Shown: positions 1 to 15,677 of the stretch, one piece after another
Layout of the letters: each line of letters starts with the position of its first letter
Numbering within the stretch: the stretch's first letter is position 1
Virus genome (UHGV): UHGV-1824706
Strand: one strand, 5' to 3'
Length of the DNA: 15,677 bases
Source of the DNA: a virus
The notes under the pieces: model-generated
The model's database searches: none
Seen by the model: the letters and a program-made list of their open reading frames with translations, nothing else
Told to the model about the DNA's origin: nothing
Program-made: the position numbers and the translations under genes

Positions 1-83
1 GTTGTGCTGCCACAACGATAAGAGCACTCGGTGCATTTAAGCCAAGCCCCATAAGGGAGAATGCTCTTACCTGTTGCACAGAT

Positions 84-144
84 ATAAAAAATCCCGAAAC
101 CGTTGTGCAGGCTCTAACTATTACCTGCGAACTGTTTCGGGATT
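84..144 (-). terminator. tR'-like intrinsic terminator ending the PR' leader (6S) transcript
   Basis: Minus-strand arms AATCCCGAAAC / GTTTCGGGATT (plus 91-100 and 134-144) enclosing an inner hairpin GCAGG...CCTGC, followed by a U6 run (plus A-run 86-91). Confidence 0.65.
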
Positions 145-274
145 GCATTTTGCAGACCTCTCAGCCTGCGATGGTTGGAGTTCCAGACGATACATCGAAG
201 TGACCAACTAGGCGGAATCGGTAGTAAGCGCCGCCTCTTTTTATCTCACTACCACAACGAGCGAATTGACCCAT
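84..274 (-). ncRNA. 6S-like short PR' leader transcript (about 190 nt), lambda-like
   Basis: Minus-strand sequence starting ATGGGTCAATTCGCTCGTTGTGGTAGTGAGATAAAAAGAGGCGGCGC matches my recollection of the lambda 6S RNA 5' end; it ends at the tR' hairpin. Confidence 0.55.
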
Positions 275-313
275 TGTTTGGTCAAATTTACCCAACTTTA
301 TTCAAAAAGTCAA
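270..313 (-). promoter_or_regulatory. Late promoter PR' with overlapping qut (Q-utilisation) site
   Basis: Minus strand -35 TTGACT (plus 308-313), 17-nt spacer, -10 TAAATT (plus 285-290), directly downstream of the Q stop; start region ATGGG near plus 274. Confidence 0.6.
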
Positions 314-355
314 TATTATGCCGTTAATATGTTGCCATCCGTGGCAATCATGCTG

Positions 356-979
356 CTAACGTGTGACCGCATTCAAAATGTTGTCTGCGATTGACTCTTC
401 TTTGTGGCATTGCACCACCAGAGCGTCATACAGCGGCTTAACAGTGCGTGACCATGTGGGTTGGGTGAGGTTTGGGATTAGCATCGTCACAGCGCGATAT
501 GCAGCGCTTGCTGGCATCCTTGAATAGCCGACGCCTTTGCATCTTCCGCACTCTTTCTCGACAACTCTCCCCCACCGTTCTGTTTTGGCAATATCAACGG
601 CCCGGCCAGTACCGTGACAATCTCTGCATCTTGCACCCGGCGTCGCGGCACTACGGCAATAATCCGCATAAGCGAATGTTGCGAGAACTTGCAGTACCTT
701 TGCCTTAGTATTTCCTTCAAGCTTTGCCACACCACGGTATTTCCCCGATACCTTGTGTGCAAATTGCATCAGATAGTTGATAGCCTTTTGTTTGTCGTTC
801 TGGCTGAGTTCATGCTTACCGCAGAATGCAGCCATTCCGAATCCGGCTTGTGATTGCGCCATCCCCATAGCAGCCATCACATCAGTACCGGAAAGAGAGT
901 CAGAAGCCGTGGCCCGTGGTGAGTCGCTCATCATCGGGCTTTTTGGCGAATGAAATTTAGCTACGCTTTCGAGTCTCAT
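356..979 (-). CDS. Q: Late-gene antiterminator Q (207 aa); appears identical or near-identical to lambda Q as I recall it
   Basis: ORF track protein MRLESVAKFHSPKSP...CGRCKGVGYSRMPASAAY...NAVTR with Cys-rich zinc-binding region; sits immediately upstream of PR'/qut. Confidence 0.9.
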   Translation of the reverse strand: MRLESVAKFHSPKSPMMSDSPRATASDSLSGTDVMAAMGMAQSQAGFGMAAFCGKHELSQNDKQKAINYLMQFAHKVSGKYRGVAKLEGNTKAKVLQVLATFAYADYCRSAATPGARCRDCHGTGRAVDIAKTERWGRVVEKECGRCKGVGYSRMPASAAYRAVTMLIPNLTQPTWSRTVKPLYDALVVQCHKEESIADNILNAVTR

Positions 980-1164
980 CGTCTTCCCCTCTTGCCCTGT
1001 TTGACCATCAGGACGCCGTTAACTATTACATGACGCTCGCCTTTGCTGTCTCGGTTGTACTTGAGCACTGTTCCTCTTGCGCAGGAAAGCATCCTTGCCA
1101 CTTCAGTCTGATTGCCTCGTGTCTGGATAAGAAGCTCTGGTATCGTTTGAATTGTGGCGTTCAT
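976..1164 (-). CDS. ninH: NinH-like small DNA-binding protein (62 aa)
   Basis: Motif IPELLIQTRGNQTEVARMLSCARGTVLKY resembles the lambda NinH HTH region; ATGA start/stop overlap with Q and with rusA. Confidence 0.6.
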   Translation of the reverse strand: MNATIQTIPELLIQTRGNQTEVARMLSCARGTVLKYNRDSKGERHVIVNGVLMVKQGKRGRR

Positions 1165-1523
1165 GCGTTCTCCAGTTCAGTGATTTTTATTCCAAGCCGT
1201 CCGCCTGGTACTTTCACGCCACGAATTACGCGAATGTCATCGAATTGCTCGTCGTCTTCCGCAAATCCGGCGTGGATAAGGGAGTCGAGTAAACCCTTCA
1301 GGATGTTATCGAGGTCGCGGCGGCGGGAGTCTGGAACGTCTGCGATGACTTTGATGCGGAGTCTTGATTTGGTGAAAATGTCTAACTTGAGTTGACGGAT
1401 GATTTGCTGAACGTCTTTTCGGTATTTCTGGCCTTTATCGCTGATGTAGTATTGGCTTCCCCGTCTTCGCCAGTAGGTATTCACCGACGGCGGGTATGGA
1501 AGCGCAAACTGATATTCGTTCAT
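1161..1523 (-). CDS. rusA: RusA-type Holliday junction resolvase (120 aa)
   Basis: Conserved DxxRRDLDN and GGRL motifs; same length and architecture as DLP12 RusA; typical nin-region position. Confidence 0.85.
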   Translation of the reverse strand: MNEYQFALPYPPSVNTYWRRRGSQYYISDKGQKYRKDVQQIIRQLKLDIFTKSRLRIKVIADVPDSRRRDLDNILKGLLDSLIHAGFAEDDEQFDDIRVIRGVKVPGGRLGIKITELENA

Positions 1524-1810
1524 GGCTTAATCTTCCCCTCCTTCAGCAGTATCGCCTGCGTCCTGATCACGCCTTCGAGGTGGTAAAGTCTGGCGTCTTT
1601 GTTGTCGAGATTATGGGTGCGTCGGTCGATTTCATCGTGACACGCGCTACAAGCCCATGCGCCGATCAGGTCGTCAGGCTTCATTCCCGTTCCGCAAATT
1701 CCAGCCATCCGGTAATGTGCCAGAACTGTAGTTTCAGGGTTGCCATTGCATACGCCGTAAATACGTACCTGACATTCTCTGCCGCGCGCTTCTTTGCGTA
1801 GGTTAGCCAT
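1520..1810 (-). CDS. YbcO-like (DUF1364) putative nuclease (96 aa)
   Basis: ARGRECQVRIYGVCNGNPETTVLAH...CSACHDEIDRRTH motif pattern as in DLP12 YbcO; translationally coupled to rusA. Confidence 0.7.
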   Translation of the reverse strand: MANLRKEARGRECQVRIYGVCNGNPETTVLAHYRMAGICGTGMKPDDLIGAWACSACHDEIDRRTHNLDNKDARLYHLEGVIRTQAILLKEGKIKP

Positions 1811-2532
1811 TAAGCAGCCTCCCCTGTTACTTTCAGCATTCCGTTATCGAGCAGCTTTCTGGTCAGCCACTGCTGACCACGCCCGGTGATTTTTGTGGTG
1901 AACGATATCTGTATTCCGTGATTTGTGTTGACCGCTGTTTCTTTCACTGCGAAATAGCCGCGATCCATATATTCCTGCATTGGCACATTGCGCCGGGAAC
2001 CTGAAGCAATAAGGATTTTGTGATCGCGCATCCACGCAAACAGTTTGTTCGGACCAATACCAACAACCTTTGCAAAGTTTCCAATCAAAATTCCGCTGGC
2101 CTCGCCAACGCGATCGGCAAACTCAACTTTAGGTGCGGCAATTGCGAGCTGGTTTTCCAGTTGCATTTTCTGCTCAGCAAGATCAGCAGCAAGGCGCAAC
2201 GCTTCTGGTAGCGTTTTGGGGATATTAACCGCAGCTTCTTCAAGCTCTCGCCAACGGTCAACAAGACGAGCGGTGAATTCCGGCGACAACTGAGCGACGA
2301 CAATAATGCTGTCTCGCTTACCTTGTTCGCCCTCAAAAACGTAAGCCTCTACGCCACGAAGTAATCCTAAGTTATTGATTTTTTCGAAAACCACCATTGG
2401 GGGATTTCGGATCACACCTCGAGCCGCCAGTCGTTCAATAGATTGTTTCACCTTGTCATGACGACTTCCCACCAACTCAGCGATTTCAATGCTTGTCATT
2501 TTGATGGCATTGCCATTTATTAACTCATTCAT
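1810..2532 (-). CDS. Rha/Ant-type phage regulatory protein (antirepressor-like, Rha N-domain plus KilA-C-type C-domain), 240 aa
   Basis: N-terminus MTSIEIAELVGSRHDKVKQSIERL is typical of the Rha family; C-terminal region LFAWMRDHKILIASGSRRNVPMQEYMDRGYF is typical of antirepressor C-domains. Confidence 0.7.
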   Translation of the reverse strand: MNELINGNAIKMTSIEIAELVGSRHDKVKQSIERLAARGVIRNPPMVVFEKINNLGLLRGVEAYVFEGEQGKRDSIIVVAQLSPEFTARLVDRWRELEEAAVNIPKTLPEALRLAADLAEQKMQLENQLAIAAPKVEFADRVGEASGILIGNFAKVVGIGPNKLFAWMRDHKILIASGSRRNVPMQEYMDRGYFAVKETAVNTNHGIQISFTTKITGRGQQWLTRKLLDNGMLKVTGEAA

Positions 2533-2695
2533 CGTCTTCTTCCTCGTACATTGAGCTATTCGGATCGCTCATCAGTTCTGCGCAGCAATCGGAGCACACG
2601 TGAACTTCCAGCACATGCAGCTTCTGACCGCAGTTAGCGCACGTTAAAGCCCGCTCGACGCTTTCTTGTTCGTAACTTCGATTTGGGTCAATCAC
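2525..2695 (-). CDS. ninF: NinF-like small Cys-rich protein (56 aa, GTG start); not in the ORF track
   Basis: Hand translation [56 protein letters not shown]; SD GAGGAA upstream; GTGA overlap with the upstream gene and 8-nt overlap with the Rha start. Confidence 0.5.
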
Positions 2696-2874
2696 CTTGT
2701 TTTCCTCGCGCGTTCTCTAAGCCACCGGATATCCCACAGGTGAGCCGTGTAGTTGAAGGTTTTTACGTCAGATTCTTTTGGGATTGGCTTGCGTTTATTT
2801 CTGGAGCGTTTCGTTGGAAGGTATTTGCAGTTTTCGCAGATGATGTCGGTGATACTTCGTCGCTGTCGTCTCAT
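2692..2874 (-). CDS. ninE: NinE-like small basic protein (60 aa) starting at an internal ATG of the 90-aa track ORF
   Basis: [29 protein letters not shown]...; its ATG overlaps the Dam stop (ATGA), indicating translational coupling. Confidence 0.5.
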
Positions 2875-3398
2875 GCCGCCCTCCTGACGCCCTGCCCGAT
2901 CGCCATCAATGCCGCTTTGGATACGGTAGTAAACATCCGTCGAGGACTGATGAACGGTCGCCAAATCAGCAGCATGGAACCTTTGCTGTTTCCCTTCTTC
3001 TCCAGCCCTGTCGATGGTTCGATAAAATTAATCCGTCCATCAGTGATGATGCGAACTTCGTCAATACTCTCCAGAGCCTTGCTGAACCATCCGACAGACA
3101 TATCCTCTGGCACAAGCATCACTACCGTCTGTCGCTGTTGTATGCACTGCTCAGCGGCTTTTTCCACCCACGGCCTGATATTGCTGTACGGTGGGTTATT
3201 CCAGATTGCACCGTGGCTTACCCACTCAGAATTGAGCGCGTCGTCGGCCTCAGTTAGCCAGTGAGCACACAGAGCATTTTTGTCGCTCGCTGCCGAATCC
3301 AGCCAGAATCCAAACTCAATATCCAGTGCATCAAAAAGCCAAAGCGGCGTTTGCCAGCAGTCCTTGTCGTGTGCTGGCGTATTTGACTTGATAGTCAT
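2871..3398 (-). CDS. Phage Dam-type DNA N6-adenine methyltransferase (175 aa, orphan MTase)
   Basis: NPPY catalytic motif (AIWNNPPYS) and N-terminal [16 protein letters not shown] region; true start taken at MTIKS, whose ATG overlaps the ninB stop (ATGA); the longer track ORF start is upstream. Confidence 0.8.
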
Positions 3399-3835
3399 GC
3401 AGCCCGATCTCCCCATCTCGCTTTCCACTCCAGAGCCAGTCTCGCTTCGTCTGACCACTTAACGCCACGCTCTGTACCGAATGCCTGTATAAGCTCTAAT
3501 AGCTCCGCAAATTCGCCTACACGCATCCTGCTGGTTGACTGGCCTATTACCACAAAGCCATTCCCGGCAAGGTTAGGAACAACATCCTGCTGCTTTAATG
3601 CTGCGGTAAACACACACTTCCAGCTTTCTGCATCCAGCCAGCGACCATGCCATTCAACCTGACGAGAGACGTCACCAAGGCAAGCCCAAAGCTTTCGATT
3701 CTGGTCTAAGCTGCGGTTGCGTTCCTGAATGGTTACTACGATTGGTTTGGTTGGGTCTGGAAGGATTTGCTGTACTGCGTGAATAGCGTTTTGCTGATGT
3801 GCTGGAGATCGAATTTCAAAGGTTAGCTTTTTCAT
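3395..3835 (-). CDS. ninB: NinB (Orf-family recombination mediator), 146 aa; appears lambda-identical from memory
   Basis: MKKLTFEIRSPAHQQNAIHAVQQILPDPTKPIVVTIQERNRSLDQNRKLW...; start set at MKKL rather than the upstream track start. Confidence 0.85.
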   Translation of the reverse strand: MKKLTFEIRSPAHQQNAIHAVQQILPDPTKPIVVTIQERNRSLDQNRKLWACLGDVSRQVEWHGRWLDAESWKCVFTAALKQQDVVPNLAGNGFVVIGQSTSRMRVGEFAELLELIQAFGTERGVKWSDEARLALEWKARWGDRAA

Positions 3836-3911
3836 GACTTCCCTCTCCCCCAAATAAAAAGGCCTGCGATTACCAGCAGGCCTGTTATTAGCTCAGTGAT
3901 GTAGATGGTCA

Positions 3912-5348
3912 TCAGAATCCTCCTTTCTTCTTGGATTGCGGTTCCTCGCGTTCACGGCGGCGCATTTCAGCAGACTGTTGGTCTGTGTCATAAATAGCGC
4001 CATTTGCCTGAATGCAATACACCGTGCCGGTATTGCCATGACGGTTGAGACGAAGGATTAGTTCGGTTTCACCAGGTGGAACACTGTCATCAAAAGCACC
4101 TTCCCGATGGATCCCCACCCAATAATCGCAATCCTGTTCAATCTGCCCTGTATCGCGCGAGTCACTTGGTAATGGGCGTTTATTGGTTCGGCTTTCCAAT
4201 GCGCGGTTAAGCTGTGTCAGAAGCACAACAACGCAATCAAGCTCTTTGGCAAGGTTCTTCAGTCCTTTGGTGATCATGCCGTATGCAAGGTCGTTGCGAT
4301 CGGCCTTTTCAGCGGTCATTAGCGTCAGGTAATCGACCAGAATCATGCCAACGCATCCTTTTTCTCGTTTGATTCGACGGCTTTCGCTGACGATTTGAGC
4401 CAGAGATAATCCCGGCGTGTCGTCGATGTAAAGCAGGTCGATTTCACTCAAGCGATTGGCTGTCTCGATCGCCCTGTTGAAGTCACCATCGTAATCACCC
4501 TGATAGCCGTCATCAGCGTCATTTGTCGCCGGAAGGTAAAAAATATTCGGGTTCACACCTGACTTCTGCCCTACCAGTTTTTCCAGTATCTGGTCACCTG
4601 GCATTTCAAGGCTGAACATCAGAGCGGGCTTTTTCTCATGCACTGCGCAGTTGATTGCCATCTGGCTGTATAGCGTCGTTTTCCCCATCTTAGGGCGAGC
4701 GCCAATGACAAACAGAGAGCCTTTCACCAGACCTTTCGGTGACAGCATCCTGTCCAGCGATGGGATCCCTGTGCTCATTCCTCGTTGTTCGCCTGACGGG
4801 TCAAATCGCTTCTCAAGGTCGCTAACCCAGTCTTCCATGACCTCACCAAATGAGCGAAGGCCGCGACGCGATCCGGTTTTTGCATGGTCTGTCAGTTGCG
4901 TGAAAATCGACTGAATAGCTTCGTACTTCTGCGTTGCAGTCATTCCGTTGCGGGAATAGAGCAATTCCGTCGCTTCAGTCATGCGGTTGATGGCGTAGCG
5001 TTCCATTGCGGTTTCGCGAACCTGCATTGCATAAGCAACGATGTTTGCTGCGCTTGGCGTGTTCTTTGCGATCTCAGCGATATAAGCAAAACCGCCAACA
5101 GACGCCGTTAACGATTTACGCTCCAGTTCATCGAAAAGCGTCAGGCCATCTACTGGCTTTTGCTCACGGTGCATTCTGGTTATTTCTTCGAAAAGGATTT
5201 TGTGTGGTCGGCTGTAAAATGAATCAGGCTTCAGCATCGCCAGAACTTTCTGGACGCGCTCACTGCTGTCATCATCCAGAAGCAATCCACCAATCACCGC
5301 CTGCTCTGCCTCGATGCTATTTGGCGGCGAATAAAAATTATCGGTCAT
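3912..5348 (-). CDS. DnaB-family replicative DNA helicase (P22 gene 12-like; functionally replaces lambda P)
   Basis: Walker A GARPKMGKTTL, DnaB N-terminal region AEQAVIGGLLLD, Walker B ILVDYLTLM; start chosen at MTDNF (ATG 5346-5348) with SD GAGGGTG. Confidence 0.85.
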   Translation of the reverse strand: MTDNFYSPPNSIEAEQAVIGGLLLDDDSSERVQKVLAMLKPDSFYSRPHKILFEEITRMHREQKPVDGLTLFDELERKSLTASVGGFAYIAEIAKNTPSAANIVAYAMQVRETAMERYAINRMTEATELLYSRNGMTATQKYEAIQSIFTQLTDHAKTGSRRGLRSFGEVMEDWVSDLEKRFDPSGEQRGMSTGIPSLDRMLSPKGLVKGSLFVIGARPKMGKTTLYSQMAINCAVHEKKPALMFSLEMPGDQILEKLVGQKSGVNPNIFYLPATNDADDGYQGDYDGDFNRAIETANRLSEIDLLYIDDTPGLSLAQIVSESRRIKREKGCVGMILVDYLTLMTAEKADRNDLAYGMITKGLKNLAKELDCVVVLLTQLNRALESRTNKRPLPSDSRDTGQIEQDCDYWVGIHREGAFDDSVPPGETELILRLNRHGNTGTVYCIQANGAIYDTDQQSAEMRRREREEPQSKKKGGF

Positions 5349-6228
5349 CGTGTTCACCCTCACGAACTTTCAGGTAGGTATTATCGTTAAGCAGGAAATC
5401 AAATCCCTTTTTGTGCCAGACGGTTCCGCGCTGATGGTTTGGGCGCTCTTCGAACATCCATCGGCAATTTTCGCCTACGTAGTTCAAATAATTTCTCCAG
5501 TCCTGCATCGTGAACCCATGCCCGTCAAGCTGGCGAGTTATCACTCCGGCTTTGCGCCAGAACGTTCGGATCTGGTTTTTACGCTTGTCATTCAGTGCGC
5601 GGATTTTTGGCGCTTCAGGAAGGATTTCGTGGTAAGCATCGACAACATCCTGACAGCTAACGGAAGGTTTTTTCTTGTCAGACTTTTTGTCTGCTGTGGC
5701 ACTCTCTAATACGTCAGTATTAGAGATATTATTTATATTATTGTTTATGGACAACCGTTGGACAACCGTTGGACAATCTCCGCTGAGAGCCGCGCCATTA
5801 CTGGTGTTTGCGTTGGACAACCGTTGGACAACCGTTGGACAATTTTTTGCCTGAAAATCGTCATATTTAACGATTGTAAACAGGCTAAATTTCTTCCCCA
5901 TCGAGCAAATATTAAGCATACCTTTCGACTCAAAAGTCCGTAATAAGCTCCGAACTTTGTTGTCGGGGATGAATGTTTCTCTGACCAGCGACGGGCGTCC
6001 AGTTATCATCTGACCGCGATCAACAGTTATCGGCCCGATATCCGTATTGACGACAGTAGATTCGTGATTTGCCTTGAGGATTAAGTGAAGCCAAAGATGT
6101 ACTGCCTGAGAGTCCTTATAGAGCCTGCTGTCCATAAACTGGCGGTGTATAGAGACATACCCCATACTGGATGCCTCCTGATGTTGTACAGGGTTATGCC
6201 TGTAATCAGCTAACTTAACGACGCCCAT
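5338..6228 (-). CDS. O-like replication initiator (replisome organiser) with internal origin; start either 6228 or internal ATG near 6165
   Basis: Gene immediately upstream of the helicase with an 11-nt overlap; contains iterons and a duplicated NCPTVVQRLS peptide; both candidate starts have AGGAG-type SDs. Confidence 0.7.
   Translation of the reverse strand: MGVVKLADYRHNPVQHQEASSMGYVSIHRQFMDSRLYKDSQAVHLWLHLILKANHESTVVNTDIGPITVDRGQMITGRPSLVRETFIPDNKVRSLLRTFESKGMLNICSMGKKFSLFTIVKYDDFQAKNCPTVVQRLSNANTSNGAALSGDCPTVVQRLSINNNINNISNTDVLESATADKKSDKKKPSVSCQDVVDAYHEILPEAPKIRALNDKRKNQIRTFWRKAGVITRQLDGHGFTMQDWRNYLNYVGENCRWMFEERPNHQRGTVWHKKGFDFLLNDNTYLKVREGEHDDR
5749..5842. repeat. Origin iterons: two identical 28-bp blocks GGACAACCGTTGGACAACCGTTGGACAA (11-bp unit x 2.5) at 5749-5776 and 5815-5842, flanked by AT-rich DNA
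   Basis: Direct repeats read from the sequence; 66-bp spacing keeps the reading frame; AT-rich stretch at 5706-5748 downstream in gene orientation, as in the lambda ori layout. Confidence 0.7.
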
Positions 6229-6376
6229 GCTTCACTCCTGCTTTGGCTAGTCTGTAAACACCAACAAGGCGCTCTGCGAACGCCCTGTTATTTGCTGCGG
6301 CTACCACTAATCCCTCAGGTGAATCAGGGTGTCGAATCTCTTCTTTTTCCTGGTATTTCTTACGACGTTTTGTCAT
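6215..6376 (-). CDS. Hypothetical small basic protein (53 aa) in the cII-O gap; not in the ORF track
   Basis: Hand translation MTKRRKKYQEKEEIRHPDSPEGLVVAAANNRAFAERLVGVYRLAKAGVKHGRR; SD AGGAG 5 nt upstream of the ATG; stop overlaps the O-like 6228 start. Confidence 0.3.
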   Translation of the reverse strand: MTKRRKKYQEKEEIRHPDSPEGLVVAAANNRAFAERLVGVYRLAKAGVKHGRR

Positions 6377-6410
6377 AATTACTCCTGTGGATTGATCCAG
6401 TCTTTCTACA

Positions 6411-6689
6411 TCAGGCCTCGAAGAATTCGCCGTTCTTCGGGGCTTTTTCTTTTGTCAGCATTCTGGCTACTTTCTTAGCCAGTTCCGCCAACTCCTCGTC
6501 TTCAACACCCCATTCAAGAACAGCCAGAAGCATTCCCATTTTTGGGATGAAGCTGTCTTTCCATCGCGAAATTTGCGATTCATTAATCCCTAACGCGTCG
6601 GCAACCTTTCGCTGACCACGTACAGCAATTCGATTCAGGATGTTGCTTGTAATTGCATTCGCTTTCTTGCGAGTACTTGTAAGTTGCAT
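6411..6689 (-). CDS. cII: CII-type transcriptional activator (92 aa)
   Basis: SQISRWKDSFIPKMGMLLAVLEWGV closely parallels the lambda CII HTH region; position between cro and O; lambda-like 5' UTR AAGGAAATACTTACATATG. Confidence 0.85.
   Translation of the reverse strand: MQLTSTRKKANAITSNILNRIAVRGQRKVADALGINESQISRWKDSFIPKMGMLLAVLEWGVEDEELAELAKKVARMLTKEKAPKNGEFFEA
6416..6453 (+). terminator. Plus-strand intrinsic terminator inside the cII 3' end (oop-like antisense RNA terminator)
   Basis: CCTCGAAGAA-uucgccg-UUCUUCGGGG stem-loop (one G.U pair) followed by CTTTTTCTTTT; orientation is antisense to cII/O. Confidence 0.5.
6667..6687 (+). promoter_or_regulatory. Candidate PRE-like CII-dependent promoter element
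   Basis: TTGC-gagtac-TTGT-aag-TTGC on the strand antisense to the cII start, resembling the lambda TTGC-N6-TTGC CII site at the equivalent position. Confidence 0.3.
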
Positions 6690-6722
6690 ATGTAAGTATT
6701 TCCTTAACTAATAAGAAGTTAT

Positions 6723-6791
6723 GCGCATCAACTTATGCGCGTTGTATTCCCGCATTTCGGCGGGAATGAGGACCATGACTGTTAAAGAGCG
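6723..6791 (-). promoter_or_regulatory. nutR: boxA (CGCTCTTTAAC, plus 6781-6791), boxB hairpin (plus 6746-6767) and a tR1-like hairpin (plus 6723-6740) between cro and cII
   Basis: Minus-strand RNA boxA CGCUCUUUAAC, then AUUCCCGC-CGAAAU-GCGGGAAU; downstream GCGCAU-aaguug-AUGCGC followed by a U-rich tract. Confidence 0.6.
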
Positions 6792-6797
6792 GTGTTA

Positions 6798-6992
6798 CTA
6801 TTTGTTTTTCTTGTTGCTTGGGAAAGGACGAACTTCCTCTCCAATCACACTGCCATCAGGCTTTACCGTAACCATAATGTTACGGCCTGCCAGAATGGCC
6901 TTGCTGATAGCGCACTGGATTACACCAAAGTCACTGGCTGCTTTAGCCTGTCCATGGATTTTGGCGTAATCGGCAAGTGTCATTCGAATCAT
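6798..6992 (-). CDS. cro: Cro-type repressor (about 65 aa)
   Basis: [39 protein letters not shown]...PFPSNKK parallels lambda Cro; start chosen at the ATG with SD GGAG (track ORF begins at an upstream GTG, 6998). Confidence 0.8.
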
Positions 6993-6999
6993 ATGCACT

Positions 7000-7098
7000 C
7001 TCCGTTATTAACCATGAACAAAGAATACTACAGGTATTCAAGGCAATCAATACTTAGGGTATTTTTAGTTTAAGTACCTTAGCTATTAGAATTAAGCT
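7000..7098. promoter_or_regulatory. OR region: divergent PR (toward cro) and PRM (toward cI) with 17-bp operators
   Basis: Operators GAATACTACAGGTATTC (7023-7039) and CAATACTTAGGGTATTT (7048-7064), centres 25 bp apart; PR -35 TTGATT and -10 TATTCT on the minus strand; PRM -10 TAGAAT (7087-7092) about 7 nt before the cI ATG. Confidence 0.6.
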
Positions 7099-7815
7099 AT
7101 GGAAAATAAAAAATCACTGACGACAGAACAGCTGGAAGACGCTAAGCGGCTTAAGGCTTTGTATGAGTCAAAAAAGAAAGAATTGGGAATAACCCAATAC
7201 TCAATCGCTGATGAACTGGGTATCACCCAAGGAGCGGTAGGGCATTATCTTAATGGCAGAAATGCGCTAAACGTTGAGGTTGCATCTGGTTTTGCACGAT
7301 TGTTGCAAGTCTCAATTGCTGATTTTAGCCAGTCAATTGCTGCCAAGGTTGCAGAACAGGCAGAAAGCCTTAAGAGCGATGCCAACGTAAGGTATGCAGG
7401 GGAATACAGAGCAGGAAAGAGGTATCCGGTGTTAAGCAGTATCCAGGCTGGCTCGTGGTGTGAAGCATGCGAACCATACACCATTAAAGACATAGATGTT
7501 TGGCTTGAGTCTGACGCGCATATTCAAGGTAATGCGTTCTGGCTTAAAGTGGAAGGTGATTCAATGACGGCACCGGTTGGGTTAAGCATTCCAGAGGGAA
7601 CATTCGTTCTTTTCGATACCGGAAGGGAGGCGATCAACGGCAGCTTGGTCATAGCAAAACTTTCTGACTCTAACGAAGCAACATTCAAGAAGCTGATAAT
7701 CGACGGCGGAAATAAATACCTCAAGGGACTTAATCCTGCATGGCCTCTCGTGCCAATCAATGGAAACTGCAAGATTATAGGCGTTGCAATTGAGACAAAA
7801 CTCAGACTGGTTTGA
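7099..7815 (+). CDS. cI: CI-type prophage repressor (HTH N-domain plus LexA-like S24 autocleavage C-domain), 238 aa
   Basis: N-terminus LTTEQLEDAKRLKALYESKKKELGITQ is lambda-cI-like; C-domain has the catalytic Ser (EGDSMTAP) and Lys (TFKKL) motifs. Confidence 0.9.
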   Translation: MENKKSLTTEQLEDAKRLKALYESKKKELGITQYSIADELGITQGAVGHYLNGRNALNVEVASGFARLLQVSIADFSQSIAAKVAEQAESLKSDANVRYAGEYRAGKRYPVLSSIQAGSWCEACEPYTIKDIDVWLESDAHIQGNAFWLKVEGDSMTAPVGLSIPEGTFVLFDTGREAINGSLVIAKLSDSNEATFKKLIIDGGNKYLKGLNPAWPLVPINGNCKIIGVAIETKLRLV

Positions 7816-7833
7816 TCACGCAAGGGGGCGCTT

Positions 7834-8202
7834 ATGGTTGGAACCGCTATAGCAAGCTTTTTTGGGATGTTGGCAATCTCGACAATTTACGGCTTAGCGC
7901 ATGCTTTTATTGCGAAATCTCTATCAGAAAAAATAAGCCAGGCTTGGGCGCATAGATCAGCTCGTTTCATGATTCTGGTGATCATAGCAATACAAGGGAT
8001 ATCTGCATTTATCCTCTATGGATCAAGCTTATACCTATTGTATCAAGGCGCGACATTTACGCCTTACACCAGTGATTACGGAACTCTATACGATGGTAGT
8101 GAAGACATCACTGTGGCTTGGATCGTCTTTGGTTTATCTATGGCCGTGTCTGTTGTAGCAGACATCATTAAGGTAATTCTCGTCTTAACCTTCGCTGACT
8201 AA
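7834..8202 (+). CDS. Small integral membrane protein (122 aa, about 3-4 predicted TM helices) co-transcribed downstream of cI
   Basis: Hydrophobic segments AIASFFGMLAISTIYGLAHAFIA, FMILVIIAIQGISAFILYGSSLYLLY, VAWIVFGLSMAVSVVADIIKVILVL; SD AAGGGGG 5 nt before the ATG, 18 nt after the cI stop. Confidence 0.6.
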   Translation: MVGTAIASFFGMLAISTIYGLAHAFIAKSLSEKISQAWAHRSARFMILVIIAIQGISAFILYGSSLYLLYQGATFTPYTSDYGTLYDGSEDITVAWIVFGLSMAVSVVADIIKVILVLTFAD

Positions 8203-8287
8203 CCTATAATCCCGGCAGCAATAGCTATCGGGATCCACTTCACATATCCCGCATAAAAAGCACTGAACAAGCAGACACCGAAAAAAT

Positions 8288-8375
8288 AAATATCCTTTGT
8301 ATTCATTTGCTTATCATTATTTCATCAAAAATAAATACCTCGGGTATTTACACAATAAAATACCTACAGTATTCT
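8288..8375 (+). promoter_or_regulatory. OL/PL: leftward-operon promoter with 17-bp operators
   Basis: Operators AAATACCTCGGGTATTT (8333-8349, near-perfect palindrome) and AAATACCTACAGTATTC (8358-8374), centres 25 bp apart; weaker third site near 8288-8304; -35 TTTACA (8347-8352), 17-nt spacer, -10 TATTCT (8370-8375). Confidence 0.55.
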
Positions 8376-8421
8376 TTAGCCATCAGCAGGACGCTGGTAG
8401 CCAAACGGAACAGATTGGCAG

Positions 8422-8462
8422 GCTCTTTAACATTGATGGGATTGTCCCGCCGAAATGCGGGA
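8422..8462 (+). promoter_or_regulatory. nutL: boxA GCTCTTTAAC plus boxB hairpin UCCCGC-CGAAAU-GCGGGA
   Basis: boxA at 8422-8431; boxB 8445-8462 shares an identical 18-nt core with the nutR boxB. Confidence 0.6.
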
Positions 8463-8775
8463 ACCAAAGAGTAGTTGGCTTTGGGGTGACGTGAAGTGCA
8501 GCTGCACGACGGCAACCGGAAGATAAGCACCCGGCGCGTCACCGCCAAAGTCAATTCCATAGGCGTTATGCAGCCGCCACCATATTCAAGAAAGCTGCAC
8601 AAGAGGTAGGAGGATTTATGTGAATACTTACATTCAGTTGAGAGATTAATTAAATAGAACTGATCGAGCAGAGTCCATAAAGGCTCATAAATGCTCTTCC
8701 ATCCCCGTCTAATTGGCGGGGAAGGAAACAACTTTGTAATAAAAAAATTCCAAAGTTGTTTCATCGGAGGTCAAC

Positions 8776-9075
8776 ATGACAGTAGTCATTACATATCTGG
8801 CTGACGATAACGCCAGAAATCGCCGCAGAGCACGCAGACAGGCTCAACGTGAACAGGCAATGCAAGAGCAGCGACTGGCGCGAAAAATTGCGCTAAAGCT
8901 CTCTGGTTGCGTCAGAGCAGATAAAGCAGCATCACTCGGAAGCCTTCGCTGCAAGAAGGCAGAAGAAGTCGAGCGTAAACAGAATCGTATTTACTACCGC
9001 AAGCCACGCAGTGAAATGGGTGTGACTTGTGTTGGTCGCCAGAAAATGAAATTAGGCAGCAAACCACTTATTTAA
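8776..9075 (+). CDS. N: N-like transcription antiterminator (99 aa) with arginine-rich motif
   Basis: ARM DNARNRRRARRQAQREQ near the N-terminus; C-terminus YYRKPRSEMGVTCVGRQKMKLGSKPLI parallels the lambda N C-terminus; SD GGAGG; downstream of nutL. Confidence 0.8.
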   Translation: MTVVITYLADDNARNRRRARRQAQREQAMQEQRLARKIALKLSGCVRADKAASLGSLRCKKAEEVERKQNRIYYRKPRSEMGVTCVGRQKMKLGSKPLI

Positions 9076-9083
9076 GGTGATAT

Positions 9084-9170
9084 ATGGAAGAAGAATTTGA
9101 AGAGTTCGAAGAGCATCCGCAGGATGTGATGGAACAATACCAGGACTATCCTTATGACTACGACTATTGA
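9084..9170 (+). CDS. orf28-like acidic micro-protein (28 aa); not in the ORF track
   Basis: Hand translation MEEEFEEFEEHPQDVMEQYQDYPYDYDY; SD AAGGTGA; overlaps the start of the ral-like gene, as orf28 does next to ral in lambda. Confidence 0.4.
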   Translation: MEEEFEEFEEHPQDVMEQYQDYPYDYDY

Positions 9171-9354
9171 TAAAAATCAATGGTGTGGACAATTCAAGCG
9201 ATGCAATGGATGCAAGCTGCAATCGGAATGCATGGTTAAGCCTGAAGAAATGTTTCCTGTAATGGAAAATGGGAAATATGTCGATAAATGGGCAATACGA
9301 ACGACGGCAATGATTGCCAGAGAACTTGGTAAACAGAACAACAAGGCTGCCTGA
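9154..9354 (+). CDS. ral: Ral-like restriction-alleviation protein (66 aa, four Cys)
   Basis: MTTTIDKNQWCGQFKRCNGCKLQSEC... matches lambda Ral as I recall it in size, position after N/orf28 and sequence; this is recall, not an alignment. Confidence 0.6.
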   Translation: MTTTIDKNQWCGQFKRCNGCKLQSECMVKPEEMFPVMENGKYVDKWAIRTTAMIARELGKQNNKAA

Positions 9355-9390
9355 TGGTGGCCTTTATTTTCTTATTTGAGAGGAATTAAT

Positions 9391-10014
9391 ATGTCATCAA
9401 TCCGCTTAACTACGAGAATGAAAGAGAAAATCGCTCGTAACGCTTTAATTAAGTCTGGGGTTTTCACTGAACTTGAAGAAGTAACAAAGTTAAAGAACCA
9501 GCTTGCACTTGACGCCAGAGTTATTGCGTTTGGCGGTAAAAAGAAAACTGAGGAAGTGGATCAGTTATCATCCAAGTTGGCAGCTATAAGTGAAGAACTT
9601 GAAAAGATGGGATGTTCACTTTACTCATACGATGTTCGTTCTGCTTCGATTTATCTGACTGTATCTGGAAGAAGGGTTGGCTGGCATTCATACGGAAAAG
9701 GCGGCAACGGTGAAGATATATTGCTCCCCACCCCAGAAAAAGATAAATGCATGTTTGACGCAGAACACGAAATAACAAAAAGGTTTGATGAAATCTGCGC
9801 ATTGCAAAAAAAACTTGAAGCCAAGAAAAAGGATATCGAATCAAATGTATGGGCTGCTTTGAACTCAGTCACAACAGTTAAGCGACTTATTGAAGTTTGG
9901 CCTGAAAGCAAAGAGTTACTACCAAAAGAAGCAGATAAAGCAAGTACAGCACTTCCTGCTTTACGGGTAGAAGATTTGAATAAGATGATTGGACTTCCTT
10001 CCGAGGCCGCATAG
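9391..10014 (+). CDS. Hypothetical protein (207 aa), function unknown; orphan gene in the N-cIII accessory hotspot
   Basis: Start MSSIRLTTRMKEK with SD GAGAGGAA; no motif I can recognise; own terminator immediately downstream. Confidence 0.6.
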   Translation: MSSIRLTTRMKEKIARNALIKSGVFTELEEVTKLKNQLALDARVIAFGGKKKTEEVDQLSSKLAAISEELEKMGCSLYSYDVRSASIYLTVSGRRVGWHSYGKGGNGEDILLPTPEKDKCMFDAEHEITKRFDEICALQKKLEAKKKDIESNVWAALNSVTTVKRLIEVWPESKELLPKEADKASTALPALRVEDLNKMIGLPSEAA

Positions 10015-10030
10015 TCGGCCTTTATTTTTG
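10003..10030 (+). terminator. Intrinsic terminator after the 207-aa gene
   Basis: AGGCCG-catagt-CGGCCT hairpin (the stop codon lies in the loop) followed by TTTATTTTT. Confidence 0.6.
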
Positions 10031-10148
10031 GCATAAACAACAGAATAAACACAGCACTGTGTATTCATTCCAACGAGTGAATACACGGAGCAATGTCGCT
10101 CGTAACTAAACAGGAGCCGACTTGTTCTGATTATTGGAAATCTTCTTT

Positions 10149-10176
10149 GCCCTCCAGTGTGAGGGCCTTTTTATAT
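10149..10176 (+). terminator. Second intrinsic terminator-like hairpin upstream of cIII
   Basis: GCCCTC-cagtgt-GAGGGC followed by CTTTTTATAT. Confidence 0.55.
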
Positions 10177-10238
10177 GCATACCAATAACGCTTCATTCGA
10201 GGCGTTTTCGTTATGCAATCAAACAGAAGGAGCATCCT

Positions 10239-10409
10239 ATGCAACAGTTCGCTATTGCAGGGGCGGCATCGGTTCGCCCTTTCAACCCGATTTTATCGGT
10301 ACAGCATTCACGAAAAAATATTTTAACCGGAGCAGACTTTAAACAACCAAGAATGAAAAGTTTGCTCGAAAAGCTTTGGGATATTTTGAAACAACAAGGC
10401 CGCCCATGA
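10239..10409 (+). CDS. cIII: CIII-like protein (FtsH/HflB inhibitor family), 56 aa
   Basis: MQQFAIAG...SLLEKLWDILKQQGRP parallels lambda CIII (MQYAIAG...LIDILNQPGVP); SD AGGAG; start is internal to the 91-aa track ORF. Confidence 0.65.
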   Translation: MQQFAIAGAASVRPFNPILSVQHSRKNILTGADFKQPRMKSLLEKLWDILKQQGRP

Positions 10410-10576
10410 GTTTTACAGATAACTGGTCAGACGAAGAATTCATTCGTCAGATGAAAGAATTAATCGGTAACGAAGGAGATATGCATGTCACTTGCAACCA
10501 CAGTGAAGGAGAGCAAGTTACAGAGGCGCTTGTACACGCAGCAGGCGTTAATGTATCGCCAGAAGGGAGATCGTGA
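10406..10576 (+). CDS. Hypothetical small protein (56 aa) in the kil position
   Basis: ATG overlaps the cIII stop (ATGA); MSFTDNWSDEEFIRQMKELIGNEGDMHVTCNH...; no recognised motif. Confidence 0.4.
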   Translation: MSFTDNWSDEEFIRQMKELIGNEGDMHVTCNHSEGEQVTEALVHAAGVNVSPEGRS

Positions 10577-10663
10577 AGGTGTTCGCGTCTTTTTAAATGC
10601 GGCAAAGACCGAAGTATTAAATCAGCGTTATTTCCTTGGTCCATGTCCATTCTGAGGTGAATT

Positions 10664-11371
10664 ATGGATTTGAATAAATTCGATGAGCCATTCAGCCCTG
10701 AAGATATCGAATGGCGAATACAGCAAAGCGGTAAAACACGCGATGGCAAGGTGTGGGCTATGGTGCTGGCTTATGTCACGAACAGGGCAATCATGAAACG
10801 CCTGGACGATGTTTGCGGCAAAGCAGGATGGCGCAATGAATACCGCGATATTCCCAACAACGGCGGCGTTGAATGCGGCATATCGATAAAGATTGATTCC
10901 GAATGGGTAACCAAATGGGATGCTGCTGAAAACACGCAGGTAGAAGCCGTCAAAGGTGGTCGTTCCGGTGCAATGAAGCGCGCTGCCGTTCAGTGGGGAA
11001 TCGGTCGGTATCTGTATAACCTTGAGGAAGGTTTCGCACAAACATCTCTCGATAAAAAGCAGGGGTGGCACAGGGCAAAACTGAAGGATGGAACAGGATT
11101 TTACTGGCTCCCTCCATCGCTGCCGGGATGGGCAATCCCAGCATCAGATAACAAACCATCACCAGAAAATACCAACCAGAAATCTCCATCGGTTGACTGC
11201 GAACAAATCCTGAAAGACTTCAGCGATTATGCATCAACAGAAACTGACAAGAAAAAACTCATAGAACGTTATCAGCATGACTGGCAATTAATGGCTGGCA
11301 ATGAGGATGCGCAGGCTAAATGCGTTCAGGTAATGAACATCAGAGTTAACGAACTAAAACAGGCGGCATAA
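10664..11371 (+). CDS. Rad52/Sak-type single-strand annealing protein (phage recombinase), 235 aa
   Basis: KGGRSGAMKRAAVQWGIGRYLYNL resembles the Rad52-family annealing signature; sits immediately upstream of ssb; SD GAGGTGA. Confidence 0.65.
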   Translation: MDLNKFDEPFSPEDIEWRIQQSGKTRDGKVWAMVLAYVTNRAIMKRLDDVCGKAGWRNEYRDIPNNGGVECGISIKIDSEWVTKWDAAENTQVEAVKGGRSGAMKRAAVQWGIGRYLYNLEEGFAQTSLDKKQGWHRAKLKDGTGFYWLPPSLPGWAIPASDNKPSPENTNQKSPSVDCEQILKDFSDYASTETDKKKLIERYQHDWQLMAGNEDAQAKCVQVMNIRVNELKQAA

Positions 11372-11878
11372 ATGGCAAGCAGAGGCGTAAATAAGGTGAT
11401 TATCCTTGGTCGGGTAGGACAAGACCCGGAAGTTCGATACTCACCATCAGGAACAGCGTTCGCCAACCTGACAATAGCCACGTCAGAACAATGGCGAGAT
11501 AAAAATACTGGCGAGCAAAAGGAATTAACTGAATGGCATCGTGTTGCTGTATCCGGGAAACTGGCTGAGGTCGTGGGGCAGTATGTGAAAAAAGGTGATC
11601 AGATTTATTTCGAGGGAATGCTGAGAACCAGAAAGTGGAAAGACCAGTCAGGGCAAGACCGTTACACAACCGAGGTTCATGTCGGAATTAATGGCGTGAT
11701 GCAAATGCTTGGCGGCATTGGCGACAGCAAACAACAAGCAGCCAGCAGGCAATCACAGAAGCCACAGCAGCAATCATCACCAGCACAACACAACGAACCT
11801 CCGATGGATTTTGACGACGATATACCCTTTGCACCAGTAACTCTCCCCTTCCCTCGTCACGCTATTCACGCAATTTAA
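11372..11878 (+). CDS. ssb: Single-stranded DNA-binding protein (SSB) with an atypical 15-residue C-terminal extension
   Basis: OB-fold N-terminus [23 protein letters not shown], Gln/Ser-rich linker, acidic tail [11 protein letters not shown] followed by [15 protein letters not shown] before the stop. Confidence 0.85.
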
Positions 11879-11891
11879 TCAGGAGAAAATC

Positions 11892-12185
11892 ATGCCAGCG
11901 CCTCTGTATGGTGCGGATGACCCGCGCCGCTGTTCCGGCAATTCCGTATCGGAGGTGCTGGATAAATTCAGAAAAAACTACGATCGAATAATGTCTCTAC
12001 CGCAGGAAACGAAAGAGGAAAAGGAATTTCGCCACTGTATATGGCTTGCAGAGAAAGAAGAACGCGAGCGAATTTACCAGACATCAATCCGACCATTCCG
12101 CAAAGCCACATATACCCACTTCCCTGAAATTGACCCGCGCCTGCGTAATTACCGCTCACGCTATGGCGCTATCAGTAATGACTGA
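11892..12185 (+). CDS. Hypothetical protein (97 aa)
   Basis: ATG with SD AGGAG; charged and basic; no recognised motif. Confidence 0.45.
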
Positions 12186-12195
12186 GGAATTTACC

Positions 12196-12360
12196 ATGAG
12201 AGGACTTGCATACAATCCCGGCATTCTTCCGGCAGAAATGATTATTCGCCAACGCGTAAAGCCAATGCCATCGAGAGAGGAATTGCTTAAGAGAAATAGT
12301 TTCGGTTCTGTTAATGACAACAAATATCTGAATGCGATGTGGCGGAGTGGGAAGAAATGA
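12196..12360 (+). CDS. Hypothetical small protein (54 aa)
   Basis: ATG with SD GAGGAA; start is internal to the 104-aa track ORF; stop overlaps the next start (ATGA). Confidence 0.4.
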
Positions 12361-12803
12361 AACAAATGTCACTAATTGAGATGGATGGTTTTCTGAAAGG
12401 TAAATGCATCCCACGAGATTTAAAGGTTAACGAAACAAACGCTGAATATCTTGTCCGTAAGTTCGGTGAACTTGAATCAAAACTGGAAACGGCGTTGCGG
12501 GAGTGTCGTTCTGCTGGAATCACGATTGATAATCTTGAGGATAAATGCGCGAAGATGGCTGCTGAAAATACCTCACTTAAGCAATCTGAGAAGGAATTTA
12601 ATGACTTTTGTCGTGAGGAGTTTAGCGAATGGGAAGATGATGTTACTGAAACCCCAGCCACCGATGCTTTCCTGGCTGAAGTGAGGGCGCAGGGTGTGGA
12701 GATGTTCTCAGAAAAATTCGGAGGTGGCACTCCGCTATCCAATATGGTCAAAGAGGTTGCGGCTGATTTTGCGGCGAAGCTTCGCAAAGGAGGCAACCAG
12801 TGA
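12357..12803 (+). CDS. Hypothetical acidic protein (148 aa), predicted coiled-coil
   Basis: [16 protein letters not shown]...; translationally coupled on both sides. Confidence 0.5.
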
Positions 12804-13315
12804 GCAAGATTGACTATCAGGCACAGCGAGAGGCGGCGGAACGTGCAATTCCAGCAATGGAACGCCTGTTAATGCTGCCAGTTGATGATGATTTGTTAAG
12901 TGAACAGGAACTTAAAGATTACGGTGTGGATATTGATGCGCTCAACGCCTTCAAATTTCTGGCCGGACCAGAAACCGTGCTGGCACTGCTGGATGAACGG
13001 GAAAGAAACCAGCAATACATCAAACGCCGTGACCAGGAGAACGAGGATATTGCGCTTACGGTAGGGAAGCTGCGCGTTGAGCTTGAAACAGCAAAATCAA
13101 AACTCAACGAGCAGCGTGAATATTACGAGGGAGTAATCGCGGATGGAAGTAAGCGCATAGCGGAACTGGAAGCACGGGAAGTATCGCTCCCGGAACGTAG
13201 CAGCATGCTTCATCGAACAGATTTTCACGAGGATTACCAAACGGTAATGGCATACAAAGTTTCTGAAGTCATCGCTGCAATCCGCGCTGCTGGCATTCGC
13301 ATCAAAGGAGAGTGA
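12800..13315 (+). CDS. Ead/Ea22-like coiled-coil protein (about 171 aa, GTG start)
   Basis: Coiled-coil-rich sequence (VELETAKSKLNEQREYYEGV) typical of Ea22-family prophage proteins; position between the recombination genes and xis/int. Confidence 0.45.
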   Translation: MSKIDYQAQREAAERAIPAMERLLMLPVDDDLLSEQELKDYGVDIDALNAFKFLAGPETVLALLDERERNQQYIKRRDQENEDIALTVGKLRVELETAKSKLNEQREYYEGVIADGSKRIAELEAREVSLPERSSMLHRTDFHEDYQTVMAYKVSEVIAAIRAAGIRIKGE

Positions 13316-13316
13316 T

Positions 13317-13946
13317 ATGAGCGCTATAACCAAAGAACGTATCAAATTATTCATTAAAAATCCGCTTGATAACGGACTTACTCGTGGCGAACAAATGGAA
13401 CTGGCACGAATTGCACTGGCATCACTGGAACGCGAACAGATTCGCCACGAGCATGCCAAATGGTCTGACTCCACATTTGGCTGCGTTGGCCCCATTGGTC
13501 CGCTGAAACATCTCTCAAAAGAGGCACTGGAAGCCGCAGCCGAACCAGACGATCTTAGCGAGTGGGCTGATATGCAGTTTCTGTTGTGGGATGCACAGCG
13601 CCGTGCTGGTATCAGTGATGCTGAAATTACCGCTGCTATGGAAAATAAATTGAAGATCAACATGGAACGCCAGTGGCCTGAACCAAAAGATGGTGAGCCT
13701 CGCTTGCACATTAAAGAACGCGGCAACTCTCCGGTAACTCCGGGTGGTTGGATAAGCTGTAGTGATCGAATGCCGGAAGACACCAAAATGTTACTGGCAT
13801 TTAGTCAAGGTGAAATCGTGGCCGCATATTGGAACTGGGTTGTAAATCCAATTGATTACAAAAAATATAGAGCTTTCACGTATTTATCAGGAAATATCTT
13901 GGATGACGTAACTCACTGGATGCCGCTACCAGAGCCTCCACTTTGA
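13317..13946 (+). CDS. Two-domain accessory protein: N-terminal DUF550-like (annotated dATP/dGTP pyrophosphohydrolase-like) plus C-terminal DUF551-like, 209 aa
   Basis: C-terminal THWMPLPEPP signature that I associate with DUF551; N-terminal conserved acidic/aromatic region; assignment from memory only. Confidence 0.5.
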   Translation: MSAITKERIKLFIKNPLDNGLTRGEQMELARIALASLEREQIRHEHAKWSDSTFGCVGPIGPLKHLSKEALEAAAEPDDLSEWADMQFLLWDAQRRAGISDAEITAAMENKLKINMERQWPEPKDGEPRLHIKERGNSPVTPGGWISCSDRMPEDTKMLLAFSQGEIVAAYWNWVVNPIDYKKYRAFTYLSGNILDDVTHWMPLPEPPL

Positions 13947-14042
13947 AAGCGAAGCTTATACATATCTTTTACATCAGCAATCTATTGTTAATCTCCAATC
14001 AATGTTACGTTGTCATCTCACTCATGCTTTGGAGGTAGTGAT

Positions 14043-14222
14043 ATGTCTTGTCCAAAATGCGGTTCTGGAAATATTGCAAAAGAAAAAACAATGCGTGGAT
14101 GGTCTGGTGATTATGTGTGCTGCGATTGCGGATACAACGACTCTAAAGACGCATTTGGAGAGCGTGGTAAAAACGAGTTTGTCAAAATTAATAAAGATCG
14201 CGAAGGCAACGGAAAAAGCTAA
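14043..14222 (+). CDS. Small zinc-ribbon protein (59 aa; CPKCGS...CCDCGYN)
   Basis: Two CxxC pairs; SD GGAGGTAG; preceded by a 97-bp AT-rich spacer and followed by a terminator. Confidence 0.5.
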   Translation: MSCPKCGSGNIAKEKTMRGWSGDYVCCDCGYNDSKDAFGERGKNEFVKINKDREGNGKS

Positions 14223-14285
14223 TTTATTTATTCATATATGAAAACAATGTAACCAATATTCGAATTGAAGAACTGAAAGAACACC

Positions 14286-14311
14286 AAGCCGCCTGATGGC
14301 GGTTTTTTATT
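14286..14311 (+). terminator. Intrinsic terminator after the zinc-ribbon gene
   Basis: AAGCCGCC-tgat-GGCGG followed by TTTTTTATT. Confidence 0.65.
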
Positions 14312-14326
14312 GCCTGGAGAATTAAG

Positions 14327-14518
14327 ATGACCGATACCAGCCTGATTCCTGAGAAAGAAGTGATGAACAAGCTCGGTGTTTCATCACGTCAGACAATCTG
14401 GAACTATACCAAACGGCACGGATTTCCGAAGCCAGTCAGAACCCACCCAAAATCATACCTTCGTGAAGCTGTTGAAGGGTGGATTCTTAACGGTGGCGTT
14501 AATCAGAAATGCTCCTGA
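14327..14518 (+). CDS. AlpA-family excisionase / transcriptional regulator (63 aa)
   Basis: MTDTSLIPEKEVMNKLGVSSRQTIWNYTKRHGFPKP is typical of AlpA/Xis-type HTH proteins; adjacent to the integrase. Confidence 0.7.
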   Translation: MTDTSLIPEKEVMNKLGVSSRQTIWNYTKRHGFPKPVRTHPKSYLREAVEGWILNGGVNQKCS

Positions 14519-15677
14519 TGTGCCAGAACAATTTATCAGCGTGAAGCTCATACGCTTTGCGCTGAGCCTCTATCCAATCGTGTTTATTGTATACGGACAT
14601 TATCCCGCCAAGTTCATGACCGAGCATTCGCTCAGTAACATGAGGCTCGACATTCATCTCGGACAGACGTGTAACAAGCGTTCTTCTGAAATCATGTGTT
14701 CGCCAGTAACCCAGATCCATCCCTCCCCTTATTCTATTTACGAATCGGTTGGCTGCAGCGATGCTGATCGGTTTGTTTATGTCTTCTCCAGGGAAAAGAA
14801 CATCATTGTACGTTGTCATGGCCTTTTCGAGAAAAGGCTTAATTTGTTCGAAGATTGGACGGCGGATAACGTTACCCATCTTGCTATGCTCTTTCGGTAC
14901 GGTCCATACGTTGTCCAGCAGGTCAAATTCTGTCTTTGTTGCCAGCCTAAGCTCTGAGAGCCTCGCCCCCCACAGCATAAGCATCTGATGAAGGAGCTTA
15001 TTTGACGTAGACGCACGGCTTCTTTCAATAGCAAGCCAAATCTTAGCCAGTTCGTGATACGACAGTACCCGATCCCCTACCTCAGCGCGGGAGCCGAAGT
15101 CCCTTGGCTGGATGCTCATAATTGCGCAACTATCTATCAACTGACGTCGCATGCACCAACTTATTGCTGATCTTAGTTGACTTAGCACCTGCCTTGCTCG
15201 GCGTGGATTATCTTTTTCTTCTTCGGTAAGCAGGTCAACCCATTGCTTAACCGTTATAGAAGATGCCGGTCGATTAGGGAAGGCGTCATGCATGCGCTTC
15301 ATAACCGTTGATCGGTAAAGTGCCTGGGTCTTTTCTCTGAGAGTTGTAGAGACGTAGTTGTCGAACCAGTAGTCGAGACACTGGGCGACCGTCATGGAGT
15401 TCTCCACCTTCTCTTCAAAATAGGTGCGTGGATCCGTTCCTGAGAAATAGAGCTTTCGCAAGTCAGCAGTGATCTGTCTGGCATCCTTCAAAGACAGGGA
15501 TGGGTATCGACCAAGCCCAAGTCGATTAGGCTTGCCATGCCAGCGATAGCGGTACTGGAACTGGATGACCCCCTTCGGTGAAATTCGTACGCTGAGGCCA
15601 TCGGCATCAGCCACTTCTTGTGGGCCCGAATATGGTTTACCATAAATACTACGCAGTTTTGTGTCGCTTATAGCCAT
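14499..15677 (-). CDS. P4-type tyrosine integrase (392 aa); start codon is the last 3 nt of the window
   Basis: N-terminal arm-binding-type domain (KLRSIYGKPYSGPQE...GLGRYPSLSLKDAR), catalytic HDFRRT box and LGHELGGIMSVYNKHDW with the Tyr nucleophile. Confidence 0.9.
   Translation of the reverse strand: MAISDTKLRSIYGKPYSGPQEVADADGLSVRISPKGVIQFQYRYRWHGKPNRLGLGRYPSLSLKDARQITADLRKLYFSGTDPRTYFEEKVENSMTVAQCLDYWFDNYVSTTLREKTQALYRSTVMKRMHDAFPNRPASSITVKQWVDLLTEEEKDNPRRARQVLSQLRSAISWCMRRQLIDSCAIMSIQPRDFGSRAEVGDRVLSYHELAKIWLAIERSRASTSNKLLHQMLMLWGARLSELRLATKTEFDLLDNVWTVPKEHSKMGNVIRRPIFEQIKPFLEKAMTTYNDVLFPGEDINKPISIAAANRFVNRIRGGMDLGYWRTHDFRRTLVTRLSEMNVEPHVTERMLGHELGGIMSVYNKHDWIEAQRKAYELHADKLFWHIRSISD

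Follow-up and report, generated by a model that had tools for sequence, protein, structure and literature searches.

In phage lambda, the antisense RNA oop is reported to lower cII via pairing with its message and RNase III (Krinke and Wulff 1987, as cited elsewhere). The surrounding gene order was described by Hayes et al. 2012 (PMC3349717) as a cII-oop-"orf"-O-P layout with a conserved 33-bp pO/oop segment; the same work pointed out that lambda naturally lacks the small ORF (orf48 or gp53) found in this position, and that lambda CII does not need its last 17 residues for activity but does need them for OOP control.

Similar units were documented in two further phages. The P22 record BK000583 carries the annotations 'promoter, oop; similar to phage lambda' (TGGTCA-17-CATAAT) and 'terminator, oop', both at places homologous to those described below, and places orf48 between c1 and gene 18. 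A phagemid built on a P22-type cro-c1-orf-O-P arrangement has also been described (PMC8585504). The original report of P22 oop is Backhaus and Petri 1984, as cited by a 2026 P22 study, in which small-RNA sequencing of P22 infection gave a 63-nt oop RNA (GAUUGAUCCAGUCUUUCUACAUCAGGCCUC...). An OOP(BTP1) was annotated in the transcriptome of prophage BTP1 (Owen et al. 2020); the coordinates given in the supplement do not include those of OOP.

Here, we analysed a 15,677-nt stretch of the UHGV virus genome UHGV-1824706, hereafter the window, for which an earlier note, made from the sequence alone, had pointed at an oop-like antisense terminator in the 3' end of cII and at a small basic ORF in the interval between cII and O. 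We compared the locus with the systems mentioned above and with related loci, and weighed the possible explanations of its layout.

Materials and methods

Related loci (n = 274) were gathered from viral contigs and phage records; a scan of genome contigs with a single cII sequence returned only 8 loci. From every locus, the 115 nt running antisense from the start codon of the gene immediately following the cII-type one were taken, which resulted in a set of 122 distinct sequences. Hairpins followed by a T-run were scored as stem length minus twice the number of mismatches, and a score of at least 10 was used as the threshold. The MAFFT alignment of the diverse hairpins lost the stem register, and base pairs were counted by a stem-anchored script instead.

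Results

Genomic context and gene layout

The window comes from a mosaic lambdoid (pro)phage, whose early region it represents, and showed approximately 97% identity to mEpX2, HK140 and HK620 over 53-65% of its length. Positions 6200-6460 were 100% identical to HK446 and 98.9% identical to Sf6. The rightward operon is encoded on the minus strand in the order cro, cII, 53-aa ORF, O-like initiator and DnaB-like helicase (Table 1). The cII product matched the Pfam family Phage_CII over residues 1-91 of 91 profile positions (1.8e-42) and was also assigned to PHROG 191. Origin iterons were located inside the O-like gene, and the Sf6 record annotates a rep_origin.

Table 1. Features of the early region of the window.
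Feature	Position	Strand	Remark
DnaB-like helicase	3912-5363	minus	rightward operon
O-like replication initiator (Sf6 gp43 type)	5338-6228	minus	PHROG 345 at 1.2e-84
First 10 codons of O-like gene (MGVVKLADYR)	6198-6228	minus	BLAST module break at 6198-6200
53-aa basic ORF, HK97 gp53 / Sf6 gp42 / ES18 gp58 family	6215-6376	minus	PHROG 1331
pO-type promoter of oop RNA	6351-6379	plus	read from sequence
Conserved 33-bp boundary sequence	6369-6401		Sf6 'bsq5', Hayes et al. 'sequence 5'
Predicted oop antisense RNA, ~61-67 nt	6387-6453	plus	3' end in T-run
cII (P22 c1-type) transcriptional activator, 92 aa	6411-6689	minus	stop codon 6411-6413
tO-type intrinsic terminator	6413-6453	plus	inside cII 3' end
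cro	6798-6998	minus	rightward operon
cI	7099-7815	plus	

The distance from the cII stop to the O start measured 182 bp, as opposed to 32 bp in lambda (cII end at 38653, O start at 38686), and thus matched the gap of about 180 bp given previously. Its description as unusually long, however, did not hold, since loci with a small ORF outnumbered those in which a lambda-type O follows directly, in a sample of related loci that was partly gathered with gp53 itself as the query.

A pO-type promoter and the predicted oop RNA

The promoter read on the plus strand is composed of a weak -35-like element TGGTAT (6351-6356), a 17-nt spacer, TG at 6371-6372 and CATAAT at 6374-6379, the latter being the -10 candidate named in the earlier note. 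The preceding TG makes it an extended -10 (TGnCATAAT, 6371-6379); both the -10 and its extension are identical to those of lambda pO. As in lambda, this element overlaps the start codon of the following gene, its CAT being the complement of the gp53 start codon, and the unit has kept its orientation with respect to cII and O. The similarity continues into the transcript. The oop strands of lambda (TTTGTCATAATGACTCCTGTTGATAGATCCAGT) and of the window (TTTGTCATAATTACTCCTGTGGATTGATCCAGT) were compared from the extended pO -10 across a spacer of 7 nt to the initial nucleotides of oop; both have CTCCTGT as the leader and G(T/G)TGAT..GATCCAGT as the start, and TTTGTCATAAT.ACTCCTGT is common to the window, lambda and the annotated P22 oop promoter. 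The arrangement proposed as oop-like is therefore homologous to lambda pO/oop in the -10 and in the RNA 5' end, and the P22 record annotates oop at this very place.

No conservation with lambda was found in the -35 half of pO, which lies in O in lambda and in gp53 in the window. The TGGTAT element (2/6 matches) falls inside gp53, whereas P22 and BTP1 carry the orf48-type TGGTCA, and in all of these the -35 is covered by Tyr-Gln (or Asp-Gln) codons common to gp53 and orf48. Because of this poor -35, a generic promoter scan of the window did not call the pO site. Since the -35 is weak and unlike that of P22 and BTP1, the strength of the promoter here rests on the extended -10, and this is the main uncertainty on the level of expression.

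The 5' end of the RNA is predicted at G6387 by homology to lambda or at G6390 by the small-RNA reads of P22, which, with a 3' end at approximately 6450-6453, gives a length of 61-67 nt, in good agreement with the transcript of about 65 nt expected beforehand. The lambda oop RNA is 77 nt long, 55 nt of which lie in cII, as compared to approximately 42 nt in cII for the window. The complementarity of the predicted RNA extends over the final 13 codons and the stop of cII and over the 34-nt spacer between cII and gp53, and the boundary of the RNA is 1 nt away from the gp53 Shine-Dalgarno sequence. The window type has a weak 5' stem-loop, one pair of which is disrupted in BTP1.

The first 30 nt of the P22 oop RNA are identical to window positions 6390-6419, and the DNA of BTP1 is identical to positions 6390-6458, that is, along the whole RNA with the terminator included. 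As OOP(BTP1) has been detected, the predicted RNA was therefore detected in a phage that is identical in sequence over 6390-6458 and has a different -35. For the phage of the window itself, we infer from the sequence that transcription from pO through oop to tO probably occurs.

At the gathering threshold, the Rfam search returned zero matches for the window, and a permissive search of the window yielded only chance-level hits, ctRNA_p42d (E = 0.24) and sX13 (E = 0.39). Given that even the lambda and P22 loci had no match, Rfam possesses no usable oop model; the lack of a match for the window is thus uninformative, and automatic pipelines miss oop.

The antisense terminator is conserved as a structure

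The scan of the plus strand revealed a hairpin at 6413-6445 with 14 pairs (6 G-C) and a loop of 5 nt, followed by TTTCTTTTGT. In this structure, positions 6413-6426 pair with 6432-6445 around the loop TCGCC, and the T-run TTTTTCTTTT occupies positions 6444-6453; the core stem GGCCTCGAAGAA (6414-6425) pairs with TTCTTCGGGGCT (6433-6444) with one G.U. The strong terminator with a single G.U pair described before in the 3' end of cII was thus recovered, in the same place where lambda has its own intrinsic oop terminator. The 76-nt RNA corresponding to positions 6380-6455 folded at -27.9 kcal/mol (z = -4.5), and none of 200 shuffled sequences folded as well. The sense strand is without a T-run, and the terminator should therefore not stop transcription from pR.

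Among related loci, an antisense hairpin with a T-run was present in 101 of the 122 distinct regions, as compared to 3 of 610 shuffles and to none of the 122 sense strands. The regions below the threshold had long hairpins too, which were followed by an interrupted T-run. A total of 35 distinct hairpins was counted, among which several stem sequences were unrelated to each other; every hairpin ended at a distance of 68-91 nt from the start codon. In sequence, the body and the terminator of lambda oop are unlike those of the window, and so is the hairpin of P22, where 5 of the 14 pairs were changed on both sides with the pairing kept. The terminator is beyond chance and is conserved as a structure, with covariation across relatives; a comparison with relatives, of the kind that had been advised for testing the RNA structure, thus showed the hairpin to be kept, with compensatory changes between the window and P22. 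Since the hairpin occupies the final 13 cII codons, the types have different C-terminal tails of CII, whose amino acids change while the hairpin stays.

The 53-aa ORF is a member of the HK97 gp53 family

The ORF following cII matched PHROG 1331 over residues 1-53 of 53 profile positions (1.4e-37). It is preceded by the Shine-Dalgarno sequence AGGAG (complement of 6382-6386) located 5 nt before the ATG, and its product of approximately 6 kDa is basic (14 K/R vs 6 D/E, pI 10.7), which agrees with the lysine/arginine-rich ORF with an AGGAG recognised earlier. An overlap of the ORF with the O start had also been noted earlier and measures 14 nt (6215-6228), but that start is located downstream, and not upstream, in the direction of transcription. 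The ORF was missing solely from the gene track available to the earlier note, since it is annotated in mEpX2, Sf6, ES18 and HK phages (e.g. HK633) and, as 'hypothetical protein', in RefSeq E. coli records.

Sf6 gene 42, ES18 gp58 and mEpX2_047 are each stated in their records to be similar to HK97 gp53. Together with HK97 gp53 they belong to the same family (PHROG 1331) over the full length and share its position and its overlap of 14 nt with an O-like gene whose product begins MGVVKLADYR; nothing material differs from the window. The 261-bp gp53/oop stretch (6200-6460) had matches in 958 of 5426 complete E. coli genomes, and 52 distinct DNA sequences of gp53, encoding 28 distinct proteins, were found in Escherichia, Salmonella, Enterobacter, Citrobacter and relatives.

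The diversity at the three codon positions of gp53 was 0.136, 0.069 and 0.372, and dN/dS amounted to 0.11-0.13 in frame, in contrast to 1.5-2.8 in the other two sense frames. All length differences among relatives were in frame. The conservation of the reading frame, which had been named as a point to check, is thus evident from in-frame indels and from dN/dS. The 14-nt overlap with O was found in 107 of the 109 scored loci with the gp53 ORF, and one copy was frameshifted and truncated. Judged by these substitution patterns, the ORF is clearly coding and is a real protein gene under purifying selection.

When 1.84 billion representatives were searched exhaustively with the profile, only 24 proteins of the gp53 family were recovered, all of 29-84 aa, and no larger homologue that could lend a function. 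There were zero matches in Pfam (E < 0.1), NCBIfam, PADLOC and PDB sequence profiles. The AlphaFold model (pLDDT 67) featured an unstructured basic N-terminus and two helices (residues 20-29 and 31-46), and had 0 matches in PDB by Foldseek. With moderate confidence, the model suggests that gp53 combines a flexible Lys/Arg-rich N-terminus with two helices.

P22 and BTP1 have a layout like that of the window, in which a small ORF separates c1/cII from the O-like gene, but orf48 (DUF2740), together with the TGGTCA -35 half, stands where the window has gp53. P22 orf48 and HK620 HkaW are positional analogues, i.e. basic 48-aa ORFs initiated from the same joint, which start with MTK/MPK..., followed by (Y/D)Q over the -35 of pO, and have an 8-nt overlap with the next replication gene. 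Homology between gp53 and orf48/DUF2740 was considered and rejected: the window ORF had no match to PF10872 (E < 0.1), and hhalign gave a probability of 0.5% between the two family alignments. Literature found on gp53 together with HK97 consisted of structural-biology papers only, and no mention of DUF2740 was found in the papers searched. It should be added that the 'orf48' of Silas et al. is a library number (gnarl1) and was not taken as P22 orf48.

A recombination joint and a small cassette

The 33-bp sequence, to which the 'bsq5 boundary sequence' annotation of Sf6 maps, contains the -10 of pO, the 5' end of oop and the Shine-Dalgarno sequence and ATG of the following gene, which is O itself in lambda. 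BLAST matches broke at window positions 6198-6200, 6367 and 6401, and the 33-bp sequence is a recombination joint between cII/oop modules and replication modules. On one side of it, four oop/terminator types occur (those of the window, P22 and lambda, and a fourth one); on the right-hand side, the options are gp53, orf48/HkaW or a lambda-type O directly. Most combinations of the four oop types with the three right-hand options were found among the loci, and the P22 oop type with orf48/HkaW was not found in the sampled loci.

The initiators encoded after gp53 begin with MGVVK(x)LADYR and continue into at least three diverging bodies, one of which is clearly lambda-O-like; the codons of MGVVKLADYR hence travel with gp53 and not with the body of O. 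Synonymous variation was seen in the codons of this decapeptide, which indicates that it is constrained as protein. Given this linkage between two joints, gp53 and the first 10 codons of O (approximately 6198-6401) behave as a small cassette.

Discussion

The most probable reading of positions 6215-6453 (with a probability of roughly 0.9) is that of two known lambdoid features lying back to back at a conserved recombination joint. In this scenario, a constitutive extended -10 pO promoter, overlapping the start codon of the rightward gene that follows, would fire on the plus strand against pR and produce an RNA of 61-67 nt that ends at the terminator encoded in the last 13 codons of cII. This RNA would pair with the cII message over approximately 42 nt of coding sequence and the 34-nt spacer, RNase III would cut the duplex, and the resulting decrease of CII would shift the decision toward lysis. 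Such an effect on cII would be expected here by analogy with lambda. The convergent transcription from pO may in addition modulate the rightward transcription that enters the replication genes, and the duplex, ending 1 nt from the gp53 Shine-Dalgarno sequence, could hinder the binding of ribosomes to gp53. The latter would be translated from the message of the pR operon, with its Shine-Dalgarno sequence and ATG in the joint and its stop overlapping the O start.

It is rather unlikely that the pO-oop-tO unit mainly controls replication, its convergent transcription beside O tuning both the read-through from pR and the transcriptional activation of the origin, with the overlap with cII being secondary. 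The idea draws on divergent prophages bearing gp53, in which the upstream gene encodes a YdaT_toxin-domain protein and not Phage_CII; at these loci, the antisense hairpin with its T-run lies in a gap of 88-96 nt and barely reaches the upstream gene. However, the terminator is placed inside the last cII codons at every Phage_CII-type locus examined, the window included, CII alters the amino acids of its C-terminal tail to keep the hairpin, and antisense control of cII by oop is documented in lambda. It should also be added that the two roles of oop, in replication and in the control of cII, are not mutually exclusive. We find it very improbable that the hairpin serves solely as a terminator or structural element, such as one that stops stray plus-strand transcription leaving the origin region, with no discrete RNA starting from the -10 at 6374-6379. 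The poor -35, the missing call in the promoter scan and the difference of the -35 half from that of phages in which oop RNA was detected would fit such an explanation, but the -10 and extended -10 are identical to those of lambda pO, the TGn-CATAAT and RNA body are conserved via a 33-bp joint shared by otherwise unrelated modules, and RNAs with a matching 5' region were seen in P22 and BTP1.

As for the ORF, there is hardly any likelihood that the 53-codon frame is nonfunctional as a protein, being an incidental or leader frame or one kept for DNA/RNA signals, namely the -35 of pO, the recombination joints and translational coupling to O. Such signals are indeed embedded in it, as the first codons of gp53 overlap pO, the Tyr-Gln codons cover the -35-like element and the last 14 nt overlap O; moreover, lambda manages without the ORF. 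Against this, dN/dS remained at 0.11 once the promoter and O overlaps had been excluded, variability at the third codon position exceeded that at the first two by a factor of approximately 3-5, pS was 0.54 vs a pN of 0.10 over the 52 distinct DNA sequences, and indels were all in frame. Besides, O has an AGGAG Shine-Dalgarno sequence of its own (complement of 6235-6239), and coupling between gp53 and O is therefore not required. The analysis of codon selection has thus largely refuted this explanation already.

With the frame taken as a real gene, the early operon encodes in gp53 a small protein, basic and helical, which probably has an accessory part in replication or in early regulation. Our best guess on its role is that gp53 assists the early or replication programme as an accessory factor, one that is dispensable in principle because lambda does without it. 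That gp53 is a specific regulator rather than a passive passenger, acting as a partner of the O decapeptide or in an oop/cII feedback, seems unlikely; as one example, gp53 and MGVVKLADYR could control the stability or the loading of the initiator. That the N-terminus of O might serve as a ClpX degron is an assumption, for which no stated motif was found in the literature consulted.

Curated phage records and the literature already contain both the oop unit and the small ORF that lies between cII and O, the locus is an ordinary one, and the reading given in the earlier note was correct. As a discovery, the locus matters little, the window being 98.9-100% identical to sequenced phages over positions 6200-6460. 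Nevertheless, the gp53 ORF merits addition to the gene track, and oop merits annotation as an ncRNA feature. The families of gp53 and orf48 would represent a cheap target for a knockout study, with about one in six complete E. coli genomes having a match to the gp53/oop stretch.

Features flanking the antisense unit

Coordinates of the features within the window are collected in the table below. The repeat within cII constitutes the -35 region of pRE and is the site of CII binding; its placement agrees with the annotation of the related phage mEpX2. The replication origin contains 11-bp iterons, TTGGACAACCG, arranged in two clusters of three and adjoined by an AT-rich stretch. Promoters returned by a generic promoter scan at 5748-5777 and 5814-5843 were rejected, as the matches correspond to these iterons.

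Coordinates of sequence features in the window
Feature	Position	Strand	Location or overlap
CII-binding site, TTGC-N6-TTGC, TTGCTTGTAATTGC	6643-6656	+	cII 5' end
Replication origin	5700-5850		O-like gene
AT-rich stretch	5700-5745		origin
Iteron cluster	5748-5780		O-like gene
Iteron cluster	5814-5846		O-like gene
O-like decapeptide codons	6198-6228		residues 1-10
(Y/D)Q codons	6350-6356		-35-like element of pO
MTK/MPK codons	6368-6376		-10 of pO

The O-like protein begins with the decapeptide MGVVK(x)LADYR. Between the window and related loci (L009-L088 and L216-L295) the initiator bodies behind it fall into at least three unrelated kinds, and the decapeptide is constant. Its codons vary synonymously, and therefore the constraint acts at the protein level. 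In lambda O, the N-terminus serves as recognition signal for ClpX; VVKL in the decapeptide would presumably match this motif.

Overlap of promoter and coding sequence

The 53-aa gp53 and the 48-aa orf48/HkaW, which are unrelated, begin with the same codons (MTK or MPK) and also have a (Y/D)Q pair in common. Both sets of codons coincide exactly with elements of pO, the promoter of the antisense RNA, namely its -10 and -35-like element. The same bases are under both promoter and coding constraint.

In public records, the 48-aa ORF bears the RefSeq label 'tail protein' in several phages, and in prophage BTP1 it is intact, yet lacks annotation. Annotation problems were noted in NC_002730, NC_019723, NC_019706, NC_014900 and NC_019708, and also at 264-410 of locus L297.

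Oop-like units beside other regulators

Five loci were inspected at a point some 90 nt upstream of their gp53 homologue (at ~1501). The preceding gene encodes a YdaT_toxin domain (PF06254) instead of Phage_CII in three of them (L239, L250 and L254; 1e-25 to 1e-26 for the two that were scanned). The preceding protein of about 190-200 aa in L275 and L284 had no match in Pfam. The antisense hairpin and T-run were kept in all five, almost wholly intergenic within a gap of 88-96 nt, and therefore the oop-like unit also occurs beside regulators outside the cII family.

Follow-up and report, generated by a model that had tools for sequence, protein, structure and literature searches.

What does the small membrane protein encoded directly behind the repressor gene of a lambdoid prophage do? 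The question is raised by a 122-codon open reading frame (ORF) in the virus genome UHGV-1824706, of which a stretch of 15,677 nucleotides (hereafter, the window) was analyzed. Among the few phage genes that all lysogenic cells express are those of the repressor transcript; Rex, Nun, Hex, and Stk each represent a distinct mechanism of exclusion. The ORF (7834-8202, plus strand; ATG start and TAA stop) is the hkaS gene of phage HK620. Its product is 99.2% identical to the HK620 protein AAK28867.1 and 100% identical to the proteins of mEpX2, HZ41, phi296, and phi367. We note that the ORF and its position are already public in the HK620 record (GenBank AF335538), where the product is given as "unknown"; in HK140, mEpX2, HK630, and RefSeq entry WP_000233126.1, it is labelled "hypothetical protein" or "HkaS protein." A literature search for hkaS returned no paper.

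The window corresponds to a lambdoid prophage's early region and encodes, in order from the left, Q, the nin genes, a DnaB-type helicase, O, cII, cro, and cI, followed by hkaS, N, ral, an Nmad5 protein, a Rad52-type recombinase, SSB, and an integrase; positions 6367-8555 are 98.4% identical to the immunity region of HK620. Several other features of the window deserve mention in their own right. Two arrays of an 11-bp unit, TGGACAACCGT, are located inside the O-like replication gene (5748-5776 and 5811-5842), where they encode a repeated VVQRLSN peptide and presumably represent origin iterons. The 212-aa Nmad5 (nucleotide-modification-associated domain 5) protein (9376-10014, plus strand; E 8e-71), encoded right after ral in the PL operon, belongs to PHROG 1965, to which no function is assigned in that resource; NMAD domains are among the domains of validated defence systems (PMC13092281). 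In contrast to lambda int, the integrase gene (14502-15677, minus strand; Arm-DNA-bind_3 and Phage_integrase domains) and the PL operon are on opposite strands. The window also seems, as judged by eye, to have a cIII-like ORF of its own.

The features of the immunity region that surround hkaS are as follows:

~6666-6705, plus strand: pRE (HK620 record)
7023-7088, no strand assigned: operators OR1, OR2, and OR3 of the AATAC-N5-GTATT type (HK620 annotation transferred at 98% identity, and repeat search)
7064-7092, plus strand: putative PRM, read from the sequence (-35 TTTAGT at 7064-7069, 17-nt spacer, -10 TAGAAT at 7087-7092)
7099-7815, plus strand: cI repressor, 238 aa, with HTH_3 and Peptidase_S24 domains (99.6% identical to HK620 cI)
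7816-7833, plus strand: spacer with the Shine-Dalgarno sequence AAGGGGG (7822-7828), 5 nt before the ATG at 7834
7834-8202, plus strand: hkaS, encoding a predicted three-helix, 122-aa inner-membrane protein (ORF, PHROG 6534, HK620 record, hydropathy, and AlphaFold2)
8209-8234, plus strand: stem-loop 7 nt past the hkaS stop, about -14 kcal/mol, without a U tract
8287-8375, plus strand: OL3, OL2, OL1, and PL (TTTACA-17-TATTCT, 8347-8375), pointing away from hkaS (HK620 record, scan, and repeats)

hkaS is a real, selected gene, beyond a chance ORF. The initial annotation described a 122-aa ORF that starts 18 nt past the cI stop and is preceded by a strong Shine-Dalgarno sequence, and this description was confirmed: the cI stop codon TGA occupies 7813-7815, and the spacer to hkaS spans 18 nt. 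An AAGGA-type Shine-Dalgarno sequence, located in a spacer of 17-20 nt, is retained among the homologues. The homologues at 83%, 61%, 56%, 55%, and 52% identity are, without exception, 122 codons long and align without gaps. The dN/dS ratio of hkaS is 0.13 for the window compared with the Hafnia type and 0.22 for the Salmonella type compared with the Hafnia type, with the synonymous sites being near or past saturation in these pairs. Because synonymous changes are spread from end to end of the gene and occur even in the invariant C-terminal tail, the constraint acts at the protein level; a DNA- or RNA-level constraint behind the conservation of the C-terminus was ruled out for the same reason. 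HkaS diverges much faster than does cI, the amino-acid identities being 52-83% versus 86-96% in the same pairs.

These data bear on the most trivial explanation, according to which hkaS has no function and persists as a passenger only because it is caught between cI and OL. Such a passenger would fit with the rare variants in which the N-terminal part of the gene is frameshifted (P0006, P0007, P0009, and phage HF4s), as well as with the outcome of a comparison of 80 IMG/VR loci, in which no similarity breakpoint was found within 6900-8400. Nevertheless, the explanation is essentially refuted by the signature of selection. The low dN/dS, the length and frame, which are preserved even at 52% identity despite saturation of the synonymous sites, and the conservation of both the ribosome-binding site and three sequence motifs (described below) all argue against it, as does the intactness of the gene in 81 of the 81 copies fetched from IMG/VR and GTDB.

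The position of hkaS suggests when the protein would be made. A consensus scan of positions 6700-9200 revealed no plus-strand terminator-like site anywhere and no promoter-like site between cI and hkaS, which bears out the earlier statement that no terminator separates the two genes. The only plus-strand promoter-like sites in the scanned interval are at 6850-6878 and 8347-8375, the latter being PL. Since hkaS is located between PRM and OL/PL, and PL points outward, the gene could be reached by transcription from two promoters only, PRM in the lysogen and PRE at establishment. We propose that cI and hkaS form a two-cistron lysogeny operon (cI-hkaS), in which hkaS is the distal cistron, and that the hkaS product would be made in dormancy and not in lytic growth.

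The layout of the putative PRM adds a detail to this proposal. Its transcript would start at the A of the cI ATG (7099), and the center of OR2 (7056) is at -43 relative to this putative start, as in lambda PRM. The promoter would then combine the geometry of lambda PRM with a leaderless cI message; if the cI message is leaderless, hkaS would be the first cistron of the transcript to have a Shine-Dalgarno sequence.

At the other end, the immunity transcript likely ends, or is terminated, at the stem-loop at 8209-8234; in the window this end is inferred, as the hairpin has no U tract. Hairpins of other sequence (-18 to -20 kcal/mol) occupy this position behind hkaS in the Salmonella-type and P0012-type loci, and in Buttiauxella L016 hkaS is followed immediately by a canonical intrinsic terminator, AACCCGGA-ctccga-TCCGGGTTTTTTATT. 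As the hairpins differ between the loci, it is the position of the 3' structure that is conserved and not its sequence. In the HK620 record, a tIMM feature is annotated that corresponds to approximately 8283-8313 of the window; it overlaps OL3, and no hairpin is present there, the sole stem-loop after hkaS being that at 8209-8234; in our opinion, tIMM is misplaced in that record. The same record puts OL3-OL1 and pL at window positions ~8310-8381, and the repeat search places the left operators at 8287-8303, 8332-8350, and 8356-8373. Rfam has no RNA family matching within 6000-10500. hkaS is the sole conserved ORF between cI and OL. A 35-aa hydrophobic ORF on the minus strand (8199-8306; MNTKDIYFFGVCLFSAFYAGYVKWIPIAIAAGIIG), convergent with hkaS and starting inside OL3, is probably no gene; in the Salmonella- and Hafnia-type loci, this frame stops after 10-12 codons.

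The HkaS sequence contains three hydrophobic stretches by the Kyte-Doolittle method, approximately at residues 3-27, 45-70, and 93-120. The AlphaFold2 model, built from a seven-sequence alignment (pLDDT 92.1, pTM 0.79), places helices at 2-29, 31-38, 41-73, and 89-121, and a small β-hairpin at 78-87. The initial annotation had counted three to four hydrophobic helices; by both methods, it is the count of three that stands and the fourth membrane helix that falls away. The first loop is basic (3-5 K/R and 0-1 D/E) and the second is acidic (0-1 K/R and 2-4 D/E) in 31 of the 31 homologues examined, so that the positive-inside rule predicts an N-out/C-in topology. Two loops are thereby delineated:

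HkaS residues 28-44: predicted cytoplasmic amphipathic loop
HkaS residues 71-92: predicted periplasmic β-hairpin loop

Thus, the N-terminus and the acidic β-hairpin loop would be periplasmic, while the basic amphipathic loop and the C-terminus would be cytoplasmic. Three motifs characterize the family. The first, LSxKISQAWxHRxARF, corresponds to the cytoplasmic loop with its short amphipathic helix; the second, SxYLLYQGATFxPY, covers the terminal part of helix 2 and continues into the periplasm; and the third, DIxKxILVLTFAD, comprises the end of helix 3 and the C-terminus. Within the membrane helices, two polar residues, Q54 and K113, never vary, and D110 almost never does. In a comparison of five divergent sequences, conservation is highest in the cytoplasm-facing parts of the protein and lowest in the periplasmic loop.

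HkaS is an orphan in both sequence and fold. Searches of Pfam, NCBIfam, PADLOC, PHROGs (E up to 5), and PDB sequences produced nothing above threshold except PHROG 6534, a family with no assigned function that matches residues 1-122 of 122 with an E value of 2.4e-79. This agrees with the initial annotation, in which no motif was recognized. The PADLOC-DB 2.0 defence models gave 0 families at E up to 1, and structure searches with the HkaS model retrieved generic helical bundles only. A cIII-like mimicry by the cytoplasmic loop was also considered and ruled out, as there is no Lambda_CIII match and the window seems to have the cIII-like ORF mentioned above.

The comparison with lambda deserves particular attention. 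RexB is a small multi-pass inner-membrane protein co-transcribed with cI, and the lambda slot between cI and OL, which holds rexA and rexB, is the same slot that holds hkaS. The parallel with rexAB drawn by the initial annotation therefore holds for the position of the gene; it does not hold for homology. HkaS was ruled out as a RexB homologue by an hhalign probability of 0.7% and by the lack of a RexB match in Pfam and PHROGs. By the same hydropathy method, RexB has four hydrophobic stretches compared with three in HkaS. Moreover, RexB has a partner, RexA, in lambda, whereas no RexA-like gene lies beside hkaS, and no internal promoter was found for hkaS. SieB and holins, two other families that the initial annotation had singled out for profile comparison, fared no better, all hhalign probabilities being below 1%: HkaS was ruled out as a homologue of SieB of P22 and lambda (0.1% versus HK140 SieB) and as a lambda S holin (0.1%), the gene being located in the immunity region with no adjacent endolysin.

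Class I holins have three membrane helices and an N-out/C-in topology, and HkaS, which is of similar size, is predicted to share both features. It differs from them in its longer loops, in the absence of a charged C-terminal tail, and in its location outside the lysis cassette; in addition, class I holins are expressed late, whereas HkaS would be expected in lysogeny. One may therefore ask whether HkaS is a diverged RexB or holin-like pore, that is, an ion channel opened by a sensor. Family membership being refuted, this explanation could apply to the mechanism only, and we regard it as highly improbable. The shared rexB slot, the three-helix N-out/C-in topology, and the polar residues (Q54, D110, and K113) that are conserved inside the helices of a small multi-pass protein are compatible with a pore. 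Against it speak the profile probabilities of below 1%, the different number of hydrophobic stretches, the missing RexA-like gene, and the lack of a charged C-terminal tail and of a neighboring endolysin.

The distribution of HkaS is narrow in taxonomic terms and wide in E. coli. A word-indexed search returned 12 HkaS clusters, from Enterobacterales only, and when 1.84 billion cluster representatives were searched exhaustively with an HMM, one full-length HkaS representative and one 44-aa fragment were retrieved. The identities to the window protein are 83% for the Hafnia type, 61% for the Salmonella/Enterobacter type, 56% for Buttiauxella L016, and 52-55% for metagenome-derived sequences; the sources include E. 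coli from animals, humans, and the environment, as well as Salmonella, Enterobacter, Hafnia, and Buttiauxella. The exact protein is present on at least 1000 contigs, and its 90% identity cluster comprises 525 distinct sequences. Among complete E. coli genomes, hkaS DNA was found in 146 of 5426 (~2.7%), at 147 places, none of which is plasmid-borne.

Such a wide spread in E. coli, together with the membrane location and the expected presence of HkaS in lysogens, would be consistent with a lysogenic-conversion factor that alters host physiology, e.g., envelope stress, transport, or colonization, and has no role in conflicts between phages. Lambda offers a precedent in bor and lom, envelope genes expressed in the lysogen. 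We consider this explanation rather unlikely. No transporter, stress, or virulence family scored above threshold; the best sub-threshold match, Cation_ATPase_C (E 0.0035, below the cut-off), is typical membrane-helix noise. Furthermore, homologues of HkaS were found only inside lambdoid immunity regions.

Within these regions, the association of hkaS with the repressor gene is strict. In every fetched locus, hkaS starts 17-20 nt past the cI stop, while the surrounding replication and N genes vary; the cI-hkaS arrangement is present in 80 of 81 IMG/VR loci, the remaining one being cut at a contig end. In complete E. coli genomes, the counts of HK620-type cI are identical to those of hkaS, and the 16 phage records that carry hkaS are the same 16 that carry HK620-type cI. 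Similarity breakpoints in the IMG/VR loci concentrate at 8400-8599 on the right (59 of 80 loci) and at 6100-6700 on the left. Compared with HK620, the window has a 205-bp insertion between nutL and N (8556-8760), which is common to HK140; most mosaic breakpoints fall just before it, at 8400-8599. The linkage itself can be explained trivially, as anything located between cI and OL is inseparable from them without breaking immunity.

The slot behind cI is, by comparison of related loci, a variable cargo site. Phages with cI 58-71% identical (Serratia OS31, Erwinia Eho49, and Cronobacter ENT39118) are without hkaS, and their slot is either empty or occupied by unrelated soluble ORFs; in phage 434, it contains Hex. 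The most informative case, in our opinion, is L016:1833-2869 (Buttiauxella contig CBCPKK010000004.1), which encodes a hybrid cI with a recombination joint inside the gene. Its N-terminal domain is 26% and its C-terminal domain is 88% identical to those of the window cI; the locus has a P22-type cro and TTAAG-type operators, and yet hkaS (56% identical) is kept behind cI. This suggests that hkaS goes with the C-terminal domain of cI and not with operator specificity. Adjacency would be enough to account for this co-inheritance, which also leaves room for a functional link.

The functional link, if there is one, might resemble that of Hex, which excludes P22, stabilizes lysogeny, and inhibits the RecA-stimulated cleavage of the 434 repressor (PMC3564112). 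Like hkaS, hex is a lone accessory cistron on the PRM transcript, directly behind a related cI (C-terminal domain 71% identical). HkaS was ruled out as a Hex homologue by an hhalign probability of 0.07%, and Hex has one N-terminal hydrophobic segment compared with the three membrane helices of HkaS. By analogy, HkaS may tune the stability or induction of the repressor, its cytoplasmic loop or tail contacting either the cI C-terminal domain or a host protease/RecA pathway. Hex, which acts on its own repressor from the same slot, and the retention of hkaS in L016 despite the foreign N-terminal domain, cro, and operators speak for such a role, as does the fact that the cytoplasmic parts are the most conserved regions of HkaS. 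The absence of hkaS from cI relatives whose C-terminal domains are 68-77% identical has also been counted in its favor. Against these points, the location of hkaS right behind the 3' end of cI is by itself enough for co-inheritance, HkaS has no homology to Hex, its cytoplasmic exposure is limited to some 17 loop residues plus a short tail, and a membrane anchor has no obvious use in such a task. On balance, we consider a role in tuning the repressor unlikely.

The reading that we prefer is that HkaS is a membrane effector, expressed in the lysogen, which excludes or aborts heterotypic phages; its probability, in our estimate, is roughly 0.45, so the proposal is a tentative one. In many lambdoid phages, accessory proteins are encoded on the PRM transcript, and the commonest benefit that they provide is the exclusion of superinfecting phages; examples include RexAB acting against T4 rII, 933W Stk against HK97, and Hex against P22 (PMC3564112). 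Exclusion is our best estimate because of this PRM-operon precedent, the predicted membrane location of HkaS, and its independence from virion type. The carriers of hkaS indeed span several virion types, including HK620 (Lederbergvirus), HK140 (Hendrixvirinae), mEpX2, HK630, and Stx2c-converting phages. It should be kept in mind that the precedent is biased, since exclusion is the phenotype that people assay for. The lack of a PADLOC match and of homology to known exclusion, abortive-infection, or holin proteins, the generic helical bundles retrieved by the structure searches, and the trivial explanation for the linkage to cI likewise weigh against this reading.

By analogy with these systems, HkaS would reside in the inner membrane of the lysogen and protect it against heterotypic phages, either by blocking the entry of their genomes or by collapsing the membrane once an infection is sensed. 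Blockers of genome entry are known that resemble HkaS in being small prophage- or phage-encoded inner-membrane proteins, namely SieA, HK97 gp15, and T4 Imm; P22 SieA, for example, is an inner-membrane protein that blocks DNA injection (PMC10883804). A search of HkaS against PHROGs at E up to 5 found no family besides 6534, hence none of the SieA, gp15, or Imm type. These proteins are encoded at other genomic locations and correspond to a given virion type; hkaS, by contrast, is linked to cI and occurs alongside several virion types. As hkaS travels with the repressor gene and not with the virion type, it is closer to Rex, Stk, and Hex than to SieA or HK97 gp15.

Accessory genes on the repressor transcript are a textbook class, for which hkaS is an unsurprising candidate. 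A more novel outcome is conceivable, and we deem it decidedly unlikely: HkaS may be a lone membrane immune protein in which sensor and effector are combined in 122 residues of a fold without relatives or, alternatively, a membrane-anchored regulator, shaped by co-evolution with CI's cleavable C-terminal domain, that links the stability of the repressor to envelope state. If either of these were true, a self-contained immune protein or a CI-coupled regulator would represent a new mechanistic type in immunity operons. If HkaS does not exclude phages, it is one more small prophage membrane protein. The gene is easily testable, as it is present in the laboratory phages HK620 and mEpX2, the latter of which grows on K-12. 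Its footprint extends over approximately 2.7% of complete E. coli genomes, other Enterobacterales, and Stx2c-converting phages, along with these two laboratory phages. Should HkaS prove to exclude phages, it would bear on the prediction of host range in phage therapy and on the competition among Shiga-toxin phages.

Follow-up and report, generated by a model that had tools for sequence, protein, structure and literature searches.

The window, by which we mean the whole 15,677-nt stretch of the virus genome UHGV-1824706 that was analysed, is the early region of a lambdoid prophage. Its minus strand carries Q, RusA, Ant/Roi, Dam, a DnaB-like helicase, a 296-aa open reading frame (ORF), cII and cro; the plus strand carries cI (S24 peptidase and HTH domains), a 122-aa ORF, N, Ral, the gene under study, a cIII-like ORF and small ORFs, beyond which lie Erf/Rad52, SSB, Abc2 and Ea22-like ORFs. 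The 296-aa ORF has no Pfam match, and close relatives annotate replication protein O at its place. The 122-aa ORF (7834-8202) lies directly 3' of cI, where lambda carries rex. Its match in PHROG is family 6534, of unknown function; it also has a weak match to a membrane-helix domain and may encode a prophage-expressed membrane protein. An integrase with Arm-DNA-bind_3 and Phage_integrase domains closes the right-hand end (14499-15677, minus strand); unlike lambda int, it is encoded on the other strand from the pL operon. Neither Rfam families nor tRNA genes were found on scanning the window.

A conserved 207-codon gene between N/ral and cIII

The gene under study, referred to as nmad5 after its protein family, occupies positions 9391 to 10014 of the plus strand. 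Its intact ORF runs for 207 codons from the ATG at 9391 to a TAG stop at 10012-10014 and is preceded by the ribosome-binding site GAGAGGA (9378-9384), 6 nt 5' of the start codon. Upstream on the same strand are an N-like antiterminator (8776-9075; PHROG 271, E 5e-37, with a weak match to PF25694), which has the lambda-type C-terminus ...GRQKMKLGSKPLI, and ral, encoding the anti-restriction protein Ral (9154-9354; PF11058, E 1.2e-47). The downstream limit of the slot is a plus-strand cIII-like ORF (MQQFAIAG...; 10239-10409), for which a Pfam search gave no match and whose homologue is named CIII by RefSeq in HK542 and HK140. The original prediction had described a 207-aa gene with a good ribosome-binding site, placed between N/ral and cIII and ending in a hairpin and T-run whose loop contains the stop codon, and all of these elements are present. 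It had also taken a single protein to fill the interval. The 207-aa gene is there, but it is followed by a non-coding block of about 220 nt (10015-10238), in which there are a 31-codon ORF and a further pair of terminator-like hairpins (10149-10166 and 10187-10206). This block gave no Rfam match; it is conserved in the prophage of E. coli UM146 up to about 10165 and diverges beyond.

A very acidic mini-ORF of 28 codons (MEEEFEEFEEHPQDVMEQYQDYPYDYDY, 9084-9170) lies between N and ral and overlaps the start of ral. It has a strong ribosome-binding site and no Pfam match, and the site together with the first codons (GGTGATATATGGAAGAA) is the same as that of a 140-aa ORF in the UM146 prophage.

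We compared nmad5 with 80 close relatives from viral contigs. The ORF is intact in 78 of them and the median pN/pS, each relative being compared with the window, is 0.26. This gene is real and under purifying selection. Amino acid polymorphism peaks at residues 60-150 and reaches its minimum in the C-terminal third of the protein.

The protein belongs to the Nmad5 family

Although the protein had been described as an orphan with no recognisable motif, it matches the Pfam family PF18757 (Nmad5) over its full length (E 7.3e-71; residues 4-203 on profile positions 1-206 of 206), scoring 238.9 bits against a curated cut-off of 27, and it has thousands of relatives and a RefSeq name. It also matches PHROG 1965 (function unknown) with an E-value of 1e-82. 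Nmad5 is the only significant Pfam match and no described anti-defence family was matched there; a search of NCBIfam gave no match and a search of PADLOC gave 0 families at E <= 1. Near-identical proteins carry the NCBI/RefSeq label ‘Nmad5 family putative nucleotide modification protein’. Iyer et al. are said to have named the family in 2013 from gene neighbourhoods in phages with hypermodified thymidine. The gene is already catalogued, and its family is known, large and biochemically uncharacterised.

At the DNA level, nmad5 is 96-97% identical to genes of phages mEp235, HK542 and HK244 and of Stx1 phages, and one IMG/VR contig encodes a 100% identical protein. Full-length nmad5 is found in 209 of 5,426 complete E. 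coli genomes (~4%). A profile search of 1.84 billion representatives returned 2,287 clusters at 50% identity (696 at E <= 1e-10), which consist almost entirely of stand-alone proteins some 200 aa long; a second search found 257 relatives, and the 120 of these that were listed show no domain fusion. Hosts of these phages include Enterobacteria, Vibrio, Pseudomonas, Bordetella and others. The distribution is patchy and covers both temperate and strictly lytic phages. Every residue conserved across the family is found in the window protein (R-L-T near the N-terminus, G-G after helix 2, G93, T..L...WPE..EL.P, LP and LN...GLP). Sharing length, single-domain layout, motifs and predicted fold with PF18757/PHROG 1965, and showing no structural difference from it, the window gene is almost certainly a standard member of the family.

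Probable transcription from pL and a shared terminator

A candidate pL region on the plus strand (8334-8465) comprises a promoter-like site, TTTACA-17-TATTCT (8347-8375), set between the operator-like inverted repeats ATACCTCGGGTAT and ATACCTACAGTAT (8334-8375), and a nutL-like site with a boxA-like GCTCTTTAAC at about 8423 and a boxB-like hairpin at about 8446-8462, both called by eye against the known consensus. A 138-aa minus-strand ORF (8348-8764) overlaps the pL leader/nutL region; its PHROG match spans only 20 residues and it is probably not a gene. Before the ribosome-binding site of N, two hairpins within 8697-8762, one of them a 16-bp hairpin at 8725-8762, recall the RNase III-processed N leader of lambda.

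The promoter scan gave no further promoter-like site between 8375 and 10412, and none that would give nmad5 the promoter of an autonomous promoter-gene-terminator unit (moron). The 36-nt gap between ral and nmad5 is occupied by the ribosome-binding site and by a terminator-like hairpin with a T-run (9343-9374, plus strand), the same hairpin that follows ral in UM146, so that no space is left for a promoter. Because this terminator abuts the ribosome-binding site and no promoter-like site was found, nmad5 would have no separate promoter and would depend entirely on polymerase that started at pL and was modified by N. With ral and its terminator placed before it, expression of nmad5 in this prophage should need antitermination by N.

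At the other end of the gene lies an intrinsic terminator (10003-10030, plus strand). Its hairpin (GAGGCCG-CATAGT-CGGCCTT, 10003-10022) has a 7-bp G+C-rich stem and a loop that includes the TAG stop codon; TATTTTT comes next. The predicted fold energy is -11 kcal/mol and conservation in relatives is near complete; the stem variants that do occur mostly weaken the stem, without compensatory changes. The terminator had been taken as the gene's own. It appears instead to be a joint of the shared prophage backbone: the same 37-bp segment is found in about 240 further E. coli genomes without nmad5, in prophages with other cargo or none. It probably acts like lambda tL1.

nmad5 as a mosaic cassette

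Similarity to the window begins about 20 nt 5' of the ATG in 68 of the 80 relatives, which sets the left edge of the shared segment at CTTATTTGAGAGGAATTAAT (9371-9390, plus strand), and it ends either just after the terminator (~10040) or near 10160. As these boundaries show, nmad5 moves as a discrete mosaic cassette made up of ribosome-binding site, ORF and terminator. The left edge contains, besides GAGAGGA, the triplets CTT ATT TGA, the last codons of a lambda-type N gene. In most relatives ...AGCAAACCA stands directly 5' of the 20-nt edge, and the two jointly encode the end of N, ...SKPLI stop; by ORF calls, an N-type ORF ends 11 nt 5' of nmad5 in 48 of the 80. The adjacency of N and nmad5 in relatives, together with the N codons left at the window junction, indicates that the usual order is N, nmad5, terminator, and that the window keeps a scar of it. 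We infer that this order would put nmad5 on the immediate-early transcript.

By contrast with N, ral is found 5' of nmad5 in only ~12 of the 80 nmad5 contigs. Conversely, among 80 viral contigs with a 98-100% identical Ral, nmad5 is adjacent or downstream in only one. Judged by these counts ral is an incidental neighbour, and its adjacency, which the original prediction had read as a clue to function, carries little weight. The idea of an accessory hotspot between N and cIII is correct, since the content of the slot is swapped elsewhere. In the UM146 prophage (positions 2074-2537 of the locus), a different ORF of 140 aa lies between the ral terminator and the shared terminator AGGCCGCATAGTCGGCCTTTATTTTT; it has hydrophobic segments, is membrane-like and has no Pfam match. 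In another prophage, a 108-aa ORF and a P22 gp17-type exclusion gene come between nmad5, which follows N, and cIII. Ral, P22 gp17 and SieB have the same operon position as nmad5, presumably with the same regulation, and are interchangeable in the slot; none has a sequence or fold relationship to Nmad5, and SieB has membrane segments whereas Nmad5 has none.

In Stx2a phages, an IS3-family element interrupts nmad5 near codon 34 (LC616058.1, 830-1730), which makes the gene expendable there. The remnant is a 152-aa ORF, and tblastn gave two places per record in the Stx2a phage rows listed. We take the insertion to be IS629-like.

Predicted structure and conserved residues

An AlphaFold2 model built with 24 homologues is confident (pLDDT 85.8, pTM 0.71). 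The predicted fold is mostly a helical bundle with a small beta-hairpin: three long N-terminal helices (residues 8-72), the beta-hairpin (86-100), a long helix (127-158), short helices (163-182), a linker of low confidence (184-192) and a short terminal helix (193-199). When the model was compared with BFVD by Foldseek, 10 matches at E <= 1e-3 were obtained (best E 1.2e-12, TM 0.76). Those with a UniProt description are Nmad5-labelled or uncharacterised phage proteins, and several others are undescribed; the predicted fold is thus common to other phage members of the family. No known DNA-binding fold, enzyme fold or solved structural relative was detected by structure comparison. A search for solved structures with the family profile returned coiled-coil noise only (best E 0.23). 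The homology and structure checks that had been suggested at the outset have given a confident family, PF18757, and no match to a characterised protein of known function.

Conservation was computed over 141 representatives and 54 diverse members. Residues invariant across the family are mostly G, P, W and L, to which R5, R43, E172, E175 and N197 are added. They concentrate in the C-terminal 45 residues (T162, L166, W170-P171-E172, E175-L176, P178, L188-P189, L196-N197 and G201-L202-P203), forming a conserved module that reads K-[KR]-L-[IV]-x-x-W-P-E-x-x-E-L-x-P, a flexible linker, and L-N-x-x-I-G-L-P. Just before L166 and W170-P171-E172, the basic pair K164-R165 is nearly invariant in the enterobacterial alignment. 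A C-terminal HhH motif and a clamp-binding motif were considered for this region, and on inspection the sequence fits neither consensus. The protein has no hydrophobic segments. Its pI of 8.3 makes it mildly basic, and some Arg and Lys residues are conserved; DNA mimics, by contrast, are acidic. No evident catalytic site, enzyme-like fold or enzyme motif is apparent in the model, although the invariant R5, R43, E172, E175 and N197 could be catalytic and a novel enzyme fold is conceivable.

Gene contexts of distant relatives

Distant relatives of nmad5 are found in diverse surroundings. In Pollock-type N4-like phages, the gene lies between thymidylate synthase and a group comprising a RecE-like exonuclease, primase, Sak4 and SSB; in an unrelated contig nmad5 and the beginning of a DUF3799 RecE-like exonuclease gene overlap, with AAA_24 next; another contig has it among DNA methylase, dUTPase and ParB-like genes, and in Bas95 it sits among small early genes. 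In YuA it is surrounded by a kinase, gp14 and dUMP hydroxymethylase, upstream of DNA polymerase, and this YuA/M6-like context of thymidine hypermodification gave the family its name (PMC9476957). The YuA protein, gp15, and its M6-like counterparts have a C-terminal module homologous to that of the window protein (45% identity over residues 121-207), whereas the kinase, hydroxymethylase and DNA polymerase around gp15 are absent from the window. In Dhillonvirus, one metagenomic phage and two Vibrio phages, nmad5 stands alone within modules for the head or tail, frequently in antisense orientation. Entire genera of lytic phages (Dhillonvirus, Yuavirus) conserve the gene.

Across 30 non-redundant loci, repressors (5), RecE-like exonucleases (5), N (4), family A polymerases (4) and helicases (4) lead the identifiable neighbours in frequency. 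Annotated families that recur at a distance of up to two genes from nmad5 are DUF2800 (3), HTH_3 (3), PDDEXK_1 (3), AAA_24 (2), Peptidase_S24 (2), DUF3799 (2) and N_peptide (2); most other neighbours at this distance have no Pfam match. A scan of genome contigs with the diverse Nmad5 alignment returned only 5 loci.

The Dhillonvirus homologue and escape from Tmn

In our search of the literature for Nmad5, PF18757 and the phage names, a functional study was found only in a paper on the defence protein Tmn, a KAP NTPase (PMC11846954). Mutants escaping Tmn carried nmad5 K216E in phage SM_A8 and K296E in SM_S22; reverting the change restored sensitivity to Tmn and introducing it gave escape. The gene could be deleted from Dhillonvirus, although deletion did not give escape, and it could not be cloned, apparently because it is toxic (PMC11846954). 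The authors call Nmad5 a DNA modification enzyme (PMC11846954), a label that rests only on the family name.

The Dhillonvirus proteins (SM_S22 CDS6, SM_A8 and SECphi18 gp24) also match PF18757 over their full length. They are 254 aa long, against 207 aa for the window protein, carry some 50 additional residues inserted into the beta region, and are 32% identical to it over the C-terminal 99 residues and 26% overall. Their gene lies antisense between head genes of a lytic phage, whereas that of the window belongs to a pL operon. The lysine changed in the escape mutants (K216/K296) corresponds in the alignment to R165 of the window protein, which is close to the WPE motif. The two numbers differ because SM_S22 nmad5 (positions 5005-6009 of the locus) is annotated as 334 aa, with a start 80 codons upstream of the SM_A8/SECphi18 start; this annotation overlaps the scaffold gene, and the start is probably over-extended. 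Another SM_S22 protein, CDS0035, whether or not it is the anti-Tmn ‘ORF35’ of the paper, is unrelated to Nmad5 (hhalign probability 0.1%).

Discussion

Anti-defence or host takeover, the role proposed in the original prediction, is still the most plausible class for Nmad5, on indirect evidence. As to mechanistic class, a question apart from identity, we lean towards a non-enzymatic early host-takeover or counter-defence factor, a reading that we would place somewhat short of probable. According to this proposal, Nmad5 would be a dispensable, non-catalytic early protein that uses its conserved C-terminal module as a binding surface for a conserved cellular component, or for an immune sensor linked to DNA metabolism. 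In most relatives, where the gene comes directly after N and before the first terminator, its synthesis would coincide with that of N, right at the onset of infection or induction. The host-directed class is suggested by the toxicity on cloning, by dispensability and by the gain-of-function character of the charge reversal that escapes Tmn, which works even though deletion does not. An accessory role directed at the host is likewise suggested by the patchy spread, by a slot shared in exchange with Ral and gp17-type genes, by the IS disruption in Stx2a phages and by moron-like positions, some of them antisense within head or tail modules. That Nmad5 binds rather than catalyses is consistent with the helical model, the invariant G, P, W and L residues of the C-terminal 45 residues, the low-confidence linker and the lack of fusions.

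Against a host-directed role, neither the PADLOC models nor the known anti-defence families in Pfam match Nmad5, and the Tmn result bears on a homologue that is 26% identical, with another insertion and another genomic position. Conservation throughout lytic genera and the replication and recombination contexts would suit a function in the DNA metabolism of the phage itself just as well. Nmad5 would then be an accessory component of replication or recombination acting on phage DNA intermediates instead of host targets, for example a partner of an exonuclease/annealase module or a factor handling DNA ends or single-stranded DNA. We regard this as unlikely, although it is the main rival. It would account for the Pollock locus and for the contig in which the gene overlaps the DUF3799 exonuclease ahead of AAA_24; nmad5 stands directly before a RecE-like exonuclease twice and is often inside replication or recombination modules, and PD-(D/E)XK nucleases (the DUF2800 and DUF3799 families above) are the commonest annotated neighbours within two genes in the 30 loci. 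In the window itself, Erf, SSB and Abc2 follow 650 nt downstream, and the mildly basic protein with its conserved Arg and Lys residues would suit such a role. Most nmad5 loci, however, have no neighbour of this sort, and in Dhillonvirus and some Vibrio phages the gene is alone and antisense within structural modules. Moreover, it co-occurs with modules of the Erf, the RecT and the Red type, Dhillonvirus can do without it (PMC11846954), it is IS-disrupted in Stx2a phages, and no known DNA-binding fold was detected in the protein.

The family name itself invites another explanation, in which Nmad5 contributes to the modification of nucleotides or DNA bases, perhaps as a subunit or specificity factor of such a pathway. 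Beyond the hypermodified-thymidine neighbourhoods from which the name reportedly came, this is consistent with the YuA/M6-like locus and its kinase, gp14 and dUMP hydroxymethylase (PMC9476957) and with the dUTPase, DNA methylase or thymidylate synthase near nmad5 in some loci. The genes that would bear out the name are absent from the window phage: the 15.7-kb window contains no aGPT-Pplase, nucleotide kinase or hydroxymethylase, as is also the case for mEp235, and its only modification gene is the Dam methylase, 6 kb away in the nin region. Because these partner genes are absent here, a base-modification role is poorly supported; lambdoid, N4-like and Dhillonvirus contexts have no hypermodification cassette either, and neither an enzyme fold nor a fusion to an enzyme domain was found. 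We consider such a role improbable. More improbable still is a gene for lysogenic conversion or superinfection exclusion that, like sieB or rex, would be active in the prophage and shield the lysogen. The membrane-like ORF and the gp17-type exclusion gene that hold the slot elsewhere would fit it, as would the terminator that follows nmad5. But with no promoter-like site upstream, where a terminator abuts the ribosome-binding site, and with a family common in strictly lytic phages, expression in the lysogen is unlikely; in addition, Nmad5 has no hydrophobic segments and matches none of the PADLOC models.

Returning to the preferred reading, that of an early host-takeover or counter-defence factor, a more specific version can be formulated, which is speculative and which we hold to be doubtful as a whole. 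Nmad5 may be a misnamed, widespread immediate-early phage protein that engages host immunity. Its C-terminal module, around R165 and WPE, would be recognised by the membrane KAP NTPase Tmn or by related sensors, single substitutions would toggle the protein between a sensed and a blocking form, and the lambdoid copy would be made together with N before antitermination.

The interest of nmad5 lies in the size of its family, its position directly after N in most close lambdoid relatives sampled, its doubtful name and its single link to Tmn. For genome annotation there is a lesson in the label ‘nucleotide modification protein’, which is unsupported in the lambdoid context. Since phages mEp235 and HK542, which plate on K-12, carry near-identical copies of nmad5, the lambdoid version offers a convenient handle on the function of Nmad5 and on escape from Tmn.

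Follow-up and report, generated by a model that had tools for sequence, protein, structure and literature searches.

The terminators tL2a and tL2b of phage lambda have been known since the 1980s, and their role as a barrier that N antitermination must overcome ahead of cIII and the recombination genes is established lambda biology. DicF, encoded in the dicB operon of the Qin prophage, is an Hfq-binding small RNA of a lambdoid prophage. Its gene lies in the early operon close to the immunity region, and the RNA, which is freed from a polycistronic transcript and ends in an intrinsic terminator, has essential host genes among its targets.

Between the ral and ea10 genes of lambda lies an Hfq-dependent small RNA described as LPR1 and since renamed PreS (Silverman et al., bioRxiv 10.1101/2024.10.31.621285). 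The same work confirms the name tL2a for the terminator that forms the 3' end of lambda PreS, and reports RNA species of ~88 nt and ~68 nt that are enriched with Hfq. Lambda PreS is made in the lytic cycle only, being seen within 10 min of induction and absent in lysogens. It opens the ribosome-binding site of dnaN, raising dnaN translation, and it represses alaS, both effects having been confirmed by compensatory mutations. Deletion of PreS, or of its seed, lowers the spontaneous plaque yield 2- to 4-fold in an Hfq-dependent manner. The accompanying search for homologues covered sequences of at least 92% identity only (bioRxiv 10.1101/2024.10.31.621285).

Here, we consider a 15,677-nt stretch of the virus genome UHGV-1824706 (one strand, 5' to 3'; hereafter the window), in which positions 10015–10238 had been flagged by a first-pass annotation as a non-coding segment that could represent a small RNA, a regulated attenuator of cIII expression or a protein-binding site. 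Our comparisons indicate that this segment very probably corresponds to tL2 in the early-left (PL) operon of a lambdoid phage, carrying PreS, tL2a and a tL2b-like hairpin. The segment is already known in kind, PreS since 2024 and tL2a and tL2b as classical terminators. Recognition of PreS at this location explains a seemingly "empty" interval of 220 bp and removes the tempting, but wrong, idea of an extra operator.

Results

Genomic context and coding content

The segment is embedded in a set of genes whose arrangement is that of a PL operon: an N-like antiterminator (8776–9075; Pfam and PHROGs), Ral (9154–9354; Pfam) and cIII (10239–10409) are all encoded on the plus strand, with a 207-aa Nmad5-domain protein (9391–10014; PF18757, 7e-71; phrog_1965, function unknown) interposed. 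A CI-like repressor with HTH and S24 peptidase domains is encoded at 7099–7815 (domain searches), and a Rad52/Erf-like annealase at 10664–11371 (Pfam and PHROGs). The order along the operon is N, ral, the putative Nmad5 moron, a unit consisting of hairpin, PreS and tL2a, the tL2b-like hairpin and, finally, cIII. Farther upstream, a leader of ~400 nt separates OL from N, and an opposite-strand ORF of 138 aa (8348–8764) has no Pfam hit.

The true start of the 56-aa cIII (phrog_550, 1e-22) is the ATG at 10239, which is preceded by the Shine-Dalgarno sequence AAGGAG at 10227–10232. The view that the interval holds no convincing ORF was borne out by the ORF check, the sole plus-strand ORF that enters it being the cIII frame extended to a TTG codon (10134–10409). 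Coding potential of the interval was rejected, as the candidates came down to this extended frame and antisense ORFs.

Terminators and the inverted repeat

Hairpins followed by T-rich tails on the plus strand delimit the parts of the segment. The first, T1 (10003–10030), stands at the end of the Nmad5 gene and consists of GAGGCCGCATAGTCGGCCTT at 10003–10022 followed by TATTTTT to 10029 (sequence reading, terminator scan and alignments). The second, T2, consists of GCCCTCCAGTGTGAGGGC at 10149–10166 followed by CTTTTT to 10172 (sequence reading and terminator scan). Both had been put forward as intrinsic terminators (10003–10030 and 10149–10176), and the scan recovered a hairpin and a T tract at each. 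It also returned a third hairpin, T3, which had gone unlisted in the first pass and consists of AACGCTTCATTCGAGGCGTT at 10187–10206 followed by TTCGTT. All three display the G+C-rich stem-loop and T run on the plus strand that characterize Rho-independent terminators, the tail of T3 being weak. Between positions 8700 and 10700, the plus strand contains 5 terminator-like sites, compared with 1.8 ± 1.5 in shuffled sequences.

T1 is followed by an A/C-rich linker (10031–10056, plus strand) that contains the box GAATAAACAC (10043–10052), as delineated by locus comparisons, and then by the inverted repeat for which the segment had been singled out. The repeat, GTGTATTCA at 10059–10067 and TGAATACAC at 10078–10086, is a perfect one of 9 bp, exactly as proposed, and forms the core of a longer RNA stem of 14 bp with arms at 10057–10070 and 10075–10088 and the loop CAAC. 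The energy of this stem is −20.4 kcal/mol (z = −6.7), and none of 200 shuffled sequences folds equally well. When the 224-nt segment was shuffled 5000 times, perfect inverted repeats of at least 9 bp with a loop of 3–20 nt arose in 60 of the shuffles; 3 of 138 tiles of the window contain one. RNA folding had been recommended as a check on the interval, and the 154-nt interval as a whole also folds more stably than its shuffles (z = −4.6).

Similarity to lambda PreS and the lambda tL2 region

A scan of the segment against Rfam 15 gave no hits at the gathering score, and relaxing the limit to E ≤ 10 returned only unrelated families, with best E-values of 1.5–3.8; AgvB, AsxR, DicF, STnc100 and others were among the covariance models without a match at the gathering score. 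As Rfam 15 holds no PreS family, membership in that family is here judged by sequence identity. Similar DNA occurs in 334–372 phage records and in 2238 of 5426 complete E. coli genomes (~41%), mostly at 95–99% identity. BLAST and MAFFT align window positions 10011–10176 with lambda 33923–34087, the ral–ea10 intergenic region, at 96.4% identity, and positions 10177–10262 with lambda 33443–33522, which comprises the ea10–cIII spacer, the cIII leader and the start of cIII. In lambda, ea10 is inserted between the second and third hairpins.

The ends of PreS can be transferred to the window through the primer table of the lambda study (primers P810, P1103 and P1104). The +1 nucleotide, which is taken from the authors' cloning primers and not from 5' end mapping, is the G of GAGCAATGTCGCTCGTAACT (GAGCAATGTCGC...) and corresponds to position 10088. 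The 3' end, ...CCTCCAGTGTGAGGGCGATTTTTTA, corresponds to the stem at 10149–10166 together with CTTTTT to 10172, so that the PreS orthologue occupies 85 nt on the plus strand (10088–10172; alignment with lambda and primer table). From +1 through the terminator stem, the window and lambda are identical at 79 of 79 nt; they part in the tail that follows, CTTTTT in the window and GATTTTTT in lambda, and their lengths are accordingly 85 nt and ~88 nt. In a sample of 127 sequences, which contained 57 PreS alleles, that of the window is the commonest.

T2, which forms the 3' end of PreS and its predicted Hfq-binding module (10149–10172), is homologous to tL2a at lambda 33925–33950, as indicated by the scan, by alignment and by the Sf6 record, where this second hairpin is labelled 'homology to phage lambda; tL2A'. 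Terminators are annotated at the second hairpin in the records of HK75 and phage 21 as well, and in that of HK75 also at the third. The latter hairpin with its T-rich tail (10187–10213, plus strand) lies in the cIII leader and aligns with lambda 33488–33512. We take the lambda coordinates of tL2a and tL2b to be 33930 and 33494, both names and numbers being partly assumed, and the third hairpin presumably stands at the position of tL2b.

On these grounds, the window element is assigned to the PreS/LPR1 family, all the testable defining features of which are present in it. Of the options raised in the first pass, that of a small RNA is upheld, positions 10088–10172 being a copy of the Hfq-dependent lambda RNA that ends in the second terminator, tL2a. 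The regulated attenuator of cIII stands in the classical sense only, namely, that tL2a and the tL2b-like hairpin precede cIII in a PL operon subject to N antitermination; otherwise it falls.

Existing records illustrate how the locus is treated at present. A 91-aa, TTG-started "cIII" is annotated in mEpX1 (locus L001, 2636–2911) and starts inside the PreS seed, and a 48-aa hypothetical protein, gp33, is annotated in BTP1 (locus L005, 503–649) over the hairpin as well as the 5' part of PreS. These annotations probably arose because the small RNA was not known. With no Rfam family for PreS, annotation pipelines leave the stretch blank or place spurious ORFs over it.

The seed region and its pairing with the dnaN leader

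The PreS seed region, located with the primer table and by duplex energy, corresponds to CUUGUUCUGAUUAUUGGAAAUCUUCUUUG at 10121–10149 on the plus strand. It is identical to that of lambda, and hence the positions altered in the lambda mutants are intact: the 18-nt deletion of lpr1-delta-seed maps to 10123–10140 (primer table), the LPR1-M1 site (CTG) to 10127–10129 and the LPR1-M2 site (GAA) to 10137–10139. Against the dnaA–dnaN junction of E. coli MG1655, the seed pairs perfectly in two blocks, of 11 and 12 bp, in which UGUUCUGAUUA is matched with UAAUCAGAACA and AAAUCUUCUUUG with CAAAGAAGAUUU. The predicted duplex with the E. coli dnaN leader has an energy of −28.3 kcal/mol (z = −5.7), a value reached by none of 1000 shuffles. 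The calculation was restricted to the seed and accompanied by shuffles, because RNAduplex with full-length PreS over-extends the pairing with dnaN and is uninformative. The target itself, the 3' end of dnaA that serves as the dnaN leader (AAAGAAGATTTTTCNAATTTAATCAGAACATT), is almost invariant in 120 matching genome loci (L134–L253), mostly of Enterobacteriaceae; such a near-invariant leader would let one small RNA serve many hosts.

RNAalifold applied to 21 PreS alleles supports a 5' hairpin GAGC/GCUC and a middle stem with one covarying pair; because MAFFT misaligned the two terminator types among these alleles, we make no claim of covariation for the terminator. In the minimum free energy fold of the 154-nt interval, the upstream stretch CAGAAUAA (10041–10048) pairs over 8 bp with UUGUUCUG of the seed (10122–10129), so that the seed could be masked in unprocessed transcripts. 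The CAGAAUAA stretch belongs to the lambda-type context only, and many PreS loci are without it.

A divergent form of PreS, ~74% identical and 101–106 nt long, is present in P22-like Salmonella phages (BTP1, g341c, SI5 and Oslo). It was found at loci L005 (BTP1, 601–703), L006, L007 and L008, and also at L015, L018, L027 and L128. This form combines the seed CGUUCUGGUUAAUCGAAAAAUC with an insert of 12–16 nt, both of which remain complementary to the dnaN leader. The computed pairing amounts to −32.3 kcal/mol with a Salmonella leader (z = −6.2) and −28.0 kcal/mol with the E. coli leader, a difference that traces to a single synonymous TCA/TCG change in the leader. Two loci, L126 and L128, carry hybrid PreS alleles. 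Since homologues below 92% identity fall outside those given in the preprint, the Salmonella-type variant may be undescribed. A PreS that has diverged this far and still matches the dnaN leader extends the published picture, the kind of system remaining unchanged.

The hairpin at the 5' end of PreS

The last paired base of the 14-bp hairpin that holds the 9-bp repeat (10057–10088, plus strand) is the PreS +1 itself, as given by folding and by the +1 position from primers P810, P969 and P1103. We compared this hairpin across 130 collected loci containing GAGCAATNTCGCTCGTAAC. In all 130, a hairpin ends 0–2 nt before the PreS +1, and its stem belongs to one of four types that are unrelated in sequence: that of lambda (112 loci), ATAGCAGA/TCTGCTAT (12 loci), AATGACCA/TGGTCATT (4 loci) or AATGCGGA/TCCGCATT (2 loci). 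The stems of the four types measure 11–14 bp, with folding z values from −2.9 to −6.7. Conservation of structure over sequence in related prophages, another check that had been recommended for this segment, is what these loci display.

Among the lambda-type hairpins, five sequence variants have their changes confined to the loop or its edge. Pairing survives three changes in the stem (two of A>G facing U and one of U>C facing G), one further change produces a mismatch and another loses a terminal pair. The two A>G changes yield G·U pairs in the plus-strand RNA only, the other strand acquiring A·C mismatches. Hairpin and PreS types recombine, as exemplified by mEp043, which joins a type C hairpin to a lambda-type PreS, and by locus L124, which joins a lambda-type hairpin to a Salmonella-type PreS; at least two PreS seed variants are shuffled independently of the hairpin type.

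Each of the four hairpin types is flanked by GCAC on the 5' side and by G(N)GAGC, which covers PreS +1 to +4, on the 3' side, and these flanks can base-pair with each other at the foot of the stem (window 10054–10091; loci L005, L008, L015 and others). The GAGC at PreS +1 to +4 also forms the invariant PreS 5' hairpin GAGC/GCUC, and this sharing could constitute a folding switch between precursor and mature RNA.

Retention of structure with replacement of sequence at the 5' end of PreS suggests a role in processing or insulation. The text of the preprint, searched for 'hairpin', 'stem' and 'promoter', yielded nothing relevant on PreS biogenesis (bioRxiv 10.1101/2024.10.31.621285), and literature searches on RNase III processing of the PL transcript and on a "boundary sequence" yielded nothing bearing on this site. 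The point about the hairpin, which the preprint does not make, extends the published picture without changing the kind of system.

Mosaic joints around PreS

At the 3' end of ral, a hairpin and T tract (9343–9371, plus strand; scan and alignment with lambda ral) constitute the left copy of a GGCCTTTATTTT boundary hairpin. In the window, this hairpin reads AAGGCTGCC...GGCCTTTATTTT; that of lambda runs straight into TTGGCATAAA..., which is the segment from window position ~10011 onward. The Nmad5 gene ends in a second GGCCTTTATTTT hairpin, T1, and the cassette is bracketed by the copies at 9343–9371 and 10003–10030, whereas lambda is without the Nmad5 cassette and has a single GGCCTTTATTTT hairpin. 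The Nmad5 gene has the appearance of a moron that recombination placed at a terminator boundary sequence. T1 follows different genes in mEpX1 and Sf6 and therefore marks a mosaic boundary.

Other joints lie farther downstream. A box related to GAATAAACAC, GAATAAGCAC, forms the stop-codon end of various upstream ORFs in other phages, and homology begins at 10053 in many phages. Homology breakpoints among phage genomes fall at window positions 10053, 10088, 10172 and 10215, and mEp043 has only positions 10088–10172, the precise extent of PreS, in common with the window. Cassettes are thus exchanged at the terminator hairpins and at the ends of PreS. At the 10053 joint of E. coli O111:H- 11128 (locus L004, 3045–3541), a 471-bp ORF (WP_000167579.1) is situated between the A/C-rich linker and the hairpin, with AGCACTG on both sides of the insertion.

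Discussion

The relationship to lambda suggests how the segment would operate. PreS would be a trans-acting small RNA made only when PL is derepressed, that is, during the lytic cycle, and the tL2a stem and U tail at its 3' end would load it onto Hfq. The single-stranded seed at 10121–10149 would then pair with the dnaA–dnaN junction and open the dnaN ribosome-binding site; the resulting activation of dnaN would supply more beta clamp and help replication of the phage DNA, and the same seed region would repress alaS. These steps have been demonstrated experimentally for lambda (bioRxiv 10.1101/2024.10.31.621285), and for the window we infer them from the identity of nucleotides 1–79 and the computed pairing with dnaN. 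With the Nmad5 gene and T1 interposed after ral, PreS could be transcribed at a lower level here. Downstream, tL2a and tL2b would together make expression of the recombination genes and of cIII depend on antitermination by N, the latter gene requiring read-through of both terminators. The hairpin abutting +1 would act as RNA: it would define or insulate the 5' end of PreS or, once the transcript has been cleaved, cap the upstream mRNA at its 3' end.

The resemblance of the inverted repeat to operator half-sites invites a different reading, in which the repeat is a DNA binding site, an extra operator, through which CI or Cro regulates transcription into cIII. GTATTC and GAATAC are indeed the half-site hexamers of the OR and OL of this phage, and GTATTC is over-represented in the window (13 copies vs 5.9 expected). 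The first-pass annotation had noted that the hexamers stand in reversed order in the repeat, and this is correct: the operators, in regions 7023–7065 and 8288–8375, are palindromes of the type GAATAC/AAATAC-N5-GTATTC/GTATTT, comprising two clear OR sites, among them GAATACtacagGTATTC at 7023–7039, and three OL sites (8288–8304; AAATACctcggGTATTT at 8334–8350; AAATACctacaGTATTC at 8359–8375), whereas the repeat is GTATTC-N12-GAATAC, with the half-sites the other way round and a spacing of 12 bp in place of 5. Furthermore, an identical copy of the repeat is present in lambda, Sf6, phage 21 and mEpX1, which we take to differ in immunity type, the operators read here being those of the window, and the operators of lambda are presumably unrelated in sequence. 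Other lineages have exchanged the repeat for unrelated palindromes, keeping the hairpin as such and the adjacent PreS, and the A>G changes that create G·U pairs fit pairing in RNA and not a DNA palindrome. Given the reversed order, the 12-bp spacing and the identity among the four phages, we reject an operator role, the probability of which appears negligible. Another reading sees a mere stack of PL-operon terminators, forming an N-dependent barrier before cIII at which RNA would end as a functionless by-product. In its favour, three terminator-like hairpins occur within 220 bp, homology to lambda tL2a and tL2b is evident and the tL2 cluster is the classical barrier of this kind. However, hundreds of phages have nearly the same 60 nt ahead of the tL2a stem, whereas the loop and tail of the terminator vary; the 74%-identical Salmonella variant keeps, and even extends, its complementarity to the dnaN leader; and in lambda, Hfq binding, validated targets and a phage phenotype have been reported (bioRxiv 10.1101/2024.10.31.621285). 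Such a by-product is, in our estimation, very improbable.

The two remaining alternatives concern the 5' end. PreS could be a primary transcript from a promoter of its own hidden in the hairpin region rather than a product of the PL transcript, a view for which it can be said that many small RNAs have their own promoters and that the preprint is silent on the origin of the 5' end (bioRxiv 10.1101/2024.10.31.621285). Yet the promoter scan found no sigma-70-like site in 10015–10238, the hexamers at −12 to −7 in three hairpin types (AGTGAA, AGTGGT and AGTCTG) include none like TATAAT, and expression of the lambda RNA is strictly lytic, downstream of CI cleavage (bioRxiv 10.1101/2024.10.31.621285). 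We rejected a dedicated sigma-70 promoter, which we regard as improbable, on the basis of the empty scan and the −10 positions that are not conserved across hairpin types; for the same reasons, processing from the PL transcript is the most likely origin of PreS. It is somewhat easier to imagine, though still unlikely, that the hairpins and conserved boxes are recombination-junction boundary sequences with no role in RNA, the repeat persisting by hitch-hiking. The Sf6 annotation 'bsq4; boundary sequence' spans the hairpin and PreS, homology breaks at 10011, 10053, 10088 and 10172, and cassettes have been inserted at these places (Nmad5 here, ea10 in lambda and the 471-bp ORF in O111). What such boundaries leave unexplained is that four unrelated sequences at one spot all fold into hairpins of 11–14 bp and that substitutions avoid the stem or keep the pair. 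The boundary function is compatible with our preferred explanation, a PreS locus with an RNA hairpin at its 5' end, because RNA ends and recombination joints can coincide.

For the hairpin itself, the balance tips slightly toward a function at the RNA level. A more specific proposal, which we offer tentatively and with less confidence, is that it represents a modular, exchangeable element for maturation or insulation of the 5' end within a mobile cassette that also comprises the box, PreS and the terminator. The hairpin would then guide the nuclease cut, or the folding switch, by which PreS is released from the PL transcript, and the recombination joints of lambdoid mosaics would coincide with sites of RNA processing.

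Several small RNAs of prophages invite comparison with this locus. DicF resembles PreS in being an operon-embedded, terminator-ended Hfq-binding RNA of a prophage, but the Rfam DicF model has no match here, at the gathering score or at E ≤ 10, and DicF targets ftsZ, compared with dnaN and alaS for PreS. AgvB and AsxR of EHEC prophages are likewise short, Hfq-binding prophage RNAs with terminators (Tree et al. 2014, PMC4104026), and the A/C-rich stretch at 10034–10055 superficially recalls the CACAACA motif of GcvB targets. They differ in their size of 51–60 nt and in their location at the PR' moron site downstream of Q (PMC4104026), and their models, RF02702 and RF02703, have no match here. 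An AgvB-like anti-GcvB RNA was rejected on account of that size, that location and the absence of a model match, the A/C stretch moreover being absent from many PreS loci. RalA of the Rac prophage is an Hfq-dependent small RNA beside a gene called ral (PMC4041452); it lies opposite to ralR and pairs with the ralR mRNA, whereas the element described here lies on the same strand as ral and is predicted to have host targets. RalR is unrelated to lambda Ral (24% identity; PMC4041452), and a RalA-type antitoxin was set aside as an unrelated, opposite-strand system whose RalR is no homologue of Ral, a distinction drawn by description rather than by direct sequence comparison.

The closest counterparts are those of lambda. 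In the tL2 cluster, T2 aligns with lambda 33925–33950 and T3 with 33488–33512, but tL2a and tL2b are 430 bp apart in lambda, with ea10 between them, and 20 bp apart here. With lambda PreS, the window element shares 79 of 79 nt, the same seed with the M1 and M2 sites, a place in the PL operon between ral and cIII, an end at tL2a and complementarity to dnaN. The window differs in its surroundings: ea10 is absent, so that PreS directly precedes the cIII leader, and the Nmad5 gene lies between ral and PreS.

Follow-up and report, generated by a model that had tools for sequence, protein, structure and literature searches.

The free C-terminal Phe of the acidic tip of SSB is regarded as a universal docking point for more than 12 genome-maintenance proteins, and a phage ssb gene whose reading frame continues past this residue therefore raises the question of whether its product is damaged or has been selected in this form. 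Such a gene is present in the window, by which we mean the whole 15,677-nucleotide stretch of virus genome UHGV-1824706 that was analyzed. The open reading frame at 11372..11878 on the + strand encodes an SSB of 168 amino acids and is intact, with a TAA stop codon at 11876-11878, which bears out an earlier note, made from the sequence alone, that the frame runs 15 residues beyond DDDIPF before the stop. The note placed the start of this feature at 11821, one base ahead of the Ile151 codon (11822), and its description was otherwise accurate. It offered two explanations: either a lost stop (read-through) or a sequencing error has left the SSB defective, or the variant is real and its partner interactions are modified.

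In its OB fold and acidic tip the protein does not depart from the SSB family; the one deviation lies in the terminal Phe. It belongs to PF00436 (Pfam, E=1.6e-36 over residues 6-104) and matches the PHROG profile phrog_44 (E=1.6e-66). The OB-fold ssDNA-binding and tetramerisation domain (residues 6-104, 11387..11683, +) is supported by both the Pfam match and the AF2 model, in which OB-type strands are predicted with a pLDDT of 83-92 over residues 11-100. An intrinsically disordered linker, rich in Q, P and S and of variable length among homologues, follows (residues ~117-142, 11720..11797, +) and leads into the canonical acidic tip ending in D-D-D-I-P-F (residues 143-153, 11798..11830, +), so that residues 117-153 have the linker-to-tip organization of the family. 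The tip is internal here instead of C-terminal: the Phe153 codon (11828-11830) is succeeded by a 15-residue tail (residues 154-168, 11831..11875, +), and the linker, tip and tail are all disordered in the AF2 monomer (pLDDT ~30). In comparison with the chromosomal SSB of E. coli, the window protein thus shares a tetramer-type OB-fold N-terminal domain, a disordered Q/P-rich linker and an identical acidic tip, but its Phe has 15 residues after it, and the terminal Phe with a free alpha-carboxylate, which RecO uses, is absent.

The gene is an intact temperate-phage ssb within a PL recombination module. It is preceded by a gene for a Rad52/Rad22-family single-strand annealing protein (10664..11371, +; PF04098, E=5e-26), the stop codon of which adjoins the ssb start codon, and is followed, 13 nt past the ssb stop, by abc2 (anti-RecBCD protein 2; 11892..12185, +; PF11043, E=6e-64), a gene that is also annotated as abc2 in related phages. 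The three genes are co-oriented, tightly packed and located downstream of cIII/kil, as in the PL recombination modules of lambdoid/P22-like phages, and the order annealase-ssb-abc2 is common to the window, HK75, mEp235, epsilon34 and Sf6.

The same protein, or the same junction between tip and tail, was found in many independent sources. Isolated coliphages HK75 and mEp235 encode an SSB identical to all 168 amino acids of the window protein, the ssb of Salmonella phage epsilon34 has the same tail at 89% DNA identity to the window, and the tail is also found in the isolated phages mEpX2 and g341c. In ECP1 and several E. coli prophages it is attached to a different ssb core (~76% DNA identity). 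Using an 89-nt probe across the tip/tail junction (coverage of at least 80%), we detected the fused junction in 297 of 5426 complete E. coli genomes. A homologue search with the whole protein, in which presence of the tail was not required, returned extended SSBs that are 66-90% identical to the window protein in Klebsiella, Citrobacter, Enterobacter, Kluyvera, Pluralibacter, Phytobacter and Salmonella, and a tail of exactly 15 amino acids is attached to SSBs in this range of identity in at least eight enterobacterial genera. Of the matches, 38 bearing the extension were aligned (alignment A1), and none of these has a stop after IPF; relatives ending at IPF were matched by the same search as well (e.g. 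P0085, P0090).

These observations leave a negligible probability for the proposal that a lost stop, or an error of sequencing or assembly, produced a defective SSB in a decaying prophage: housekeeping SSBs do end at IPF, prophages do decay, and rare singleton deletions fusing ssb to an adjacent HNH gene exist (P0011, P0014), but the identical protein is made by isolated phages, the junction is present in 297 complete genomes, and the same 15-residue tail is kept from genus to genus while its codons diverge synonymously. HK75, mEp235, mEpX2, epsilon34, g341c and ECP1, isolated plaque-forming phages, encode close homologues with the extension, and the sequence recurs in hundreds of genomes from independent assemblies; the earlier note's suspicion of a defect or a sequencing error is contradicted by both, and its alternative of a real variant is strongly supported by the gapless tail shared across genera under purifying selection. 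A run of 15 open codons following a lost stop is not unusual by chance, and it is the conservation of these codons that exceeds chance.

The expectation that SSBs end exactly at IPF likewise holds for housekeeping SSBs and fails as a general rule for those of mobile elements, among which tips with residues after the Phe appear, from the sequence surveys that follow, to be a broad class. A tblastn search with tip plus tail matched 178 phage records, including phages of Vibrio, Hafnia and Klebsiella, and 110 plasmid records, of which 77 were conjugative. The SSB of the IncN plasmid pNDM-ECS01 ends in the same tip-plus-tail module and has a convergent SprT gene as its neighbor. In Vequintavirinae phages of ~148 kb, a 393-413-amino acid phrog_4477 protein ends either in tip plus tail or in ...APIGLQYARHAIHAI; a Pfam SSB domain was not found in these proteins, and their gene adjoins tail-fibre genes. 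Among the matches listed for GTDB species representatives, the DNA pattern for DDDIPF-AP was widespread, compared to a chance estimate of <1. Tails of 14-15 residues of the APIGLQYP... type were found, among the matches listed, in Proteus, Providencia, Vibrio, Pseudoalteromonas and Rheinheimera; the GTDB matches listed also included APLHHLAGA and APISRLLLNII in Pseudomonas, APEWR in Rhizobiales, and others in other groups. Searching IMG/VR for FDDDIPF plus a further codon whose first letter is not T, a pattern that leaves out stop codons and does not impose AP, we found that 78 of 120 extended ends among the matches listed go on with AP, with other families in that set reading xDPYRGARSLLI or consisting of a single extra Asn. 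Tails outside Enterobacterales, Vibrio and Alteromonadales (e.g. APLHHLAGA, APEWR) may not be homologous to the window tail. Representative loci for extended SSBs proved to be recombination modules of prophages that contain integrases and an annealase of the Rad52-like, RecT or Sak4/AAA_24 type, and across them the type of tail tracks the host taxon, not the annealase family or the SSB core, a pattern that could merely reflect shared phage gene pools.

Within alignment A1 the tail is gapless, with 15 residues in 38 of 38 extended SSBs, and only the linker varies in length. Pro155 and Leu158 are invariant, and Phe160, Arg162, His163, Ala167 and Ile168 are conserved in at least 90% of the sequences, alongside invariant tip residues Pro143, Pro144, Phe147, Asp148, Pro152 and Phe153. 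The variants among homologues are conservative and can be summarized by the consensus [AS]-P-[VILA]-[TG]-L-[PQT]-[FY]-x-[RKS]-H-x-[IVM]-[HY]-x-[ILV]. The tail DNA is almost invariant in E. coli and Salmonella phages, and the selection signal comes from other genera, in which codons 3-15 of the tail in species-representative genomes were compared with the window as reference. Against a Pseudescherichia locus (L120) there were 7 synonymous and 1 non-synonymous differences (binomial P=6e-4), and against L229 there were 6 and 0, as counted from the sequences; pN/pS ranged from 0.05 to 0.26 in Lelliottia, Atlantibacter, Enterobacter, Kluyvera and Buttiauxella. Seven distinct DNA sequences, that of L229 among them, encode the exact tail peptide of the window. 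The peptide is shown to belong to the SSB and not to a neighboring gene, and to be under purifying selection on differing OB cores, beside annealases of three families, on the SSB of an IncN plasmid and on an unrelated protein of large virulent phages, and we hold with high confidence that the tail is a genuine, selected C-terminal module.

Conservation of the segment as DNA, e.g. as a mosaic linker or homing target for the exchange of lambdoid modules that is translated only incidentally, would account for some of the same data. Its 45 nt have 0-1 substitutions among 13 E. coli, Shigella and Salmonella loci while the flanks diverge, and stay near-invariant in E. coli and Salmonella phages despite ssb cores that differ by up to 24%; moreover, the segment joins either ssb or the HNH gene to either abc2 or an exonuclease gene, with the junction exactly at its TAA. 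Recombination or homing, instead of selection, could explain this near-invariance. As the main explanation we nevertheless consider conservation at the DNA level very unlikely, given that other genera diverge freely at synonymous sites while keeping the peptide, and that the tail also occurs amid unrelated neighbors, i.e. the SprT gene of the IncN plasmid and the tail-fibre genes of Vequintavirinae. No promoter-like or terminator-like site was found in the tail DNA, and its RNA folded no better than shuffled sequences (z=0.27), which rules out the DNA- or RNA-level elements that were considered. Roles as peptide and as DNA are compatible, and homing or recombination probably homogenizes the segment in E. 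coli phages.

With no signal of this kind in the nucleic acid, and with a pLDDT of ~30 that rules out a folded domain or a segment docked on the OB fold in the AF2 monomer, though contacts with another subunit or a partner may still form, the tail looks like a short linear motif instead of a domain. One candidate for the partner of such a motif is a single host hub, e.g. the beta sliding clamp. The clamp-binding hexapeptide QLxLx[LF] (also QL[SD]LF) is loosely resembled by P-[VI]-[TG]-L-[PQ]-[FY], and a disordered C-terminal motif with conserved Leu and aromatic positions would suit docking of this sort. The Gln that defines the hexapeptide is, however, replaced by the invariant Pro155 in the tail, conservation reaches well past the hexapeptide, and the tails of Pseudomonas and Rhizobiales do not fit, all of which makes a clamp-docking peptide a very improbable explanation.

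The boundary between the Phe and Ala codons, at 11830..11831 (+) in the window, holds a free-standing HNH-like endonuclease gene in some phages and none in others, and the window carries the unoccupied allele. In Sf6, which has the same PL module order as the window, with the same Rad52-like annealase and abc2, ssb ends in DDSDIPF-stop and is followed by gp26 (159 amino acids), whereas the window ssb is continuous and its site is empty. The last 14 residues of Sf6 gp26 are the last 14 of the window tail, and the same 45 nt encode both. The Sf6 GenBank annotation already remarks '14 contiguous amino acids identical to ... SSB'; this was the only prior notice of the shared tail that we found in the open-access literature, and no description of the tail motif or of capped or extended SSB tips was found in open-access full texts. 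A stop directly after IPF, a ribosome-binding site and then an HNH ORF reading into tail codons that end in [HY]AI are present in Sf6 and five further loci (L007, L009-L012). The cassette between the Phe and Ala codons measures 444-447 nt (447 nt in Sf6) and is in frame. A second type of endonuclease (P0022), 47% identical to gp26, occupies the same position behind a window-type ssb core, and both occupied and empty alleles are known for window-type as well as Sf6-type cores. The type-1 cassette (HNH1) is carried by ~98 complete E. coli genomes, versus the 297 with the empty, fused junction. In the occupied alleles the insertion supplies the stop directly after IPF, and its ORF takes over the orphaned tail codons.

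The gp26-like proteins have an invariant Cys/His pattern and match phrog_2340 ('endonuclease'); no Pfam match was found, and their top fold matches are HNH/beta-beta-alpha-Me nucleases, none of them significant in Foldseek. On this modest evidence, the gene at the junction probably encodes a nuclease of the HNH/beta-beta-alpha-Me type. Between the window ssb and an HNH2-occupied allele (L010), 10 of 459 nt differ, and 8 of these 10 differences fall at ssb positions 432-456, within the 28 nt that precede the insertion point. Differences cluster beside the insertion point in the same way for the Sf6-type core (L006 compared with Sf6). The stretch that is recoded in occupied alleles corresponds to 11803..11827 (+) in the window and would be both a tract of co-conversion and a portion of the endonuclease target. 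Homing endonuclease genes leave just such a trace, a short recoded flank next to a cassette that some alleles have and others lack at one fixed position, and the HNH-like gene is thus a putative homing endonuclease gene. Free-standing phage HNH homing endonuclease genes are known, e.g. the mob genes of T4, and share the fixed-site polymorphism and the short recoded flank in near-identical alleles; unlike them, the cassette lies inside the 3' coding end of its host gene, truncates ssb and borrows its last 14 codons.

The opposite polarity was also considered, namely that ssb with an IPF-stop followed by HNH is ancestral, and that an in-frame deletion of 444 nt of HNH fused its last 14 codons to ssb, with harmless spread thereafter. 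In its favor, an HNH gene is found behind ssb in several lineages distant from one another, ERF-type phages of Cronobacter among them, the indel is in frame, deletions in this region do occur (as in P0011 and P0014), and the HNH2 cassette is similar at its 5' end to the spacer between ssb and abc2. The tail, however, lies outside the endonuclease family: the phrog_2340 profile covers the protein only to residue ~143, ahead of the tail, and endonuclease relatives in other genera end in ...KPIYPxE plus 2-12 unrelated residues. Model confidence for the HNH protein is ~52 in the tail versus 98 in the remainder, and the tail is far commoner on SSBs (in many genera, the IncN plasmid and Vequintavirinae) than behind HNH genes. 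Behind the HNH gene of L015 it is recognizable as ITPPFPRHSIHAL but out of frame through a 2-nt insertion, a frameshift never seen on the SSBs of alignment A1, and the recoded tract beside the cassette fits gain by homing. A deletion scar of a gp26-like gene, which was set aside as the main model after the diverged SSBs with the tail, the profile end, L015 and the recoded flank, is thus quite improbable, and because the profile ends before the tail, the tail is wider spread on SSBs, it has decayed behind HNH in L015 and the flank is recoded, we take the endonuclease gene to be the insertion and the tail to be part of ssb.

What the tail might do is suggested by published work on SSBs with blocked tips. 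An SSB carrying a C-terminal GFP neither bound ExoI nor supported chi-dependent strand-displacement synthesis, and was dominant-negative when expressed from a plasmid (Dubiel et al., NAR 2020, PMC7293020), and Arg132 of RecO anchors the carboxyl end of the SSB tip (PMC3152348). As in the engineered SSB-C-term-GFP (PMC7293020), the polypeptide of the window SSB continues beyond the tip, but the cap there is an artificial folded domain of 27 kDa and here a natural, conserved and disordered 15-mer, which may act differently. All tail families share a single property, the loss of the terminal position by the Phe, and the most economical reading is therefore that SSBs of mobile elements are capped. 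The canonical tip binds ExoI, RecQ, chi, PriA, RecO and other partners, and a capped tip would dock poorly with them. A phage SSB of this kind would cover and shield the ssDNA and recombination intermediates of the phage but would not bring in nucleases and helicases of the host, which would suit a gene placed between an annealase and an anti-RecBCD gene. The modified partner interactions that the earlier note raised are thus what we infer from the work on capped SSBs, and we put the mechanism of capping and partner rewiring at a little short of an even chance. Taken together, a conserved and selected tail on an intact phage SSB, a polymorphic endonuclease site and capping as its conjectured consequence form the best overall explanation, and one that we find likely.

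The enterobacterial tail has further conserved positions, which point to a second contact of a specific kind; its conserved hydrophobic and basic residues probably form a linear motif for a second partner. Because tail type tracks host taxon instead of annealase type, this partner would most likely be a host protein. The HK620 SSB is a precedent for a functional link to an annealase, its C-terminal residues coupling it functionally to the cognate Sak4 (Hutinet et al. 2018, PMC5928155). It resembles the window protein as a temperate-phage SSB encoded beside an annealase and abc2, but is distant and ends at an aromatic residue (NDYPPF-COOH) without a cap. A motif for the cognate annealase is unlikely for the window tail, the same type of tail being found with annealases of the Rad52-like, RecT and Sak4 kinds as well as on the SSB of a plasmid and in virulent phages. 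Whatever the contact, Sf6 and other endonuclease-occupied phages are viable with an IPF-ending SSB and the same annealase (L006 compared with L007), so the tail is dispensable, at least for phage viability.

A C-terminal tag for degradation or remodeling, e.g. by ClpXP, which would make the SSB of a mobile element short-lived or removable, is an improbable alternative to a capping tail. ClpX recognizes the C-terminal ..LAA of ssrA and RRKKAI of MuA, and the tail families do finish their disordered chain with small or aliphatic residues (..HAIHAI, ..HLAGA, ..SLLI, ..WRAM). Degron rules are, however, conserved in Proteobacteria, which leaves both the lineage specificity of the tails and the conservation of Pro155, Leu158, Phe160, Arg162 and His163 unexplained, and the APEWR tails of Rhizobiales end in Arg. 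A processed pro-peptide is a further alternative.

The phage SSB of T7, gp2.5, has a C-terminal Phe that is essential for partner interactions, and differs from the window SSB in that its tail sequence is unrelated and its Phe is terminal. A paper on a T4SS-translocated plasmid SSB makes no mention of a C-terminal signal in SSB. A wider proposal, which we think doubtful, is that mobile elements across Proteobacteria, among them temperate phages, large virulent phages and some conjugative plasmids, cap the SSB tip in lineage-specific ways and so rewire the host SSB interactome, with a homing HNH gene switching between capped and uncapped forms. The cap would then deny host nucleases and helicases the ssDNA of the element, or would poison mixed tetramers, the tail motif would recruit a chosen host factor, and spread of HNH at the tip/tail boundary would switch the SSBs of enterobacterial phages between the capped and uncapped states.

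If capping is true, mobile elements would separate the coating of ssDNA by SSB from the recruitment of host enzymes, and this would also account for phage SSBs paired with annealases perhaps behaving unlike the host protein when used in recombineering tools. One and the same SSB exists in a capped and an uncapped allele that differ just by the endonuclease insertion; such pairs constitute a natural reagent and could show which contacts with the host promote phage recombination, conjugation and recombineering and which impair them. The insertion itself is a case of a selfish gene cutting its host gene short at a functional boundary and using the final codons as its own. Annotators should not mark the tail extension as a frameshift or as a sign of a pseudogene. 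The endonuclease gene of the HNH type, for its part, is currently unannotated in RefSeq E. coli genomes.

The module formed by the acidic DDDIPF tip and the tail that follows it was also found at the end of a larger protein of virulent phages, namely the phrog_4477 proteins, whose C-terminus consists of an 11-residue tip followed by APIGLPYGRNFIHCI or APIGLQYARHAIHAI, the same module that closes the SSB of the window. Both the phrog_4477 protein of Cronobacter phage GAP31_233 (locus L137, 900-2081) and that of Acinetobacter phage ABPH49 (AXN57958; locus L138, 840-2081) end in this way. In the large, virulent Vequintavirinae phages these proteins measure 393-413 aa and have no assigned function, and a Pfam search with the Vequintavirinae phrog_4477 protein gave no match. 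The protein may be an ssDNA-binding protein that has so far been overlooked, or may mimic the SSB tip. Plasmids carry the module as well, with 110 plasmid records matching tip and tail, 77 of them conjugative (e.g., the IncN plasmid pNDM-ECS01, where the SSB with a capped tip lies at 2006-2539 of locus L136). Neighbors of the capped SSB gene on pNDM-ECS01 include anti-restriction genes (ArdR, antirestriction protein) and a gene for a SprT-like protease.

The 3' end of ssb also marks differences in gene content. Some loci have a gene for a 182-aa Rv2179c-like 3'-5' exonuclease that separates the ssb tail from abc2 (3016-3564 in L002 and L003, 3472-4020 in L007), and others, the window among them, do not (compared position, 11879-11891). 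Since the exonuclease junction falls precisely on the TAA of the tail, the tail is the left boundary of this second cassette polymorphism too. The Sf6 gp26-like endonuclease gene, present in about 98 complete E. coli genomes, had no annotated feature at any match in the RefSeq/PGAP E. coli records listed (H70-H84). At its 5' end the type-2 HNH cassette reads TAATCATTGGGAGAAAATATG (L009, 2983-3003), similar to the ssb-abc2 spacer, TAATCAGGAGAAAATCATG (window 11876-11894), a sequence likeness that may be a vestige of cassette assembly. The same E. coli prophage (L009) carries a second, unrelated endonuclease gene of the HNH_3 type (PF13392) at 2060-2527, between the Rad52-like gene and ssb, which overlaps the start of ssb, whose initial codons are recoded (differences at positions 4-16).

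Two E. coli prophage proteins, P0011 and P0014, are in-frame ssb-HNH deletion fusions in which the OB fold runs into the endonuclease's C-terminal half; the join in P0014 falls at an IVG common to both partners. Both fusions are rare decay products, distinct from the widespread tip-tail junction. A Salmonella protein representing a 588-sequence cluster (P0078) has a tail that stops three residues earlier than usual, and this shortening may be common among some Salmonella prophages. Among the matches listed from GTDB species genomes (L016-L135) and IMG/VR (L139-L258), several seemingly independent families of short tails follow DDDIPF, i.e., APLHHLAGA and APISRLLLNII in Pseudomonas, APEWR in Rhizobiales and APHFDGQF in Psychrobacter, with xDPYRGARSLLI, ..GAGVSWRAM and one extra Asn as further endings. 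In one Rheinheimera locus (L049), a second capped SSB end lies 550 nt from the first.

Follow-up and report, generated by a model that had tools for sequence, protein, structure and literature searches.

The early-left genes eaA-eaG of phage P22 (L06296, NC_002371) and hkaE-hkaD of phage HK620 are the closest described counterparts of the locus reported here. The Ea proteins of P22 were identified from a protein map (P22 record L06296). P22 EaA contains an N-terminal leader followed by a DUF550 and a DUF551 domain, and the P22 genes downstream are eaC-xis-int, all on one strand. In lambda, the interval from the recombination genes to xis is the exo-xis region (ea22, ea8.5, orf55, orf60a, orf61, orf63). 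According to one report (PMC8614690), the genes of this region are expressed at the earliest lytic stage and affect lysogenization and induction.

Several enzymes and small proteins were used for comparison. The roles of residues in MazZ of cyanophage S-2L, namely the metal ligands, the catalytic Arg and the Lys/Asn pocket, have been described (PMC8342488). In Acinetobacter phage SH-Ab 15497, an enzyme with a DUF550 domain converts dGTP and dATP to monophosphates; the protein assayed was a DUF5664-DUF550 fusion, and DUF5664 by itself has dNTP pyrophosphohydrolase activity. S-2L and SH-Ab 15497 are phages with 2-aminoadenine (Z) genomes, and the DUF550 proteins of Z-phages form their own monophyletic group. 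Atd1, a phage-encoded all-alpha NTP pyrophosphohydrolase that manipulates a host nucleotide signal, depletes (p)ppGpp and gives protection from the toxicity of TIR-STING. Lar/RalR of the Rac prophage is a small Cys4 zinc ribbon.

The eaA-eaG-t'I segment in the window

Positions 13317-14311 of a 15,677-nt virus genome, here called the window, were analysed together with the flanking genes. We read this region as the eaA-eaG-t'I segment, with which the N-antiterminated early-left (pL) operon of a P22/lambda-type prophage ends. This reading, including the mechanism proposed for it below, is given a probability of roughly 0.65. The region is ordinary and is not a new self-contained cargo unit; the segment is well known and functionally unexplained. 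Its features are as follows.

13317-13946, plus strand: eaA-like gene, 209 aa (ORF list and Pfam matches)
13440-13727, plus strand: PF04447 (formerly DUF550), all-alpha MazG/MazZ-like NTP pyrophosphohydrolase domain, aa 42-137 (Pfam E 5.5e-42)
13746-13940, plus strand: PF04448 (DUF551), small beta-barrel, aa 144-208 (Pfam E 7.1e-21)
13914-14311, plus strand: conserved mosaic block of ~400 bp with the HWMPLPEPPL codons, spacer, eag, 3' UTR and t'I (identity across loci)
13947-14042, plus strand: AT-rich intergenic spacer, 96 nt (GC content and ORF ends)
14043-14222, plus strand: eag (P22 eaG, HK620 hkaD), 59-aa Cys4 zinc-ribbon protein (identity to P22 EaG, phrog_2945)
14249-14308, no strand assigned: 60-bp block with t'I, identical in lambda 29106-29165, P22 and HK620 (alignment and P22 record note)
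14286-14311, plus strand: intrinsic terminator hairpin and T-run, lambda t'I equivalent (terminator scan, fold, L06296 annotation)
14327-14518, plus strand: AlpA-like small helix-turn-helix protein, candidate excisionase, shown as context outside the eaA-eag block (phrog_66, E 1.9e-8)
14499-15677, minus strand: tyrosine integrase, shown as context (Arm-DNA-bind_3 and Phage_integrase domains)

The first gene encodes a short allele of P22 EaA, the second encodes P22 EaG, and the terminator is the lambda t'I block. The window protein (209 aa) has both domains of P22 EaA (317 aa) and is 56% identical to it across the leader and DUF550, but two inserts of the P22 protein are missing, and the DUF551 barrel is a different allele with 43% identity. 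Eag is 91.5% identical to P22 EaG and 94.9% identical to the HK620 hkaD product. Its assignment to EaG is further backed by synteny, with a DUF551-ending gene before it and t'I after it. Gene order and the 96-nt spacer are the same in P22, HK620 and the window. The eaA-eag arrangement was seen again in dozens of complete E. coli genomes.

The loci differ at their edges. While P22 continues with eaC-xis-int, in the window t'I is followed directly by the AlpA-like gene and a convergent integrase. The lambda exo-xis region matches in genomic position and has the t'I block in common, and in the window an Ead/Ea22-like gene lies directly upstream of the segment. The genes of both regions are dispensable, early-expressed and mosaic. 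However, lambda carries orf55 and ea8.5 in the place where the window phage has eag, and it is without a DUF550 gene. A DUF551 domain is present on an Ea22 variant of an Stx-phage.

The genes identified in the window were Q, RusA, Ant, methylase, NinB, DnaB, O-like, cII, cro, cI, N, ral, erf, ssb, abc2, ead, xis and int. The early-left genes on the plus strand include an N-like antiterminator (8776-9075), ral (9154-9354) and Erf-like, ssb, abc2 and Ead/Ea22-like genes, and eaA starts 1 nt past the stop codon of the last of these. From this arrangement, eaA and eag would be transcribed from pL soon after infection or induction and not in the resting prophage. Translation of eaA would be coupled to that of the Ead/Ea22-like gene, and eag would be translated off its own strong Shine-Dalgarno sequence.

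Genes, domains, spacer and terminator are all catalogued already: public records have contained them from the time P22 and HK620 were annotated. NCBI has a protein that matches the 209-aa ORF with 100% identity (P0002), and the small gene product is named "Eag protein" in RefSeq/NCBI. As it stands the finding matters little, the records being already public.

PF04447 and DUF551 domains of the EaA-like protein

The 209-aa protein has a leader of aa 1-38, a DUF550/MazZ-like domain and a C-terminal DUF551 domain ending in THWMPLPEPPL. The DUF550/DUF551 assignment, made in the first-pass annotation, was borne out by the Pfam scan. The PF04447 dATP/dGTP pyrophosphohydrolase profile matched with 142.4 bits against a cutoff of 23, covering profile positions 1-96 of 97, and DUF551 matched with 75.3 bits against a cutoff of 22.

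The sole significant PDB relative of the DUF550 domain was S-2L MazZ (7ODY), in a weak alignment (pairwise E 0.57, profile E 0.0024). In this alignment E69, E72, E82 and D85 correspond to the MazZ metal ligands E35, E38, E50 and D53 (ExxE ... ExxD), and K111, N115, R118 and W120 correspond to K76, N80, R83 and W85, the Lys, Asn, Arg and Trp of the pocket. D92 aligns with D60 and W49 with W15 of MazZ. Because all metal-binding and catalytic residues of MazZ, including the catalytic Arg, Lys and Asn, are kept in the window domain, the nucleotide-hydrolase activity suggested earlier for the N-terminal domain is plausible on sequence grounds. The substrate and the physiological role of EaA are extrapolated.

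The SH-Ab 15497 domain belongs to the same Pfam family (PF04447), but it is fused to DUF5664, whereas the window domain is fused to DUF551. Since the assayed enzyme is a DUF5664 fusion and DUF5664 is active alone, it is less certain than the Pfam name suggests that a lone DUF550 domain is active. The name "dATP/dGTP pyrophosphohydrolase" derives from a two-domain enzyme of a 2-aminoadenine-genome phage, and its transfer to the lambdoid EaA is inferential, though the active-site residues are intact. The Z-cluster partners purZ and datZ were absent among the window genes, where only standard lambdoid genes were present. EaA is thus not a MazZ of the kind that serves the Z-genome (2-aminoadenine) pathway: with no PurZ or DatZ and an ordinary lambdoid genome, the enzyme cannot feed 2-aminoadenine synthesis.

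In the proposed mechanism, EaA would be an active oligomeric all-alpha enzyme of the MazG/MazZ type, with Mg2+ or Mn2+ held by E69, E72, E82 and D85. Its substrates would be purine (d)NTPs, (d)GTP most likely and dATP perhaps, which it would cleave to (d)NMP and pyrophosphate, and this activity would adjust the nucleotide or alarmone pool in early lytic growth.

A more specific role is conceivable for EaA, though we consider it unlikely. EaA would act, like Atd1, as an anti-defence or alarmone-control enzyme hydrolysing (p)ppGpp or a defence-made nucleotide; DUF551 would direct it to its site, and it would block abortive infection or bias the lysis-lysogeny decision. Besides the precedent of Atd1 itself, the intact catalytic residues, the early expression and dispensability of eaA, and the effect of exo-xis region genes on lysogenization and induction (PMC8614690) are consistent with such a role, and the same-operon neighbours ral and abc2 have host-takeover or anti-defence functions. 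However, Atd1 is a canonical MazG and not a member of PF04447, and the sole DUF550-containing enzyme that has been assayed uses dGTP and dATP as substrates.

The DUF551 domain has conserved ends, W-I-x-C-S-[DE]-R-M-P and T-H-W-M-P-L-P-x-P-P, and W, P, H and P columns are invariant in its alignment. It is C-terminal in the window protein and likewise in nearly all of the 150 relatives listed, out of 1221 representative clusters. When 126 members were scanned, 23 were fused to Ead/Ea22, 6 to DUF550 and 1 to Lar, the last being a natural Lar-DUF551 fusion (P0320); most were without a recognised partner. The motif is kept at the protein level in distant phages, including Pseudomonas, Klebsiella, Synechococcus and crAss-like groups. 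The structure model was a confident small beta-barrel, for which no informative structural relative was found. DUF551 is regarded as a widespread, phage-specific C-terminal beta-barrel that folds confidently in models. Two long repeat proteins matched in the DUF551 search (P0219, P0231) were rejected as spurious tandem-repeat translations. In the proposed mechanism the barrel would be a portable binding module that tethers its fusion partners to some partner.

A bolder version, to which we give little credence, would combine these elements. Lambdoid EaA would be a non-Z-genome branch of MazZ/DUF550 and a targeted counter-defence or decision-biasing enzyme. DUF551 would dock EaA, Ea22 coiled coils or Lar on one common host or phage partner, a guanine signal ((p)ppGpp) or a defence-made NTP analogue would be destroyed there, and the always-linked Eag would join in as a second component directed at that partner. 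If a DUF551 ligand or the in vivo substrate of EaA were shown, it would explain a gene set found in about half of sequenced E. coli genomes.

Eag, the intergenic spacer and t'I

The small zinc-ribbon gene with a Shine-Dalgarno sequence, reported in the first-pass annotation, is real. A GGAGG sequence at 14031-14035 lies 7 nt ahead of the ATG of eag (14043), and the predicted ligand cysteines of Eag are C3, C6, C26 and C29. The coding frame is backed by the distribution of variable sites in 65 distinct related loci (11, 4 and 3 at codon positions 3, 2 and 1). All intact alleles keep the four Cys ligands, and the tail is hydrophilic and variable. In the AlphaFold2 model, aa 1-32 form the zinc-ribbon core (pLDDT ~80), and the tail is ill-defined. 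Between alleles dN/dS was ~0.7-1.2, from small numbers, which indicates weak or diversifying selection.

Eag belongs to phrog_2945 (function unknown; E 2.4e-30). Apparently divergent distant homologues were rejected, being frameshifted copies of eag itself, and the Eag family is therefore one tight enterobacterial cluster. A 47% match to Eag at the end of a Klebsiella phage contig was not informative. Eag is an orphan zinc ribbon, and it would serve as a zinc-stabilised small binding protein in the proposed mechanism.

The spacer ahead of eag had been described as AT-rich and 97 bp long. It is AT-rich (35% GC against 47% for the whole window), but its length is 96 nt (13947-14042). This length was found in 78 of 78 loci, each with an upstream ORF ending in HWMPLPEPPL. 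No sigma-70-like promoter was found in 12300-15677, where 4.7 +/- 2.2 were expected by chance, in a consensus scan that could miss weak or activator-dependent promoters. None is annotated between eaA and eaG in the curated P22 and HK620 records. The 96-nt spacer gave no match in Rfam, no unusual RNA structure (fold z +0.70) and no more conservation than coding sequence (10 variable sites per 96 nt against 18 per 177). An RNA element or promoter in the spacer was accordingly rejected.

The terminator scan located a hairpin at 14286-14305 followed by a T-run, with a fold of -13 kcal/mol. The P22 record L06296 annotates this hairpin as lambda t'I on the eaG strand, and NC_002371 annotates the same hairpin as the terminator of the antisense aI RNA; it may thus also stop minus-strand transcripts. 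Among 5426 complete E. coli genomes, 2487 contained the 60-bp t'I block and 271 contained eag. The zinc-ribbon gene had been called independently terminated: the hairpin is present at 14286-14311, but it belongs to the shared lambda t'I block and is probably not private to the gene. In the early-left operon, t'I would halt transcripts without N modification ahead of xis, so that xis would be made only after induction, and it would probably halt the convergent int transcript too. For early-left "ea" genes a trailing hairpin alone is no ground for reading them as prophage-expressed cargo.

The mosaic block and the adjoining xis and int genes

The sequence from the HWMPLPEPPL codons through t'I was ~99% identical over 65 distinct IMG/VR loci, and identity dropped sharply on both sides. 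The block starts within the ten final codons of eaA, and BLAST matches stop at window positions 14312-14316. This ~400-bp block is the unit of inheritance, onto which different N-terminal modules have been recombined. Of the 64 distinct proteins joined to the block upstream, no more than 12 carried DUF550, and a functional coupling of DUF550 with eag was rejected on this count.

The region had been proposed to be a moron-like unit of self-contained cargo: eag, alone or together with eaA, would be expressed from its own promoter in the lysogen for lysogenic conversion or defence, to the benefit of the host. Deviant base composition and presence or absence among related phages, as expected of a moron, were both observed: the block has 38% GC (13920-14311) against 47% for the window, and some lambdoid prophages with t'I have eag while others do not (eag in 271 E. 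coli genomes, t'I in 2487). The terminator bounds the block, and the 96-nt gap ahead of eag differs from the tight packing of the neighbouring genes. However, the promoter search was negative in the scan and in the P22 and HK620 annotations, the terminator occurs with or without eag, and eaA begins 1 nt past the upstream stop, in an operon with an N-like antiterminator gene. The edge of the block falls within eaA and not outside the two genes, which are not co-inherited. PADLOC defence models gave no match for Eag, EaA or the products of the upstream ORFs 12339-12800 and 12800-13312. The cargo-unit claim is therefore not supported, and autonomous cargo is considered improbable.

Another reading, given similarly poor odds, is that the conserved features mainly reflect the mechanics of recombination. 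The DUF551 ends and t'I would be joints for homologous recombination, and eag, of little selective value, would be a passenger. It fits with this reading that identity is lost abruptly at the HWMPLPEPPL codons and again just past the T-run of t'I, that one block is joined to 64 distinct upstream proteins, and that Eag is weakly constrained, as its dN/dS suggests. On the other hand, the variable sites of the common allele are enriched at third codon positions, the four Cys ligands persist in every intact allele, and the DUF551 motif is conserved as protein in distant phages, where DNA homology is not expected.

Very improbably, Eag is a divergent Lar/RalR acting in type I restriction alleviation or as a small DNase toxin: the two are similar in length and Cys spacing and lie in analogous positions between the recombination genes and xis-int, a Lar-DUF551 fusion occurs in nature, the best Pfam match of Eag is Lar_restr_allev (E 8.1e-5) and pairwise BLASTP with RalR gave 30% identity across 54 aa (E 0.001, single comparison), but PF14354 scored 23.2 bits against a cutoff of 28.6 over profile positions 5-43 of 58 only, archaeal zinc-ribbon families scored about equally, TIGR03655 gave 15 bits against a cutoff of 39.6, hhalign gave a probability of 7% (from shallow alignments, which very remote kinship could escape), RalR is in phrog_599, a Lar protein first appeared at rank 30 (E 0.78) in a Foldseek search of BFVD, and the phage carries ral already. 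The link, raised by a precomputed Pfam tag, was rejected after failing the Pfam cutoff, NCBIfam, hhalign, PHROG and fold tests. When viral contigs were scanned with RalR, all matches were near-identical copies (98-100%), and a protein search with RalR showed little diversity.

Beyond t'I, the eaA-eaG-t'I segment adjoins xis and int, as had been stated in the first-pass annotation. The product of 14327-14518 is named AlpA family regulator in RefSeq; its phrog_66 is described as "excisionase and transcriptional regulator", and its Pfam AlpA match was sub-threshold. The integrase gene is convergent with this candidate xis and overlaps it by 20 nt. The same xis/integrase arrangement was seen more than once, among others beside sbcB in E. 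coli ET151.

The end of the early-left operon

The window is a segment of a lambdoid prophage carrying the following features.

Gene and element layout of the prophage segment
Minus strand: right operon (Q-like antiterminator, RusA, Ant, methylase, NinB, DnaB-type helicase, O-like replication gene, cII, cro)
7099-7815, plus: cI
8776-9075, plus: N-like antiterminator, early-left operon
9154-9354, plus: ral, early-left operon
Plus strand: Erf-like annealing protein, ssb and abc2, early-left operon
12800-13315, plus: Ead/Ea22-like gene, early-left operon, directly upstream of the eaA-like ORF
13317-13946, plus: eaA-like ORF, 209 aa, C-terminus THWMPLPEPPL
13947-14042: spacer, 96 nt, 35% GC
14043-14222, plus: eag, 59 aa, Cys pairs C3/C6 and C26/C29
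14286-14311: hairpin and T-run, downstream of eag
14327-14518, plus: AlpA-like gene, xis candidate
14499-15677, minus: integrase, opposite strand to eag

The early-left operon closes with two genes, the eaA-like ORF and eag; this end of it is the P22-type eaA-eaG-t'I segment, which is already known. A single base lies between the end of the Ead/Ea22-like gene and the start of the eaA-like ORF, and the eag ATG at 14043 has GGAGG 7 nt upstream. The sequence features described in the first-pass annotation were confirmed with small coordinate corrections (the spacer, given as 97 bp, measures 96 nt), while its interpretation was only partly supported.

That interpretation was a moron-like unit. The block has the moron-like traits of being AT-rich and polymorphic among related phages; the defining promoter was not found, and eaA sits tightly behind the gene before it. 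A scan of 12300-15677 returned no sigma-70-like promoter, with 4.7 expected by chance. No acceptable −35/−10 pair was seen on inspection of the spacer, and the curated P22 and HK620 records annotate no promoter in the same region. The spacer gave no Rfam match, its fold was not unusual (z +0.70) and it was not more conserved than coding sequence. The minimum-free-energy fold pairs UGGAGG (14029-14035), the Shine-Dalgarno sequence of eag, with CUCCAA in the spacer (13993-13999); this pairing is probably meaningless because the fold is no better than shuffled controls. On the simplest reading, eaA and eag would be expressed from pL with the help of N antitermination, at an early stage of infection or induction. 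The lambda exo-xis genes are reported to be expressed early in lytic growth (PMC8614690), in line with the pL reading. The identification of P22 Ea proteins from the protein map, given in the P22 ea-region record, also fits early pL expression.

The gene at 7834-8202 (+) is a stronger candidate than the eaA-eag region for an exclusion or conversion function expressed in the lysogen. It follows cI immediately, in the same orientation and at the lambda rex position, and encodes a 122-aa protein with several hydrophobic segments that matches phrog_6534 (unknown function, E 2.4e-79). Between this gene and N, a candidate 138-aa ORF (8348-8764, −) occupies the expected oL/pL/nutL site and has only a short match to phrog_6589.

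The inherited block and the t'I hairpin

The first-pass annotation had taken the DUF550/551 protein and the zinc ribbon as one unit, and the two are not inherited together. From 13914, where the HWMPLPEPPL codons begin, through t'I (14311), DNA identity was ∼99% in 65 distinct IMG/VR loci, and it collapsed right upstream and right downstream of these limits. Exactly 96 nt before eag, each of 78 loci examined (78 of 78) has the stop of an ORF whose product ends in HWMPLPEPPL, and the layout is unchanged with the most divergent Eag allele (83% identity). The ORFs upstream of eag in these 78 loci are 64 different proteins, only 12 of which contain DUF550. The inherited block is thus the DUF551 C-terminal motif, the spacer, eag and t'I, onto which varied N-terminal modules have been recombined. 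Eag and DUF551 are linked because they lie in the same physical block, and the linkage alone does not demonstrate functional coupling.

The hairpin had been described as the zinc-ribbon gene's own terminator. It is lambda t'I: the window (14249-14308), lambda (29106-29165), P22 and HK620 share 60 bp without a mismatch. Among 5426 complete E. coli genomes, this block was present in 2487 and the full spacer-eag-t'I query in 271. The hairpin is therefore not private to eag; it is a boundary element, common to lambdoid phages, that separates the integration module from the accessory early-left genes. Right after the T-run, at 14312-14316, BLAST alignments with the region come to an end. The original P22 ea-region record labels the hairpin t'I from its identity to lambda, and in the complete P22 genome the annotation is for the opposite strand, where the hairpin terminates antisense aI RNA. 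We regard it as likely that t'I acts as a boundary terminator which N can bypass. It probably also ends the int transcript, since the integrase of the window phage is convergent.

In P22 (NC_002371; locus L084, 3744-4266) the aI RNA is annotated as starting at a C1-activated promoter inside eaC and ending at the hairpin downstream of eaG. Unlike P22, the window lacks eaC, so that here the int mRNA would be the counterpart of this antisense transcript. The xis candidate and the integrase are convergent with a 20-nt overlap, which differs from lambda and P22, and the int promoter lies past the window end. This AlpA-like/integrase module adjoins sbcB in E. coli ET151 and is also seen in other prophages. 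In many related prophages t'I and the AlpA-like gene are separated by an additional hypothetical gene of 114 aa (ET151 locus L169, 4982-5326; related prophage locus L170, 2781-3125); the window does not have it, which makes the position immediately after t'I a further site of mosaic insertion.

Domains of the EaA-like protein

The proposed DUF550/DUF551 assignment was borne out by Pfam. PF04447 (formerly DUF550, now dATP/dGTP pyrophosphohydrolase) matched residues 42-137 (E 5.5e-42) and PF04448 (DUF551) residues 144-208 (E 7.1e-21) of the 209-aa protein, both far over the curated cutoffs. In PHROGs the protein falls only in families of unknown function, and NCBIfam and PADLOC scans of it gave no match. 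It shares with P22 EaA (317 aa) the leader M-x-x-ITKERI-x-LF-x-K-x-PL-x-NGLTRGEQMELARIALASL, DUF550 and a C-terminal DUF551, but is a shorter allele with another DUF551 variant. NCBI already contains a 100% identical protein (P0002), and at least 80% of the 1-kb query was present in 65 complete E. coli genomes by BLAST. In RefSeq this ORF, although intact, is broken into two, a "partial" piece and a protein of 176 aa (ET151 L169, 3976-4605; 5CRE51 L002, 4001-4630). This is an annotation artefact, because the sequence is uninterrupted and identical: the translated ET151 ORF equals the window protein, and the 996-nt region of 5CRE51 aligns without a break at 99.7% nucleotide identity. Another EaA-like protein, P0066 (285 aa), has before the leader, DUF550 and DUF551 a ∼70-aa N-terminal segment with CxC and CxxC, in which Pfam found no match.

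The sole significant solved relative of the DUF550 domain profile was the (d)GTP-specific MazZ of cyanophage S-2L (7ODY, E 0.0024); the pairwise comparison to 7ODY was weaker (E 0.57). Residues were mapped using the published roles and a chain numbering offset of 6. In S-2L MazZ, E35, E38, E50 and D53 are metal ligands and D60 contacts the guanine 2-amino group (PMC8342488). In the alignment these ligands correspond to E69, E72, E82 and D85 of the window protein, K76/N80/R83/W85 to K111/N115/R118/W120, W15 to W49 and D60 to D92. Since all metal ligands and pocket residues map onto the domain, the predicted active site is intact, which makes hydrolysis of purine (d)NTP to (d)NMP and PPi the best guess for the reaction. 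As to enzyme class, we put at about 0.7 the probability that EaA is a MazZ-like (d)NTP pyrophosphohydrolase which is active and is produced early from pL; any specific physiological role is much less probable. PF04447 is named after a DUF5664-DUF550 fusion enzyme, and DUF5664 is active by itself. PurZ and DatZ, the partners of MazZ in the Z-genome system, are both absent from the window, and therefore the purpose of EaA must differ from the Z-genome role. A signalling role has a precedent in Atd1, a phage MazG-like enzyme through which (p)ppGpp is depleted and TIR-dependent abortive infection is weakened.

An exhaustive HMMER search for DUF551 gave 1221 representative clusters. The domain lay at the extreme C-terminus in almost all of the 150 proteins listed from these clusters (length ∼65-380 aa), and some proteins among the matches listed were stand-alone. 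Partners recognised in the 126 members scanned were Ead/Ea22 (23), DUF550 (6) and a Lar zinc ribbon (1); most members had none. DUF551 is conserved at both ends and highly variable in between. Its AlphaFold2 model is all-beta and confident (pLDDT 89.1), and in a structure search of BFVD every match was to another DUF551 protein, the matches coming from many groups of phages. DUF551 behaves as a putative portable binding module, and the chance that it serves for tethering is about even. The Lar case, P0320 (142 aa), is a naturally occurring protein in which a Lar-type zinc ribbon (Pfam Lar_restr_allev, E 4.8e-12) is followed by DUF551 at the C-terminus, showing that DUF551 is able to carry a restriction-alleviation-type module.

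The Eag zinc ribbon

BLAST searches of phage and E. coli records identify the small protein as P22 EaG (91.5% identity), "Eag protein" in RefSeq and hkaD in HK620 (94.9%). The family forms one tight enterobacterial cluster, with 34 clusters among 5.8 billion proteins; those that appeared to be divergent homologues were frameshifted copies and were rejected. Eag was modelled as a zinc ribbon whose C-terminal helix is poorly defined (pLDDT 66.7), and we are highly confident of this fold for Eag as a putative small zinc-dependent binding protein. Its best Pfam match, like size and analogous position in the Rac prophage had raised a link to Lar/RalR. This was rejected: the match was below the Pfam cutoff, TIGR03655 failed, hhalign gave 7%, the PHROG was different and structural support was lacking. 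The phage moreover already encodes ral. Eag remains an orphan zinc ribbon.

Estimates of dN/dS between Eag alleles, from small numbers, were ∼0.7-1.2, with changes mostly in the tail. Variable sites in the Eag frame concentrate at codon position 3 (11/4/3 at positions 3/2/1). A 79-aa +1-frame ORF (14002-14241, +) overlaps eag; codon-position variation backs the Eag frame only. This ORF also matches phrog_2945 (E 8.6e-17), which, being matched by both frames, seems to be a mix of their translations.
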